A DNA stretch of 64,000 bases from an uncultured Planctomycetales bacterium (GTDB lineage: Bacteria > Omnitrophota > Gorgyraeia > Gygaellales > Profunditerraquicolaceae). Under the pieces are notes generated by a model. That model was not told the origin of the DNA, made no database searches, and worked only from the letters and a program-made list of their open reading frames with translations. How positions within the stretch are numbered: the stretch's first letter is position 1; each line of letters starts with the position of its first letter. The position numbers and the translations under genes are program-made. The stretch is taken from contig CAZAPM010000001.1 of assembly GCA_964487475.1 (NCBI GenBank), positions 122,086-186,085 of the forward strand. The letters are read 5' to 3'. Positions 1-64,000 of the stretch are shown here, piece after piece.

Positions 1-1
1 T

Positions 2-154
2 CGGCCTTCGGCGTGTGCTTCTTCCATGCCTGCCAAGATCACGGATGAAGTTAAGACGCAGAGGCTCATGCGGCTCGCCGCCCTCTTAAAGGCGGCAGGG
101 AGAGCGTTTTCCTTGCGAGACTATACGTTGCCCCATGTCCCAACTCATCGCTGA
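2..154 (+). CDS. 3' end of an ORF entering from the window edge (...KTQRLMRLAALLKAAGRAFSLRDYTLPHVPTHR*); alternatively a 42-aa peptide from ATG 26; overlaps the next gene by 20 nt
   Basis: Frame 2 is open from nt 2 to the TGA at 152-154. An ATG lies at 26. Tight overlap with the radical-SAM gene starting at 135 suggests co-translation. Not in the ORF track because it is short or partial. Confidence 0.3.
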   Translation, partial: RPSACASSMPAKITDEVKTQRLMRLAALLKAAGRAFSLRDYTLPHVPTHR

Positions 155-1178
155 ACTGTACCTGACCGAAGCATGTACCATGCGCTGCCGCTATTGTTAT
201 CTCCCCAAACGTCCGCGCAGGATGACCTGGGAAGTCGCACGTAAGGCGGTGGATCTCGTGGCTTCCAGGAAAGTGCCTTCTACCATCATCTGTTTTTTCG
301 GGGGTGAGCCTCTTCTGGAGTGGGAGCTTCTGGTCCGGGTCGTCGCATATGCGCGGCGACAGGGGATCAGGCGTTTCAACATCTGTACGAACGGACTGGC
401 GATCACACGTCGCAGGGCGGCGCAGATGGCAGCCATGAACCTGGTCCCGATGTTCAGTATCGACGGAGCGTTCCGGCAGCATGACCGGGAACGCCTGGGC
501 GTACGGGGAAGGGCTACGCATGCTCGGGTGGTCAGGCGCATAAAGGAAGCGGTCCCTTTTTTCAAGGGGATGCCTGTCCAGGTCCAGATCACGGTCACTC
601 CCGGTACCGTCGATACGCTGCGGGAGTCGGTGGGGTTCATCCGAGGTGCATTCCCCGGATGGGATATTAATCTGGTTCCTGCGGCTGCGCAAGGGGTGCG
701 TTATAGATGGGATGCATCAGCATGTACCACGCTGCGTGCGCAATGCCGGGGATTAGGCGCGGATATCGCCGCAGAGAGGCGCGCGGGAGTATCCGGTTCG
801 GTTTCATACATGTGTTGCGCGCCGCAGCGGGACCTGGCCCATTTTAAGGCAGGTCGCCGTGCTTCTTGTTTTTGCGCCCCGGCGACCAGGCATCTTTCGG
901 TCACGGTGGAGGGAGAGGTATACCCGTGTTTCTTTTTCGCGGGACTCAAGGACAAGGCGTTTCGGATCGGTGATGTGCATGAGGGGTTGTCTGCCGGGCC
1001 TTTTGTGCGTCGGGTAGGAGAGGCTTTTTCGCGAAGGCCGGGAGTGTTTACTTGTTGGGCCGGAAATGCGGTGGTGAGGGGTATGATGGAACACAGGGCC
1101 GGTATATATGAAACGTTCGACAGGGCCTGGGCGGTCGCCGCGGCTCAGGTCAGGCGCCAGGCAACGGAGGTGCGGTGA
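135..1178 (+). CDS. radical SAM enzyme with SPASM/twitch-like C-terminal domain (anSME / peptide-maturase-like)
   Basis: N-terminal CTMRCRYC (CxxxCxxC). FFGGEPLL SAM-binding motif. FSIDG...HD..R......G hallmark of the SPASM subfamily. Cys-rich C-terminal half (YMCC...SCFC...YPC...FTC) with a GDVHEGL motif resembling the SPASM G-N/D-I/V...E motif. Confidence 0.85.
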   Translation: MSQLIAELYLTEACTMRCRYCYLPKRPRRMTWEVARKAVDLVASRKVPSTIICFFGGEPLLEWELLVRVVAYARRQGIRRFNICTNGLAITRRRAAQMAAMNLVPMFSIDGAFRQHDRERLGVRGRATHARVVRRIKEAVPFFKGMPVQVQITVTPGTVDTLRESVGFIRGAFPGWDINLVPAAAQGVRYRWDASACTTLRAQCRGLGADIAAERRAGVSGSVSYMCCAPQRDLAHFKAGRRASCFCAPATRHLSVTVEGEVYPCFFFAGLKDKAFRIGDVHEGLSAGPFVRRVGEAFSRRPGVFTCWAGNAVVRGMMEHRAGIYETFDRAWAVAAAQVRRQATEVR

Positions 1179-2053
1179 GTTCAGCGGCCGGAGTCCCTCT
1201 CCGAATCCTTGAAGTGTTCGCGCGTTCCTGGGGGGGAGCGGGAGAGTATGAGTTCTCTCTTACTCAGGGGAGCGATCAGCTTGGGGTATCTCATCTGGCT
1301 TTTCCCCCCGTACCTGAGACGACTGTGAATTTCATGGAGTTCCATCGTAAACGTTCGGCGCAGATACGGGAGTGCTGCAGGCGTGTCGCGCCTCGCGTGG
1401 TTTCCGGCAGGGTATTGCGCAAGGTATGTACCTTTGCTTTGGCGTACCGGCTCCCTCTGCAGTTCGGTTGCGAGGTAGCGCCGGGAGGGGGAATGCAGGC
1501 AAAGCTGTATCTGAGCGCAGGGCCTCGGCGTATGCACCTTTTAAAGGCCGCACAGGGTATTTTGGACTCTTTCGGGTGTCCTCCGGAGGCAGCGAAAGAA
1601 TGCGTTCCTCCAGAGTGGCATATCGATGCGTTCGGGTTCGACCTTTCCGGCGTTCCGGGGGTGCGCATATATAGCGCGGTCAGGGCTACTTCCCGTGGTC
1701 TGTCCTCTCTCGGCAAGTATCTGCGTATGTGCAGGGGAGGATTTCTCTCTCCGCTTGCCCGGAGGTTCCTCTCGCATGCGTCGCAGGTGAAGCCGAAGGA
1801 TGTGCTCCTCTTGTTCCGCATTGATGCGAAAGGGATCAGTTCAGCGAAGGCTTGTTTCAGGTTCAGGAAGCCGCTTTCTTTCTCCCTGCTTAGGCGTTGC
1901 GGCCGTGTGCCTGGCGGCCGCGGATTCTCCTGGCTGAGCAGCCGCGCAGAGGAGCTGGAGAGGCAGGGGTTCGGCATTTCTTACTTCTGCGCGGAGCGCT
2001 CTTCTTGCGGGATCTATTTCCGTCATCTCACGGCGGTGAGGAGAAGTTCATGA
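1175..2053 (+). CDS. hypothetical protein (292 aa), translationally coupled between radical-SAM genes
   Basis: GTG start at 1175 overlaps the TGA of the upstream gene (GTGA). Its stop at 2051-2053 overlaps the ATG of the next gene (ATGA). Non-repetitive, protein-like composition. Competing ORFs in the interval are Arg/Pro-rich antisense-type junk. No recognisable domain. Confidence 0.5.
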   Translation: MSSAAGVPLRILEVFARSWGGAGEYEFSLTQGSDQLGVSHLAFPPVPETTVNFMEFHRKRSAQIRECCRRVAPRVVSGRVLRKVCTFALAYRLPLQFGCEVAPGGGMQAKLYLSAGPRRMHLLKAAQGILDSFGCPPEAAKECVPPEWHIDAFGFDLSGVPGVRIYSAVRATSRGLSSLGKYLRMCRGGFLSPLARRFLSHASQVKPKDVLLLFRIDAKGISSAKACFRFRKPLSFSLLRRCGRVPGGRGFSWLSSRAEELERQGFGISYFCAERSSCGIYFRHLTAVRRSS

Positions 2054-2955
2054 AAAGAAAATCCCTGCGCAAGCTCGATTACAAGATCGGGTTCGCGTGT
2101 AACAACTATTGTATCCATTGTGTACAGGGAGGCAAGCGGGAGTCGGTACGTGCGAGGACTTTGTTTCAGATCATGCGGGATATACGCGAAAGTGCGGCGA
2201 CCTGTACGGAAGTGGTGTTTACGGGAGGGGAGCCGACCATCCATCCCCATTTCCTTGAGGCGGTGCGGGAAGCTGCGAGGGCCGGCTATTCCGTGATCCA
2301 GGTGCAGTCCAATGGAAGGATGTTCGTCTATCCCGAGTTCTGCCGCGCAGCCATGGACGCAGGAGTCAATGATTTCTGTGTTGCCGTCCTTGGTGACAGC
2401 GCACGTCTCCATGAAGCGCATACTCTTGCGAAAGGGAGTTTTTCCCAGGTAGTGCAGGGTATACGGAACCTGCGTTCTTTGGGATGCCGCGTTTCGGTCA
2501 ACTCCGTGATCACCAAGCTTAACTATCGGCGTCTGCCCCGTCTGGCGATGTTCCTTTCCGGCTTAGGGGTAGCGCAGGTGCAGTTCGCGTTTCCTCATCC
2601 CGGGGGGAGGGCGTGGATAAATTTTCCGCGCGTGGTGCCGCGGATGAGCACGGTCGTGCCTTTCGTGTGCGAGGGGCTGCGGAAGGGAGCGCAGCGTGGG
2701 GTGCGCATGATGACCGAGGCTATCCCTCCGTGCATGCTTCCTGGATTCGAGGGGTTTATCGCGGAACGGATCATGCCCGATGCGACCGTGTTCGATGGCG
2801 ACCTGGTGATCGAGCGTTATGAGGAGTATCGCAGGGATAAGGGGAAGCGAAAAGGGCCCCGGTGCGGCCAGTGCCGGTATTTTCCCTCTTGCGAGGGGAC
2901 ATGGAAAGAGTATCCCGAGAAGTTCGGCTGGAAGGAGTTCAGGCCTGTCGTATGA
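2050..2955 (+). CDS. radical SAM enzyme, tandem paralog 1 (twitch-type auxiliary Cys cluster)
   Basis: CNNYCIHC CxxxCxxC motif. FTGGEPT. VQSNGRMF. GDSARLHEAHT..KGSF. C-terminal CGQCRYFPSCEG (Cx2Cx5C). ATG 2050 is preceded by the Shine-Dalgarno GGTGAGGAG. The track's longer start at 1897 is rejected. Confidence 0.85.
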   Translation: MKRKSLRKLDYKIGFACNNYCIHCVQGGKRESVRARTLFQIMRDIRESAATCTEVVFTGGEPTIHPHFLEAVREAARAGYSVIQVQSNGRMFVYPEFCRAAMDAGVNDFCVAVLGDSARLHEAHTLAKGSFSQVVQGIRNLRSLGCRVSVNSVITKLNYRRLPRLAMFLSGLGVAQVQFAFPHPGGRAWINFPRVVPRMSTVVPFVCEGLRKGAQRGVRMMTEAIPPCMLPGFEGFIAERIMPDATVFDGDLVIERYEEYRRDKGKRKGPRCGQCRYFPSCEGTWKEYPEKFGWKEFRPVV

Positions 2956-3875
2956 TCAGGAAAACGGTGATCATCATGGGGTACCGGTGTAATTGTCATT
3001 GCGTGTTCTGCTGCAATGCGCATAAGCGTTCCCTGCCCGACCGGTCCACCGATGATATTCTGGTCGAGATGGCGCGCGCGCGCAGACGCGGGTGTACGTA
3101 CCTCGAACTTATCGGAGGGGAGGGGACCATACGGAAGGATATTTTGCAGCTGGTTTCACAGGCCCGCCGCATCGGCTTCGAAGAGGTGGTCATGGCGTCC
3201 AACGGGAGGATGTTCGCGTATCCGCATTTCGCCCGAGATCTGGTGGATGCCGGGGTGACACATCTGGTATTCTCCATTCACGGGCATACCGCGGCATTAC
3301 ACGATTCTCTTACCAGGTCCCCGGGTAGTTTTGGGCAGCTGATCGAGGGGATCGGTCATATCCGTCGTTTCAGGGACCGCTGCCCCATCGGGTCTAACAC
3401 GACTATCGTGAAGGGGAATTACCGCGCGCTCGAGGAGATCGGCAAGTTCATCTATTCGCTGGGTATCCGCAACGCCGAGTTCATCTTTGTCGATCCGACA
3501 CAGGGTGCAGCGTTCTCTTCCTTTGCCCGTATCGTGCCGAGACTTTCTGTTATGGCCCCGTACGCACGTAAATGCCTGGAATTCGGGAAGGCCAGGAGGA
3601 TCCCCCACTGGCATCTGCGATACGTGCCGTTATGCCTCTTTCCCGGTCACGAAGACCGAATCAGCGAGCTTGCGGAACGGAAGACGTTCATCACGGAGCA
3701 TGTAGCCGGGGATTTCGTCAATTTTGACGTGCAGTCATCCCGTGCTTCCGTTGGGCGTATCAAGCCTCCGAAGTGCCGTAAGTGTGCGAAATTCGCCAGA
3801 TGCGAGGGGCTTTGGAAGGAATATTACCGACATTACGGGGATAAAGAACTGCTGCCGGATATCACCCATGCCTAA
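2952..3875 (+). CDS. radical SAM enzyme, tandem paralog 2
   Basis: CNCHCVFC motif. LIGGEGT. MASNGRMF. SIHGHTAALHDSLTRSPGSF. CRKCAKFARCEG. ATG 2952 overlaps the stop of paralog 1 (ATGA). Collinear motif-by-motif similarity to paralogs 1 and 3. Confidence 0.85.
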   Translation: MIRKTVIIMGYRCNCHCVFCCNAHKRSLPDRSTDDILVEMARARRRGCTYLELIGGEGTIRKDILQLVSQARRIGFEEVVMASNGRMFAYPHFARDLVDAGVTHLVFSIHGHTAALHDSLTRSPGSFGQLIEGIGHIRRFRDRCPIGSNTTIVKGNYRALEEIGKFIYSLGIRNAEFIFVDPTQGAAFSSFARIVPRLSVMAPYARKCLEFGKARRIPHWHLRYVPLCLFPGHEDRISELAERKTFITEHVAGDFVNFDVQSSRASVGRIKPPKCRKCAKFARCEGLWKEYYRHYGDKELLPDITHA

Positions 3876-4800
3876 TATTTCAGTATATCACAAATGCGAT
3901 AACCGTTGTGTGATGTGCTCCAATCCCAGGGATTTCATACAAAGCCCGGCGAAGGATTTCTCCCTGGCGCGACTTTCACGGCGTTTAAAGAATTTTTCCC
4001 TGGGGAGAAATGTCTTTCTGGAGAATTTCAGGGACGCGTTCATTCTTTCCGGCGGTGAGCCTACCATGTCTCCGGATCTTTTTCCCGTTATCCGGAGGGT
4101 CGCCACGTTGTTCCCGCAGGCTCAGATCACCTGCTTGACCAATGGCAGGGCGTTTTCCCGTGAAGCGTACGCCAGGGAGTTCATGCGGAGGTTCCCGCTG
4201 GTGAATCTGGTGATCCCCGTGCACGGGCATACGGCTTCGCTGCACGACCGTATCACCAGGGTCAAGGGGAGCTTTACGCAGACCCTGCGGGGTCTGCAGG
4301 TGATCAGTGCCCTTATGCGTCCTACCCAGCTGCTTGAGCTCCGGGTGGTCCTGCACGGCCTCAATTACCGCTGGATGAAGGAAATTGCCCGGTTTCTGCG
4401 CGCGCAGGTCCCCAGTGCGGGACGGGTGGTTTTCATATTCGTCGAAATAGAGGGGGAGGCGGCTAAGAACTGGCGGAGGATCGGCGTGACGTATACGCAG
4501 GTCCGTCCTTTCTTGCGGGAAGCGGCTTCAGAATTGCTGCGGCTTCCTGATCCCCGGCTGTACCATTTTCCGCTCTGTCTGGTGCCGCGGGCGCTTTTCC
4601 CCCTTGTTTTTCGCACCCTGCCCGAAGCAGAGATCATGTTCCCCGTTCAGTGCCGCCTCTGTGCGCTTAAAAGCTGTTGCCTGGGGGTACACCGTGGGTA
4701 CGCCGGCGGTGTAGGGGTGGATGAGTTCCGCCCTTTCAGGCGGAAGATACGCTTCGTACGTACGGGCAATTGGTATCATCCGATCGGCAGGGTTTTGTGA
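3868..4800 (+). CDS. radical SAM enzyme, tandem paralog 3
   Basis: CDNRCVMC motif. LSGGEPT. CLTNGRAF. PVHGHTASLHDRITRVKGSF. C-terminal CRLCALKSCC. ATG 3868 overlaps the end of paralog 2 by 8 nt. Confidence 0.8.
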   Translation: MPNISVYHKCDNRCVMCSNPRDFIQSPAKDFSLARLSRRLKNFSLGRNVFLENFRDAFILSGGEPTMSPDLFPVIRRVATLFPQAQITCLTNGRAFSREAYAREFMRRFPLVNLVIPVHGHTASLHDRITRVKGSFTQTLRGLQVISALMRPTQLLELRVVLHGLNYRWMKEIARFLRAQVPSAGRVVFIFVEIEGEAAKNWRRIGVTYTQVRPFLREAASELLRLPDPRLYHFPLCLVPRALFPLVFRTLPEAEIMFPVQCRLCALKSCCLGVHRGYAGGVGVDEFRPFRRKIRFVRTGNWYHPIGRVL

Positions 4801-5738
4801 TGGTTCCTTTCACGCTTGCCGACGCCCTCCTTTTTCCGGGCGTACTGGTCCTGGGAGCGGTAACCAGCATTGAGGATTTCAGGATTGGCAAGGTCCGTAA
4901 TGTCTGGATCCTGCGCGGCATGCTGTACGCGGTACTTGTGTACTGCGCGGTCTTTCTGCTGCAGTTCGTTATGGGAGGGGACCAGGGAGTGCGCGCACTG
5001 GTGCAGCCATTTTTTTACCGTTTCGACAGGTTCCTGGTTACGGTAGGAACGAGTATCTGTGTGGCATATGCGCTTTGGAGGTATCGAGTGTGGGGCGCAG
5101 GGGATGCGAAACTTTTCATCTGTTATTCGATGCTTTTCCCCCTTTCAAGTTACCGGCTTGTGTATTTCGATCATTATTTCGCATCGTACCTTATCCTGCT
5201 GGCGATCTTTATTCCCGCCACCGTCTTTCTCCTGGGGCGTTCGCTGTTTTTTTTCCTCCGATCCGGGGAATACTGGCGCACGCGTGCGGAAACGAGGAAG
5301 GTGATGCCTCGCCGTCCCCTCAAGGAGAAATGCGTGGGAGGAGCGCGGATATTCCTGGGTTTTTTCCTGATGTTCATCCTTGCCCAGTTGCTTATCGCGG
5401 GTATTCCCTTTTTCTCCCGGGGAGGGGCGGGGAGTCTCGGCGCGATCGTGCTTTCGTGGCTCGTGTTTAGGCCGCTATCCCTTTTTTTTAAGCGTTACCA
5501 TCTTGCGGTGATTTCCGGTTTCCTTATCCTTGCCGTGGGAGCAGGGTTTTTCCCGGAGCTGCGTGCCTCGCTTATTTCAAAAGAGCTGTGGTTCTCTTTT
5601 CTGCGTGCGCTGGCGGCGCTTGTGGGTTTCCCGGTATTTCGCATGGTCATCGATGAATATGTGGATTATTCCGGCCGCAAGGAATCCCGTTTTGCGGTGT
5701 GGATGTTCCTGGGAACAATTATTTCACGGTTCCTGTGA
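4800..5738 (+). CDS. polytopic membrane protein, prepilin-peptidase (A24, TadV/CpaA)-like aspartyl protease
   Basis: Highly hydrophobic with multiple predicted TM helices. First catalytic Asp context SIEDFRIGKVRN resembles CpaA/TadV D....R.IPN. Second motif WGAGDAKLF matches the A24 GGGDxKL motif. ATG 4800 overlaps the TGA of the preceding radical-SAM gene (TGATG). The track's TTG start at 4770 is also possible. Confidence 0.6.
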   Translation: MVPFTLADALLFPGVLVLGAVTSIEDFRIGKVRNVWILRGMLYAVLVYCAVFLLQFVMGGDQGVRALVQPFFYRFDRFLVTVGTSICVAYALWRYRVWGAGDAKLFICYSMLFPLSSYRLVYFDHYFASYLILLAIFIPATVFLLGRSLFFFLRSGEYWRTRAETRKVMPRRPLKEKCVGGARIFLGFFLMFILAQLLIAGIPFFSRGGAGSLGAIVLSWLVFRPLSLFFKRYHLAVISGFLILAVGAGFFPELRASLISKELWFSFLRALAALVGFPVFRMVIDEYVDYSGRKESRFAVWMFLGTIISRFL

Positions 5739-5787
5739 GATTCCCTTTCCCGTTGCGTCTTAAGTAGAGGAAAGGGGGGAATTTCGT

Positions 5788-5816
5788 TTGACAGCCCAAG
5801 GGAAGAGGGCTATAAT
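5788..5816 (+). promoter_or_regulatory. sigma70-type promoter upstream of recA (TTGACA-17 nt-TATAAT)
   Basis: Consensus -35 TTGACA at 5788-5793, 17-nt spacer, consensus -10 TATAAT at 5811-5816. RBS GGAGG at 5863-5867 precedes ATG 5874. Confidence 0.6.
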
Positions 5817-5873
5817 TAACTTCTTAAATTACTTTAATAAAGTCGGAAAAAGCTTAAGATTTGGAGGTTTACG

Positions 5874-6974
5874 ATGAGTGCTGAAAAGAAACCAGCAGGA
5901 AAGTCCGCTGCTGCCGCCCCCGTTGCGGCGGTAGAGGAGCAGAAGCAGTCCTCCGAGCGTAACGAGCGAAGCAAGGCGCTTGAGCTCGCGCTTTCCCAGA
6001 TAGAGAAACAGTTCGGCAAGGGGTCGATCATGAAGCTTGGCGGCGACGTCAAGGTTCACGTCGATGCCATCCCGACCGGCGCCCTGACCCTGGATGTGGC
6101 CTTGGGCGTGGGAGGCCTTCCCCGCGGCCGTATCATCGAGGTCTTCGGGCCGGAAGCCAGCGGTAAGACCACCCTGACCCTGACCCTGATCCGCGAGATC
6201 CAGAAAAAGGGGGGTGTCGCGGCATTTATCGACGCTGAGCACGCGTTCGATTCCACTTATGCGAAGGTCATCGGGGTCAATCTCGACGACCTGCTCATCT
6301 CCCAGCCGGATACGGGAGAGCAGGCGCTGGAGATCGCCGAGACTCTGGTGCGCTCCAATGCGGTGGACGTGATCGTGATCGATTCCGTCGCGGCGTTGAC
6401 ACCCCGCGCCGAGATCGAGGGCGAGATGGGGGATGCGCACGTCGGGCTTCAGGCGAGGCTGATGTCGCAGGCCCTGCGCAAGCTCACCGCGGCGATCAGC
6501 AAATCCCGGACCTGCATGGTGTTCATCAATCAGCTGCGCGAGAAGATCGGCGTCATGTTCGGCTCTCCCGAGACCACTCCCGGAGGCCGGGCGCTGAAGT
6601 TCTATTCGTCGGTAAGGCTCGATCTGCGCCGTATCGCGACCCTGAAATCCGGGGAGCAGGTGATCGGCAACCGCGTCAAATGCAAAGTGGTCAAGAACAA
6701 GGTCGCACCTCCCTTCCGCGAGGCGGAGTTCGAGACGCTGCATAACGAAGGGATCTCCAAGGCCGGTTCGATCGTCGACGCCGGGGTGGGGGTGGGGGTC
6801 CTGGACAAGCCCGGGGTGTGGATCTCCTTCAACGGAGAAAAGATCGGACAGGGCAGGGACGCGGCGGTCAAGACGGTCAAAGAGAACATCAAACTTGCGG
6901 ACGCGATCGAGAAAGAGATCCGCAAGCGGATATTCGCAGGTGCGGAACCTGCCAAACCCGCTGCCAAAGCGTAA
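5874..6974 (+). CDS. recA: recombinase RecA
   Basis: [12 protein letters not shown] Walker [45 protein letters not shown]. Unmistakable RecA. Confidence 0.97.
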
Positions 6975-7039
6975 GGGCAGCCTCGTTATCCATCATCCGG
7001 GAGGCCTTTTCGGGCCTTCCGGATGTATCTTTTCAGAGC

Positions 7040-7507
7040 GTGGCACGCACAGAGCTCCCCGAAATTTCGCAGGCGAAGCGGTACGCATTCCTGCTGCTTA
7101 AATACCGGCAGCGGAGCACGGAGGAGTTGCGTCACCGTTTGGGGAAAAAGGGTTTTTCCGCCGAGGTCGTCGAGCCGCTGCTGGCATGGCTGACGGAGAA
7201 ACGTTTCCTGGATGACAGGCAGTTCGCCTTCGACTGGATGCGGCAGAGGCTGGGCAGTTCCTTTGGACGCCGGCGGGTGGCGCTGGAACTGCGGCGTAAA
7301 GGGATCAGCGCCGGGTTGATCGAACAGGCGGGCCAGGAAGTATCCCGGGAGCACGACGAAGGATCGATGGTGCGGGAGATGGTCGCCCGCAAGATGAAAG
7401 TGTACCGGAATCTGGAACCTCAGGTGGCCAAAAGGAGATTGTACGGGTTCCTGCTCCGCCGGGGATTCTCTCCCGAAGTGATCATGGAAGCCATGGAAAA
7501 AATATGA
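7040..7507 (+). CDS. recX: RecX recombination regulator (start uncertain; GTG 7040 proposed)
   Basis: Conserved recA-recX-alaS order. RYAFLLLKYRQRSTEELRHRLGKKGFS... helical-repeat RecX-like sequence. The track ORF from 6818 would overlap recA by 150 nt and is rejected. No ATG lies after the recA stop, so GTG 7040 gives a 155-aa product. Confidence 0.6.
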   Translation: MARTELPEISQAKRYAFLLLKYRQRSTEELRHRLGKKGFSAEVVEPLLAWLTEKRFLDDRQFAFDWMRQRLGSSFGRRRVALELRRKGISAGLIEQAGQEVSREHDEGSMVREMVARKMKVYRNLEPQVAKRRLYGFLLRRGFSPEVIMEAMEKI

Positions 7508-10137
7508 ACGCGAATACCGTCCGTCAGAAATACCTGGATTTTTTCAAGCAGAAGGGGCATAAAGCCGTTGCCAGCGATTCCCTGGTGCCGAAGAACGACC
7601 CGACCCTGCTCTTTACCACAGCGGGGATGAACCAGTTCAAGATGCAGTTCTTAGGCATGGTCACGGATTACCGCCGGGCGACCTCTTCGCAGCGGTGCCT
7701 GCGCACGGACGACCTGGACAAGGTGGGTAAGACCGACTGCCATCACACCTTCTTCGAGATGCTGGGGAATTTCTCCTTCGGCGATTATTTCAAGAGGGAG
7801 GCGATCCTCTGGGCCTGGGAGTTCCTGACCCGGGAGCTCAAGCTCGACCGTGAGCGGTTGTGGGTCTCGGTGTATAAGGACGACACGGAAGCGTTCGATA
7901 TCTGGAAGGATGAGGTCAAGTTCCCGGAATCCAGGATCGTGCGGCTCGGGGATAAGGATAATTTCTGGCCTTCGGAAGCGAAAGAGAAGGGCCCGAACGG
8001 CCCCTGCGGCCCCTGCTCGGAGATCTTCGTGGACTTAGGCCCCCAGACCGGATGCAAAAAACCCGGATGTTCCCCGGCGTGCAGCTGCGGCCGTTTCATC
8101 GAGATCTGGAACCTGGTGTTCACCCAGTTCAACCGTAAGGAAGGCGGGGTGCTCGAGCCTTTGCCCCAGAAGAATATCGATACCGGGATGGGGTTGGAGC
8201 GTATCACCGCGGTGATGCAGGGCAAGACCAATAATTTCGAGACCGATCTTTTCCAGCCGGTGATCAAAGAGATACTGGCCAAGGCGAAAGTGTCGCCGAA
8301 ACAGGAAGTGGTGTATGCGCTCGCCGATCATCTGCGGGCGGTGGCGTTCACCATCCTGGACGGGGTGATGCCCTCCAACGAGTTCCGGGGGTATGTCATC
8401 CGCAAGTTGATCCGGAAATCCGTGCTGCACCTGTATTCCCTGGGGATCAAGGAGCCTTTTCTGTATGCGTTAGTGCCGGTGCTGGCAGAGGTGATGTCCG
8501 TGCCGTACCCGGAGCTTAAAGAACGCCGGGAGAATGTCTCCCAGGTGATCCAGGCGGAGGAGAGGAATTTCATCGCGATCCTGGAGGAGAGCGGGGCGCT
8601 GCTGGAGGAGAAGTTCGCGGCAGTGAAAGCGCGTCCGGATGCGAAGCAGGCCGGGCAGATCGCGTTCCTGCTCAACGATACCTACGGTATCCCTTTTGAC
8701 CTGACCCAGGAGTGGGCGCTGCAGCAGGGGATCGAGATAGACAAGTCCGCGTTCGATGAGGGGCGGCTGGAGCAGAGCGTGCGTTCCCGGCAGCACAGCA
8801 AGATGCAGGGGGATGTCTTCGACGTCAAGGAAGCGCAGCTGCGCAATGTCGCAGCATCTATTTTTGTCGGATACGAGTCCATGAAGGCGCCGGCGGAGGG
8901 GGAAGCCTTACCGCAGGTCATCGCGTTGGTCAATCAGGAAGGTGATCTGGTCAACGAGCTGGGGAATGCTTCGCAGGGGCAGGTGATACTCGACCGCACG
9001 CCTTTTTACGCGGAATCAGGAGGTCAGGCCGGGGATGCGGGCACGATCACCTTTGAGGGGGGGTCTTTCGTCGTTGAGGATACGCATAAGGTGGAGAAGG
9101 TGTTCTTGCATAAGGGGCAGGTCAAAGGCGGGGCGCTCAAAGTAGGGGTCAAGGTCACGGCGGAAGTGAATGCCGGCCGGCGCCTGGACATCATGCGTAA
9201 CCACACCGCCACGCACCTTTTGCAGGCGGCGCTGCGCAAAGTGCTCGGGGAGCATGTGCAGCAGCAGGGGTCGATGGTCGCCGCCGACCGTTTCCGTTTC
9301 GATTTCGCGCATTTCAAGGCTTTGACCGACGAGGAGCTTGCGCACGTCGAGGCGTTCGTCAACGAGCAGGTGATCGTCAACCATGCCGTCACCAAGAAGG
9401 TCATGGATCAGGATGAGGCGAAAGCCGCGGGCGCCCTGGCGTTCTTCGGGGATAAATACGAGGATAAGGTGCGCGTGGTGGCGGTCCCGGGGGTCTCGCA
9501 GGAGCTCTGCGGGGGCACGCATCTGGATTCGACCGGACAGATCGGTCTTTTCAAGATCATCTCCGAAAGCTCGGTGGCCAGCGGGGTGCGCCGTATCGAA
9601 GGCGTGACCGGCAAGGCGGCGTACGAGCTGATCCGGCAGCAGCAGGGGATCCTCAATGAAGTAGCGGAGACGCTGCGCGTGCCGCGGGAGAAGCTGGCAT
9701 CCGAGGTGCAGAAAAAACTGGCGCGGATCAAGGAGCTGGAAAAGCAGCTTTCCTCCGCGAAGAGCGGATCGGTGATCTCGGTGATCGACGAGGCGGTCAG
9801 GCAGGCAGAGGAGATCGCGGGGATCAAGGTGGTGGCGAGAATGCTCGAAGCGGCGGATATGGCACAGATCAGAAGCGCCATGGATGCGGCCAAGCAGAAG
9901 CTGGGAAGCGGCGCGGTGGCGCTCGCCGGAGTATCCGAGGGGAAGGTTGCTTTGGGTATCGGCTTTACTCCCGATCTGGTGGCCAAAGGTTTCGACGCCG
10001 GGGCGGCAGTGCGTGAAGTGGCCCCTTTGATCGGCGGAAGCGGCGGAGGCCGCAAGGATTTTGCGCAGGCGGGCGGCAGCGATGAGTCGGGTATCAATAA
10101 GGCGTTCGAGAAGTTCAAGAACTGGTTGAGGAAATAG
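7504..10137 (+). CDS. alaS: alanyl-tRNA synthetase
   Basis: 877 aa. Class II aaRS N-terminus FTTAGMNQFK. Editing-domain HTATHLL..AL. C-terminal DHHA1-like GGGRKDFAQAGG. ATGA overlap with recX. Confidence 0.97.
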   Translation: MNANTVRQKYLDFFKQKGHKAVASDSLVPKNDPTLLFTTAGMNQFKMQFLGMVTDYRRATSSQRCLRTDDLDKVGKTDCHHTFFEMLGNFSFGDYFKREAILWAWEFLTRELKLDRERLWVSVYKDDTEAFDIWKDEVKFPESRIVRLGDKDNFWPSEAKEKGPNGPCGPCSEIFVDLGPQTGCKKPGCSPACSCGRFIEIWNLVFTQFNRKEGGVLEPLPQKNIDTGMGLERITAVMQGKTNNFETDLFQPVIKEILAKAKVSPKQEVVYALADHLRAVAFTILDGVMPSNEFRGYVIRKLIRKSVLHLYSLGIKEPFLYALVPVLAEVMSVPYPELKERRENVSQVIQAEERNFIAILEESGALLEEKFAAVKARPDAKQAGQIAFLLNDTYGIPFDLTQEWALQQGIEIDKSAFDEGRLEQSVRSRQHSKMQGDVFDVKEAQLRNVAASIFVGYESMKAPAEGEALPQVIALVNQEGDLVNELGNASQGQVILDRTPFYAESGGQAGDAGTITFEGGSFVVEDTHKVEKVFLHKGQVKGGALKVGVKVTAEVNAGRRLDIMRNHTATHLLQAALRKVLGEHVQQQGSMVAADRFRFDFAHFKALTDEELAHVEAFVNEQVIVNHAVTKKVMDQDEAKAAGALAFFGDKYEDKVRVVAVPGVSQELCGGTHLDSTGQIGLFKIISESSVASGVRRIEGVTGKAAYELIRQQQGILNEVAETLRVPREKLASEVQKKLARIKELEKQLSSAKSGSVISVIDEAVRQAEEIAGIKVVARMLEAADMAQIRSAMDAAKQKLGSGAVALAGVSEGKVALGIGFTPDLVAKGFDAGAAVREVAPLIGGSGGGRKDFAQAGGSDESGINKAFEKFKNWLRK

Positions 10138-10139
10138 CC

Positions 10140-11366
10140 ATGAAGATCATCCGTTACAACAGCAAACAGCTGGAGAAGATCTATCAGCGTCAGTTCGGCC
10201 GCAACCGCCGGGTGGAGGAGAAGGTGCGCAAGATACTCGACGACGTACGCCTTGACGGCGACGACGCGCTCCTGCGCTATACCCGCAAGTTCGACCAGGT
10301 GAAGTTACAGCCCAGGCAGCTGAAGGTTTCCCAGATCGAGATCTCCGGCGCGTACCAGAACATCACCCCGAATTTCGTCTCCACCCTCAAGGTGGTCATC
10401 GAGAACGTGAACCGTTTTTATAAGAAATCCCTGCGTAAATCCTGGAGGCTCAAGGACGGTGACGGGATGGTGCTGGGCGAGGATTACGTGCCGCTGGAGC
10501 GGGTGGGGGTCTATATCCCCGCGGGCACCGCGCCGCTGGTCTCGACCGTGTATATGACGGTGCTGCCGGCAAAGATCGCGGGGGTCAAGAAAGTGGCCAT
10601 GGTCAGCCCCCCGGATGAGAACGGGTTCATCAACCCGCACATCCTGGTGGTCGCGGACCTGCTGAAAGTGGATGAGATATACCGGGTAGGAGGCGCGCAG
10701 GCGATAGGCGCGCTGGCATACGGCACCAAGACCATCCCCAAGGTGGATAAGATCGTCGGGCCGGGCAATCAGTATGTGACCGAGGCCAAGCGCCAGGTCT
10801 TCGGGCACGTGGATATTGACATGGTCGCCGGGCCGACCGAGCTGGTGATCATCGCCAACCGTTTCAGCGACCCGAAGTTCATCATCGCGGACCTGAAAGC
10901 CCAGGCCGAGCATCACGGAGGGCTGGCGATACTCATCACCAACTCCAAGGGGTTGGCCAAGGAGATCAAGGCCGCAATGGACGGGGCCAACGGCCAGATC
11001 ATCCTGACCAAGAATCTGGCGCAGGCGGTGGAGATCGCCAATAAGATCGCTCCCGAGCATCTCGAGGTGCTGGTGCAGAATCCGAGGGATATCGCCAGGC
11101 AGATCAGGAACGCCGGCGCGATCTTCCTCGGGCCGTACAGCCCGACCGCGGTGGGGGATTACGTCGCCGGGCCCAGCCACGTGCTGCCGACCTCCGGCAC
11201 CGCGCGGTTCTTCTCCGGGCTTTCGGTCTCGGATTTCATCAAGACCAATCATATCATCGGGTATTCGAAGAAGGCGCTGGAGAAGGTGCGCGAACCGCTG
11301 GAGAAGATCGCGGGGATCGAAGGGCTCTCCAAACATCTGGAATCGGTGAAAGCGAGGTTCTCATAA
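10140..11366 (+). CDS. hisD: histidinol dehydrogenase
   Basis: IVGPGNQYVTEAKR, DMVAGPTE, AEHHGG, HLE motifs of HisD. Confidence 0.95.
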   Translation: MKIIRYNSKQLEKIYQRQFGRNRRVEEKVRKILDDVRLDGDDALLRYTRKFDQVKLQPRQLKVSQIEISGAYQNITPNFVSTLKVVIENVNRFYKKSLRKSWRLKDGDGMVLGEDYVPLERVGVYIPAGTAPLVSTVYMTVLPAKIAGVKKVAMVSPPDENGFINPHILVVADLLKVDEIYRVGGAQAIGALAYGTKTIPKVDKIVGPGNQYVTEAKRQVFGHVDIDMVAGPTELVIIANRFSDPKFIIADLKAQAEHHGGLAILITNSKGLAKEIKAAMDGANGQIILTKNLAQAVEIANKIAPEHLEVLVQNPRDIARQIRNAGAIFLGPYSPTAVGDYVAGPSHVLPTSGTARFFSGLSVSDFIKTNHIIGYSKKALEKVREPLEKIAGIEGLSKHLESVKARFS

Positions 11367-11968
11367 TGCGCAAGGCGACCATTGCACGCAACACTACGGA
11401 AACGAAGATCACCGCCACGGTCAATGTCGACGGAAGCGGCAAGGCGAAAGTGGATACCGGCATCGGGTTCCTCGACCATATGCTGCAGCTTTTTGCCTTC
11501 TGGGGATTTTTCGATCTCGATATAAAGGCCAAGGGCGACCTGAAGGTGGATGCGCACCATACCAATGAGGATATCGGCCTGGTGCTGGGGCAGGCGTTCA
11601 AAAAGGCGCTGGGGGATAAGAAGGGTATCCGGCGCGTAGGCTTCGCCTCCGTGCCGATGGAGGAAGTGACCGCACACGCGGCCATCGATATCAGCGGCCG
11701 CGGGTCGCTCGCGTTCGGGTCCTGCTGCCGGGGGGCACTCAAGTCCGCGGCTCAGGAGGGGTACAAGATCGAGTACGCCCAGCATTTCTTCGATTCTTTC
11801 GCCAAACAGTCGGGGATCAACCTTAACATTTCCATCGAGAATCCCGGCAGGGACCTGCATGCCACGCTCGAGCCCGCGTTCAAGGCGTTAGGCATCGCGC
11901 TGGATATGGCCACGCAAAAGGATCCCCGCCGCAAGGGCGTGCCTTCGACCAAAGGCGTTATCGACTAA
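11366..11968 (+). CDS. hisB: imidazoleglycerol-phosphate dehydratase
   Basis: GIGFLDHML and HHTNEDIG IGPD motifs. Begins at the hisD stop. Confidence 0.95.
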   Translation: MRKATIARNTTETKITATVNVDGSGKAKVDTGIGFLDHMLQLFAFWGFFDLDIKAKGDLKVDAHHTNEDIGLVLGQAFKKALGDKKGIRRVGFASVPMEEVTAHAAIDISGRGSLAFGSCCRGALKSAAQEGYKIEYAQHFFDSFAKQSGINLNISIENPGRDLHATLEPAFKALGIALDMATQKDPRRKGVPSTKGVID

Positions 11969-11982
11969 AGGTCTTTTCTGCT

Positions 11983-12588
11983 ATGATCACCATCATCGAT
12001 TACGGGATGGGCAACATCCACAGCGTACAAAAGGCGATGGAATCCCTGGGCGCCGGTACGCAGGTGGTGGAATCCGCCCGGGAGATCGCGCAGGCCGGCA
12101 AGTTGGTGCTGCCGGGCGTAGGCGCTTTCGATGACGCCATGCAGGTGCTTAAGGCCAAGGGGCTTGTCCCGGCGATCCGGGAGTATGCCGCTTCGGGCAA
12201 GGCTCTGTTGGGTATTTGCCTCGGCATGCAGCTTTTCTTCGATACCAGCGCGGAAGCGGTCCGCGAGACCGGGCTGGGGATCATGGCCGGAAGCGTGGAG
12301 AAGTTCGATCCGGCGGTGAGCGGCAAGGTGCCGCACATGGGCTGGAACAGGCTTACCGTATCCGGCAAGTCGCCGCTGATGGCGGGGATCCCGCAGGGAG
12401 CATACGTGTATTTCTGCCACTCGTATTACTGCGCACCCCGCGAGGATGCGCTGGTCGCGGCGCGCGCTTCCTACGGAGTGGAGTTTGCCGCCGTGGTGCA
12501 GCAGGGTAACGTCTACGGGGTGCAGTTCCACCCGGAGAAGAGCCAGGATGTGGGTCTGCAGATACTGAGGAATTTTATCGCCTTATGA
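11983..12588 (+). CDS. hisH: imidazole glycerol phosphate synthase, glutamine amidotransferase subunit
   Basis: IIDYGMGN. GICLGMQ catalytic Cys. GVQFHPEKS. Confidence 0.95.
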   Translation: MITIIDYGMGNIHSVQKAMESLGAGTQVVESAREIAQAGKLVLPGVGAFDDAMQVLKAKGLVPAIREYAASGKALLGICLGMQLFFDTSAEAVRETGLGIMAGSVEKFDPAVSGKVPHMGWNRLTVSGKSPLMAGIPQGAYVYFCHSYYCAPREDALVAARASYGVEFAAVVQQGNVYGVQFHPEKSQDVGLQILRNFIAL

Positions 12589-13307
12589 TCATTTATCCTG
12601 CGATCGATCTGCGGGGCGGAGAGGTGGTGCGGCTGTTCCAGGGGGATTTTTCCGCCAGCAAGACGTATTCCCGGGACCCGGTGCAGATCGCGCTGGAGTG
12701 GGCCGGACAGGGTGCCGAGATCCTGCACGTGGTCGATCTCGACGGCGCGGCGCAGGGCGTACCGTCGAACCTGGAGGTAGTGCGCTCCATCGTGCAGAAG
12801 GCGAAGGTCCCGGTGCAGTGCGGCGGCGGGGTCAGGAGCCTGGAGACGGTCAGGATGCTGCTGGATGCCGGGGTCTCGAGGGTGGTGCTGGGTACTAAGG
12901 CCGTCGAGGATAAAGACTTCCTGGAGGCGGCGTATGCCGCGTACGGGGCAAAGGTAATTGTCAGCCTGGATGCGCGGCAGGGCATCCTGCAGGTGCGGGG
13001 ATGGCAGGAGAAAAGCGCCGGGATAGAGGCGGTGGTGTTCGCGGCCGGGCTCAAGGCGCTGGGTTTTACGGAAGTGATCTACACGGATATTTCCAAGGAC
13101 GGCACGCTTAAAGGTCCGAACATCTCCGAGATGACGGAGCTGGCGCGTTCCTCGGGATTGCGGGTCATCGCTTCGGGAGGAGTATCTTCCCTGGATGATA
13201 TCCGCCGCCTGGCGGAATGCGAAGGGCAGGGGATCAGCGGCGTGATAGTAGGCAAGGCTTTGTATGAGCACAGGTTCACTTTAACCGAGGCGCTTCGGGC
13301 GGCTTGA
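12585..13307 (+). CDS. hisA: ProFAR isomerase
   Basis: MIIYPAIDLRGGEVVRL... TIM barrel. SGGV.S..D. Confidence 0.93.
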   Translation: MIIYPAIDLRGGEVVRLFQGDFSASKTYSRDPVQIALEWAGQGAEILHVVDLDGAAQGVPSNLEVVRSIVQKAKVPVQCGGGVRSLETVRMLLDAGVSRVVLGTKAVEDKDFLEAAYAAYGAKVIVSLDARQGILQVRGWQEKSAGIEAVVFAAGLKALGFTEVIYTDISKDGTLKGPNISEMTELARSSGLRVIASGGVSSLDDIRRLAECEGQGISGVIVGKALYEHRFTLTEALRAA

Positions 13308-13326
13308 TCGTTCACAAGGAGAGCAT

Positions 13327-13770
13327 ATGAAAAGGATGACGGCAGTGGCGGCGGGTGTTGCGGTAGCGGCAATGTTGAGCGGTTGCGCGACGGGCAGGAA
13401 ACAGCAGAACGCGGAGATGGAGAACCTGCGGGGGCAGGTGTCCTCCTTAGAGGCGCAGCTGCAGTCCAGGGACGCGGAGATCGCGTCGCTGCGGCAGACC
13501 ATGGAGCAGATATCCGCCCAGATGCAGCAGGCGCAGGCGCTGGCAGCTAGCGACGTGGACGAGGCGAAATCCCGTCCCAGCGTCAAGCAGGTCCAGACCG
13601 CCCTGGAGAACGCCGGGTACGACGTGGGCACGGTCGACGGCAGGATGGGCAGGAAGACCCGCGAGGCGATCCGCGCCTTCCAGAGGGCGAACGGCCTTCC
13701 GGTCGACGGAAAAGCCGGGAAAAAGACCTGGGAACTGCTCAAAGAGTACCTGACCAAGAAGACCAAGTAA
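13327..13770 (+). CDS. lipoprotein with coiled-coil region and C-terminal peptidoglycan-binding (PG_binding_1-like) domain
   Basis: Signal peptide with lipobox LSGC. Gln/Ala-rich heptad-like segment. C-terminal [43 protein letters not shown] matches the PG_binding_1 consensus. Sits between hisA and hisF. Confidence 0.7.
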
Positions 13771-13772
13771 GT

Positions 13773-14528
13773 ATGCTCGCCAAGAGGATCATCCCCTGCC
13801 TGGATATCAAGGAGGGCAGGGTGGTAAAAGGGGTAAAGTTCGTCGAGCTGCGCGATGCCGGGGACCCGGTGCAGGTGGCCAAAGCCTATGACGCCGCCGG
13901 GGCCGATGAGCTGGTGTTCCTGGATATCACCGCCAGCCATGAAGAGCGCAAGACCCTGGTCGAGCTGGTGGAAAGGATCGCGCGCACCATCTATATGCCT
14001 TTTACCGTGGGCGGGGGGATCGCTTCCGTGGAGGACATTCGCGGATTGCTTAACGCCGGCGCGGATAAGGTGTCCCTGAACACCGCGGCGGTGCGCGAGC
14101 CTTCCCTGGTGACGGAGGCCTCGGCTAAGTTCGGCAGCCAGTGCATCGTGGTGGCGATCGACGCGAAAAGAGGCAGCGGCCGCTGGCAGGTATACACGCA
14201 CGGCGGACGCAAGGCAACGGGGATCGATGCCGTGGCCTGGGCTAAAGAAGTGGTGAAGCTCGGCGCCGGAGAGATCCTGCTTACCAGCATGGATTGCGAC
14301 GGCACCAAGCAGGGGTATGACCTGGAGCTGACCAAAGCGGTGTCCGAGGCGGTGTCCGTGCCGGTGATCGCCTCGGGCGGAGCGGGCGCTCCGGAGCATT
14401 TCGAGGAAGTGCTGACCAAGGCAAAAGCGGATGCGGCGCTGGCGGCGTCGCTGTTCCATTACCAGGAGCTGACCGTCGCGCAGGTCAAACGATATTTACG
14501 CGATAAAGGAGTCGAGGTACGCATATGA
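13773..14528 (+). CDS. hisF: imidazole glycerol phosphate synthase cyclase subunit
   Basis: [16 protein letters not shown] and SGGAG HisF motifs. Confidence 0.95.
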
Positions 14529-14875
14529 AGGCTGAGGAAAAGAAGGACGTGAAGGTCGCAGATCTCAAATTTGACGAAAAGGGGCTGATCCCGACGATTA
14601 TCCAGGAGTACAAGACCGGGGAAGTGCTGATGCTGGCGTATATGAACGCCGAGTCCATCAAGCGCACCATGAAGCTGGGCAAGACCTGCTTCTGGTCCCG
14701 TTCCCGCCAGGAGTACTGGGTCAAGGGGGAGACTTCGGGGCATTACCAGTTCGTCAAGTCCGTATCCTTCGACTGCGATCTCGACGCTTTGCTGATCAAG
14801 GTGCGGCAGATCGGGCCGGCGTGCCACACGAACAACGTTTCCTGTTTTTACCGGAAGTTCAAATTGGCGAAATAA
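14525..14875 (+). CDS. hisI: phosphoribosyl-AMP cyclohydrolase
   Basis: 116 aa. [22 protein letters not shown]...CHTN. Cyclohydrolase only, no HisE part. Confidence 0.9.
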
Positions 14876-14910
14876 TGAAACGTAACTTTCGGAAAGCACG
14901 GATGTATGCT

Positions 14911-14962
14911 TCGCTTAAGGTGTGGCCGCTCGAGTCTTTAGAGAATGGCCACACATGCGCTC
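14911..14962 (+). repeat. conserved ~52-nt structured motif, copy 1 (TCGCTTAAGG-stem-GCTCGAG-N5-AGAGAATGG-stem'-ATGCGCTC), intergenic hisI/trpE
   Basis: Near-identical blocks shared with 19327-19380. The variable arms GTGTGGCC / GGCCACAC are perfectly complementary. Confidence 0.55.
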
Positions 14963-14992
14963 AGCACACATCCGCGCTTTCCGATAGATAAC

Positions 14993-16483
14993 ATGTTCAA
15001 TCCATCATTTCAGGAATTTAAAAAGCTGGCGAAACAGGGGAACGTTGTTCCTGTGTATAAGGAGATCAACGCCGACCTGGATACGCCGGTCTCTGCCTTC
15101 CTTAAGATACGGGAGAAGGGCTACGCCTTCCTCCTGGAGTCCGTGGAAGGACAGGAGAAGATCGGCCGTTACTCTTTCCTGGGGACTTCGCCCTCGTTGG
15201 TCTTTACCAGCAAGGGCCGGCGTATCAGCATACGGTATCCCGCGACCGGCCGGGTGAAGGAGTTCGATACCGCGACCGACCCCCTGGACGAGGTGCGCAC
15301 CCTCATGCAGGGATACAAGGACGTGCCGGTTCCCGGGCTGCCCAGGTTCTACGGCGGGATGGTCGGGTATTTAGGGTATGATATGGTGCGTTTTTTCGAG
15401 GATATCCCGGATAAGAACCCGGATGAACTCCATCTGCCGGATTCGGTGCTGATGCTCACCGATACCATCCTGATCTTCGACCACGTCAAGCATACCATCA
15501 AGATCGTCAGCAACTGCCTGCTGGGCGGGAACGGGAAAAAGGGCAGGTCAGAGGCTTCCCTTTCAGCCGTATACCGCCAGGCCGTGCGCCGGATCGAGAC
15601 TTATGAGGCGCTCCTGGGCAAGGCCGTACCGGCTGCCAGCCGGGTGCACCATACCGGCCGCGGGGCCCGGATCACTTCGAACTTTAAAAAAGAAGAGTTT
15701 CATGGTATAGTTGATAAGTCTAAAAAGTACATCAAAGCAGGGGATATCATCCAGGTGGTGCTTTCGCAGCGTTTCGCTGCCCGCACGGATAAGGCGCCGT
15801 TCGATATGTACCGTACGCTGCGCAGCCTCAACCCCTCACCGTATATGTTCTTTCTCCAGATGGACGGGTTCCATCTGGTCGGTTCATCCCCCGAGATCCT
15901 GGTGCGATGCGAGGACAGGGTAGGGGTGGTGCGTCCTATCGCGGGTACCCGGCCGCGGGGAAGGGACGAGCAGGAGGATCTGGAGCTGGAGCGCGAGCTT
16001 CTGGCGGACCAGAAGGAAAGGGCCGAGCATCTGATGCTGGTGGACCTCGGCCGCAACGACCTGGGCCGGGTCTCCAAGCCGGGCAAGGTCAAAGTGACCG
16101 AGTTCATGACCGTGGAGCGGTATTCCCACGTGATGCATCTGGTCAGCGAGGTGCAGGGTATCCTCGAGAACAAGTACGACATCTACGATTGCCTGCGGGC
16201 GAGTTTCCCGGCCGGGACGGTTTCCGGCAGTCCCAAGATCCGGGCGATGGAGATCATAGATGAGCTGGAGAAGACCCGCCGCGGGCCGTACGCCGGAAGC
16301 GTCGGGTATTTCAGCTTCTCGCACAACATGGATATGTGCATTACCATCAGGACGATCATGCACAAAGGAAATACTGCCTACGTCCAGGCAGGAGCGGGGA
16401 TAGTGGCGGATTCGCTGCCCGCGCGTGAATATCGGGAGACCGAGCAAAAAGCCAAGGCCTTGATAGAGGCGATCAGCAAGTAA
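14993..16483 (+). CDS. trpE: anthranilate synthase component I-like chorismate-binding enzyme (TrpE/PabB family)
   Basis: N-terminal FKKLAKQGNVVPVYKEINADLDTPVSAF typical of TrpE. C-terminal chorismate-binding motifs LMLVDLGRND, PAGTVSGSPK, GPYAGSVGYF. Start taken at ATG 14993 because the track start at 14945 overlaps the conserved motif. Confidence 0.85.
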   Translation: MFNPSFQEFKKLAKQGNVVPVYKEINADLDTPVSAFLKIREKGYAFLLESVEGQEKIGRYSFLGTSPSLVFTSKGRRISIRYPATGRVKEFDTATDPLDEVRTLMQGYKDVPVPGLPRFYGGMVGYLGYDMVRFFEDIPDKNPDELHLPDSVLMLTDTILIFDHVKHTIKIVSNCLLGGNGKKGRSEASLSAVYRQAVRRIETYEALLGKAVPAASRVHHTGRGARITSNFKKEEFHGIVDKSKKYIKAGDIIQVVLSQRFAARTDKAPFDMYRTLRSLNPSPYMFFLQMDGFHLVGSSPEILVRCEDRVGVVRPIAGTRPRGRDEQEDLELERELLADQKERAEHLMLVDLGRNDLGRVSKPGKVKVTEFMTVERYSHVMHLVSEVQGILENKYDIYDCLRASFPAGTVSGSPKIRAMEIIDELEKTRRGPYAGSVGYFSFSHNMDMCITIRTIMHKGNTAYVQAGAGIVADSLPAREYRETEQKAKALIEAISK

Positions 16484-16494
16484 GGAGGAGTTTC

Positions 16495-16731
16495 ATGGCA
16501 GTACGTATTCGTATGAGAAGGATCGGCAAGAACCCCAAGAAGCAGCCGCATTTCCGCATCACCGTCTTCGAGGAGACCAGGAACCGCGACGGAAGGCTCA
16601 TCGAGGAGCTGGGATATTACACCCCCGTGACGGGCGTGGTCAAGCTGGATAAGGAACGGTACGCGCACTGGATCAAGATGGGCGCGCAGCCGACGGATAC
16701 CATCAAGTCGATCGTGAAGAAGCAGAAATAA
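16495..16731 (+). CDS. rpsP: 30S ribosomal protein S16
   Basis: MAVRIRMRRIGKNPKKQPHFRI... Confidence 0.95.
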   Translation: MAVRIRMRRIGKNPKKQPHFRITVFEETRNRDGRLIEELGYYTPVTGVVKLDKERYAHWIKMGAQPTDTIKSIVKKQK

Positions 16732-16794
16732 TTGAACTGACACCCGGCCTTATCGGAGCGGCCGGTGTTGCCCTTTCTGGGCAAGGAGGCTTTA

Positions 16795-17079
16795 ATGCCG
16801 CAGGGAGCAGCTTTGAGCCAGATGCTTTTGATGCTGGTGATCTTCGGGATCTTCTATTTTCTGGTGATCATGCCCCAGAAGAAGAAGGAGAAGGAGCATC
16901 AGGAGACGTTGAACAAACTGGCGAAGAACGACGAAGTGATCACCGCTGCGGGGATCCACGGCACGGTGGTCAATGTCAAGGATAAGACGGTGATCGTGCG
17001 GGTAGACGAGAACGTCAAGATCGAGATGGAAAAAAGCAGTATCGCAGTGGTGAAAAGACAACCCGGTATCTCGAAATAA
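16795..17079 (+). CDS. yajC: preprotein translocase subunit YajC
   Basis: Single TM helix. DEVITAAGIHGTVVNVKDKTVIV YajC motif. RBS AAGGAGG before ATG 16795. Confidence 0.9.
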   Translation: MPQGAALSQMLLMLVIFGIFYFLVIMPQKKKEKEHQETLNKLAKNDEVITAAGIHGTVVNVKDKTVIVRVDENVKIEMEKSSIAVVKRQPGISK

Positions 17080-17088
17080 GGACCGTAC

Positions 17089-19290
17089 ATGGAAAAGAAA
17101 CTGATCTATAAGCTGTTGCTGGTGCTGGGCGTGGTAGGGTTGTGCGTCTACTTCGCCTTCCCTCTTAACAAACGCATCAACCTGGGGCTCGACCTTCAGG
17201 GAGGGATGCATCTGTTGTTGAAGGTGGATACTTCCAAGCTCCCGGAGAAGGATAAAGAGGATGCGTGCGACCGTGCGCTGGAGGTCATCCGCAACCGTAT
17301 CGATCAGTTCGGCGTGCGCGAGCCGTCCATCGTCAAGCACGGCACGGACGAGATCGTGGTGCAGTTGCCCGGGGTCACCGACCGCGAGCGGGCCATCGAT
17401 CTTATAGGTAAGACCGCGCTGCTGGAGTTCAAGATGGTCTCCGATGACGGGGAGAAGATCAAGCAGGCTCTTTCCGGCACCGTGCCGGAAGGATATGAGC
17501 TCAAGGAAGACCAGGAGGAGCGCACGCGCTTGCTCTTGGAGAAGGACGCGGTTTTGACCGGGGATGCCATCGCCAACGCCATGGTCAAGTTCGACGAGTC
17601 CTCCATGAACGAGCCGATGGTGACGCTGGAGTTCAATCCCGAAGGCGCCAAGAAGTTCGCGGAGATCACCGCGGCGAACGTGGGCCGGCGCCTGGCGATC
17701 GTCCTGGACGGGAAGGTGCAGACCGCCCCGAACATCAAAGAGGCGATCCCCAGCGGCCAGGCCGTGATCACCGGACGTTATGATGTTACCCGGGCGCAGG
17801 ATATCGCCCTGGTGCTGCGCGTAGGCGCGTTGCCTGCTCCCATGTACGTGGAAGAGGAGAGGACCATCGGCCCGTTGCTGGGGCAGGATTCCATCAAGAA
17901 CGGGATCAAGTCGAGCTTGATCGGCTGTGCGCTGGTATTGCTGTTCATGGCGGGGTATTATCTCATTGCCGGTTTGGTCGCCAACGTCGCGCTTTCCCTG
18001 AACATGCTCATGGTCTTAGGAGGTTTGGGGATGCTGCCGATCCTTTTCCCAGGGATCTCCGCAACGCTTACCCTGCCGGGTATCGCAGGTATGGCGTTAT
18101 CCTTAGGTATGGCTATCGACGCGAACGTGCTCATCAACGAGCGGATCCGCGAGGAACTTAAGTCAGGGAAGACCCTGCGTCAGGCCATCGGCCTGGGGTA
18201 TGACCGGGCGTTCACCGCGATCTTTGATTCCAATATTACCACACTGATTGCGGCATTCCTTCTGTTCCAGTTCGGCACCGGCCCGATCCGCGGCTTTGCC
18301 GTGACCCTGACCATCGGTCTGATCTCATCGCTTTTTACCGCGGTGGTGGTGACCAGGACCATCATGGAGACTTTGCTGCACTTCGGATGGCTCAAATCCC
18401 TGCCCATGCTTTCCCTGGTTAAGCAGACCAAGATCGATTTTATCGGGAAGCGGCGTATCTTCTATGCGCTTTCCGTCCTGGTGATCGGCGCAGGCCTTTG
18501 GTCGTTCATCTCCCGCGGAGATAAGGTCTATGGCATCGATTTCGCCGGAGGACAGGTGCAGGAGTACAAGTTCCAGCAGGCCCCTTCCGTGGATACCGTC
18601 AGGCAGCTGCTGGCGGAGATCGGGCTCAAGGATGCTTCTATCCAGCAGTTCAGGGATAATCCGCAGGTGGTGATGATCCGCACCGTTGAGGATAAGAACA
18701 AGGAGATCACCGCCAAGCTTAAAGAGGCGATGCCGGGACAGACCATCGAGACGCTGCGTATCGAACGCGTGGGCCCGGTGGCGGGAAAGTACCTCAAGGG
18801 CAAAGCGTCCGCGGCGCTGTTATGGTCTCTGATCGGCATCCTGATCTACGTGGCAATTCGCTTCAAGCATTTCAACTTCGCGGCAGCCGGTGTTATCGCG
18901 CTCTTGCATGACGTGCTGGTGGCGATGGGAGCGCTGGCTTTGACCGGCAGGCAGATCGACCTGTTGAGCGTGACGGCGTTCCTGACCATTGCCGGTTATT
19001 CCATCAACGATACCATCGTCATTTACGACAGAGTGCGCGAAAATATGCGGCTGCAGCGTAAGATGACCTTGGCCGAGCTGATAAACTTAAGCGTCAATCA
19101 GACCCTGGGGAGGACTTTGCTTACTTCCGGGGTAACGCTGCTGGTGGTCTTGTCGATCTTCCTGTACGGGGGGGAGATCCTGAGCAATTTCGCGTTTACG
19201 CTTCTGGTGGGGTTTGTCTCGGGCGTGTATTCGACCGTGTACATCGCTTCGCCCCTGGTGCTGGCCTGGCCCAGGAAACCGAAGAAGTAA
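17089..19290 (+). CDS. secDF: fused protein-export membrane protein SecDF
   Basis: 733 aa. SecD periplasmic domain and 6 TM, followed by a SecF-like second 6-TM module. yajC-secDF order. Confidence 0.93.
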   Translation: MEKKLIYKLLLVLGVVGLCVYFAFPLNKRINLGLDLQGGMHLLLKVDTSKLPEKDKEDACDRALEVIRNRIDQFGVREPSIVKHGTDEIVVQLPGVTDRERAIDLIGKTALLEFKMVSDDGEKIKQALSGTVPEGYELKEDQEERTRLLLEKDAVLTGDAIANAMVKFDESSMNEPMVTLEFNPEGAKKFAEITAANVGRRLAIVLDGKVQTAPNIKEAIPSGQAVITGRYDVTRAQDIALVLRVGALPAPMYVEEERTIGPLLGQDSIKNGIKSSLIGCALVLLFMAGYYLIAGLVANVALSLNMLMVLGGLGMLPILFPGISATLTLPGIAGMALSLGMAIDANVLINERIREELKSGKTLRQAIGLGYDRAFTAIFDSNITTLIAAFLLFQFGTGPIRGFAVTLTIGLISSLFTAVVVTRTIMETLLHFGWLKSLPMLSLVKQTKIDFIGKRRIFYALSVLVIGAGLWSFISRGDKVYGIDFAGGQVQEYKFQQAPSVDTVRQLLAEIGLKDASIQQFRDNPQVVMIRTVEDKNKEITAKLKEAMPGQTIETLRIERVGPVAGKYLKGKASAALLWSLIGILIYVAIRFKHFNFAAAGVIALLHDVLVAMGALALTGRQIDLLSVTAFLTIAGYSINDTIVIYDRVRENMRLQRKMTLAELINLSVNQTLGRTLLTSGVTLLVVLSIFLYGGEILSNFAFTLLVGFVSGVYSTVYIASPLVLAWPRKPKK

Positions 19291-19297
19291 ATAAGTC

Positions 19298-19407
19298 AGG
19301 GACGGTTCTGCTGCAAAAGGGGTTTCTCGCTTAAGGTCGGTCCGCTCGAGCAATCAGAGAATGGACCTCAATGCGCTCGAACCCCCTTTTGCAGCAGAAC
19401 CGTCCCT
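19298..19407 (+). repeat. inverted-repeat element, copy A: perfect 25-bp terminal inverted repeats (AGGGACGGTTCTGCTGCAAAAGGGG / CCCCTTTTGCAGCAGAACCGTCCCT) enclosing the ~52-nt conserved motif (copy 2, 19327-19380); followed by a T-tract
   Basis: Arms at 19298-19322 and 19383-19407 are exact reverse complements. The loop carries the second copy of the TCGCTTAAGG...ATGCGCTC motif. TTTTTT follows at 19412-19417. Lies between secDF and mfd. Confidence 0.8.
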
Positions 19408-19424
19408 AATGTTTTTTACCTGTT

Positions 19425-21335
19425 ATGTTTAAAGCGCTCAAGCTTTATAAGGGGGAACCTCTTAATGTGGCCAGGTTCGCAATGGACCTGGCGGAGTACG
19501 GCTACCGGCCGCACGAGGCCGTGGCGCAGGAGGGGGACTTCTCCCGCCGGGGCGGGATCATCGACGTTTTCCCCTTCACCTTCGAGCTGCCTATCCGCAT
19601 CGAATTAGACGGCGACGTGATCGCGTCCATCCGCAGCATCGTCCCGGAGACCGGCCAGCCGCTCTGGGACCATTCCATGGCGATCGTCCTGCCCATCCAC
19701 AAGCGCGGGGCGGCCAAACACCTTCAGTTCAAGGAAGAGGTCCCCCTGGATAATTTCGTGGACCTTTCCGCAGGGGATTATGTCGTCCATACCCAGCACG
19801 GTATCGGCCGCTTTCTGGGCCTGGAGCGCATCAGGACGGGTGAGAAGCGCAAGGACCACCTGGTCATCGAATACGACCGGCACGAAAAGCTCTATGTCCC
19901 GGTCGACCAGATGCATCTGGTGCAGAAGTACCTGGCCTTCCAGAGCCGGCGGCCGAAACTCTTCCGTTTGGGTGGCAAGGAGTGGGCCAGGGTCAAGGAA
20001 AGGGCTAAAAAGGGCATCCAGAAGCTCGCCTGGGACCTTCTGACCCTCCAGGCGATGCGCGCCACGGTGCAGGGGCACTCCTTTGAAAAGGACACTGCCT
20101 GGCAGGAGCAGTTCGAGGCCACCTTCCCGTTTACCGAGACCCCCGACCAGCTTAAAGCCACTCAGGAGGTCAAGGCGGACATGGAGTCGGATAAGCCGAT
20201 GGACCGGCTGCTCTGCGGTGACGTCGGCTACGGCAAGACCGAGGTCGCCATGCGCGCGGTATTCAAGGCCGCGGCTTCCGGAAAGCAGGTCGCGTTCCTG
20301 GTCCCGACCACCATCCTGGCTGAGCAGCACTACAAGAACTTCAGCAAGCGGCTGACGGAATTCCCCCTGCGCGTGGAGATGCTCTCCCGTTTCAGGACCC
20401 CCCGGGAGCAGCGGGAGGTCGTCAAGGCCGTGGCGCAGGGCAGGGTGGATGTGGTCATCGGCACGCACCGGCTGCTTTCGCAGGACGTTTCCTTCCGCGA
20501 CCTGGGGCTGGTGGTGATCGATGAGGAGCAGCGCTTCGGCGTGCGTTCCAAGGAGAAGCTCAAGGCGATGCGCCTTAACACCGATGTACTGACCCTGACC
20601 GCCACCCCCATACCCCGTACCTTATATATGAGCCTGATGGGCGCCAAGGACCTTTCCATGATCAATACCCCTCCCCAAAACCGGTTGCCTATAAGGACCG
20701 TTGTGGTAGAATATGACGAAGATCTGATCCGCCAGGCGATCGCGCGCGAGCTCGCCCGCAAAGGGCAGGTGTATTTTTTGCACAACCGCGTGCAGGATAT
20801 CGAAAAGATCAAGGAACGGGTTGCGCGTCTGGCTCCGGCCGGCGCCAGGATCGCGATCGGCCACGGCCAGATGGCTTCCCGGCCGCTGGAACAGGTGATG
20901 ACCGGGTTCCTGGAGGCGAAATACGATATCCTGATCTGCACCATGATCGTGGAATCGGGGATCGATATCCCCAACGTCAATACGCTGATCGTCAATAACG
21001 CCCATACCTTCGGGCTGGCCGATCTGCATCAGCTGCGGGGCAGGGTGGGAAGGCTGGACAAACCGGCCTACGCCTATTTCATGGTGCCGCGCTCCCAGGT
21101 GTTCGATTCCGACGCGAAAAAGAGGCTGGAGGCGCTGCAGGAGTATTCGCAGCTGGGCGCGGGGTTCAAGATCGCGATGCAGGACCTGGAGTTGCGGGGC
21201 GCCGGCAACCTGCTGGGCGCGCAGCAGCACGGGTACATCGCCGCGGTCGGGTTCGATCTCTACTGCCGGCTTTTGAAGGAAGCGGTCAACGCATTTGAAA
21301 AGACAGGAGTGCAGGCAACTCATGAAACTCATTAA
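19425..21335 (+). CDS. mfd: transcription-repair coupling factor Mfd, short form (lacks N-terminal D1a and part of D2, and the C-terminal D7)
   Basis: RGGIIDVFP. RID-like HEKLYVPVDQMHLVQKY. Helicase motifs GDVGYGKTEVA, DEEQRFGV, QLRGRVGR. Only 636 aa versus about 1150 for canonical Mfd. Confidence 0.85.
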   Translation: MFKALKLYKGEPLNVARFAMDLAEYGYRPHEAVAQEGDFSRRGGIIDVFPFTFELPIRIELDGDVIASIRSIVPETGQPLWDHSMAIVLPIHKRGAAKHLQFKEEVPLDNFVDLSAGDYVVHTQHGIGRFLGLERIRTGEKRKDHLVIEYDRHEKLYVPVDQMHLVQKYLAFQSRRPKLFRLGGKEWARVKERAKKGIQKLAWDLLTLQAMRATVQGHSFEKDTAWQEQFEATFPFTETPDQLKATQEVKADMESDKPMDRLLCGDVGYGKTEVAMRAVFKAAASGKQVAFLVPTTILAEQHYKNFSKRLTEFPLRVEMLSRFRTPREQREVVKAVAQGRVDVVIGTHRLLSQDVSFRDLGLVVIDEEQRFGVRSKEKLKAMRLNTDVLTLTATPIPRTLYMSLMGAKDLSMINTPPQNRLPIRTVVVEYDEDLIRQAIARELARKGQVYFLHNRVQDIEKIKERVARLAPAGARIAIGHGQMASRPLEQVMTGFLEAKYDILICTMIVESGIDIPNVNTLIVNNAHTFGLADLHQLRGRVGRLDKPAYAYFMVPRSQVFDSDAKKRLEALQEYSQLGAGFKIAMQDLELRGAGNLLGAQQHGYIAAVGFDLYCRLLKEAVNAFEKTGVQATHETH

Positions 21336-22242
21336 GCAGGCGGCAATCATCGGGATATATCTCGCAGCGGGCGCGGCCCTTCCGGCAGGCGTCCGGGCCC
21401 AGGAACAGATCGTGGCGGTGGTGAACAACGACGTCATCACGGGCAAGGACTTGAACGATTTTTTGAACTTCATGCGCATGGAGCTTTCTTCCCAGAATCC
21501 GGCCATGGACGTCGAATCCAAGATCGAAGGGATGAAGAAGGACCTGCTGCAGAAGCTCATCGAGGATAAGCTGATCCTCCAGGAAGCCAAAAAGAGCGGG
21601 GCGAAGGTGGACGAGTCCAGGATCAAGGGCCGCCTGGCGCAGATGCGCAGCCAGCACGGTTCGGACGCCGATTTTCAGCGGATGCTCGCCAAGCAGGGGC
21701 TGGTGCAGGCGGACCTGGAGCAGCGCATGCGCGAGCAGTTCCTCACCTACCGGGTGATCGAGGATAAGGTGAAAAAGAACGTGTTCGTGCATCCGGGAGA
21801 GGTCACGGGATTCTATTACGCCAACATCAAGGAGTTCTCCCTCCCCGAGCTGCGCGAGTTCGAGGTGGTGCGTTTTGAGGATGTGCAGGGCGCGCGGGAT
21901 TTCATCAATCTGCTGCGGACGGGGGAGGAGTTCTCTTCCGCGGCGCAGAAGGTCTCCGCGGAGGTCCAGTCCATGACCGCATATAAGGGTAAAGAGTTCA
22001 AGCCCGAGATCGATACCAAGGTGTTCGCCCTGGCGCAGGGGGATCACAGCGATCCTATCGAGCTGCGCAGCCAGTTCTACGTGTTCCGGGTGAAAAACAT
22101 CACCCCTCCCCGCGAGGAGACCCTTTCCGAAGCCCAGGAAAAGATCTATTCCTACCTTATGGACAACAAGATGCGCGAAGCCATGACCGCCTGGCTGGAA
22201 ACGCTCAAAAAGAACGCCTATATCAAAGTGTTCGCGGAATGA
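21322..22242 (+). CDS. surA: SurA-like periplasmic chaperone / parvulin-type peptidyl-prolyl isomerase
   Basis: Signal peptide. SurA N-domain. Parvulin-like FEVVRFEDVQGARDF...; surA-pdxA-rsmA synteny. Confidence 0.8.
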   Translation: MKLIKQAAIIGIYLAAGAALPAGVRAQEQIVAVVNNDVITGKDLNDFLNFMRMELSSQNPAMDVESKIEGMKKDLLQKLIEDKLILQEAKKSGAKVDESRIKGRLAQMRSQHGSDADFQRMLAKQGLVQADLEQRMREQFLTYRVIEDKVKKNVFVHPGEVTGFYYANIKEFSLPELREFEVVRFEDVQGARDFINLLRTGEEFSSAAQKVSAEVQSMTAYKGKEFKPEIDTKVFALAQGDHSDPIELRSQFYVFRVKNITPPREETLSEAQEKIYSYLMDNKMREAMTAWLETLKKNAYIKVFAE

Positions 22243-22246
22243 TCCC

Positions 22247-23236
22247 ATGACCTTATCCTCGCGCCGCACAGTACGGGTCGGTATCACCATGGGGGATCCC
22301 GCGGGGATAGGTCCGGAAGTGATCGCCCGTTCCCTCGCGCAGCTGCCGGAATCCGCGCAGTACCTGTTGATCGGGGACGCGGGCGTGTTGTTCCGCTATC
22401 TGAAGGCACGCCGGCTGCCGCGGCATGTCGCCATCCTGGATTGTGCCAATGTCAACGCGAGAAATCTGCAGCCGGGGAGGATCTGCGCCGCATACGGTAA
22501 CGCTTCGCTGGAGTATGTCGACCGGGCGCTGGACCTTTGCCTCCGCGGGCAGCTCGACGCGCTGGTGACCGCTCCTCTTTCCAAGGAGGCGGTGTGCCTG
22601 GGAGGGCAGGCGGATTTCCGCGGCCATACCGAATATCTGGCCAGAGCCTGCGGCGTGGCCCAACCGGTGATGATGTTGATGAACCGCGCCTGCAAGATCG
22701 TGATGGCCACCCGGCATATCCCGCTTTCGCAGGTGTCCCGGACGCTTGATCCCGGCGAGATCGCGCATGCGGTTATGACCGCCGCGGCCCTGCTGCCGAA
22801 GGAGTTCGGTATCCGCGCCCCGCGTTTCGTGGTCTGCGGCCTCAATCCGCACGCATCGGATCACGGTATCATCGGAAAAGAGGAGGCGCAGGTCGTGCAG
22901 CCGCTTGTCCTGAAGCTGCGCAGCAGGCTTACGCGCAAGGGATGCACGATCGAAGGGCCTCTGGCCGCCGATGCCGCATTGAGCGCCGCGGTCTGCGGCC
23001 GCTACGATTGCGCGGTGGCCATGTACCATGACCAGGCGCTGATCGCGCTGAAAGTCTCTCACGCCGACAGCGGCGTTAACGTTACCCTGGGGCTGCCTTT
23101 TGTCCGCACCTCGCCTCTGCACGGGACCGCGTTCGATATCGCCGGCCGTGGAATCGCGCGAGCCGATTCGCACCTGGCAGCGGTGCGCACCGCCGTTTCC
23201 TGCGCGCAAAAAAAACTTCTCGCAAGGAAATCCTGA
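22247..23236 (+). CDS. pdxA: 4-hydroxythreonine-4-phosphate dehydrogenase
   Basis: VGITMGDPAGIGPEV. GHTEYLA. C-terminal TSPLHGTAFDIAG. Confidence 0.92.
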   Translation: MTLSSRRTVRVGITMGDPAGIGPEVIARSLAQLPESAQYLLIGDAGVLFRYLKARRLPRHVAILDCANVNARNLQPGRICAAYGNASLEYVDRALDLCLRGQLDALVTAPLSKEAVCLGGQADFRGHTEYLARACGVAQPVMMLMNRACKIVMATRHIPLSQVSRTLDPGEIAHAVMTAAALLPKEFGIRAPRFVVCGLNPHASDHGIIGKEEAQVVQPLVLKLRSRLTRKGCTIEGPLAADAALSAAVCGRYDCAVAMYHDQALIALKVSHADSGVNVTLGLPFVRTSPLHGTAFDIAGRGIARADSHLAAVRTAVSCAQKKLLARKS

Positions 23237-24051
23237 TGGCGCGTCACCGGCCCAAGAAATCCCTGGGACAGCATTTTCTCGCCGACCGGCATTACCGCAG
23301 CCGCATCGCGGAGCTGCTGGGATTGGACGGCACGCAGCGGGTCATCGAGATCGGCCCGGGCAGGGGGGAGATGAGCGCGCTTATCGCGCCCCGCGCGGCG
23401 CGGCTGGCCTGTATCGAGCTGGACCGCGATGTGCTCCCGGCGCTCGAAGCGGCGCTGGCCCCGTATCCGCACACGAAGATATTCTGCGCGGATGTGCGCA
23501 AAGCGGATATGGACGCGATCGCGCAATGGGTGCTGGAAGGCGCTCCCCGGGCGGGGATCCTGGCGTTCGGCAACATCCCCTATTACATTACCACGCCCAT
23601 CTTAGAGAAGCTCATCCCGCAGCGCCACCGCATCCGGCGCATCGTGCTTACGGTGCAGAAGGAGTTCGCGCACCGCATGGCTTCCGCGCCCGGTTCCAAG
23701 GAGTTCGGCGCATTGAGCTGTTTTGCGCAGTATCATGCGCATTGCCGCGTCCTGCTGGAGATCCCGCGGGGGGCGTTCTGGCCGGTCCCGAAGGTGGATT
23801 CTTCGGTGGTCGAGTTGAGGCTCAAGGAAACCCTTCCCTGTACGCCGGACGAGGAGAAGCGCCTTTTTTTCCTGATCCGCGCCGCGTTCACCCAGCGGCG
23901 AAAAATGCTGCGTTCCGCCCTGAAAGGCTTCGCGCCGGCCGCGGCGCTCGAGCAATCATGCGCCGCGTGCGCCGTCGACAGCCGCCAGCGGCCGGAAACC
24001 CTCTCCCTGGAGCAATTCATCTGCCTTTCCTCCCGGATTTTTAGAAAATAA
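23236..24051 (+). CDS. rsmA: 16S rRNA (adenine1518/1519-N6)-dimethyltransferase
   Basis: KSLGQHFL. VIEIGPGRGEMS. FGNIPYYITTPI. Confidence 0.93.
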   Translation: MARHRPKKSLGQHFLADRHYRSRIAELLGLDGTQRVIEIGPGRGEMSALIAPRAARLACIELDRDVLPALEAALAPYPHTKIFCADVRKADMDAIAQWVLEGAPRAGILAFGNIPYYITTPILEKLIPQRHRIRRIVLTVQKEFAHRMASAPGSKEFGALSCFAQYHAHCRVLLEIPRGAFWPVPKVDSSVVELRLKETLPCTPDEEKRLFFLIRAAFTQRRKMLRSALKGFAPAAALEQSCAACAVDSRQRPETLSLEQFICLSSRIFRK

Positions 24052-24054
24052 TTG

Positions 24055-24083
24055 TTGACAATGCGGTCAATCTCGTATATACT
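24055..24083 (+). promoter_or_regulatory. candidate sigma70 promoter (TTGACA-17-TATACT) upstream of the tRNA/rpmG/secE-nusG cluster
   Basis: -35 TTGACA at 24055-24060. -10 TATACT at 24078-24083. Confidence 0.4.
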
Positions 24084-24142
24084 TTTGGCTCTGTTCAATT
24101 TGGGCATCCACCCACGATACAACAGTCGGGGATCAGCGCAGT

Positions 24143-24180
24143 AAGAATTGCGAATGCGTGATTCTTATTTGGGGTTTTTT
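24143..24180 (+). terminator. weak hairpin plus T-tract (AAGAAT-loop-ATTCTT ATTTGGGGTTTTTTT)
   Basis: 6-bp AT-rich stem followed by a run of 7 T. Possibly the rsmA operon terminator, or a leader structure. Confidence 0.3.
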
Positions 24181-24222
24181 TATTTTCCACGCAATGACGG
24201 AACACCCGTGTCACATACTCTC

Positions 24223-24295
24223 GCTGGAGTAGCTCAGTTGGTAGAGCACGTCCTTGGTAAGGACGGGGTCACGGGTTCAATTCCCGTCTCCAGCT
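24223..24295 (+). tRNA. tRNA-Thr (anticodon GGT)
   Basis: Cloverleaf: acceptor GCTGGAG/CTCCAGC; D-arm GCTCAGTTGGTAGAGC; anticodon arm CGTCC-TTGGTAA-GGACG; T-arm ACGGG-TTCAATT-CCCGT. Confidence 0.9.
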
Positions 24296-24332
24296 TAAAC
24301 TTCTGAACTCACGCGGGCACTAGGGAGCACGA

Positions 24333-24494
24333 ATGGGAAAAGCGGTACGCGAGATCATCAATTTCGAATGCACGGTATGCAAGCACCGCAATTATACCGG
24401 CACGAAGAACAAGAAGCAGCATCAGGAAAAGCTCGAACTGAAGCGGTATTGCAAGTTCTGCCATAAGCACACTCCCCATAAAGAGATTAAGTAG
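24333..24494 (+). CDS. rpmG: 50S ribosomal protein L33
   Basis: 53 aa [53 protein letters not shown] with zinc-ribbon Cys pairs. Below the track's ORF size cutoff. Confidence 0.9.
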
Positions 24495-24575
24495 GACAGA
24501 AAGTCCTACACCAGCCTATCCGATTAGGCTGGGTGTTGGTTCAGCAGGTTGTGGTAGGGAGTAGGCAGTAGATTT

Positions 24576-24646
24576 AGGAGCGTCGGTTAATGGCAAACCA
24601 ACGGTCTCCAAAACCGTGACTGCAGGTTCGAGCCCTGCCGCTCCTG
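24576..24646 (+). tRNA. tRNA-Trp (anticodon CCA)
   Basis: Acceptor AGGAGCG/CGCTCCT. Anticodon loop CTCCAAA. T-arm GCAGG-TTCGAGC-CCTGC. Canonical position upstream of secE. Confidence 0.85.
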
Positions 24647-24688
24647 TAAATATCCGTAAGGGGCACTACGCAGAGATCAAAGGACGCA

Positions 24689-24886
24689 ATGGCAAACGTG
24701 TTACAGAAGCCGGTAAATTTCATCAGGGAAGTGAAGGCCGAATTAGGGAAGGTCTCCTGGTCCTCGAGGCGGGAACTGCTCGGTTCGACCATGGTGGTGA
24801 TCGTAATCACGCTTTTGATGGCGCTTTTCATCGGAATTGTCGACTGGGGCCTGGCAGCGTTACTGCGCAGGATATTCGCTCAATGA
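24689..24886 (+). CDS. secE: preprotein translocase subunit SecE
   Basis: 65 aa, single TM. FIREVKAELGKVSW. Confidence 0.9.
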   Translation: MANVLQKPVNFIREVKAELGKVSWSSRRELLGSTMVVIVITLLMALFIGIVDWGLAALLRRIFAQ

Positions 24887-25410
24887 GAAACTGGTACGTA
24901 GTTCATACGCAGACGGGTTTGGAGGACAAGGTCAAAGCGCTTTTGGAACACCGCATCGGCGCGCAGAACCTTGCGGAATCGATCAGTAAAGTAGTGATCC
25001 CCACCGAACAGATCTCCGAGGTCCGCTCCGGCAAGAAGAAGATCTCCCAGCGCAAGTTCTTCCCGGGATATATCCTCGTGGAAATGGACCTTTCGGAAGA
25101 GGCGTATCTCCTGGTCAAGACCACCCCCGGCGTGACGGGTTTCATCGGTCTGGGAAAAAAGCCCATGCCGCTTCCCGAGCATGAGGTGAACAGCATCCTG
25201 AAGCGCACCGAGGAAACCGCGGCCAAGCCGTCTCCGCGCACGGTCTTCGACCGGGGCGAAGCGGTGCGGGTTACCGACGGACCTTTCGTAAATTTCAACG
25301 GCACGATCGACGAAGTGCACCCGGAAAAGGGCAAGCTTCGCGTGAGCGTGTCGATCTTCGGAAGAGCTACTCCGGTCGAACTGGAGTACTGGCAGGTAGA
25401 AAAGATTTAA
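24883..25410 (+). CDS. nusG: transcription termination/antitermination factor NusG
   Basis: [18 protein letters not shown] domain. [28 protein letters not shown] overlap with secE. Confidence 0.95.
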
Positions 25411-25424
25411 CAAAGGTACAGACA

Positions 25425-25850
25425 ATGGCTAAGAAAGTCAACGCACAGATCAAGCTTCACGTTCCCGCAGGGCAGGCTAACCCGGCGCCGCCGGTAGGCC
25501 CCGCGCTCGGTCAGCACGGCGTCAACATCATGATGTTCTGCAAGCAGTTCAACGAGCAGACCAAGGCCAAGGACGGGTTGATCCTGCCCGTGGTCATCAG
25601 CGTATACGAGGACCGTTCCTTTACCTTTATTATTAAGAGCCCTCCGTCTTCGGTGCTCCTGAAGCGCGCGGCGAACCTGGCCAAGGCTTCCGGGACCGCA
25701 GGCAAGGAGACCATCGGTACCGTGACCAAAAAGCAGATCGAGGAAATAGCGAAACAGAAGTTGAGCGATCTTAACACCTCCGACATGGAACAGGCGATCA
25801 AGGTCATCGCCGGGACCGCGCGGAGCATGGGGATCGCCGTTAAGGACTAA
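25425..25850 (+). CDS. rplK: 50S ribosomal protein L11
   Basis: [35 protein letters not shown]. Confidence 0.97.
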
Positions 25851-25851
25851 G

Positions 25852-26532
25852 ATGAAAACGCACAGCAAACGTTATAAGAAGTCGGCAGAGTCAGTCACCA
25901 AGGATCAGATCTATTCCCTTAAGGACGCGGTGGCCATCATGAAGAAGATGGTCGCCCCGAAATTCGACGCATCCGTGGACCTGCATTTCCACCTGAACGT
26001 CGATTCCAAGAAGTCCGACCAGATGGTGCGCGGCACCGTGGTCCTGCCTCACGGCACCGGCAAGCTGGTGCGCGTGGCGGTGTTCTGCAAAGGCGAACAC
26101 GAGCGTCAGGCGAAAGAAGCGGGCGCCGAGATCGTCGGCGGCAGCGAGCTGATCGAGAGGGTGGCCGGCGGGTTCCTGGATTTCGACTGCGCGATCGCCA
26201 CCCCCGATATGATGAAGGACTTGAGCAAGCTGGGCAAGGTGCTCGGGCCCCGCGGCCTGATGCCTTCCCCGAAGACCGGTACCGTGACCCAGGACGTGGT
26301 CAAGGCTATCGAGGATGTCAAGCGCGGCAAGGTCGAGTTCCGCGTGGATAAGCAGGGCGGTGTCCACCTGGCGGTGGGCAAGGTTTCCTTTTCTCCCGAG
26401 AAGATTTTCGAGAACGCCTCGCGCGTCATCGAGGCCCTTAACGAAGCAAAGCCCGCGTCGGTCAAAGGCAAGTTCATCAAAACGCTTACCGTAAGCGTCA
26501 CCATGAACCCCGGCCTGAAACTGGCGGTGTAG
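25852..26532 (+). CDS. rplA: 50S ribosomal protein L1
   Basis: Typical L1: [30 protein letters not shown]. Confidence 0.95.
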
Positions 26533-26546
26533 TCGAGGTCGATCTC

Positions 26547-27086
26547 ATGAAAAAGCTAGGTATTATCGTCAAGGAAGCAACGGAAAAGATCATCACGCAG
26601 AGCGCCAAGGAAGCGGAGGCGGTGTTCATCGTCAAGTACTCCGGACTTTCCAGTTTCGCCATGTCGAACCTGCGCCGCTCGCTCAAGGAATCTCACTCCC
26701 GGATGTTCGTGGTCAAGAACACCGTGGCCAGGAGAGCGCTGAAGGGGATGGGGTTGGACGGCGTCATCAAGTCGATCGACGGGCCGTGCGGCCTGGTCTT
26801 CGGCAAGGACGAGCCGGTGAGCACCTCCAAAGCGCTGTATGCCTTCTTCAAGGATAACAACAAGCTGGTGCTTGAGGGGGGGTTCATTAAAGATAACGTG
26901 CTGAGCCAGAAGGATGTGGAAGCGCTGGCGAAGCTGCCCGGTAGAGACCAGTTGCGCGCTCAGTTGGTCGGCGGATTGATGTCGCCCATCAGCGGGTTGG
27001 TCTTCGTGCTTAACGCGAACCTGCGCACGTTCGTGTATTGCTTAGATCAGGTCAAACAAAAGAAAGCTGCCGCTGGCGGCCAGTAA
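26547..27086 (+). CDS. rplJ: 50S ribosomal protein L10
   Basis: Position between rplA and rplL. L10-like sequence. Confidence 0.85.
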
Positions 27087-27125
27087 TCTTCGTACACATT
27101 GTTCGTGTCCAAAGGAGGAAGTGAA

Positions 27126-27512
27126 ATGGCAAGTGCAAAAGTTGAGGAATTGATCAAGTCCATCGAGGTTTTGAGCGTCCTGGAACTCGCCGAGACGGTG
27201 AAAGCCTTGGAGGAGAAGTTCGGCGTGTCCGCAGCCATGCCCATGATGGCCGCACCCGCCGGCGGTGCCGCAGCAGCCGCTGCACCCGCAGCCGAAGAGA
27301 AGACCATCTTTACCGTCGTGATCGCCAATGCCGGTGCCAACAAGATCTCCGTCATCAAGGAAGTGCGCGCGATCACCAACCTCGGATTGAAGGAAGCCAA
27401 GGACCTGGTTGACGCCGCTCCCAAGGCCGTCAAAGAGGGCGTAGGCAAGGAAGAGGCGGAAGAGATGAAGAAGAAGCTCGAGGCTGCCGGCGCAACCGTC
27501 GAGTTGAAATAA
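27126..27512 (+). CDS. rplL: 50S ribosomal protein L7/L12
   Basis: Ala-rich hinge [19 protein letters not shown]-terminal domain [43 protein letters not shown]. Confidence 0.95.
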
Positions 27513-27543
27513 GTAGTTCAACTAAAGTACTACGATTTGCCGA

Positions 27544-27566
27544 CCCGCGGGTGAAAAATCCGCGGG
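27544..27566 (+). promoter_or_regulatory. hairpin in the rplL-rpoB spacer (CCCGCGG-GTGAAAAAT-CCGCGGG), candidate partial attenuator
   Basis: 7-bp GC stem in the 82-nt rplL-rpoB gap. An attenuator exists at this position in other bacteria. No strong U-tract. Confidence 0.35.
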
Positions 27567-27594
27567 GCGGCATATCTATAAAGGTAAGCCAAAG

Positions 27595-35066
<7,472 letters not shown>

Positions 35067-35070
35067 GTAC

Positions 35071-35460
35071 ATGCCTACGATTTCACAGTTAATCAGACTC
35101 GGACGTGTCGCCAAAGCGAAGAAATCCAAATCGCCGGCCTTGAAAGAGTGCCCGCAGCGCCGCGGTGTGTGCCTGCAGGTGCGTACCATGACCCCGAAGA
35201 AGCCCAACTCCGCGCTGCGTAAGATCGCCAGGGTCCGCCTGACGACCGGCATCGAAGTGACGGCGTACATCCCGGGCGAAGGGCATAATCTCCAGGAGCA
35301 TTCCATCGTCCTGGTCAGAGGCGGCCGCGTCAAGGACCTTCCGGGTGTGCGTTACCATATCGTGCGCGGCACTCTGGACTCAGCGGGTGTCAATGCCCGC
35401 CGGAAATCACGTTCAAAGTACGGCGCAAAGCGGCCGAAGGCAAACGCCCCGGCGAAATAA
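35071..35460 (+). CDS. rpsL: 30S ribosomal protein S12
   Basis: PTISQLIR...[10 protein letters not shown]. Confidence 0.97.
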
Positions 35461-35488
35461 CACCAGATACGCAAAAAGGACTGGACTC

Positions 35489-35959
35489 ATGAGAAGAAGA
35501 AGTGCACAGGAACGAGAGATATTACCGGACCCTAAATATAATTCAAAGATAATCGGCAAGTTCATCAATATGCTGATGGTCAAGGGCAAGAAGGCGGTCG
35601 CAGAGAAGATCCTTTACGACGCGTTCGATAAGATCAAGACCGTGACCAACGAGCAGGACGTGATGAAGGTCTTCCACAAGGCCATCGACAACGTCCGGCC
35701 CCGCCTTGAGGTCAAGCCGCGCCGCGTGGGCGGTGCGACCTACCAGGTGCCGGTAGAGGTCCGCCAGGAGCGCGGTACTTCCATCGCGTTGCGCTGGATC
35801 AGGGATTATGCCAAGGCCAAGAAGGGCAAGTCCATGATGGACAAGCTGGCCGACGAGATCATCTCCGCGTTCAAGGGGGAAGGCGCCGCGATCAAGAAGC
35901 GCGACGATACCCACAAGATGGCGGAATCCAACAAGGCGTACGCGCACTTCAGGTGGTAA
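35489..35959 (+). CDS. rpsG: 30S ribosomal protein S7
   Basis: PDPKYNSKIIGKFINMLMVKGKKAVAEKI. Confidence 0.95.
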   Translation: MRRRSAQEREILPDPKYNSKIIGKFINMLMVKGKKAVAEKILYDAFDKIKTVTNEQDVMKVFHKAIDNVRPRLEVKPRRVGGATYQVPVEVRQERGTSIALRWIRDYAKAKKGKSMMDKLADEIISAFKGEGAAIKKRDDTHKMAESNKAYAHFRW

Positions 35960-36016
35960 ACGGATAACTGACGGGTTATTAAACCTAAAAGATAGATAAC
36001 TTCATACACACGACTA

Positions 36017-38116
36017 ATGGCAGCCAGAACATTTCCGCTTAGCAAGTTAAGGAACATCGGGATCATCGCGCATATCGACGCGGGCAAGACCACGACCACC
36101 GAGCGTATCCTGTTCTATTCCGGCCGTAGCCATAAACTGGGTGAAGTGCACGACGGTACCGCGACCATGGACTGGATGGTGCAGGAGCAGGAGCGGGGCA
36201 TCACCATCACCGCCGCCGCCACCCGCTGCCAGTGGAAGGACTGCTACATCAATATCATCGATACTCCCGGGCACGTGGATTTCACCATCGAGGTCGAGCG
36301 TTCACTGAAGGTATTGGACGGCGCCTGCGTGGTGTTCTGCGGAGTGGGCGGGGTGGAGCCTCAGTCGGAGACGGTGTGGCGCCAGGCGGACCGCTACGGC
36401 GTGCCGAGGATCGCCTACGTCAACAAGATGGACCGCACCGGCGCGGATTTCTATACCTGCATCAAGCAGATGCACGAGCGCCTGGGGGCGAATGCCGCCG
36501 CGATCCAGATCCCCTACGGGGCGGAAGAGAATTTCAAGGGCATCATCGATATCGTGGACATGAAGATGTACCTTTATCAGGACGACCTGGGCAAGAAGAT
36601 CGACGTGGTGGCCGTGCCCGAGGAGAAGAAGGAAGAGGTCGAGAAGATGCGGGCCCTGCTGGTCGAGAAGCTCGCGGAAGCCGACGATGAGGTCCTGGAG
36701 AAGTATCTGGGGGGTGTCGCGCTTACCAACGCCGAGCTGAAGACCAAGATCAGGAGTTGCGTGGTGTCGAATAAGTTCACCCCGGTGCTGCTGGGATCGT
36801 CCTTTAAGAACAAGGGTATCCAGCTGGTGCTTGACGCGGTGTGCGATTATCTGCCTTCTCCCGACGATCTTCCTCCGGTCAAGGGGACCAAGCCCGATTC
36901 CGTGGATTTCGAGGAGATCAAGGTTTCCGATGACGCGCCGTTTTGCGCGCTGTGCTTCAAGATCGCGACCGACCCGTACGTGGGCAAGCTCAACTTCATC
37001 CGCGTCTACTCCGGCACGCTCAACGCGGGGACGTACATCTACAACGCCTCCAAGCGTACGCGCGAGCGCGTGACCAAACTGGTGCGTATGCACGCCAACA
37101 AGCAGGAGATCGTGGACAGCGTCATGACCGGGGACATCGTGGCCGCGGTGGGATTGAAGGAGACCAAGACGGGGGATACCCTGTGCATGGAAGACGCGCA
37201 GATCCTGTTGGAAGCCATGCGCTTCCCCGATCCGGTCATTCAGCAGTCCATCGAGACCGAGAGCAAGGATGAATCCGAGAAGCTCGGGCTCGCGCTGCAC
37301 AAGCTGGCGGACGAGGATCCTTCGTTCCGTACCATGTACAATCAGGAGACCGGCCAGTCGTTGATCGCCGGGATGGGACAGCTGCACCTGGAGATCATCG
37401 TCGACCGTCTCAAGCGCGAGTTCAACGTGCAGGTGCAGGTGGGCGTTCCCCAGGTAGCGTACCGCGAGACCATCACCAAGGCGGTCTCGGCCACGGGTAA
37501 ATTCGTGCAGCAGTCGGGAGGACGCGGGCAGTACGGTCATTGCGTGCTCGAGGTCGAACCGGCGGAAGCACCGGGTACGGGCATCGTGTTCGAGAACAAG
37601 ATCAAGGGCGGGGCCATTCCGCAGGAGTTCATTCCGGCGGTCAAGGACGGCGTGATCGCGACCGCCAAGACCGGCGTATTGGCCGGATATCCCGTCACCG
37701 ACCTCAAGGTCACCTTGGTCGACGGCTCGTATCACGACGTCGACTCGTCGGAACTGGCATTCAAGATGGCGGCGGGGATGGCTCTTTCCGACGCCATGCG
37801 CCGCGGTTCTCCGCGGATCATGGAGCCGATCATGGACATGGAGGTCATGACCCCCGAAGAGTTCATGGGCGCCGTGATCGGGGACTTAAGCTCCCGCAGA
37901 GCCAAGATCATCGCCATTAATTCACGCGCCAACGTGCGCGCGATCAGGGTGCATATACCTTTGTCCGAGACCTTCAATTATTCGACGATCGTAAGGAGCT
38001 TGACACAAGGGCGTGCATCCTATACAATGGAGCCCTCGTACTACGCAGAGGTGCCTGGAAGTATAGCGGAGAAGATCATCGCAGGTTCAACAGCGGTCAG
38101 TGTGAGGAAATCATAA
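36017..38116 (+). CDS. fusA: elongation factor G
   Basis: [22 protein letters not shown]...DTPGHVDF. Confidence 0.98.
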
Positions 38117-38137
38117 CCAACTTTAGGAGGTGAAGTA

Positions 38138-39340
38138 ATGGCTAAGGAAAAGTTTGTAAGATCAAAACCCCACTGCAACATCGGTACCATCGGTCACATC
38201 GACCACGGCAAGACGACCTTGACCGCGGCTATTACCGCCGTGTTGTCAAAGCTCGGTAAAGCGACGGTGAGGGACTACGCGGATATCGCCAAGGGCGGTA
38301 CCGTAAGAGACGAGACGAAAGTCGTCACCATCTCGGTAGCGCACGTAGAGTACGAGTCCGATGCCCGCCATTACGCGCACATCGACTGCCCCGGCCACGC
38401 CGATTATATCAAGAACATGATCACCGGCGCCGCGCAGATGGACGGCGCGATCCTGGTGGTTTCTGCCGTTGACGGCCCTATGCCCCAGACCCGCGAGCAC
38501 ATCCTGCTCGCGCGTCAGGTGAACGTGCCTTCGATGGTGGTATTCATGAACAAATGCGACCTGGTGCAGGATAAAGAGCTCCTGGACCTGGTGGAGATGG
38601 AAGTGCGCGACCTGCTGACCAAGTACGGATATCCGGGCGACAAGACCCCGATCGTGCGCGGTTCGGCGCTCAAGGCGATGCAGGCGTCCGATCCCAAGAG
38701 CGAGGATGCCAAGCCGATCCTGGAGCTGATGAAGGCGTGCGACGAGTTCATCCCGCTGCCCGTGCGCGACCTGGATAAACCGTTACTGATGGCCGTCGAG
38801 GACGTCTTCTCGATCGAAGGCCGCGGTACCGTGGGAACCGGCCGTATCGAGCGCGGTAAGGTGCATATCAACGACGAAATCGAGATCGTGGGCCTTCGCC
38901 CCGAGCCGATGAAGTCGGTGGTCACCGGTATCGAAATGTTCCGCAAGCTCCTCGATGAGGGGCAGGCCGGGGACAACGTCGGGCTGCTTCTGCGCGGCGT
39001 GGACAAGAAAGCGATCGAGCGCGGCATGGTCATCGCGGCGCCCAAGTCCATCACCCCGCATACCAAGTTCAAGGCCCAGGTCTACGTCCTGACCAAGGAA
39101 GAAGGCGGACGCCATACCCCGTTCTTCAAAGGGTATCGTCCCCAGTTCTACTTCCGTACCACGGACGTGACCGGAGCGGTGACCCTTCCCGCGGGCGTGG
39201 AAATGATCATGCCGGGTGACAACGTGGCCTGCGACGTGGAGTTGATCACTCCCATCGCTATGGAAAAGGAATCCCGTTTCGCCATCCGCGAGGGCGGCAA
39301 GACGGTTGGTGCAGGTGTGGTTACCGAAATAGTCAAGTAA
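38138..39340 (+). CDS. tuf: elongation factor Tu
   Basis: [18 protein letters not shown]...DCPGHADY...NKCD. Confidence 0.98.
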
Positions 39341-39364
39341 CCTTCGCTCTTTGAAGTAATAATG

Positions 39365-39398
39365 CCCCGGAGACATTCAGTTCCGGATGTCTCCGGGG
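39365..39398 (+). terminator. 12-bp perfect hairpin after tuf (CCCCGGAGACAT-loop-ATGTCTCCGGGG), partial terminator/attenuator before the S10 operon
   Basis: Exact reverse-complement arms with a 10-nt loop. No clean U-tract, so read-through into rpsJ is likely. Confidence 0.5.
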
Positions 39399-39422
39399 TT
39401 CAAATTCAAAAGAAAGCTACTC

Positions 39423-39731
39423 ATGAACGCAAATCAGAAGATCAGAATCAAATTGAAGGCATACGACCACCGTTTGCTCGACCAGGCGGTGGGGGAGATC
39501 GTGGAGACGGTGCGCAGGACCGGGGCGAAAGTTTCCGGGCCGGTGCCTCTGCCCACGAAGAAGGAGATCTATACCGTCAACCGTTCGCCGGTCATCGACA
39601 AGAAGTCCCGCGAACAGTTCGGGCTCTTCACCCACAAGCGTTTGATCGATATCTTTGAGCCGACCTCCAAGACCATCGATTCGCTGCGTAAGTTGAACCT
39701 GCCTTCAGGCGTCGACGTCGAGATTAAATAA
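39423..39731 (+). CDS. rpsJ: 30S ribosomal protein S10
   Basis: [18 protein letters not shown]... Confidence 0.97.
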
Positions 39732-39854
39732 TCCGTGTGCGTGTGTCCTTAGAGTAGAGCGGGGGGAACCTGCCTCCCGCGAGATCCCTTTCGGGGACGG
39801 GACAAAGCATACGCAGTGATCGCCTTGCCAGGAAGGGCGGAGAAAGTTACGGAT

Positions 39855-40466
39855 ATGAACGCGATAGTTGGTAAAAAGCTGGGGATGACACAGATTTTCA
39901 CCGATCAGGGCGACCTGATCTCGGTGACCGTCGTGGAAGCGGGGCCCTGCCCTGTCCTGGCGGTGAACGCGAAGAACGTGCAGGTGGGTTTCGGAGAAGT
40001 GGACGGCAAGCGCATGAAGAAGCCTTTGCTGGGATATTTCAAGAAACTCAACATCTCCCCGCGTAAAGTGATCAAGGAGTTCGCCAAGGACCCCTCCCGT
40101 GAGTATAAGGTGGGAGAGGAGATCAAGGCGGACCTTTTCAAAGCCGGTGATTTTGTGGACGTGTCGGGTATTACCGTCGGTAAAGGGTTCCAGGGCGGTA
40201 TGAAGCGCTGGCACTGGAAGGGCGGCCCGATGACCCACGGTTCCACCTCGCATCGCCGGGTGGGGTCACTCGGTTCCTCCACCACTCCCGGACGGGTGTG
40301 GAAAGGACATCACCTTCCCGGCCACATGGGAGCGGTCGCCGCGACGGTGCAGAGCCTGAAGGTGGCGAAGATAGACCTGGAGAACAACCTCATCCTGATC
40401 GAGGGCGGGGTGCCCGGACATAAGAACAGTATAGTGGTGATTCGCAAGGCCAAGAAGAAAAGATAA
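39855..40466 (+). CDS. rplC: 50S ribosomal protein L3
   Basis: IVGKKLGMTQIFTDQGDLISVTVVE. Confidence 0.95.
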   Translation: MNAIVGKKLGMTQIFTDQGDLISVTVVEAGPCPVLAVNAKNVQVGFGEVDGKRMKKPLLGYFKKLNISPRKVIKEFAKDPSREYKVGEEIKADLFKAGDFVDVSGITVGKGFQGGMKRWHWKGGPMTHGSTSHRRVGSLGSSTTPGRVWKGHHLPGHMGAVAATVQSLKVAKIDLENNLILIEGGVPGHKNSIVVIRKAKKKR

Positions 40467-40472
40467 AATACT

Positions 40473-41123
40473 ATGGACACATTGACGTTACCTATCATCA
40501 ACGCGAAGGGCGCGGAAGTGGCAAAGGTCTCTCTGGATAAGGAATTATTCGGCCAGAAGATCTCTGCCGGCGCATTGTATCAAACGGTCACGACCTACCT
40601 GGCGAATCAGCGCAAGGGCCTGGCGGCGACGAAGACCCGCGGAGAGGTATCCGGCGGCGGCAAGAAACCGTGGAAGCAGAAGGGGACCGGGCGCGCCCGC
40701 GTGGGTTCGACCCGTTCGCCTTTGTGGCGCCACGGCGGCGTGGTCTTCGGACCCCATCCCAGGGATTTTTCCGTGACGCTTCCCAAGGGCGTGCGCTTGA
40801 GCGCGCTGGCGGCGGCGGTCTCGGTCAAAGTGGCGGAAGGCAACGTGATCGTGGCGGACGCCTTATCCTTCGAGTCGGAGAAGACCAAGGATGCGGTGGC
40901 GCTTTTGACCGGCCTGAACATAGATCTGAAGAAGAACAAGAGCTATAAGGTGCTGGTGCTGCTGGATAAGGAAGACGTGAAGGCACGCCGGGCTCTGGGC
41001 AATGTCGCGTTGGTCACCGTCGGGCTGGCACAGGACGCCAATGCGTACGAATTGCTCAAGCACAAAAAGATCGTGGTTACCAAACCAGGATTGGAACAGA
41101 TAATAAAAAGGTTGCAAAAATGA
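40473..41123 (+). CDS. rplD: 50S ribosomal protein L4
   Basis: KGTGRARVGSTRSPLWRHGGVVFGP. Confidence 0.95.
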   Translation: MDTLTLPIINAKGAEVAKVSLDKELFGQKISAGALYQTVTTYLANQRKGLAATKTRGEVSGGGKKPWKQKGTGRARVGSTRSPLWRHGGVVFGPHPRDFSVTLPKGVRLSALAAAVSVKVAEGNVIVADALSFESEKTKDAVALLTGLNIDLKKNKSYKVLVLLDKEDVKARRALGNVALVTVGLAQDANAYELLKHKKIVVTKPGLEQIIKRLQK

Positions 41124-41398
41124 ATTCTCATGGTATAATTAAAGCTTTACTGCGTACTGAGAAGTCTGCGGCCTCCGAACCCGCCCGCAAGTACCTGTTT
41201 CTGGTGGTGAAGAACGCCAATAAACCGGCGATCAAGCGCGCAGTGGAAGAAATATACAAGGTCAAGGTGCAGGACGTGAATACCTACATCTCGGCGGGAA
41301 AAGCGAAGCGGGTGCGCCATCAGATGGGCAGGACCCCGGACCTGAAAAAGGCCGTGGTGACCCTGCGTGAAGGTGCCAAGATCGATACAGGAGTATAA
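41120..41398 (+). CDS. rplW: 50S ribosomal protein L23
   Basis: ATGA overlap with rplD. L23-like sequence KRAVEEIYKVKVQDVNT. Confidence 0.93.
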   Translation: MNSHGIIKALLRTEKSAASEPARKYLFLVVKNANKPAIKRAVEEIYKVKVQDVNTYISAGKAKRVRHQMGRTPDLKKAVVTLREGAKIDTGV

Positions 41399-41404
41399 GG
41401 TCCC

Positions 41405-42238
41405 ATGGGTATAAAAAAATTCAAACCGTATACAGCGTCCCGGCGATTCATGAGCGGATCGGATTTTGCCGAGATCACCAAATCCGAACCCGAGAAATCG
41501 CTGCTGCAGCCGTTGAAAAAGACCGGCGGCAGGAACAGCTATGGCCGCATCACCACCAGGCATGTCGGCGGCGGGCATAAGCGTATGTACCGCATCATCG
41601 ATTTCAAGCGCGACCTGCTGGAGCAGCCGTGCAAAGTGATCGCGGTGGAGTATGACCCCAACCGCAGCGCGCGCATCGCGCTGGTGGAGTACGAGAATAA
41701 AGAGAAGCGTTATATACTGGCACCTGCGGGCATCACGGTCGGTACGGTGATCCTCAGCACGGAGGTGAAGGGGGCGGACCTTAATATCGGCAATTGTATG
41801 CCGCTGCGCAACATCCCCACCGGTACGCTCATCCACAATCTGGAGATCGTCAAGGGCAAGGGCGGACAGATCGTGCGTTCCGCGGGCGGGTATGCCACTA
41901 TCATGGCCAAGGAAGGCAAGTTCGCGCATGTGCGTCTGGCATCCGGCGAAGTGAGGCTGATCGATGTTGACTGCCGTGCCACCATCGGCCAGGTAAGCAA
42001 TATCGAGCATGAAGCGACCAGCGTGGGCAAGGCGGGACGTTCGCGTTGGATGGGGATCAGGCCTACGGTGCGCGGTCTGGCCATGAACCCGGTAGACCAT
42101 CCGCACGGCGGCGGCGAAGGCAAGTCCGGCCAGGGCAACCCGCATCCGGTCAGCAAGTGGGGTATGCCTACCAAGGGTTACAAGACCCGGTCGAAACATA
42201 AATATTCCGATAAGTTCATCGTCAAGAGAAGGAAATAA
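41405..42238 (+). CDS. rplB: 50S ribosomal protein L2
   Basis: [22 protein letters not shown]...[15 protein letters not shown]. Confidence 0.97.
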
Positions 42239-42240
42239 GC

Positions 42241-42528
42241 ATGGCACGTTCCCTAAAGAAAGGCCCGTTCGTTGAGGATAGTCTGCTGAAGAAGGTGGAG
42301 AAAGCCCGTAAGCTGGGCGACCGTCAGGCGATCAAGACCTGGTCCCGCCGCTCGACCATCATCCCGGATTTCGTCGGGGTGTCGTTCGCGGTGTATGACG
42401 GCCACAAACATATCCCGGTGTTCGTCACCGAGAACATGGTGGGGCATAAGCTCGGCGAATTCGCGCCTTCCAGGATCTTCCGCAAACACGGCGGCGTCAA
42501 GGCTAAGAAAGCGGCTGAAAAAACCTAA
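42241..42528 (+). CDS. rpsS: 30S ribosomal protein S19
   Basis: [14 protein letters not shown]...[11 protein letters not shown]. Confidence 0.97.
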
Positions 42529-42585
42529 TTGTACCCCGGCTCATGGGATTGCCGGGTATGGACGTTCTGTCCAAAGGACATACAC

Positions 42586-42918
42586 ATGATCGTTAAAGCA
42601 GAAGCGAAGTTCATCAGATTGCAGCCGACCAAGACCAGACTGGTACTGGACCTGGTCCGTAACAAAGGTGTCGAGGAAGCCCACGGCATCCTGCTGCATC
42701 TTAATAAGCGGCCCAAAGAGTTCCTGCTCAAGCTCCTGAAACAGGCGGTTTCCAACGCCAAGGTCAAGGGGTTCGAGCCCAAACAGCTCTACATCAGCAA
42801 GATCACCTGCGACAACGGCCCGATGTGGAAGCGTTACAAGGCCGCGGCATTCGGAAGGGCGACCTCTATCCTGAAGAGGACTTCACATATCAAGATCGAA
42901 TTGGACGTCAAAAGCTAA
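42586..42918 (+). CDS. rplV: 50S ribosomal protein L22
   Basis: MIVKAEAKFIRLQPTKTRLVLDLVRNK. Internal ATG chosen over the track's N-extended start at 42529. Confidence 0.93.
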   Translation: MIVKAEAKFIRLQPTKTRLVLDLVRNKGVEEAHGILLHLNKRPKEFLLKLLKQAVSNAKVKGFEPKQLYISKITCDNGPMWKRYKAAAFGRATSILKRTSHIKIELDVKS

Positions 42919-42941
42919 CGTAGTAGATAAGCGAGGAGTGT

Positions 42942-43661
42942 ATGGGACATAAAGTAAGTCCGTTGATTATGAGAATCGGGTTCATCAGAACCTGGAACAG
43001 CCGTTGGTTCGCCAAGCCGAAGGATTACGCCAAGTACCTGGAGCAGGATTACCGCATCCGCAAGTACATCAAGACCAAGCTCAAGCAGGCGGCGATCTCC
43101 AAGATCGTGATCGAGAGGCTGGCAGACCGCATCAAGATCCGCATCCACTCCGCGCGTCCCGGTATCATCATCGGCCGCCATGGCGCCGATATCGAAAAGC
43201 TCCGCGAAGACATCAATCTGATGGTAAAGACGGAGATTTCCATAGATATAGAAGAGGTCAAGCAGACCGCGCTCGACGCCCAGCTGGTGGCGGAGAACGT
43301 CGCCATGCAGATCGAGAAGCGCGTGGCCTTCCGCCGCGCGGTGAAGCGTTCCATCGAACAGAGCATGAACGCCGGAGCGAAGGGTATCAAGATCACCTCG
43401 TCCGGACGTCTTAACGGCGCGGAAATGTCCCGTACCGAGACGTACCGGCAGGGCAAGATCCCGCTGCATACGCTGCGCGCGGACATTGATTACGGTTTTG
43501 CCGAGGCGTTGACCACCTACGGCCTTATCGGGGTCAAGTGCTGGCTTTATAAAGGCGATATTTTAGGCAAGAAAGAGGCGCATGCCGCGGCGAACGCCGT
43601 GAATATAATCGGGCAGCAGCCTCCCAGAAAAGAAAAAGAAGCGGTGAAGAGCGCCGCGTAA
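42942..43661 (+). CDS. rpsC: 30S ribosomal protein S3
   Basis: MGHKVSPLIMRIGFIRTWNSRWFA. KH domain. Confidence 0.97.
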   Translation: MGHKVSPLIMRIGFIRTWNSRWFAKPKDYAKYLEQDYRIRKYIKTKLKQAAISKIVIERLADRIKIRIHSARPGIIIGRHGADIEKLREDINLMVKTEISIDIEEVKQTALDAQLVAENVAMQIEKRVAFRRAVKRSIEQSMNAGAKGIKITSSGRLNGAEMSRTETYRQGKIPLHTLRADIDYGFAEALTTYGLIGVKCWLYKGDILGKKEAHAAANAVNIIGQQPPRKEKEAVKSAA

Positions 43662-43692
43662 GTATATTTATCCGTAAAGCGAGGATCCTACG

Positions 43693-44109
43693 ATGGTAAT
43701 GATGCCCAAGAGAGTGAAATACCGCAAGCTGCAGAGAGGTCAGCGGCGCGGGGTTGCGACCACCGGAGCGACGCTGGCGTTCGGCGAGTTCGGTCTGAAA
43801 ACCCTCGAGAACGGATGGATCAAGAACACCCAGATCGAATCGGTGCGCGTGATCCTGGCCCGCCAGCTGAACAAGGGCGGCAAGATGTGGATCAGGATCT
43901 TCCCCGACCATTCGATCACCAAGAAGCCGGCAGAAGTCCGCATGGGCAAGGGCAAGGGCGACCTGGACCATTGGGTCGCGGTGGTAAAGCGCGGAAGGGT
44001 GCTTTTCGAGCTGGGAGGCGTGCAGGAAGAGTATGCGCGCCGTTGCTTCCGCCTGGCGGCGCACAAGCTTCCTTTGAGGACCAAATTCGTAACCCGCAGC
44101 CATAAGTAA
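43693..44109 (+). CDS. rplP: 50S ribosomal protein L16
   Basis: MMPKRVKYRKLQRGQRRG. Confidence 0.95.
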   Translation: MVMMPKRVKYRKLQRGQRRGVATTGATLAFGEFGLKTLENGWIKNTQIESVRVILARQLNKGGKMWIRIFPDHSITKKPAEVRMGKGKGDLDHWVAVVKRGRVLFELGGVQEEYARRCFRLAAHKLPLRTKFVTRSHK

Positions 44110-44139
44110 ACGGGTATAAGGCAGTACCAAGGAGATCAA

Positions 44140-44331
44140 ATGAAGATGCAGGAGTTGGCAAGTCTTTCGAAGGAAGAGCTGGCGCAGAAGGAAAAGGCGC
44201 TGCGCGAGGAGCTCTTTAAGCTGAATCAGCAGCGCTATACCGGCAGGGTGGAGAAGCCGCACCGTTTTTCAGCCATCCACAAGGACATCGCGCGTATTCA
44301 TACCATTCTACAGGGCAAGAAAGAGAAATAA
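44140..44331 (+). CDS. rpmC: 50S ribosomal protein L29
   Basis: 63 aa. LSKEELAQKEKALREELFKLNQQ. Confidence 0.93.
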   Translation: MKMQELASLSKEELAQKEKALREELFKLNQQRYTGRVEKPHRFSAIHKDIARIHTILQGKKEK

Positions 44332-44332
44332 C

Positions 44333-44614
44333 ATGGGAAGAAGAAAAACCTTTGTGGGTGAAGTCGTAAGCGCCAAGATGCAGAAGACCGTCGTGGTCAA
44401 GGTCACCAGAATGACCAAGGATGCCAAATACGGCCGTATCTACAAGCGCGTGATTAAGTTCAAGGTGCATGACGAGAAAGGCCAGGCTCATGTCGGGGAC
44501 GCGGTCAAGATAGAAGAGACCAGGCCTTTGTCGAAAGACAAGCGTTTCACTTTACACTCGATCATGAAAAAGGCGGCGGCCCCGCATATCGAGATTAAGG
44601 ACGAGGTGAAGTAA
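44333..44614 (+). CDS. rpsQ: 30S ribosomal protein S17
   Basis: [20 protein letters not shown]. Confidence 0.95.
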
Positions 44615-44615
44615 G

Positions 44616-44984
44616 ATGATCCAATTACGATCGATTCTCGATGTTGCCGATAACTCCGGCGCAAAAAGGGCTTCCTTCATCAGCGTGATGGGCCGCAAGA
44701 ACGGCATGTTCGCGCAGGTGGGCGATGTGGTCACGGTCAACGTCAAGGAAGCTTCCTCTGACGGTTCGGTGAAGAAGGGCGAAGTGGCCAAAGCGGTGCT
44801 GGTGCGCACGAAAGCCCCTATCCGCAGGACGGACGGCACGGTGCTGCGTTTCGACCGCAACGCGATAGTCTTCATCGATGCCCAGCAAAATCCGAAAGGC
44901 ACCCGTGTGTTCGGGCCTGTCGCCCGCGAGCTGCGGGACCGGAACTTTACCAAGATCATCTCATTAGCACCCGAGGTCATTTAA
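44616..44984 (+). CDS. rplN: 50S ribosomal protein L14
   Basis: [17 protein letters not shown]. Confidence 0.97.
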
Positions 44985-44985
44985 C

Positions 44986-45297
44986 ATGCTTAAGATACGC
45001 AAAGGCGATACTGTCCAGGTCACCAAGGGCAAGGACAAAGGGAAAAAAGGGAAAGTGATCATGGTCTCCGACGAGTTGAAGAAGGCGCTCGTGGAAGGCG
45101 TGAACATGGTCAAGAAGCATAAGCGCAAGAGCCAGCAGGACCAGCAGGGCGGCATCGTTTCCATCGAGAAGCCCATCGCGGTGTCCAATCTGCTGGTGGT
45201 ATGCAAGGCCTGCAGCAAAGCGGTGCGGGTAGGATTCAAGGTCCTGGAGGACGAAAGCAAAGTGCGCATGTGCAAGAGCTGCAAAGAGACACTCTAA
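44986..45297 (+). CDS. rplX: 50S ribosomal protein L24
   Basis: KIRKGDTVQVTKGKDKGKKGKV. KOW domain. Confidence 0.95.
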   Translation: MLKIRKGDTVQVTKGKDKGKKGKVIMVSDELKKALVEGVNMVKKHKRKSQQDQQGGIVSIEKPIAVSNLLVVCKACSKAVRVGFKVLEDESKVRMCKSCKETL

Positions 45298-45316
45298 CCA
45301 TTAAGGAATACGAGCG

Positions 45317-45874
45317 ATGAATCCGAGGCTTTTGGAGAAATACCGTAAGGAAGTGGTGCCCGAGCTGATGAAGAAATTCGGGATCAAGAATGCCATGGCC
45401 GTGCCCCATCTGGACAAGGTCGTGATCAACATGGGCGTCGGGGAGGCACTGCAGGACGTCAAGGTGCTGGATAAAGCGATGGACGAGCTGGCGACGATCA
45501 CCGGGCAGCGCCCGCTGTTGCGCCGCGCCAAGAAGGCCATCTCGAACTTCAAGGTCCGCGAGAACCAGCCGGTGGGATGCAAGGTGACGCTGCGCAAGAA
45601 CCGCATGTACGAGTTCGTGGACAGGCTTTTCAACGTGGCCATGCCTCGTATCCGCGACTTCCGCGGGATCAGGGATACTTCCTTCGACAAGGCGGGCAAT
45701 TTCACCATGGGGCTTTCGGAGCAGTCGATCTTCCCGGAGATCGATTACGACAAGATCACCCGTGCGCAGGGCATGGATATCACGTTTGTCATTAAGAACG
45801 CAAAAACGAAAGAACAGGCGCGCGAGCTTCTGGTGCTCATGGGCATGCCTTTCGAGCGCCACGAGCGCGATTAA
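45317..45874 (+). CDS. rplE: 50S ribosomal protein L5
   Basis: [20 protein letters not shown]... Confidence 0.97.
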
Positions 45875-45900
45875 TCACGAGGAAGAGGTAACCGTACACA

Positions 45901-46086
45901 ATGGCTAAGAACTCACAGTTAGCACGTTGGAAGAGACCGGCAAAATTCAAGTCCCGCAAATATAACCGCTGCCATATCTGCGGACGTTCGGGCGGATATC
46001 TGCGCCGTTTCCAGCTGTGCCGCATCTGCTTCAGGGAGCTTGCCTGGCAGGGTGCGATCCCGGGTGTCAAGAAGGCAAGCTGGTAG
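45901..46086 (+). CDS. rpsN: 30S ribosomal protein S14, type Z (zinc-binding, 61 aa)
   Basis: [20 protein letters not shown] Cys4 zinc ribbon. Confidence 0.95.
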
Positions 46087-46113
46087 CATTACGTCAGGAG
46101 AGAGAGTAACCCC

Positions 46114-46509
46114 ATGGCAAGAACAGATCTGATTGCTGATGCATTTACGAGTGTACGTAACGCCTTAATGGCGAAAAAAGAGACCGTCGACGTGCCGGCT
46201 TCGAACGTCCTGCGCAAGGTCTTCGAGCTGCTGAAGAATGACGGATACATCGAGACGTTCAAAGAGATCGAGGACAAGAAACAGGGAGTGCTGCGCATTT
46301 ATCTCAAGTACATCGCCGGCAAGCCCGCGATCCGTACCATCAAGAGGATCTCCAACCCCGGGGTGCGCCGTTATGTGAAGAAGGTGAAGATCCCGAAGGT
46401 CCTGCGCGGAAAAGGCATGGCGATCGTCTCGACCTCGAAGGGTGTGGTTACCGACGTGCAGGCGAGAGAGCTCGGCGTCGGCGGTGAAGTGATTGGGTAT
46501 ATATGGTAA
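46114..46509 (+). CDS. rpsH: 30S ribosomal protein S8
   Basis: DLIADAFTSVRNALMAKKETV. Confidence 0.95.
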   Translation: MARTDLIADAFTSVRNALMAKKETVDVPASNVLRKVFELLKNDGYIETFKEIEDKKQGVLRIYLKYIAGKPAIRTIKRISNPGVRRYVKKVKIPKVLRGKGMAIVSTSKGVVTDVQARELGVGGEVIGYIW

Positions 46510-46619
46510 GGTAATAAGTTTATCCCGGCACATCCCCCGCAAGAGCGGGGCACCCGTCGATCCGATATAGACGGGGTGCGATAAGGCCGGGGATAACGAT
46601 AAGAAAGAAGAGAATAGAT

Positions 46620-47168
46620 ATGTCTCGTATAGGGAAAAAACCGGTACAGATTGCCAAGGATGTGAAGGTTTCCGTCAACGGCGGCACGTTGTCGGTGGAA
46701 GGCCCCAAGGGCAAGCTCGATTTCAAGCTCTCTCCCCGGGTGACCGTCGAGGTCAAGGACGGGGTGGCGGTGGTGGGCAGGGTGACGGACACCAAGCAGG
46801 ACAGGGCGCTCCACGGGCTTACGCGGGCGCTGCTGGCCAACATGATCAAGGGTGCCAGCGAGGGGTACGTCAAGGAACTGGAGATCCAGGGTGTCGGGTT
46901 CAAGGCCCAGGTCGCCGGGTCCAAGCTTACCATGGCGCTCGGTTTTTCCCATCCGGTGGTGTTCGAGATCCCGGCCGGCATCAAGATCGAAACGCCTAAA
47001 CCGACACAGCTCGTCGTGCGCGGCATAGATAAGGAAAAAGTGGGCGAAGTGGCAGCGGAATTGCGCGCCTTCTATCCTCCCGAGCCGTATAAGGGCAAGG
47101 GGATCAGGTATGTGGGCGAGGTAGTCAAGAAGAAGGTCGGCAAGGCAGCAGCCGGCGGCGGTAAATAA
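46620..47168 (+). CDS. rplF: 50S ribosomal protein L6
   Basis: SRIGKKPVQIAKDVKVSVNGGTLSVEGPKG. Confidence 0.95.
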   Translation: MSRIGKKPVQIAKDVKVSVNGGTLSVEGPKGKLDFKLSPRVTVEVKDGVAVVGRVTDTKQDRALHGLTRALLANMIKGASEGYVKELEIQGVGFKAQVAGSKLTMALGFSHPVVFEIPAGIKIETPKPTQLVVRGIDKEKVGEVAAELRAFYPPEPYKGKGIRYVGEVVKKKVGKAAAGGGK

Positions 47169-47182
47169 GAGGATACGCACTC

Positions 47183-47542
47183 ATGAACAGCAAAGAGATA
47201 TTACGCAAGAAGAGGCACGCCCGTATCCGCATGAAGGTGCGGGGCAATGCCGAAAAACCGAGGCTGGTGATCAAGCGCGGTATCAGCAACTTCACCGCAC
47301 AGATCATCGATGATGTTAAGAACGTGACGATCTTCTCCCTTTCTACCGCCGATAAAGCGGTGCGCGCGAAGTTCGCGACAGCGGGTAACGTCAAGACCGC
47401 TGAGACCTTCGGCGAGATGTTCGCGTCGAAGGCGAAGGAAAAGGGCATTACCCAGGTGGTATTCGACCGCGCCGGGTATTTGTATCATGGCCGCGTGAAG
47501 GCGTTCGCCGACGCGGCAAGAAAAGGGGGGTTGGTGTTCTAA
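47183..47542 (+). CDS. rplR: 50S ribosomal protein L18
   Basis: [25 protein letters not shown]. Confidence 0.95.
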
Positions 47543-47543
47543 C

Positions 47544-47996
47544 ATGCGCGAATTACGGATCGAACAACAGTCAGAATTCATCGAGAAGGTCATTACGATC
47601 AACCGTGTCTGCAAAGTGACCAAGGGCGGCAAGAAGCTGCATTTTTCCGCGCTGGTCGTGGTCGGGGATACCAAAGGCCGCGTCGGGTTTGCGCTGGATA
47701 AAGCCAACGAGGTGGCGGACGCCATCCGCAAATCGCTGACCAAGGCCAAGAAGAATCTTTTCCTCGTGCCCATGGAAGGCACCACCATCCCGCACGAAGT
47801 GCTGGGAGAATACGGCGCGGCGAAAGTGCTGTTGAAGCCCGCTTCGGAAGGGACCGGGATCATCGCGGCCGGCCCGGTGCGCGCGGTCTGCGAGGCGGCC
47901 GGGATCAAGAACATACTCACCAAATCACTCAGGTCCAACAATCCCATCAACGTCATCAAGGCGACGGTGGAGGGGTTGAAAGACTTAAAAGCATAA
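47544..47996 (+). CDS. rpsE: 30S ribosomal protein S5
   Basis: [31 protein letters not shown]. Confidence 0.97.
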
Positions 47997-48014
47997 ACTT
48001 TCAGGCGGGTACTT

Positions 48015-48596
48015 ATGGAAAAGAAAACCACGAAGTCGAAAGAAGTTGTGAGGCCGAAAGCGGCGGTCAAGAAAGCGGAGAAGAAGCCCGCGGCGGCGAA
48101 GAAGCCTGCAGCGGCGGCGGCGGAAAAGTCCGCGGCTGCCCCGGCGTTGTTCTCTCTGCACCGCATGGAGGTGCCTAAGGGCGCCCACAAGCGCAAGAAG
48201 CTTCTCGGACGGGGTCCCAGCTCCGGCCACGGTAAGACCTCTACCCGCGGCAGCAAGGGACAGACTTCCCGCGCCGGACGCGATATGTACGCCGGTTTCG
48301 AAGGCGGACAGACGCCGTTGATCCGCAGGTTCCCCAAACGCGGTTTCACCAATAAGTTCCGCAAGGTGTTCCAGATCGTCAACCTCGGCCAGCTGGCGAA
48401 GGTCAAGGATGCCGTGATCACTCCGGAAGTGCTCAAGGCGGCAGGCCTGGTGGCGAATTCGAACAAGCCGGTGAAGATCCTCGGTGAAGGTGATTTTTCT
48501 CGCGCGGCCACGATCAAGGCGCACGCGATCTCCAGAAGCGCGCAGGAAAAGCTTTCCAAGGCCGGCGCGAAGTTCGAGGTAGTCGTCAATGCTTAA
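48015..48596 (+). CDS. rplO: 50S ribosomal protein L15, possibly with a Lys/Ala-rich N-terminal extension (alternative TTG start at 48147 gives the canonical length)
   Basis: Core FSLHRMEVPKGAHKRKKLLGRGPSSGHGKTSTRGSKGQ aligns with the L15 N-terminus. Upstream in frame: MEKKTTKSKEVVRPKAAVKKAEKKPAAAKKPAAAAAEKSAAAP. No rpmD (L30) gene lies between rpsE and rplO. Confidence 0.85.
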   Translation: MEKKTTKSKEVVRPKAAVKKAEKKPAAAKKPAAAAAEKSAAAPALFSLHRMEVPKGAHKRKKLLGRGPSSGHGKTSTRGSKGQTSRAGRDMYAGFEGGQTPLIRRFPKRGFTNKFRKVFQIVNLGQLAKVKDAVITPEVLKAAGLVANSNKPVKILGEGDFSRAATIKAHAISRSAQEKLSKAGAKFEVVVNA

Positions 48597-49926
48597 TGCG
48601 CTGTCGAACGCGTTCAAGATCCCGGATCTCAAGCGGCGCTTACTCATCACGCTCGGTCTTATCGCGATCTACCGCGTAGGATGCTACATCCCTACCCCCG
48701 GCATTGACGGGGAACAGCTGGCGCTGTTCTTCAACAATGTCGCGCAGACCCAGGGCGGTGCGCTCTTTGGCATCATCAATATGTTCTCCGGAGGCGCAAT
48801 GGAGAAGCTCACCATTTTCGCGCTGGGGATCATGCCGTACATCTCTTCCTCGATCATATTCCAGCTCTTGACCGCGGTCATCCCGGCGCTGGAGAAGATG
48901 GCCAAGGAAGGCAAGGCCGGCTACGAGAAGATCAATCAGTACACCCGTTACGGTACGGTGGTACTTTCCATCATACAGTCCTATTTCATCGCGCGCTGGC
49001 TGGAGAATTTCGAAGGATACAAGATCGTGCTCGCGCCGGGGATCGGGTTTCAGCTCCTGACCGTGCTGACCCTGACCACCGGGACGATCTTCATCATGTG
49101 GCTGGGAGAACAGATCCAGGAGCGCGGCATCGGCAACGGGATCTCGCTGGTCATCACCGCGGGTATCATCTCCCGCATCCCGTCCGCGGTCCATCAGCTG
49201 ATCACCCTGATCTCGCCTACCAATCCGACCCACAGCCAGATACAGCCCTTCACGCTCGTGATCATGTCGGCGCTGCTGGTGGGAGTGGTTTTTGCGGTCA
49301 TCATGGTGACGCAGGCCCAGCGCAAGATACCCGTGCAGTACGCGCGCCGGGTGGTGGGCAGGAAGATATTCGGCGGACAGAGCACCTATATTCCCCTGAA
49401 AGTGGATACCTCGGGCGTTATCGCCATCATTTTCGCGCAGTCCATCATCCTTTTCCCGGCTACGATCGCGTCGTTTATCCCCAACCAGGCGTTCCAGGGG
49501 ATCGCGCACGCGCTGGTGCGGGGGCAGGGGTTGTATACCCTGGTCTATGCGCTGCTGATCGTGTTCTTCTGCTATTTCTATACCGCGATCGTGTTCAATC
49601 CGGTGGACCTTTCCGAGAACATGAAGAAGTACGGCGGGTTCATCCCGGGGATCAGGCCGGGCACCGCCACCGCGGAGTATCTGGATTTCGTCATGACCCG
49701 GGTGACTTTGGCCGGGGCGCTTTTCATCGCGTTCATCGCCATCTTCCCGGACTTCCTTATGTCCTGGCTCAATGTGCCGTATCTGGTGGCTTCGTTCTTC
49801 GGCGGCACCGGCGTGCTGATCATCGTCGGCGTCATGCTGGATTTCATCAAGCAGATCGAGTCGCATCTGTTGATGCACCATTACGAGGGTTTTATCAAAG
49901 GTGCTCGGATCAAAGGGAGAAGATAA
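48589..49926 (+). CDS. secY: preprotein translocase subunit SecY
   Basis: 10 TM helices. GIMPYISSSIIFQLL. Confidence 0.97.
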   Translation: MLNALSNAFKIPDLKRRLLITLGLIAIYRVGCYIPTPGIDGEQLALFFNNVAQTQGGALFGIINMFSGGAMEKLTIFALGIMPYISSSIIFQLLTAVIPALEKMAKEGKAGYEKINQYTRYGTVVLSIIQSYFIARWLENFEGYKIVLAPGIGFQLLTVLTLTTGTIFIMWLGEQIQERGIGNGISLVITAGIISRIPSAVHQLITLISPTNPTHSQIQPFTLVIMSALLVGVVFAVIMVTQAQRKIPVQYARRVVGRKIFGGQSTYIPLKVDTSGVIAIIFAQSIILFPATIASFIPNQAFQGIAHALVRGQGLYTLVYALLIVFFCYFYTAIVFNPVDLSENMKKYGGFIPGIRPGTATAEYLDFVMTRVTLAGALFIAFIAIFPDFLMSWLNVPYLVASFFGGTGVLIIVGVMLDFIKQIESHLLMHHYEGFIKGARIKGRR

Positions 49927-49929
49927 TCG

Positions 49930-50577
49930 ATGATCATCATCTTGCTGGGTCCTCCGGGGGCGGGTAAAGGAACGCAGTCGAAAACGCTGGCAGTGGATCT
50001 GAAGCTGCCGCATATCTCCACCGGCGACATGCTGCGCCAGAACGTGGCGCAGGGCACGGAATTGGGCATACAGGCGAAGGGTTTCATGGAAAAAGGCGCC
50101 CTGGTGCCGGATGAGCTTTTGACCAGGATGCTGGAGCTGCGCATCGTCCAGCCTGACTGCAAAGCGGGTTTTATCCTGGACGGCTATCCCCGGACCATCG
50201 GCCAGGCCGATATCCTGGAAGCGATCCTTAAGAAAGCGGCGCGCAAGATCGGGTTTGTGGCCTACCTTGATACGACCGAGCCGGTAGTGATCCAGAGGCT
50301 TTCGGGCAGGCTGGTGTGCAAGGGGTGCGGGCTTAATTTCCACGCGACCAATATGCCGCCGAAAAAGAGCGGGGTATGCGATTCCTGCGGGGGCGAGCTG
50401 TATCAGCGCGCCGACGACAAGGAAGCGACGATCCGCAACCGGCTGGCAGTGTACCTTAAGGAAACCTCAGGCCTGATCGCCTATTACGAGGCCAAGGGCC
50501 TCCTGCGCCGCATCAATGCGGATGAGCCGGCAGAGAAAGTGCTTGCGGAGATCATTCGCCTGGCCAAGGCGGGATGA
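49930..50577 (+). CDS. adk: adenylate kinase (zinc-lid type)
   Basis: ILLGPPGAGKGTQ P-loop. Lid CKGCG...CDSCGG Cys4. Confidence 0.97.
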   Translation: MIIILLGPPGAGKGTQSKTLAVDLKLPHISTGDMLRQNVAQGTELGIQAKGFMEKGALVPDELLTRMLELRIVQPDCKAGFILDGYPRTIGQADILEAILKKAARKIGFVAYLDTTEPVVIQRLSGRLVCKGCGLNFHATNMPPKKSGVCDSCGGELYQRADDKEATIRNRLAVYLKETSGLIAYYEAKGLLRRINADEPAEKVLAEIIRLAKAG

Positions 50578-51320
50578 TCGTCATACGGCAGGAGCAGGAA
50601 TTAGCGCAGTTGAGGGCATCCGGCAGGGTGCTGGCGAGGATCCTGCAGCAGTTGAGGCAATTCGTGAAGGCGGGGGTCAGCACCGCCGATATTGACAAGT
50701 TCGCAGAGGAGTTATGCGCCCGCGAGGGCGTGCGTCCGGCGTTCAAGGGATACAAGGGGTATCCGGCGAGCGCCTGCGTTTCCGTGAACGAGGAGATCAT
50801 CCACGGGATCCCCAGCGACGGTAAGATCGTGCGCGAGGGGGATATCGTCAGCGTCGATTTCGGGATCGAGAAGCAGGGGTTCTTTTCCGACGCGGCGTTC
50901 ACGCAGGCGGTGGGCAGGATCGATAAGCAGCGCAAGACGCTTATCGAAGTGACGCGCCAGGCGCTGCATGAGGGCATCAAGCAGGCTAAACCGGATAACC
51001 GGATAGGCGACATCGCTCACGCGATACAGAGCTATGTCGAACGGTATGGTTTTTCCGTGGTCAGGCAGTTCGTGGGGCACGGGATAGGTACGAGGCTGCA
51101 TGAGGAGCCCGAGGTTCCCAATTACGGGCGGGCCCATACGGGCCAGGTATTGAAGCCCGGTATGGTGCTGGCGATAGAGCCGATGGTCAACGCCGGTACC
51201 TGGGAATCGAGGATACTCGATAACGGCTGGACTGCGGTAACGTGCGACGGAGCGCCTTCGGCGCATTTCGAGCACACCGTAGCGATTACCGCGCAAGGCG
51301 CGGAGATCCTGACCGCATAA
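50574..51320 (+). CDS. map: methionine aminopeptidase type I
   Basis: Pita-bread fold motifs: [28 protein letters not shown]. Confidence 0.95.
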
Positions 51321-51333
51321 AGGACGGGGGAGT

Positions 51334-51552
51334 ATGCCTAAAGAGGACCTGATAGAAACAGACGGCGTGATCGTGGAAACGTTGCCTAACGCGATGTTTA
51401 GGGTCAAGCTGGAAAGCGGCCACGTGGTACTGGCCCATGTCTCCGGAAAGATGCGCATGCATTTCATCCGTATCCTTCCGGGGGATAAAGTGAAGCTGGA
51501 GCTGTCTCCGTACGACCTGAGCCGCGGCAGGATCACGTACCGGGTCAAATAA
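51334..51552 (+). CDS. infA: translation initiation factor IF-1
   Basis: [32 protein letters not shown]. Confidence 0.97.
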
Positions 51553-51571
51553 ATATTGCAAGGGAGAATTC

Positions 51572-51685
51572 ATGAAAGTCAAAGCGTCGATCCGTAAGAT
51601 TTGCGATAAGTGCAAGATCATCAAGCGCGCGGGCGTGGTGCGCGTCATCTGCTCTAACCAGAAGCACAAACAAAGACAAGGGTAA
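51572..51685 (+). CDS. rpmJ: 50S ribosomal protein L36
   Basis: 37 aa [37 protein letters not shown]. Below the ORF-track size cutoff. Confidence 0.9.
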
Positions 51686-51701
51686 TAGAAGGAGCTTCCG
51701 T

Positions 51702-52091
51702 ATGCCAAGGATTCTAGGTGTCGACATTCCTAAGGAAAAAAGGATCGAGATCTCGCTGATGTATCTGTTCGGGGTAGGGCGCACCATGGCCAACCAGATA
51801 CTTAAAGAGGTCAATATTGAGCCGGGCAAGCGCGCCAAGGATCTTTCCGACGAGGAGATCAACCGGATCACGCTGGTCATCCAGAAGGGGTACCGCGTCG
51901 AGGGCGACCTGCGCCGCGATATTTCGCAGAACATCAAGCGCCTCCAGGATATCGGTGCCTGGCGCGGCATGCGCCATAAGAAGGGCCTGCCGGTAAGAGG
52001 GCAGCGTACGCGCACCAATTCCCGTACCCGCAAAGGTCCGAAACGGGGCGGTACCATGATCGTGAAGAAAGCGGAGCCGGGCAAGAAGTAA
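51702..52091 (+). CDS. rpsM: 30S ribosomal protein S13
   Basis: [18 protein letters not shown]. Confidence 0.97.
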
Positions 52092-52115
52092 TCTCTAAGG
52101 AGAAGAGGGGAGTAT

Positions 52116-52505
52116 ATGGCGACCAAAGAAAAGGCAAAGAAGAAGAAGCTTGCCAAGGGAATTACCACCGGCATAGCGCACATCCAGGCAAGTTTTAATA
52201 ATACCATCATCACCATTACCGATAAACAGGGCAACGTGCTGGTGTGGTCCGCTCCCGGCGTGGTCGGGTACGGCGGATCCAAGAAGTCGACCCCGTTCGC
52301 GGCGCAGATCGCGGCTGCGGATGCCGCGCGCAAGGCCAAGGATATCGGCCTCAAGGAAGTCGACGTGCACGTCAAGGGTCCCGGGTTCGGCCGTGAATCG
52401 GCGATCAGGGCTTTGCAGGCATCGGGTCTGGTCATCACTTCGATCAAGGACGTCACCCCGATACCGCATAACGGTTGCCGCCCGAAAAAGAAAAGGAGAG
52501 TTTAA
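52116..52505 (+). CDS. rpsK: 30S ribosomal protein S11
   Basis: [18 protein letters not shown]. Confidence 0.97.
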
Positions 52506-52508
52506 TAC

Positions 52509-53135
52509 ATGGCTCGTTACACAGATGCAGTCTGCAGGTTGTGCCGCCGCGAAGGCGAGAAGCTGTTCCTGAAAGGGAACAAGTGCAATGGGGCGAAGTG
52601 CACCATCGCCAAGCGCCAGACGCTCCCCGGGCAGCACGGTACTTCACGCGTGAAACTGTCCAACTACGGCGTGCAGATGAAAGAGAAGCAGAAGGTGAAG
52701 TGGATGTACGGAGTGCTGGAGCGCCAGTTCCGCCGCTACTTCCAGATCGCGGAGCGCACGAAGGGCGTCACGGGCAAGGTGCTGTTGCAGCTTCTGGAGC
52801 GCCGTCTGGACAACGTGGTGTTCCGTATGGGCATCGCTACCTCCCGGCCTCAGGCCCGCCAGGTGGTGCGTCATAATTTCGTCTACGTCAACGGCAGGAG
52901 GACCAACGTGCCTTCCTTCCTTGTCGATAAAGAGGATGTGATCGAAGTGCGTGCCAAGGACAAGGCCATGAAGAAGATCAAGGAGAACATCGAGCTGGCC
53001 AAGGACCGTACCGTGCCGACCTGGCTGCAGTATGACGCTGCCGCCATGAAGGCGAAGGTGCTGCGTCTTCCCGAAAAGGGCGACATCGCGCACACCATCC
53101 AGGAACAGTTTATCGTCGAGTTGTATTCCAAGTAG
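52509..53135 (+). CDS. rpsD: 30S ribosomal protein S4 (with N-terminal Cys4 zinc ribbon)
   Basis: ARYTDAVCRLCRREGEKLFLKGNKCNGAKC. Confidence 0.97.
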   Translation: MARYTDAVCRLCRREGEKLFLKGNKCNGAKCTIAKRQTLPGQHGTSRVKLSNYGVQMKEKQKVKWMYGVLERQFRRYFQIAERTKGVTGKVLLQLLERRLDNVVFRMGIATSRPQARQVVRHNFVYVNGRRTNVPSFLVDKEDVIEVRAKDKAMKKIKENIELAKDRTVPTWLQYDAAAMKAKVLRLPEKGDIAHTIQEQFIVELYSK

Positions 53136-53161
53136 CGTTTATTTACTCTTAGGAGGATACG

Positions 53162-54154
53162 ATGGGTATAAAGTGGAGAGATTTTCAACTGCCGAAAAGG
53201 CTTGAGTGCGACGAGTCGACGTACACCAATACGTACGGCAAGTTCATCGCGGCGCCTTTTGAGCGCGGGTACGGGGTGACGTTGGGCAATTCGCTGCGGA
53301 GGGTGCTCCTGTCTTCCATCGAAGGCAGCGCGGTCACTTCCGTCAAGTTCGGCGGTGTGCAGCATGAGTTCACTTCGATCCCCGGAGTGCTCGAGGACGT
53401 CACGGAGATCATCCTGAACGTCAAGAGCCTGGTGATCAACTGCCACTCCAAGATACCCAAGACCATCACCATCAAGGTCGATGAGAAGGGCGAGGTCAAG
53501 GCGAAGGATATCGAGGCCGACGAGACCATCGAGATCATCAATCCCGAGCACCATATCTGCACCCTGTCCAAAGACACCAAGTTCCAGATGGAGATGGAAG
53601 TGGCGCGGGGCCGCGGGTACGTGCCTGCGGAGCAGAACAAGAAGGAAGAGATATCCCTCGGCAGCATCGCGGTGGATTCCCTTTTCTCTCCCGTGAAGAA
53701 GGTCAATTTCCAGGTGGAGAACACCCGCGTCGGGCAGCGTACCGATTATGACAAGCTGGTGCTCGAGATCTGGACCAACGGGGCGATCTCCCCTAAGGAT
53801 GCGCTGCTCTATGCGTCCAATATCCTGCAGCGCCATCTCGACGTGTTCGTGAACTTCGGCCAGCTCCCCGAGGATATCGAGGAAGAGGAGCCGGAGATGA
53901 CCAAGGAGGAAGTGGCGCTCTACGAGAAGCTCAAGCTGCCCATTTCCGAGCTGGAGTTATCGGTGCGCAGCTCCAACTGCCTGCGTGAAGCCAATATCAA
54001 GGTGATCGCGGACCTGGTCAAGCGCAGCGAGGACGAGATGCTGGGTTTCAAGAATTTCGGCAAGAAATCGTTGACCGAGATCAAGGACCTCCTGGCCGGC
54101 ATGGGTTTGACGCTGGGCATGCAGGTGGACCCCAAGAAACTCAAGAAAGTGTAA
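53162..54154 (+). CDS. rpoA: DNA-directed RNA polymerase subunit alpha
   Basis: NTD GNSLRRVLLSS. CTD LELSVRSSNCLREANIKVIADLV. Confidence 0.97.
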   Translation: MGIKWRDFQLPKRLECDESTYTNTYGKFIAAPFERGYGVTLGNSLRRVLLSSIEGSAVTSVKFGGVQHEFTSIPGVLEDVTEIILNVKSLVINCHSKIPKTITIKVDEKGEVKAKDIEADETIEIINPEHHICTLSKDTKFQMEMEVARGRGYVPAEQNKKEEISLGSIAVDSLFSPVKKVNFQVENTRVGQRTDYDKLVLEIWTNGAISPKDALLYASNILQRHLDVFVNFGQLPEDIEEEEPEMTKEEVALYEKLKLPISELELSVRSSNCLREANIKVIADLVKRSEDEMLGFKNFGKKSLTEIKDLLAGMGLTLGMQVDPKKLKKV

Positions 54155-54184
54155 CCTGACCATAATCCTAAAGTAGGGACGACA

Positions 54185-54703
54185 ATGAGACATAAGGTAC
54201 GCAGACACAGAGTCAATCGTTTTACCAGCTGGCACAAGGCGACGGTCTCCAGTATGCTTCGCAGCATACTCAAGTACGAGAGCATCAAGACCACCAAGGC
54301 GAAAGCTTTGCTGATCCGCCCCGTACTTGACCGCCTGATCAGCGATGCCCTCGAGGGCACGCTGGTGGCGAAGCGCCGCGCCTTCGAGCTGCTGGGCGAC
54401 CATGCGCTGGTGAGCCATCTCTTCGGAGAGATCGCCGGGCGTTTCAAGGACAAGAAGAGCGGGTTCACCCGCATCATCGGCAACGGCATCCGCCGCGGAG
54501 ACAGCGCCGAGATGGTGATCTTCGAGCTCACCGAAGTGAAGAAGAAGGAACCCAAGAAGGCGAAGAAGAAAACGGCGCACGAGCATACCGAAGGCGAGCA
54601 TGCCCATGAAGCGCACGAGGGCAAGCCTGTCGACGAGAAGAAGCCCAAGAAGTTCCTCGGCGGGATCAAGGGCATCTTCAAGAAGGAACGTGACGCGTTA
54701 TAA
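54185..54703 (+). CDS. rplQ: 50S ribosomal protein L17 with a His/Glu/Lys-rich C-terminal extension
   Basis: MRHKVRRHRVNRFTSWHKATVSSM L17 core of about 120 aa, then VKKKEPKKAKKKTAHEHTEGEHAHEAHEGKPVDEKKPKK. Confidence 0.93.
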   Translation: MRHKVRRHRVNRFTSWHKATVSSMLRSILKYESIKTTKAKALLIRPVLDRLISDALEGTLVAKRRAFELLGDHALVSHLFGEIAGRFKDKKSGFTRIIGNGIRRGDSAEMVIFELTEVKKKEPKKAKKKTAHEHTEGEHAHEAHEGKPVDEKKPKKFLGGIKGIFKKERDAL

Positions 54704-54744
54704 GCAGTAAAGAGTGGTGATCGAAGAAATAGATAGTGCAGGAG

Positions 54745-54809
54745 AGCGCAAAGTAAAAGTGACTGCGGTATAGCCGCCAAAAGCTTTTGGCTTTGCGCTC
54801 TTTGCTTTG
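54745..54809 (+). terminator. nested hairpin terminator after rplQ (outer GAGCGCAAAG/CTTTGCGCTC; inner palindrome GCCAAAAGCTTTTGGC; then TTTGCTTTG)
   Basis: 10-bp outer stem and a perfect 16-nt inner palindrome followed by a T-rich tract. Sits at the end of the alpha operon. Confidence 0.55.
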
Positions 54810-54828
54810 TCAAGGAGAGAACCCGTAG

Positions 54829-55998
54829 ATGAAGATCGAGACCAGGCTGGCGGAGAGGCTCAAGAAGGTCAAGCCTTCTTCCACGCTGGCTATCACCAGT
54901 AAGGCGAAGAAGCTCAAGGCCGAAGGCAGGGACGTGGTGTCCTTTGCCGCGGGAGAACCCGATTTCGATACGCCGGATTTCGTCAAGCAGGCGGCGATCG
55001 AGGCGATCAACGCGGGGTTCACCAAGTATACCCCGACCACGGGGATCCCTGAGCTCAAAAAAGCGGTGTGCGATAAGTTCCGCAAGGATAACGGGCTGGA
55101 GTATGTCCCGGAGCAGGTGGTGGTCTCCTGCGGCGCGAAGCACAGCATCTTCAACGCGCTGTTCGTGCTGGCGGAGAAGGGGGATGAGGTGCTGATCCCC
55201 TCGCCGTACTGGGTAAGCTACCCGGAAATGACCAATCTCTGCGGCGCTACCCCGCGGTTCATCAAGACGGATGCCGAGAACGGCTTCAAGATGACCCTGG
55301 AGGACCTGGAGCGTAACTTAAGCGCCGGGGCGAAAGTGCTCATCCTCAACAGCCCGTCCAACCCGACGGGAAGCGTCTATTCCGCGAAGGAACTGCAGGA
55401 GATCGCGAAACTGTGCGTGGCCAAAAAGGTGTTCGTGATCTCGGATGAGATCTACGAGAAGATCATGTATGACGGCGTGACCCATACTTCGATCGCTTCC
55501 TTCGGGCCGGAGATCTACGACCTGACCATCACCGTCAACGGGCTTTCCAAAAGCCACTCCATGACCGGCTGGCGAATCGGCTATATGGCGGGTCCTAAGG
55601 ATGTGATGGAGGCGGTCTCCAAGGTGCAGGACCATACCACTTCCAATCCTGCGTCCATGGCGCAGAAGGCGGCGCTGGCGGCATTGACCTCGCCGGACGA
55701 TTTCGGGAAGAAGATGGCGCAGGAGTTCCAGAAGCGCCGGGATTGCCTGATCGGCCGGGTGCAGAAGATCCCTAAGATGAAGCTGGTGCGGCCGCAGGGA
55801 GCGTTCTACCTTTTCTGCGATATCTCGAAGACAGGGATGGGGTCGGTCGAGTTCGCGACCCGGCTGCTGGACGAGGAGTATGTGGCGGTGATCCCGGGGG
55901 ATTCCTTCGGGGCGGATGAATTCGTGCGGTTCAGTTTTGCCACCAGCATCGATCAGATCAACAAAGGTTTAGACCGTATAGAGAAATGGATCAAATAA
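54829..55998 (+). CDS. aspartate/aromatic aminotransferase (class I PLP fold)
   Basis: SFAAGEPDFDTP. NSPSNPTGSVY. SKSHSMTGWRIGY (PLP lysine). Confidence 0.9.
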   Translation: MKIETRLAERLKKVKPSSTLAITSKAKKLKAEGRDVVSFAAGEPDFDTPDFVKQAAIEAINAGFTKYTPTTGIPELKKAVCDKFRKDNGLEYVPEQVVVSCGAKHSIFNALFVLAEKGDEVLIPSPYWVSYPEMTNLCGATPRFIKTDAENGFKMTLEDLERNLSAGAKVLILNSPSNPTGSVYSAKELQEIAKLCVAKKVFVISDEIYEKIMYDGVTHTSIASFGPEIYDLTITVNGLSKSHSMTGWRIGYMAGPKDVMEAVSKVQDHTTSNPASMAQKAALAALTSPDDFGKKMAQEFQKRRDCLIGRVQKIPKMKLVRPQGAFYLFCDISKTGMGSVEFATRLLDEEYVAVIPGDSFGADEFVRFSFATSIDQINKGLDRIEKWIK

Positions 55999-57254
55999 TG
56001 GGACAGACGATCGCGGAGAAGATATTGAGCGCCCACTGCGGGAAGAAGGTGTACGCAGGGGATTTTGCCATCTGCAAGGTGGATTTCACCTTCGGACAGG
56101 ACGGCACCTCGTCGATCATCATCGACCGGGTCAAGGAATTGGGGCTCTCGAAGGCCAAGACGAAGTTCTGCATGGTCATCGACCACAGCTCTCCTTCGCC
56201 CAGCGAAGGGGTTTCCCGGGTGCACAAGAAGATGCGCACCTTCGCCTCGGATTTCGGGGTGGGGCTGTATGACATCGGCTGCGGGGTGTGCCATCAGGTG
56301 ATCCCGGAATCCGGGGAGATCAAGCCCGGAGACCTGGTCCTGGGCGCGGATTCCCATACCTGCACCTACGGCGCGCTGGGTGTGTTCTCGACGGGTGTCG
56401 GCTCGACCGACCTGGCGATCGCGCTGACCACGGGCAAGAACTGGTTCAAGGTGCCCGAGACCTACAAGATCGTGGTCAAGGGAAAGCTTCCCAAGGGCGT
56501 GTACGCGAAGGATATCATCCTGCATATCATCACCGACTTGACCGCGGACGGGGCGACCTACAAGGCGGTCGAGTTTTGCGGGCCGGTCATGGACGCGCTG
56601 GATATAGACGGCCGCATGACCATTTCCAATATGGCGGTGGAGATGGGAGCGAAGGCGGGTTTCATGCCGGTGGATGAGAAGACGGTGGCGTGGTTCAAGG
56701 CCCGGGGGCTTAAGGCTAAAGATATCCCCCTGATCAAAGCCGACCCTGACGCAAAGTACGAACGTGTGATAGAATATGACGTGACCAAACTCACTCCCCA
56801 GGTGGCCAAGCCCCATGCGGTGGACAATACCGTGCCGCTGGCGAAGGTGAAGGGGACCAAGATCGACGAGGCGTACATCGGCACCTGCACCAACGGCCGG
56901 CTGGCGGATCTTAAGCTCGCGGCGAAGGTGCTCAAGGGAAGGACGGTGCATCCTTCGGTCAAGTTGATCATCGCTCCGGCTTCGCGGGAAATATATCTCG
57001 AGGCGCTTAAGGCCGGGTATGTGGATACGTTCGTCAAGTCCGGCGCGGTGATCGTGGCGCCGGGCTGCGGGCCCTGCGTGGGCACGCACAACGGCGTTCC
57101 GGCTGACGGGGAGTCGGTCATCTCGACGGCAAACAGGAATTTCAAGGGCCGCATGGGGAATCCCAATGCGTTCATTTATCTTGGTTCGCCTGCCACGGTC
57201 GCGGCTTCCGCGTTGACGGGCAGGATCACCGATCCGGTAAAGTACTTATCATAA
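55998..57254 (+). CDS. leuC: 3-isopropylmalate/(homo)aconitate dehydratase large subunit (LeuC family, ~420-aa archaeal type)
   Basis: Aconitase-family Fe-S ligands: GADSHTCTYGALG, GTCTNGR, GCGPCVG. Start could alternatively be 55986. Confidence 0.9.
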   Translation: MGQTIAEKILSAHCGKKVYAGDFAICKVDFTFGQDGTSSIIIDRVKELGLSKAKTKFCMVIDHSSPSPSEGVSRVHKKMRTFASDFGVGLYDIGCGVCHQVIPESGEIKPGDLVLGADSHTCTYGALGVFSTGVGSTDLAIALTTGKNWFKVPETYKIVVKGKLPKGVYAKDIILHIITDLTADGATYKAVEFCGPVMDALDIDGRMTISNMAVEMGAKAGFMPVDEKTVAWFKARGLKAKDIPLIKADPDAKYERVIEYDVTKLTPQVAKPHAVDNTVPLAKVKGTKIDEAYIGTCTNGRLADLKLAAKVLKGRTVHPSVKLIIAPASREIYLEALKAGYVDTFVKSGAVIVAPGCGPCVGTHNGVPADGESVISTANRNFKGRMGNPNAFIYLGSPATVAASALTGRITDPVKYLS

Positions 57255-57270
57255 CCTTCGAGGGGTAGCT

Positions 57271-58317
57271 ATGGAAATCAGGGACCTGCTGGTGATGTGT
57301 ATCGACAAGAAGGCTTCCGATCTTCATTTGACGGAGAACGAGCCTCCGATCCTGCGCATCAACGGTAAACTGCACCGCATGCCGGGGGATAAACTTCCCG
57401 CTGCAGAGCTCAAGAAGATGATCTACAGCGTCCTGACGAATACCCAGAAGGAGATGTTCGAGCGCGACCTGGAGCTGGATTTCTCCGTGGCGCTTCCGGG
57501 GCTCGACCGTTTCCGTGTCAACGTGCATATGCAGAAGGGGTCGGTGGAATCGGCGTTTCGGCGCGTGCCGCTGGTGATCCCGAGCGTGGATGATTTGGGG
57601 CTGCCGCAGATCGTGCTGGACTTAGGGCGCAGGCCCAACGGCCTGGTGCTGGTGACCGGGCCTACCGGCGTGGGCAAGACCACCACGCTCGCCTCGATCA
57701 TCAACATGATCAACAACGAGCGCGAGTGCCTGATCATGACCATCGAGGACCCCATCGAGTTCATCTATGCCAACAAGAAGGCGATCATCAAGCAGCGCGA
57801 AGTCTATGCGGATACCCATTCTTTCGCCGATGCGCTCAAGCACTGCCTGCGCCAGGATCCCAACGTCATCGTGGTCGGAGAGATGCGCGACTTGGAGACC
57901 ATCTCCACGGCGCTGACCGCGGCGGAGACGGGTCACTTGGTGTTCGCCACGCTGCATACTCCCGATGCGCCCCAGACCATCGAGCGTATCATCGACGTGT
58001 TCCCTCCGCACCAGCAGCAGCAGGTGAAGCTTCAGCTCGCCGACTGTCTCCAGGGTGTGGTGTCCCAGCTCCTGCTCCCTAAGGTTGACGGGAACAGCCG
58101 GGTGCTGGCCACCGAGATCATGATCGCCACCCCCGGTATCCGCAACCTGATCCGCGAGCAGGAGATCGAGCAGATCCCCACCCTGATGCAGACCGGAAGC
58201 CAGTACGGGATGAAGACTATGGACCGTTCCCTGAAGGACCTTTACCAGAAGGGGATCATCAGCCTTGATTCGGCCATGTCCAAGGTCAAGAACGTCGACG
58301 AATTCAAACAGCTTTAA
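57271..58317 (+). CDS. pilT: type IV pilus retraction ATPase PilT
   Basis: GPTGVGKTT Walker A. EDPIEF. VGEMRDLET. AETGHLVFATLHT. PilT signature GIRNLIRE. Confidence 0.9.
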   Translation: MEIRDLLVMCIDKKASDLHLTENEPPILRINGKLHRMPGDKLPAAELKKMIYSVLTNTQKEMFERDLELDFSVALPGLDRFRVNVHMQKGSVESAFRRVPLVIPSVDDLGLPQIVLDLGRRPNGLVLVTGPTGVGKTTTLASIINMINNERECLIMTIEDPIEFIYANKKAIIKQREVYADTHSFADALKHCLRQDPNVIVVGEMRDLETISTALTAAETGHLVFATLHTPDAPQTIERIIDVFPPHQQQQVKLQLADCLQGVVSQLLLPKVDGNSRVLATEIMIATPGIRNLIREQEIEQIPTLMQTGSQYGMKTMDRSLKDLYQKGIISLDSAMSKVKNVDEFKQL

Positions 58318-58343
58318 ACCATACGGTATTCGAGAGGCACACG

Positions 58344-58844
58344 ATGAAAATAGAAGGCAACGCGATCAAGATCGGCGATAACATCAATACGGACTTTATC
58401 ATCTCCGGACGTTACAAGTTCTCCATCACGGATATGAAGGAGTTGGCGAAGCATATCATGGAGGACCTCGATCCGGAGTTCCCTAAGAAGATCACCCCCG
58501 GGAAATCCATCATGGTCGCGGGAAGCAATTTCGGGATGGGGTCGTCGAGAGAGCAGGCTCCGCTGGTGATCAAAGAGGCGGGGATCACCGCGGTCATGGC
58601 CAAGAGCTTTGCCCGGATATTCTTCCGCAACGGTTTCAACGTCGGGCTCGCCCTGATCGAGTGCGATACGGATAAGATCGGGGATAAGGACGAGCTTTCC
58701 ATCGACCTTGACCGCGGGGTGGTGCGCAATATCACCCGCAATATCGAGCTGGTCTTCAAGCCCCTGCCCGTGTTTATGCAGGAGCTCCTGAAAGAGGGCG
58801 GGGTCGTCAATTACTATAAGAAACACGGCGAACTAAAAGTTTAG
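58344..58844 (+). CDS. leuD: 3-isopropylmalate/(homo)aconitate dehydratase small subunit (LeuD family)
   Basis: GDNINTDFIISGRYKF, GSNFGMGSSREQAP, FARIFFRN. Confidence 0.9.
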   Translation: MKIEGNAIKIGDNINTDFIISGRYKFSITDMKELAKHIMEDLDPEFPKKITPGKSIMVAGSNFGMGSSREQAPLVIKEAGITAVMAKSFARIFFRNGFNVGLALIECDTDKIGDKDELSIDLDRGVVRNITRNIELVFKPLPVFMQELLKEGGVVNYYKKHGELKV

Positions 58845-58868
58845 GGACGCCCCTAAAGGGGACACCCC
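58843..58868 (+). repeat. degenerate copy (D) of the AGGGACGG inverted-repeat element family (AGGGACG + CCCCTAAAGGGGACAC)
   Basis: Shares the left terminus AGGGACG and the internal GGGGACAC hairpin with the copy at 63134-63206. Located at the leuD stop, in the leuD-leuB spacer. Confidence 0.5.
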
Positions 58869-58878
58869 TTATACGAAA

Positions 58879-59979
58879 ATGACGCATAAAATTACATTAA
58901 TTCCCGGTGACGGGATCGGTCCGGAAGTGGCTCTCGCGGCAAAACGCTGTATCGACGCGACGGGTGTCAAGATCGAGTGGGAGGAAGTGATCGCCGGCCA
59001 GGCGGCCCTGGAGAAGTTCGGGGAGCTGCTTCCTGCGGCGGTGCTGGATTCGGTCAAGCGCAACAAAGTCGCGCTCAAGGGGCCGATGACTACCCCCATC
59101 GGCACGGGATTCCGTTCTGTCAACGTGGCGCTGCGCCATGCGCTCGATCTGTATGCCTGCGTGCGGCCGGCCAAGTCTTACCCCGGGGTCAAGAGCCCGT
59201 ATAAGGATATCGACCTGGTCATTGTCCGCGAGAACAGCGAGGACCTTTACGCGGGGATTGAGTTCGAGATGGATAAGCCCGAGACCAGGGCCTTGATCGC
59301 AGAGATCGAAAAAGGCTCCAGGAAAAAGATACTTCCCGATTCGGGGATCTCGATCAAGCCTATCTCGGTGACCGCAACCCGCCGCATCGTCAAGTACGCC
59401 TTCGAATACGCCCTGGCTCACCGCCGGAAGAAAGTGACCGTGGTCACCAAGGCGAACATCATGAAGTTCACCGACGGGCTGTTCCTCAAGACTGCCCGCG
59501 AGGTGGCCAAGGAATACGAGGGAAGGGTACAGTTCGAGGAGGCGCTGGTCGATGCCATGGCCATGCAGCTGGTGCAAAAGCCGCACTCCTACGATATCCT
59601 CTGCCTGCCGAACCTTTACGGTGATATCATCTCGGACCTTTGCGCCGGTTTGATCGGCGGATTGGGAATCGCGCCCGGGTCCAATATCGGCGACGGCATG
59701 GCGGTATTCGAGGCGGTGCACGGTTCTGCTCCCAAATATGCCGGACAGAACAAGGTGAACCCTACCGCGATGATCCTTTCCGGGGTGCTGATGCTGCGCT
59801 ACCTTAACGAGGGCAAGGCTGCGGATGCGCTGGAAGGCGCGCTTACGGCCGTGCTGGCCGAGGGTAAGGATGTCACGTATGATCTTAAGCCTTCGCGCGA
59901 GGATCCGACCGCGGTAGGCACCAGCCAGATGGCGGATGCCATTATTAAAAAAATAGGGGACACTTCTAACCGTAAATGA
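58879..59979 (+). CDS. isopropylmalate/isocitrate dehydrogenase family enzyme (LeuB or NAD-IDH)
   Basis: IPGDGIGPEV. Conserved substrate-binding SVNVALR. GDIISDL. Cluster context with leuCD favours LeuB, but the adjacent mdh leaves IDH possible. Confidence 0.85.
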   Translation: MTHKITLIPGDGIGPEVALAAKRCIDATGVKIEWEEVIAGQAALEKFGELLPAAVLDSVKRNKVALKGPMTTPIGTGFRSVNVALRHALDLYACVRPAKSYPGVKSPYKDIDLVIVRENSEDLYAGIEFEMDKPETRALIAEIEKGSRKKILPDSGISIKPISVTATRRIVKYAFEYALAHRRKKVTVVTKANIMKFTDGLFLKTAREVAKEYEGRVQFEEALVDAMAMQLVQKPHSYDILCLPNLYGDIISDLCAGLIGGLGIAPGSNIGDGMAVFEAVHGSAPKYAGQNKVNPTAMILSGVLMLRYLNEGKAADALEGALTAVLAEGKDVTYDLKPSREDPTAVGTSQMADAIIKKIGDTSNRK

Positions 59980-59990
59980 GAACCGTCCCT
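59956..59990 (+). repeat. half copy (C) of the AGGGACGG inverted-repeat element (GGGGACACTTCT...GAGAACCGTCCCT), embedded in the leuB/mdh junction
   Basis: The 12-mer GGGGACACTTCT is identical to the copy at 63171-63182, and the right terminus AGAACCGTCCCT is shared with the other copies. It encodes the last 8 codons and TGA of the dehydrogenase, and the ATG plus first 5 codons (MRTVPK) of mdh. Confidence 0.7.
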
Positions 59991-60911
59991 AAGATTTCGA
60001 TTATCGGAGCGGGGAATGTAGGCGGGATGACCGCCATGCGCATCGCCCAGGAGGATCTGGGAGAGGTGGCGCTGATCGATATCGCCAAAGGCCTGGCAAA
60101 AGCCAAAGCCTGCGATATGGACGATTCCCGCCAGGTCCTCGGCAACGGTTTCCGGATCACCGGCAGCGAGGATATGTCCGCGCTCTCGGGATCGGAGGTA
60201 GTGGTGGTGACCGCCGGCCTGGCCCGCAGGCCGGGGATGACCAGGGAGGACCTGCTGGCTAAGAACGCGCAGATCCTCAAAGAAGTGTGCTCTGCCGTAA
60301 AGGCGCACGCTTCCCAGGCGATCCTGGTGGTGGTGACCAATCCTTTGGATATCATGACCAGGTATGCCTTGAGCGTGACCGGATTCCCCCGGGAGCGCGT
60401 GATCGGGATGGGTTTAAGCCTGGATGCGTCCCGTTTCGCCAATCTGATCGCAGGAGAATTATCCGTACCCGTGACATCGGTCGATCCGTGCGTGATCGGA
60501 AGCCACGGAGAGGGGATGATGCCCTTGCCGCGTTTTACCACCGTCAACGGCAAGCCTTTGTCTAAGCTCGTTTCTCCCGAGAAGGCCCAGGAGCTGGTCG
60601 CCCGCACGGTATCCCGCGGCGCCGAGATCGTCGGGCTTTACGGCAGCGGGAGCGCGTATTTCGCGCCGTCGGCTTCTTCCGCCTGCCTGGTGCGCGCCAT
60701 CCTCAAGGACGAGAAGCGGACCATCGGCGTCTCCTGTTTCCTCCAGGGTGAATACGGGATCAAGGATACCTGTATCGGCGTGCCCTGCGTCATCGGCCGC
60801 AAAGGTATCGAGAAAGTGGTGGCCCTGGACCTGGATGCCCAGGAGAGCGCTGCGCTGCAGTCTTCCGCCGGAAAGCTGGCCGCGCAGTGTGTGTCCCTTA
60901 CCGCAGCATAA
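59976..60911 (+). CDS. mdh: malate dehydrogenase (LDH-like MDH family)
   Basis: KISIIGAGNVGG Rossmann motif. LARRPGMTREDLL. VTNPLD. GSHG. Confidence 0.9.
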   Translation: MRTVPKISIIGAGNVGGMTAMRIAQEDLGEVALIDIAKGLAKAKACDMDDSRQVLGNGFRITGSEDMSALSGSEVVVVTAGLARRPGMTREDLLAKNAQILKEVCSAVKAHASQAILVVVTNPLDIMTRYALSVTGFPRERVIGMGLSLDASRFANLIAGELSVPVTSVDPCVIGSHGEGMMPLPRFTTVNGKPLSKLVSPEKAQELVARTVSRGAEIVGLYGSGSAYFAPSASSACLVRAILKDEKRTIGVSCFLQGEYGIKDTCIGVPCVIGRKGIEKVVALDLDAQESAALQSSAGKLAAQCVSLTAA

Positions 60912-60924
60912 TCAGCGAGGGCTT

Positions 60925-62220
60925 ATGCGTTACGATGTCGCGATCATCGGCGCAGGATGGGCGGGGTTCAACGCCGCCCGCCTTGCCCATGCGGCAGGCA
61001 AAAAAGTCGTACTCATCGAGCCGGGCCCGCTCGGCGGCACCTGTCTTAACCGGGGCTGCATTCCTACCAAAGCCCTGATCCAATCCGCAAAAGTCTTCTC
61101 TACCGTAAAAAAAGCCCATACCTTCGGCATCCAGACCTGTGCGCCGGTCATTTCTTTTAGCGCGGTGCAGTCGCGCAAGGACAGGATCGTGCAAAAGCTG
61201 GCGCAGGGGTTGGCGTATCTCCTTAAGCAGATCGAGGTGGTGCCGTCCCCCGGGATCTTTCTCGATGCGCATACCATGGACGCTTCGGGCAGGAAGATCG
61301 AGGCGGAATATTTCATCATTGCCACCGGATCTCGCCCGATGTCCTTTCCCGCATTGCCCTTTGACGGCAGCAGGATCATTTCCAGCGATGATGCGCTCTC
61401 TCTGACGGAACTCCCCGGTTCTTTGCTTGCGGTGGGAGGAGGGGTGGTAGGGTGCGAGTTCGCCAGTCTCTTTTCCGTGATGGGCACCAAGGTGACGCTG
61501 GTAGAAAAGATGCCGCAGCTTTTGCCCGGCCAGGACGCCGAGGCGGCCAGGAAGCTCGAGGTGCTGTTCCGTAAGAAGGGGATCACCGTGCATTGCAACG
61601 CGGATGTGTCGGCGTTTGACCTTTCGCAGTATGATAAGGTCCTGGTATGCGTGGGCCGCGCACCGAACATCGAGGGGCTGGGTTTGGACGCCGCCGGGGT
61701 GAAGGTAGAGCACGGGCATGTGGCGGTGGACGGATTCCTGAGGACCAGCGTGCCGCATATCTTTGCCGCCGGTGATTGTGCTTCCCTCATCAAGCTGGCG
61801 CATTTTGCCGCGTATCAGGGAGAGACCGCCGCCTTCAATGCCGCGCATCCGGATACGATGAGGAAAGCGGATAATCTTTCCGTTCCCAGCGCGATATTCA
61901 CCGATCCGGAAGTCGCGTCGGTCGGGATGCTCGAGGAGGAAGCCCGCGCCAAGGGAATTGACTGTGCGGTCAAGAAGTTCGATTTCCTCGGGTCGGGTAT
62001 GGCCAGGATTCTTGATGAGGCGGAGGGTTTTATCAAGGTCGTGGCGGATTCCAAGGACGGCCGGGTGCTGGGCGCAGTGATCGTGGGTCCCAGGGCCACG
62101 GAACTGGCGGCGACACTGACTGTCGCGGTCACGCATCATCTGCGCATCGAGCAGCTTAAGGATACGATCTTCGCGCATCCAACCCTTTCGGAGGGGATAC
62201 TTGATGCTTTACGCGGGTAG
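60925..62220 (+). CDS. lpd: dihydrolipoyl dehydrogenase (E3)
   Basis: YDVAIIGAGWAGF. Redox-active GGTCLNRGCIPTK. Second Rossmann GGGVVGCEFAS. C-terminal HAHPTLSE. Internal ATG 60925 chosen over the track start at 60748. Confidence 0.92.
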   Translation: MRYDVAIIGAGWAGFNAARLAHAAGKKVVLIEPGPLGGTCLNRGCIPTKALIQSAKVFSTVKKAHTFGIQTCAPVISFSAVQSRKDRIVQKLAQGLAYLLKQIEVVPSPGIFLDAHTMDASGRKIEAEYFIIATGSRPMSFPALPFDGSRIISSDDALSLTELPGSLLAVGGGVVGCEFASLFSVMGTKVTLVEKMPQLLPGQDAEAARKLEVLFRKKGITVHCNADVSAFDLSQYDKVLVCVGRAPNIEGLGLDAAGVKVEHGHVAVDGFLRTSVPHIFAAGDCASLIKLAHFAAYQGETAAFNAAHPDTMRKADNLSVPSAIFTDPEVASVGMLEEEARAKGIDCAVKKFDFLGSGMARILDEAEGFIKVVADSKDGRVLGAVIVGPRATELAATLTVAVTHHLRIEQLKDTIFAHPTLSEGILDALRG

Positions 62221-62902
62221 AGCAGAACGCGCAACAGGTACAGCCAGCGTAGTACTCACCCCAGGGATCGTCGATTATTATAAGGCGCTCCAGCTTCAAA
62301 AAGAGCTCCAGGAAAAGGTAATTTCCGGCAGTCTTCCCGGCGCGCTGATCGTCTGCCGCCACGTTCCGGTGATCACGCTGGGGAGGTCAGCCAGCGACGC
62401 CAACCTTATGGCGGAGGCGGAATTGCTCCTCGAGAAGGGGATCGGCGCCTGCCGCACTGACCGGGGAGGGGATGTGACCTACCACGGCCCGGGACAGCTG
62501 GTGGCATATCCGATCTTTAACCTGGAACATCTGCATAAGGATCTGCACTGGTTCCTGCGGCAGCTGGAGGAAGTGGCGATCCGTTTTCTGGCCGGGTGCG
62601 GGGTAACGGGTGAGCGCAAGGCCGGGTTTACCGGGGTGTGGGTGGGCACGCATAAGATCGCTTCGGTCGGGATCTCGGTGCGGCAGTGGGTGACCATGCA
62701 CGGGTTAAGCATCAATATCCGCAGGGATATTCCCGATGGATTCAGCCTGATCAGGCCGTGCGGTCTGGATGTGCGCATGGCGTATGTGCAGGATTTTTTC
62801 GGAAGTTTCATGGACGTGGAAGCTTTTACCGGACAGCTGGTAAAGCAGTTCGGCAAGGTCTTTGGCCTGGAATTCCGTGAGGAGGCGGGTACGCATGATT
62901 AA
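62201..62902 (+). CDS. lipB: lipoyl(octanoyl) transferase
   Basis: RGGDVTYHGPGQLVAYPI and catalytic-region motifs of LipB. Confidence 0.9.
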   Translation: MMLYAGRAERATGTASVVLTPGIVDYYKALQLQKELQEKVISGSLPGALIVCRHVPVITLGRSASDANLMAEAELLLEKGIGACRTDRGGDVTYHGPGQLVAYPIFNLEHLHKDLHWFLRQLEEVAIRFLAGCGVTGERKAGFTGVWVGTHKIASVGISVRQWVTMHGLSINIRRDIPDGFSLIRPCGLDVRMAYVQDFFGSFMDVEAFTGQLVKQFGKVFGLEFREEAGTHD

Positions 62903-63125
62903 GGTGGTTCTTCCTGAACTGGGCGAAAAGGTGGAGAAAGCCACGGTGTCCTACTGGTTCGTGCAGGTAGGGCAGAAGGTGGAGGAGAAGGCTGATCTGG
63001 TCGAGTTGACCACGGATAAGGCGGCGTTCAACCTTCCCAGTCCCGGCGCCGGGACCTTGGCAGAGGTGTTCTTTAAAGAGGGGGATACGGTTAAGGTCGG
63101 CGACTTGCTGGCGATAATCCAGTAA
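62895..63125 (+). CDS. free-standing lipoyl-domain (lipoyl carrier) protein, ~76 aa
   Basis: MIKVVLPELGEKVEKATVSYW...VELTTDKAAFNLPSPGAGTLAEV. Lipoyl-lysine TDKA motif in a single hybrid-barrel domain. 8-nt overlap with lipB. Confidence 0.75.
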   Translation: MIKVVLPELGEKVEKATVSYWFVQVGQKVEEKADLVELTTDKAAFNLPSPGAGTLAEVFFKEGDTVKVGDLLAIIQ

Positions 63126-63133
63126 CAGCTCGT

Positions 63134-63206
63134 AGGGACGGTTCTGGTTTACGGTTAAAAGTGTCCCCCTGGGGACACTTCTCCGAACAAAAACAGAACC
63201 GTCCCT
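63134..63206 (+). repeat. inverted-repeat element, copy B: 13-bp termini AGGGACGGTTCTG / CAGAACCGTCCCT with internal hairpin GTGTCCCC-CT-GGGGACAC; then a T-tract
   Basis: Termini identical to the first 13 nt of the arms of copy A (19298-19407). Located right after the lipoyl-carrier stop. TATTTTTAT follows. Confidence 0.75.
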
Positions 63207-63217
63207 ATTTTTATCTC

Positions 63218-63266
63218 TTGACAACCCATGGCATGGCATGTATATTCTAGATATGCGTAGATATGC
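63218..63266 (+). promoter_or_regulatory. sigma70-type promoter (TTGACA-17-TATATT) with two tandem TAGATATGC repeats just downstream of the -10
   Basis: -35 at 63218-63223. -10 at 63241-63246. Direct repeats at 63248-63256 and 63258-63266 with a 10-bp period. The spacer also carries CATGGCATGGCATG. RBS AGAGGAG at 63281-63287. Confidence 0.55.
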
Positions 63267-63290
63267 CTAAAACAGCGCTAAGAGGAGTAC

Positions 63291-63551
63291 ATGGGTAAGA
63301 ATAGAGAGATCATGACGGCAAAGGAAGTCGCAGAGTACCTTAGCGTACACCCTCTCACGGTGCATAAATACGCGCGGGAGGGGAAGATCCCCGCATTCAA
63401 GATCGGGACGGACTGGAGATTCCACCGTAAATATATAGAGAACTGGATCAAGGATAAGTTAGACGACCGGCCGGTAGTAAAGGCAAAAGATAAAATCAAA
63501 GAGAAGTCGAAGAACGAGCAGCCTGCGGAAAATAACCCGCAGGCTTCTTGA
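63291..63551 (+). CDS. excisionase-family helix-turn-helix DNA-binding protein
   Basis: MTAKEVAEYLSVHPLTVHKYAREGKIPAFKIGTDWRFHRKYIENWI matches the excisionase/MerR-like HTH_17 pattern (...IP..K.G..WRF). Lys/Glu-rich tail. Confidence 0.7.
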   Translation: MGKNREIMTAKEVAEYLSVHPLTVHKYAREGKIPAFKIGTDWRFHRKYIENWIKDKLDDRPVVKAKDKIKEKSKNEQPAENNPQAS

Positions 63552-63564
63552 TTTTAGGGCACCT

Positions 63565-64000
63565 ATGACGTCTTCAGCCACGGAATTCGCATATCTGACT
63601 TGTGTAAGCGTCCCTGATTTTGCCAGGCAGCGGTTTGGCTGGGCAGCGTCTATCCCGGCTCCCGTGCTCTCGTTCTTTGTAAAGGGCAGAGTGGCGCAGG
63701 CAGGGTGCGTGGTCTCTACCCGCGGCAAAAAAGTGTGCGGGTACATGATCAATTGCCCTGAAATGGCGTTCTCGAAGCAGGCGCAGGATGAGTACTCCGT
63801 GTTCAACCAGGTGCTGTCAGCAGGCAAACTGGCGAAATCCATCGGGGTGCATACCGTGGGCCTTGACGGGTTCTCCCGTTTGCTCGGGGCCAGGGCCGCG
63901 TCATTGCCTAAGATCGCCAAAGTCGCGTTCACTACCGGCATTTCACTGGCTGCCTGGAGCTTGTACGAAGCGTTATACCGTTGCGCCGGCAAGCAGGGGA
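63565..64000 (+). CDS. hypothetical protein, 5' part (runs off the window end)
   Basis: Open frame from ATG 63565 to the window end with a protein-like composition. The opposing minus-strand ORF 63459-63992 looks like antisense junk. Confidence 0.4.
   Translation, partial: MTSSATEFAYLTCVSVPDFARQRFGWAASIPAPVLSFFVKGRVAQAGCVVSTRGKKVCGYMINCPEMAFSKQAQDEYSVFNQVLSAGKLAKSIGVHTVGLDGFSRLLGARAASLPKIAKVAFTTGISLAAWSLYEALYRCAGKQG

Follow-up and report, generated by a model that had tools for sequence, protein, structure and literature searches.

The analysed DNA is a stretch of 64 kb (hereafter the window) in which ORF and domain annotation showed housekeeping genes throughout: a radical-SAM cluster, recA-recX-alaS, his genes, trpE, rpsP-yajC-secDF-mfd-surA-pdxA, rpoBC with a ribosomal-protein region, and leuCD-icd-mdh-lpd-lplB together with a lipoyl protein. 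The best homologues of its SecDF and TrpE proteins are those of Candidatus Omnitrophota, the closest being only 67-79% identical. Upstream of recA (window 135-4797), four successive ORFs possessing radical-SAM domains were identified, along with two ORFs without a Pfam match. The exact 13-mer AGGGACGGTTCTG occurs four times in the window, with a fifth occurrence carrying one mismatch, against a chance expectation for the exact motif of approximately 0.002 (our own arithmetic); the pattern of paired 13-mers gave no match in 100 shuffles. This 13-mer is a quasi-palindrome, GGGAC-G-GTTCT, and its paired terminus reads CAGAACCGTCCCT. The first-pass annotation had counted at least four copies or fragments of a repeat here, and these were recovered as copies A and B, a half copy and a degenerate fragment (Table 1).

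Table 1. Repeat elements and associated features (positions are those of the window unless a contig handle is given)
Feature	Position	Strand	Description
I2 hairpin	14883..14990	+	28-bp arms; lies between hisI stop (14873-14875) and trpE ATG (14993); core at 14911-14962
Copy A	19298..19407	.	between secDF stop (19288-19290) and mfd-like start (19425)
Left 13-mer of copy A, AGGGACGGTTCTG	19298..19310	+	exact motif match
Right 13-mer of copy A	19395..19407	-	reads CAGAACCGTCCCT on the + strand
52-nt core in copy A, TCGCTTAAGGTCGGTCCGCTCGAGCAATCAGAGAATGGACCTCAATGCGCTC	19327..19378	+	common to 14911-14962; compensatory stem changes
T-run AATGTTTTTT 3' of copy A	19408..19417	+	
Degenerate fragment AGGGACGCCCCTAAAGGGGACACCCCT	58843..58869	+	first bases overlapped by leuD-like TAG stop
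Half copy GGGGACACTTCTAACCGTAAATGAGAACCGTCCCT	59956..59990	+	one 35-nt unit; reverse complement of copy B left half, 5 differences
Copy B	63134..63206	.	13-mer / ~10 nt / AAAAGTGTCCCC / loop / GGGGACACTTCT / ~11 nt / 13-mer'
T-run ATTTTTATC 3' of copy B	63207..63215	+	
Promoter-like TTGACA-17-TATATT for next gene (HTH_17)	63218..63246	+	directly 3' of copy B; 11/12 matches
Unrelated word-repeat hairpins, contig L117	9875-10000, 14301-14526, 8631-8756		
Unrelated word-repeat hairpins, contig L119	9952-10000, 11489-11578, 17196-17312		

Copy A had been described as possessing perfect 25-bp inverted arms, and this is exact: 19298-19322 (AGGGACGGTTCTGCTGCAAAAGGGG) is the reverse complement of 19383-19407 (CCCCTTTTGCAGCAGAACCGTCCCT), with the arms enclosing an interior of 60 nt. 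Copy B was confirmed to have the same outer 13 bp and a different interior, namely a central hairpin, GTGTCCCC-CT-GGGGACAC. Both copies lie directly after stop codons, as was originally claimed, copy A beginning 7 nt past that of secDF and copy B 8 nt past that of an ORF with a Biotin_lipoyl domain, and both are followed by T-runs, that of copy B reading ATTTTTAT. The predicted RNA fold of copy A has an energy of -73.6 kcal/mol (z = -10.5 against shuffles) and that of copy B -44.7 kcal/mol (z = -6.1); on either strand, both fold far better than shuffled sequence.

The relative L021 (Icd 74% identical) carries no family element at the position of copy B, its lipoyl gene being followed by a plain GCGCAC/GTGCGC hairpin and T6. 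A TTGACA-17-TATAxx promoter and the HTH_17 gene come next in both (L021 8890-9010). Copy B stands where a terminator is expected and, judging by sequence, may be functionally equivalent to the ordinary terminator of L021. Another GC-rich hairpin, AGCCTGCGG...CCGCAGGCT, is found at the end of the HTH_17 ORF (window 63510-63555). With a T-run on each strand it resembles a terminator acting in both directions, and it bears no relation to the 13-mer family.

The half copy spans the junction of icd and mdh, where it encodes the last seven residues of Icd (GDTSNRK) and the TGA stop, then the ATG of Mdh and the residues RTVP. The Icd of L021 ends ...IIKKIK* and its Mdh begins MKISIIG..., and relative to this the half copy adds four extra N-terminal residues to the Mdh of the window. 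The repeat is absorbed into the coding ends of both genes and now serves as coding sequence.

The interior of copy A is itself a repeat. Copy A comprises the 13-mer termini, a further 12 bp of arms and a core of 52 nt, and the same core occurs at the hisI-trpE junction within a second hairpin, I2 (fold -56.5 kcal/mol, z = -8), whose arms are unrelated to those formed by the 13-mer. Four unpaired stretches (CUUAAGG, GCUCGAG, AGAGAAUGG and AUGCGCUC) are identical between the two cores. Two compensatory pairs distinguish the inner stems; further out, the closing pairs are wholly different yet still paired. Copy A is a composite, in which 13-mer arms surround a second, independent, structured module. 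A covariance model of the core matched 19327-19378 and 14911-14962 only, and a search of 448 kb of DNA, largely from Omnitrophota, gave no third copy. A pattern scan of reference-genome contigs gave a single chance match, inside an unrelated coding region of Acutalibacteraceae, and none was found in viral contigs.

I2 is also an insertion: the hisI-trpE junction, 117 nt long in the window, measures 0-9 nt in the relatives L113, L115, L118 and L120. The conserved AGAGAATGG of the core supplies an ATG in both elements (window 14945-14993 and 19361-19432). In I2 this ATG precedes trpE by 16 codons in the same reading frame, and in copy A it opens a frame of 23 codons whose TAA lies 3 nt past the ATG of mfd; these start codons may be due to chance, or may be a means of keeping translational coupling. 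The NCBI TrpE protein on this contig has 512 aa compared with 490-497 aa for its homologues, and therefore 14993 is likely the true trpE start. TrpE likely has 496 aa, the annotated start being a mis-annotation caused by the repeat.

The hisF-hisI-trpE-rpsP-yajC-secDF-mfd-surA operon is syntenic in seven other Omnitrophota contigs, allowing its junctions to be compared. The secDF-mfd interval is 134 nt in the window, nearly all of it copy A, compared with 0 nt in L112, 9 nt in L115 and L119, and 24 nt in L120; since the junction is free of the element in these four relatives, copy A is a lineage-specific insertion. In L113 the interval is 78 nt, and a hairpin of this kind, though degenerate, lies there (GAAACCGTCCCC...GGGGCGGTTTCG), followed by T6. 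L115, which was found via TrpE and not by the motif, carries an element of the copy B type overlapping the hisA stop codon. Differences between the window and L021 run in both directions. Where the window has the degenerate fragment, the leuD-icd interval of L021 is 2 nt; between the icd TAG and the mdh ATG, L021 has a full 45-nt element (AGGGACGGTTCTG-19 nt-CAGAACCGTCCCT) compared with the half copy of the window; and between lpd and lplB, which overlap in the window, L021 has a nested double element. Members of the family have thus been both gained and lost at gene junctions.

Other Omnitrophota carry unrelated hairpins at the same junctions, built of words of 7-9 nt whose left-hand repeats are direct and right-hand repeats inverted. 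The words vary by locus (GTATCAAAG, AATCGTAA and TAAGCTT in L119; GTCACAAGG in L117), and one such hairpin, followed by T9, occupies the secDF-mfd interval of L117. Their presence implies that hairpins are acquired recurrently at these junctions, whatever the sequence family, which is what either selection for structure or a general tendency of insertions towards gene ends could produce.

A scan of metagenomes for two 13-mers lying 25-85 nt apart returned 109 loci with paired termini, whose elements are 48-105 nt long and enclose highly diverse interiors of 22-79 nt. This bears out the proposal of the first-pass annotation that copies A and B belong to a family of several copies whose termini are shared and whose interiors diverge. 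Overall, the family consists of 35-nt units and doublets of 45-110 nt, all of them intergenic or at gene ends, with hairpin stability z-scores of -6 to -17. The most common metagenome form is 72-76 nt long (13-mer, ~10 nt, AAAAGTGTCCCC, loop, GGGGACACTTTT, ~10 nt, 13-mer'); its 10-nt segments are not mutually complementary and fall into recurring asymmetric types. Where a host could be assigned to such a locus, it was Omnitrophota (L007, L024, L101 and L105). The architecture of copy B is the standard Omnitrophota form, seen also in approximately 40 metagenome loci and in L115. In the Omnitrophota unit of 35 nt, the 13-mer is usually joined to a related GGGGACAC(T)TTT motif, and two inverted units make an element of 70-80 nt. 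The possibility that ordinary, unrelated intrinsic terminators merely resemble one another is refuted: copies A and B do have GC-rich stem bases followed by T-runs, but chance resemblance does not accommodate exact 13-mer termini in 109 loci, the lack of any match among the shuffles, or whole 35-nt units common to different loci.

Elements with clear flanking ORFs (55) mostly lie less than 20 nt from a stop codon; the flanking genes are codirectional for 39 of them, convergent for 14 and divergent for two. Asymmetric elements show no bias of orientation with respect to transcription (5 versus 8). At least five T residues within the 9 nt past the hairpin were counted in 29 of 105 elements, so canonical termination is not the role of all members. 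The terminator role first proposed for copies A and B is predicted for those two from a GC-rich stem followed by a U-run, but it does not extend to the family as a whole, in which only ~28% have a canonical T-run. In L097 (3856-4227), 13-mer elements lie between a T-box leader (RF00230, 119.9 bits) and an aminoacyl-tRNA-synthetase-like gene.

The 10-mer core GGGACGGTTC was found in 31 more exact copies outside the ascertained elements in 718 kb, compared with 1.4 expected. Some of these form additional doublets or nested pairs, and others are single or stand in tandem arrays. On one contig (L016), near-identical copies of 83 nt occur three times within 9 kb. In two rumen and termite-gut contigs (L093 4790-4930 and L089 2670-2810), units of ~24 nt, TTCAGAACCGTCCC with AGGTGTCCCA, form tandem arrays, and GGGAC/GTCCC words form dense arrays. 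Copy number per genome is apparently modest: two exact pairs were returned from each of two contigs of 647 kb and 579 kb, and of eight unbiased ~20-kb samples from Omnitrophota, four lacked any copy (none in L117-L120). DNA-uptake signals (DUS) of Neisseria have a density of approximately one per kb and are present within genes as well. Like these signals, the family has a short, conserved, asymmetric motif, found on both strands, which forms both arms of hairpins with variable interiors and spacers just after genes, and it could accordingly be asked whether the 13-mer is an uptake signal whose inverted pairs double as terminators. We consider this very improbable. A DUS-like role fails on density, which is 10-100 times lower: the 64-kb window has five copies and several samples of 20 kb have none. 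In addition, the motif is absent from coding regions save the very ends of genes, and it is not confined to one bacterial family, the phyla sharing it having no common competence system.

The first-pass annotation had left open whether the elements resemble miniature inverted-repeat transposable elements (MITEs) or REP/BIME-type repeats, and had named target-site duplications and a cognate transposase such as a RAYT as features to be looked for. Neither was found. Element flanks carry no direct repeats and often extend the palindrome instead; a T directly precedes only 39% of elements, and C (25%), G (21%) or A (14%) the others. No transposase, RAYT or IS was identified in the 64-kb window, and in ~840 kb of related loci, examined by tblastn with IS200 TnpA and by ORF clustering at limited sensitivity, no parent IS or RAYT was detected and transposases of any type were not enriched near the elements. 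No gene family was enriched near the elements either: clusters of neighbouring ORFs were generic only (GGDEF proteins, histidine kinases, response regulators, ABC ATPases), and the genes between neighbouring copies that were examined are ordinary host genes.

MITEs such as the Correia elements of Neisseria and RUP of Streptococcus pneumoniae are 50-150 bp long and non-coding, end in inverted repeats, differ in presence between related genomes and affect the transcripts of adjoining genes. The present elements are like them in being small (48-110 nt) and free of ORFs, with 13-bp terminal inverted repeats, a variable interior and insertion polymorphism, and could be deletion derivatives of an IS, with the 13-mer as the terminal repeat, moved by a DDE transposase with target-site duplication. 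Such an origin is improbable. Besides the lack of direct repeats at the flanks, no related autonomous IS was found, and the 13-mer is also met as single, nested and tandem copies. In the retrieved loci, 13-mer pairs spaced by 0.4-4 kb enclose no longer, ORF-bearing element; in viral contigs no copies of the paired termini were found, and plasmids gave no match for two representative elements. Classical MITE status fails for want of a target-site duplication, and no parent IS was found in the window or the ~840 kb of related loci. What stands of the earlier comparison is a repeated family placed just after stop codons, whose copies vary between relatives as inserted DNA would.

Comparison with other known elements gave no identity. 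In Rfam, only tRNAs were detected in the window at the gathering threshold and only spurious matches to miRNA hairpins at E-value thresholds, and the elements in 18 loci had no match. The literal motif was encountered in the searchable literature only as coincidences within primers. Integron attC sites were rejected by inspection, the termini not fitting R'' RYYYAAC ... R' GTTRRRY and the neighbours being conserved housekeeping operons. A sigma-54 promoter, domain V of a group II intron, a T-loop or tRNA fragment, and rRNA complementarity were likewise rejected by inspection as misfits in spacing or consensus. In Geobacter, palindromic and direct-repeat families have been described by Aklujkar et al. 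in many intergenic regions, some lying inside gene ends without disrupting the genes (PMC2996986, PMC2700814). The intergenic palindromic repeats and gene-end insertions described here are similar in kind, but the host is a member of the Omnitrophota, none of the motifs appears in the supplements of those two papers, and there is no sequence relationship.

The 13-mer is not restricted to Omnitrophota. It is identical in Omnitrophota, in Clostridia including Lachnospiraceae, and in Elusimicrobia, in loci whose host GC content ranges from 29 to 59%; exact protein look-ups assigned L049 to Eubacteriales, L094 and L039 to Lachnospiraceae, L030 to Butyrivibrio, L047 to Clostridia and L012 to an Elusimicrobia MAG. 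Outside Omnitrophota the architecture consists of a lineage-specific stem of 6-8 bp placed symmetrically around the 13-mer, with two such hairpins inverted, so that in the Clostridia-type copies the 13-mer lies in the loop of a variable stem. These stems include GGGACA, GAGTCA, GAACAC, GGAGAC and AATAAC. A stem of at least 6 bp was present in 77 of 246 units, compared with approximately 16 in the permutation control, and the offsets of the stems are symmetric about the centre of the 13-mer. Exact conservation of the 13-mer across phyla on variable stems implies a sequence-specific reader.

The elements might be non-mobile, the 13-mer being a cis site for a conserved DNA- or RNA-binding protein within gene-end hairpins that arise locally or through gene conversion and are kept by selection for binding. 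A 13-mer identical in three phyla, and in hosts of 29-59% GC, calls for a conserved reader; the motif is quasi-palindromic, and lineage-specific stems lie symmetrically around it; no transposase was found in the window or the ~840 kb of related loci; and the unrelated word-repeat hairpins that fill the same junctions in other Omnitrophota suggest that hairpins may be selected per se. We nevertheless judge a fixed binding site to be unlikely, though the most serious of the competing explanations, as the genes adjoining the elements have no common function, the near-identical copies in L016, the tandem arrays and the nested doublets look like copying and not independent origin, and the half copies and decayed fragments look like repeats in decay.

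The family is best read as one of REP/REPIN-type (BIME-like) repeats, small and non-coding and able to form hairpins, a reading to which we assign a probability of roughly 0.58. REP units are short, imperfect palindromes, usually arranged as inverted doublets that fold as two small hairpins or one long one; singletons resemble decayed doublets, and REPs lie downstream of genes, where the neighbouring ORFs are codirectional or convergent, and form mosaics with other motifs (PMC3733652). The same features are found here: extragenic palindromic repeats with units of ~35 nt, inverted doublets (copy B and the ~40 loci of its type), singleton remnants, downstream placement at codirectional or convergent genes, and mosaics. 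Two superfamilies of REPs are defined by an unpaired GTAG/CGTC tag at the end of the stem (PMC3733652), and several differences follow from the comparison. No conserved tag lies outside the 13-mer, and the CGTC within CAGAACCGTCCCT is paired. The conserved part here is the 13-mer, which may sit in a loop, whereas REPs conserve the stem. The same 13-mer is present in three phyla, whereas any one REP is typically limited to a species or genus, and this identity is not what REP-RAYT co-evolution predicts. Copy number is apparently in the tens and not the hundreds, and neither the window nor the ~840 kb of loci yielded a RAYT. Membership of the RAYT-associated REP superfamilies is not established, since the defining tag is absent and no RAYT was found; the family is filed as a new member of the broad group of small palindromic intergenic repeats. 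The structured module within copy A, the half copy in the ends of icd and mdh, and the occurrence of the 13-mer across phyla are points that go beyond the first-pass annotation.

As REP/REPIN-like repeats, the elements would be non-autonomous, and the best reading of their role is as terminators or mRNA-end structures. The basic block is the 13-mer, carried in Omnitrophota mostly in 35-nt units that pair in inverted orientation, and there are also single units such as the half copy and decayed pieces such as the degenerate fragment. New copies would be inserted or copied, in either orientation, into the few bases past stop codons by a candidate factor that recognises the 13-mer and acts in trans, probably on the single-stranded hairpin form. 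Each element would then be co-transcribed with its upstream gene; where a U-run comes next, as for copy B at the end of an operon and copy A between secDF and mfd, the hairpin may terminate transcription, and elsewhere it may serve as an mRNA 3'-end or processing structure.

A more far-reaching and speculative proposal, which we hold to be unlikely, is that distantly related anaerobes (Omnitrophota, Elusimicrobia and Clostridia) share a hitherto undescribed system, spreading horizontally, which recognises the 13-mer GGGAC-G-GTTCT and places hairpins after genes. Its enzyme might be of the HUH type, specific for single strands, and might read the loop, which is conserved, on stems that vary. 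In addition, the 52-nt core found in copy A and I2 would be a separate, new, structured RNA or single-stranded DNA module riding inside such hairpins, its single-stranded stretches conserved, its stems covarying and its closing stem free. Should whole-genome surveys bear out that the 13-mer is identical across phyla, a trans-acting reader would be indicated, which could be found by co-occurrence.

For the uncultured Omnitrophota, on whose non-coding DNA no description was found in the literature searched, the family offers a first handle on operon punctuation and shows hairpins turning over at fixed operon junctions. For the study of repeats, it provides a case of sequence captured into the ends of icd and mdh, and it flags the mis-annotation of a gene start in trpE.

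Follow-up and report, generated by a model that had tools for sequence, protein, structure and literature searches.

A REP/REPIN-type repeat unit at the icd-mdh gene boundary of an Omnitrophota genome, predicted to supply the stop codon of one gene and the start codon of the next

The stretch of DNA analysed here (64,000 nucleotides, referred to below as the window) comes from an uncultured bacterium of the phylum Omnitrophota and contains an icd-family gene followed by mdh, the reading frames of which meet within a short palindromic repeat (Table 1). Read in the icd frame, the 35 nt of this repeat, GGGGACACTTCTAACCGTAAATGAGAACCGTCCCT, give GDTSNRK followed by TGA; read one base earlier, they give ATG-AGA-ACC-GTC-CCT (MRTVP), in frame with the conserved K-I-S-I-I-G-A-G of the mdh product. 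The codons on either side, ATA for I359 of ICD and AAG for K6 of MDH, lie outside the repeat and are conserved. In the mdh frame, a TAA at 59973-59975 closes off starts farther upstream, and the interval from the repeat to the GxGxxG (Rossmann) motif contains none of ATG, GTG and TTG, the next canonical start codon lying past this motif. No Shine-Dalgarno (SD) sequence is present at a usable distance from the ATG at 59976. The original prediction described the stop and start codons as an ATGA overlap, which is how the open reading frames read, and attributed residues at both protein ends to the repeat; both termini are indeed concerned, with seven ICD residues rather than eight and five MDH residues rather than six. 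The upstream gene had been labelled leuB/icd. Its product appears to belong to the isocitrate dehydrogenase family rather than to LeuB, as isocitrate dehydrogenase models are its top NCBIfam matches and score best, with an alignment that stops at residues 358-360. The mdh product matches NCBIfam PRK06223 (374 bits, for a cutoff of 283), in an alignment beginning at residue 5.

Table 1. Genes, codons and repeat loci discussed in the text (window coordinates).
Feature	Position	Strand	Remarks
icd-family gene	58879-59979	+	366 aa; C-terminus ...IGDTSNRK; last 7 residues (GDTSNRK) predicted to be repeat-encoded
mdh	59976-60911	+	311 aa; translation predicted to begin MRTVPKISIIGAG; Met1 and RTVP repeat-encoded
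icd TGA stop codon, within REP unit	59977-59979	+	ORF reading
mdh ATG start codon (predicted), within REP unit	59976-59978	+	ORF reading; ATGA overlap with icd stop
Solo REP unit, half of a REPIN-type doublet	59956-59990	+	GGGGACACTTCT + 11-nt spacer AACCGTAAATG + inverted 12-mer AGAACCGTCCCT
Full REPIN-type doublet, 73 nt	63134-63206		Past stop of lipoyl-carrier gene; profile E 2.5e-12
110-nt palindrome, same 12-base termini, other interior	19298-19407		Between secDF-like and mfd-like genes
Putative collapsed relic of the family, AGGGACGCCCCT aaa GGGGACACCCCT	58843-58871	+	Weak similarity; tentative

The repeat at the junction had been taken for a fragment carrying an internal 12-mer of its family. 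Its repeat nature is borne out, but GGGGACACTTCT is the inner copy of the terminal motif and the unit is complete (12 + 11 + 12 nt). In the window, GGGGACACTTCT has three matches at no more than one mismatch (0.29 expected) and AGAACCGTCCCT five exact matches (0.31 expected), and all eight of these 12-mers fall in the three loci that make up the family there. The 35-mer is identical at 32 of 35 positions to the reverse complement of 63134-63168 (0.00 expected). Independently, a profile of 75 positions, built from 42 metagenome copies only, matches 59954-59990 with an E-value of 2.8e-5 (1.1e-6 on the other strand) over model positions 39-75, which is exactly half an element. The doublet consists of two inverted units of 35/36 nt, in which the 12-base motif appears four times in alternating orientation (forward, reverse, forward, reverse), and folds with a free energy of -44.7 kcal/mol (z -6.8); the 110-nt palindrome reaches -73.6 kcal/mol (z -10.5). 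Both full copies sit directly after stop codons. A T-run and then a promoter-like site (63218-63246) are found downstream of the doublet. The junction unit alone folds weakly (-9.9 kcal/mol, z -1.7), with the AUG in the loop; it is not followed by a T-run, no terminator was called there by a simple scan, and the possibility of an intrinsic terminator was rejected. The same scan did not call the full doublets either, as they fall outside its limit on loop size. The putative relic overlaps the TAG stop codon of a leuD-like gene; the spacer between this gene and icd is 34 nt long in the window, versus 2-5 nt in the nearest relatives.

Beyond the window, the family is defined by the motif (A/G)GGGAC(G/A)(G/C)TT(C/T)T, used four times per doublet, and the doublet pattern occurs in at least 120 metagenome contigs. 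TGA belongs to the repeat consensus TTGAGAACCGTCCCT, and xTG precedes AGAACCGTCCCT in 63 of 84 arms. At the position of the mdh start, the consensus codon is TTG (58/84 arms) and ATG is found in none of the 84 arms; the A of the junction ATG is therefore a derived base. In 24 of 131 elements, a reading frame of 100 aa or more terminates within the element, often as ...RDGS and stop. A search for solo units returned mostly false solos with a slightly degenerate partner arm, the only true-looking ones being the junction unit, one at L196:180-214 and one in an icd-mdh spacer described below (L032). Neither GTAG nor GTGG is found at the element ends, the flanks of which read Y/AGGGAC...GTCCCT/R (slashes mark the ends). 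These ends are inverted repeats, as expected of a MITE, but this reading was dropped for want of a target-site duplication: among 42 Type A copies, none has flanks directly duplicated over 2 or 3 nt. In a search of the window against Rfam 15, only two tRNAs reached the gathering threshold and the repeat matched no family, even at permissive E-values; the doublet gave sub-threshold matches to microRNA hairpins only. The consensus doublet had no match in plasmids and a single chance match of 25 nt in phages, and a full-text literature search with 10-mers of the repeat returned only chance matches to primers.

A connection with Y1 transposases emerges from other genomes, in which Y1_Tnp genes were detected at 42-59 bits (Pfam cutoff 23). 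Such genes have the motif on both sides, or ahead of them, in three of the four loci selected via the repeat and in all six loci selected by transposase homology alone; four of these six carry the exact 11-mer core GGGACGGTTCT and the other two have variants of it. The motif lies within about 250 nt of the transposase gene (within about 130 nt in all cases but one, L217), and the loci stem from Omnitrophota and Bacteroidota. The association is seen only in other genomes because the 64-kb window holds no Y1 transposase gene. To our knowledge, the core motifs and layout of integron attC sites, CRISPR repeats and dif-like sites do not match this repeat, and these readings were dropped because the transposase link accounts for the data.

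REP/REPIN elements and their RAYT (TnpA-REP, Y1) transposases have been described in detail (Nunvar, 2010, PMC2817692; Bertels and Rainey, 2011, PMC3116915; Ton-Hoang, 2012, PMC3333891; Quentin, 2018, PMC6006769). The family shares with them short imperfect palindromes present in many, mostly intergenic, copies, the coexistence of inverted doublets forming a hairpin (63134-63206) and singlets (59956-59990 and L032), inverted copies flanking a cognate Y1 gene (a REPtron-like layout, observed here in other genomes), the lack of target-site duplication and the finding of no copy in plasmids or phages. Unlike canonical REPs, it has no 5' GT[AG]G tetranucleotide at the hairpin foot, the conserved part being the 12-base motif; unlike REP families in general, which are usually lineage-specific, it has a core common to Omnitrophota and Bacteroidota; and its transposases score 55-60 bits with the curated RAYT model of NCBIfam (NF047646, REP_Tyr_transpos), below the cutoff of 80. 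Repeats without a GT[AG]G foot are, however, known from subclasses 2.6 and 3, those of subclass 2.6 being said to have "atypical secondary structures" (Quentin, 2018, PMC6006769), and the Bacteroidota transposase (NHVH, YIHQNP) resembles this subclass in its motifs. The junction repeat is a REP/REPIN-type element, and its family would be mobilised by a putative Y1 transposase of the RAYT type.

The orthologous loci provide further insight into what the repeat has displaced. All of 119 ICD homologues end in ...ADAIIKKI followed by 0-8 residues, mostly basic, and the GDTSNRK tail is found neither in these proteins nor in any of 58 orthologous icd-mdh junctions. MDH begins directly with M-K(I/V)... 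in 48 of these 58 loci and with MRTVP in none. Matches of orthologues to MDH begin at K6, the edges of the 35-mer are the exact homology limits in related loci (ICD residue 359 and MDH residue 6, on the ICD side also in the 119 proteins), and the NCBIfam profile alignments end at the same edges. This comparison of the termini, suggested in the original prediction as a means of exposing a coincidental similarity, lends no support to coincidence; homology stopping exactly at both edges upholds the domestication into two coding termini that it had proposed. In the nearest relatives compared (83-85% ICD identity), the gene order is conserved, 21-kb loci are free of the 12-mer, and none of the three sites occupied in the window carries the repeat. 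The junctions of these relatives read TAG + 4 nt + ATG, TAA + 18 nt + ATG, TAA + 46 nt + ATG or a TAATG overlap, and their MDH has 306 aa, versus 311 in the window. Removal of the 35-mer in silico joins ...ADAIIKKI to KISIIGAG in a single frame, with neither a stop nor a start codon; a simple insertion is thus rejected, and the repeat has replaced the old junction. In L032, another Omnitrophota genome, a solo unit of the family lies in the icd-mdh spacer, with a separate stop codon upstream and an SD sequence and ATG downstream, and this would be the state preceding co-option. Two apparent ICD-MDH fusions (L019 and L021) turned out to have normal stop codons.

It is very probable, in our view, that one 35-nt unit of REP/REPIN type occupies the ancestral intercistronic junction between icd and mdh, and supplies the tail and stop codon of the former together with the start codon and N-terminus of the latter. 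By comparison with the relatives, the unit would have taken the place of a stop codon preceded by one or two basic codons, of a spacer of 0-46 nt and of the ATG of mdh; in both ICD and MDH the conserved core would be retained, with a short and probably harmless tail added. One possible route begins with a unit or doublet landing in the short spacer, after which small in-frame deletions would strip the old stop codon, spacer and start codon, by then redundant; slippage between direct copies of the 12-mer could reduce a doublet to a single unit. Alternatively, a single replacement event may have produced the present junction. As there is no usable SD sequence, mdh would be translated by termination-reinitiation at the ATGA, an overlap that probably couples its translation to that of icd; ribosomes completing icd would melt the weak hairpin with the AUG in its loop. 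A solo unit has no partner arm with which to form the doublet hairpin of about -45 kcal/mol, and icd and mdh would therefore stay one transcription and translation unit. The mdh start, the coupling and both protein termini are predictions, the expected terminal peptides being (M)RTVPKISIIGAGNVGGMTAMR for MDH and IGDTSNR(K) for ICD.

The repeat might instead provide only the ICD tail and stop codon, with MDH starting at a non-canonical codon downstream (ATT 59994, for example) and MRTVP left untranslated. Six other loci with an L-RTVP ORF start within a repeat end do have an SD sequence and ATG a few codons downstream, and are not co-opted starts; the lack of an SD sequence before ATG 59976 points the same way. 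No such alternative is available at the junction, however, with neither a canonical start codon nor an SD sequence between the repeat and GxGxxG, and ATT starts are very rare. Stop/start overlaps occur in 7 of the 58 orthologous junctions, and an SD sequence before mdh is absent in several relatives too, which makes a downstream start distinctly unlikely.

The original prediction had left room for an assembly or annotation artefact, such as the collapse of a longer spacer (a full palindrome, for example) or the misjoining of contigs at the repeat. Assemblies do break at palindromic repeats, two Logan contigs begin at an identical base within the unit, and many of the family's transposase contigs span just about 1 kb. 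Nevertheless, contigs of two other JGI metagenome assemblies (L001 and L004) span an identical junction, its right side recurs in two Logan assemblies of other runs (L002 and L003), and both reading frames are exactly preserved across it. The left join, ATA/GGGGAC, leads from unique coding sequence into the inner end of a unit, which collapse of a palindrome would not be expected to yield. We reject an assembly artefact as the origin of the junction, an explanation with very little likelihood of holding. An equally slight chance attaches to decay, in which the insertion damaged the junction and icd, mdh or both are becoming pseudogenes. The atypical ICD tail and MDH N-terminus and the mdh start without an SD sequence could be seen in this light, but both ORFs are full-length and have intact motifs, their products are 74-85% (ICD) and 55-61% (MDH) identical to those of relatives, and the sequence is identical in several samples. 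A chance resemblance to the repeat, conceivable given the shortness of the 12-mers and the presence of only two other family loci in the window, is practically negligible in view of the 32/35 match, the independent profile match, the coincidence of the edges with the limits of homology and the absence of both terminal peptides from all orthologues.

A co-opted REP unit forming the gene boundary has partial counterparts elsewhere, and since repeat-encoded gene ends are already known from Rickettsia RPE, mycobacterial MIRU and Neisseria REP2, the case described here is not unprecedented. MIRUs, reportedly tandem direct repeats that overlap the stop and start codons of their neighbours, are the closest precedent for the working of the junction, where the repeat overlaps the stop and start codons of the neighbouring genes. 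The junction unit differs in that a single 35-nt REP unit gives both codons as one ATGA; as a solo palindrome rather than a tandem direct repeat, it is MIRU-like in its working only, and membership of that family was rejected. The account of MIRUs (Supply, 1997) given by Delihas (2011, PMC3184786) places these elements (40-100 bp) between operon genes, with ends overlapping the adjacent genes. Their inverted repeats, both terminal and internal, are imperfect, and direct repeats of four nucleotides occur at a filled site, so that MIRUs are MITE-like; no Y1 transposase link is mentioned in that account. The RPEs of Rickettsia are palindromic selfish DNA translated within otherwise normal housekeeping proteins (Ogata, 2000, as summarised in PMC10969869). 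Each measures about 150 bp and sits within a gene, in frame, where it contributes an internal peptide, whereas the 35 nt considered here replace a gene boundary and give two termini. In Neisseria, REP2 provides a start codon to the downstream gene (Delihas, 2011, PMC3184786), but also a promoter and a ribosome-binding site; it does not terminate the upstream gene and is unrelated to the junction unit in sequence and structure. Unlike the "extragenic" REP of the name, the junction unit is coding on both sides.

A broader reading, which we consider rather improbable, is that the invariant GGGACGGTTCT and its Y1 transposase, found in at least two phyla (Omnitrophota and Bacteroidota) at GC contents of 27-71%, reflect an unusually constrained recognition code or spread between phyla, and that TTGAGAACCGTCCCT ends, with their start/stop overlap and the open frame behind it, would be coupling junctions recurrently recruited by selection between operon genes, the window being one instance.

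On the favoured reading, 35 bases of a presumably mobile palindrome have become the boundary of two genes of central metabolism, contributing the stop codon, the start codon and both protein ends. The repeat consensus already holds the signals needed, with a TGA and a TTG that is one base away from ATG, and "extragenic" REP units can become coding sequence in compact genomes. For annotators, repeat-derived termini of this kind should not be taken as errors. In Omnitrophota and gut Bacteroidota alike, the REP family and its transposase clade have a core that is conserved to an unusual degree, and they may provide a convenient system for studying the recognition of repeats by Y1 transposases.

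The icd-mdh boundary lies within one half of a REPIN-type doublet, GGGGACACTTCTAACCGTAAATGAGAACCGTCCCT, in which the two reading frames overlap by four bases, ATGA (see the table). An in-frame TAA (59973-59975) directly precedes the mdh ATG, and the mdh frame has no ATG, GTG or TTG from the end of the 35-mer up to the GxGxxG motif, so the ATG within the 35-mer is the sole canonical mdh start. The upstream enzyme, originally labelled leuB/icd, scores best with isocitrate dehydrogenase models (all under their equivalog cutoffs) and far lower with leuB models, which favours the second half of that label. The mdh product passes the malate dehydrogenase model PRK06223 (374 bits; cutoff 283). Both termini are encoded by the repeat, as had been proposed, with residue counts of seven at the ICD C-terminus and five at the MDH N-terminus (the initiator methionine and four more) rather than eight and six; the added residues lie outside the conserved cores.

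Junction reading frames, repeat copies in the window and Y1 transposase (Y1) genes of other loci that end in a repeat
Feature	Position	Description
icd-family ORF, 366 aa	58879-59979	C-terminus ...ADAIIKKIGDTSNRK, stop TGA 59977-59979
mdh ORF, 311 aa	59976-60911	start ATG 59976-59978, N-terminus MRTVPKISIIGAGNVGG
Junction copy	59956-59990	between icd and mdh
73-nt palindrome	63134-63206	3' of lipoyl-carrier gene
110-nt palindrome	19298-19407	between secDF-like and mfd-like genes
Y1 gene end in repeat	L133:10660-10735	...KSGDGSIF, then stop
Y1 gene end in repeat	L214:4660-4700	TAG within ATAGAACCGTCCCC
Y1 gene end in repeat	L217:1270-1300	

The motif GGGGACACTTCT occurs three times in the window with at most one mismatch (0.29 expected) and AGAACCGTCCCT five times exactly (0.31 expected); the generalised 12-mer has eight copies in the window, all of them within the three places tabulated. 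The 73-nt palindrome contains four copies of (A/G)GGGAC(G/A)(G/C)TT(C/T)T arranged as forward, reverse, forward, reverse, and is thus composed of two inverted units of 12 + 11 + 12 nt each; the junction is exactly one such unit. When aligned with the reverse complement of 63134-63168, the 35-mer agrees at 32 of its 35 bases, a match for which the chance expectation is zero. At 63218-63246, directly 3' of the full doublet and 5' of a small HTH/excisionase-like ORF (63291-63551), is a promoter-like site close to the consensus (TTGACA, 17 nt, TATATT; 11/12 matches). At 58843-58871, the TAG stop of a leuD-like gene overlaps the succession T, AGGGACGCCCCT, aaa, GGGGACACCCCT, in which the two segments agree with the outer and inner motifs of the repeat over their first 7-8 bases. 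The spacer measures 34 nt in the window, compared with 2-5 nt in the nearest relatives, and the site may, from its sequence, be what is left of a collapsed copy of this family.

A scan of metagenome collections for AGGGACGGTTCT, 27-87 nt and AGAACCGTCCCT recovered the doublet pattern on at least 120 contigs, with GC contents of 27-71%, from sediment, groundwater, termite gut, rumen, human gut and digesters. Two layouts are visible among the contigs listed: Type A elements (73-77 nt; consensus AGGGACGGTTCTCAAcTCAAaGcAgAAcTGTCCCCtaaAaGGGACAGTTTTgctTTGggTTGAGAACCGTCCCT) resemble the window form, and in the shorter Type B the 12-mer is embedded in a longer local palindrome. A profile built on 42 Type A copies, excluding those of the window, matched the whole of 63134-63206 (E 2.5e-12) and 59954-59990 at model positions 39-75 of 75 (E 2.8e-5; other strand 1.1e-6), an independent measure of the junction as half an element. 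The predicted repeat fragment, with the icd stop and mdh start inside it, is therefore confirmed by the match to the window copy, the outside profile and the reading frames. None of the 42 copies has a target-site duplication of 2 or 3 nt, no Rfam family matches the elements, and plasmid and phage searches gave no match.

The limits of homology to orthologues coincide with the edges of the repeat. A search of a genome collection with MDH yielded 80 loci, mostly from Candidatus Omnitrophota (best identity 61%), with icd directly 5' of mdh in 58. In the great majority of these 58, ICD matches stop at I359, the last residue of KKI, followed by a tail of 0-6 residues, and MDH matches start at residue 6 (K), with a start codon directly before the K6 equivalent in 48; the median spacer is 20 nt, and stop and start overlap in seven loci. 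The 119 closest ICD proteins in a large protein collection all end in ...ADAII(K/A/E)K(I/L) with 0-8 further residues (K, KK or KR in most), and none has the GDTSNRK tail. Comparison of the termini thus supports a repeat origin for both peptides, and with it the domesticated-repeat reading of the original prediction. Contigs with the closest ICDs (83-85% identity) share the gene order of the window: aconitase-family large subunit, pilT-like ATPase, small subunit, icd, mdh, lpdA, lipB and lipoyl carrier. The pilT-like gene (57271-58317) between the subunit genes of the aconitase/isopropylmalate-isomerase-family enzyme (55986-58844) is an arrangement kept in these relatives (L206-L209). Their contigs (up to 21 kb) contain no copy of the 12-mer, even with two mismatches allowed, their MDH is 306 aa long, and their icd-mdh junctions read ...AAGAGATAG TTAT ATGAAA, ...AAGAAATAA + 18 nt + ATGAAA, TAA + 46 nt + ATGAAA and ...AAATAATGAAA.

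Simple insertion of the 35-mer is rejected, since its deletion in silico joins ...ADAIIKKI to KISIIGAG in one frame with neither stop nor start codon; the repeat thus stands where the ancestral tail codons, stop, spacer and mdh ATG would have been. An assembly artefact, the alternative originally raised, is also rejected. The exact MDH protein occurs on contigs of JGI 3300076298 and of two Logan assemblies (ERR14964774 and SRR12447082), and the exact ICD protein on a contig of JGI 3300076594; both JGI contigs cross the junction with a sequence identical to that of the window, and both frames are intact. On the left, the inner end of the unit abuts unique coding sequence, a join that a collapsed palindrome would probably not produce. 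The Logan contigs begin within the unit and then continue identically to the window. They come from different sequencing runs and share their first base (L002:1 and L003:1; window 59962, ACTTCTAACC...), which suggests an assembly-graph branch, due to another copy with the same 30-mer or to a strain variant. Chance resemblance to the repeat is dismissed by the 32/35 match, the profile E-values of 2.8e-5 and 1.1e-6 and the absence of GDTSNRK from orthologues.

The repeat itself provides much of what a gene boundary requires. The three bases 5' of AGAACCGTCCCT end in TG in 63 of 84 Type A arms (TTG in 58), so TGA in that register is the consensus and is overlapped by a start-capable TTG. ATG is found there in none of the 84, making the A at 59976 a derived base; the two remaining differences between the 35-mer and the full copy in the window form a CC to TG change at the same spot. 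An ORF of at least 100 aa ends within the element in 24 of 131 elements, often as ...RDGS before the stop, and the Y1 genes of three loci terminate within their own flanking repeats, so repeat-encoded termini recur within the family. In six other ORFs with a mechanical L-RTVP start, a proper Shine-Dalgarno sequence (SD) and ATG lie a few codons downstream, and co-opted start codons look rare.

Another Omnitrophota genome, L032 (JBAZKC010000002.1), carries a single unit of the family in its icd-mdh spacer (GGGGACGTTTCT-TGAGCCAATCG-GAGACCTGTCCCC), 9 nt after the icd stop and 16 nt before an SD and ATG, which may represent an earlier state of the window lineage, prior to flank loss. Alternatively, a doublet could have been reduced to one unit by slippage between its 12-mers one and three, a direct-repeat pair; this would yield exactly the structure observed. 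Several Omnitrophota relatives have long, hairpin-forming icd-mdh spacers of unrelated sequence, and palindromic DNA seems to have settled at the junction more than once in this phylum. Such spacers, hairpin-forming or made of tandem repeats, measure 94-229 nt (-36 to -60 kcal/mol) and lie near locus positions 3800-4000 in L027, L035, L048 and L050, and near 1500-1700 in L077.

The doublets fold strongly (63134-63206, -44.7 kcal/mol, z -6.8; 19298-19407, -73.6 kcal/mol, z -10.5), with a consensus structure that preserves both stems, outer and inner, and leaves the 11-nt spacers single-stranded. The solo junction unit reaches -9.9 kcal/mol (z -1.7), with the AUG in its 11-nt loop. No T-run follows it, a terminator scan made no call there, and no SD lies at a usable distance from the mdh ATG, the only G-rich stretch ending 16 nt upstream. 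Given the weak hairpin and the lack of both signals, mdh is likely to be translated by termination-reinitiation at ATGA, a step familiar from overlapping gene pairs in general, with icd-translating ribosomes opening the small hairpin.

Y1_Tnp-family genes are present in four of the at least 120 repeat-selected loci listed; their proteins score 42-59 bits with Pfam (cutoff 23) and best match the NCBIfam REP-associated tyrosine transposase (55-60 bits, under the cutoff of 80). Two near-identical elements bracket the gene in L150; in L133 a 12-mer lies 56 nt 5' of it and a hairpin pair overlaps its stop codon, and in L127 a 12-mer is directly 5' of it. The 64-kb window has no transposase gene. 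For an unbiased test, contigs of transposase homologues were taken regardless of repeats. Omnitrophota contributed four loci (L212-L215): in two, inverted copies of the exact GGGACGGTTCT flank the gene, and the others have the variant cores GGGGACGCTCCT and GGGGACGCTTCG. At both Bacteroidota loci (Muribaculaceae GCA_017619935.1 and Sodaliphilus GCA_045598405.1), the exact 11-mer lies no more than about 250 nt 5' of the gene, and one of them (L217) has a further, inverted copy on the 3' side. The 11-base core is thus found beside Y1 genes in both phyla, and exact copies within a few hundred bases in 4/6 loci are far beyond chance (about 3e-4 per locus). In L214 (GCA_030692435.1, Omnitrophota; 3600-6400), two Y1 genes lie directly 3' of the lipoyl-carrier gene of the icd-mdh-lpdA-lipB operon, where the window has its full doublet (62862-63300 compared). 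A different repeat, AAATCTGACCCCAATTA / GGGGTCAGATTT, flanks the Y1 gene of another Omnitrophota locus (L047:7200-8100), so at least two transposase-repeat pairings exist in the phylum.

REP families are normally lineage-specific. The layout of repeats and Y1 genes is that of REP/REPIN elements and their RAYT transposases (PMC3116915; PMC2817692; PMC3333891), although the elements here have no GT[AG]G foot and their core is constant across phyla. Quentin et al. described a Bacteroidetes subclass, 2.6 (NH[LIV]H ... YIH[QN]NP), with 'atypical secondary structures' at its flanks and no GT[AG]G foot (PMC6006769); the L150 protein carries NHVH and YIHQNP, a likeness by motif only. Several families of repeats inserted in genes or fused to gene ends have been documented (PMC3184786; PMC10969869), including Rickettsia RPEs integrated in frame inside metabolic genes (PMC10969869), and the closest functional precedent is MIRU, the ends of which overlap adjacent genes of a polycistron (PMC3184786). 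What is new is the phylum of the host, the repeat family (REP-type, with a Y1 transposase link) and the economy with which one 35-nt unit supplies both signals as a single ATGA. The invariant REP core common, with its transposase, to Omnitrophota and gut Bacteroidota is a more unusual lead than the junction.
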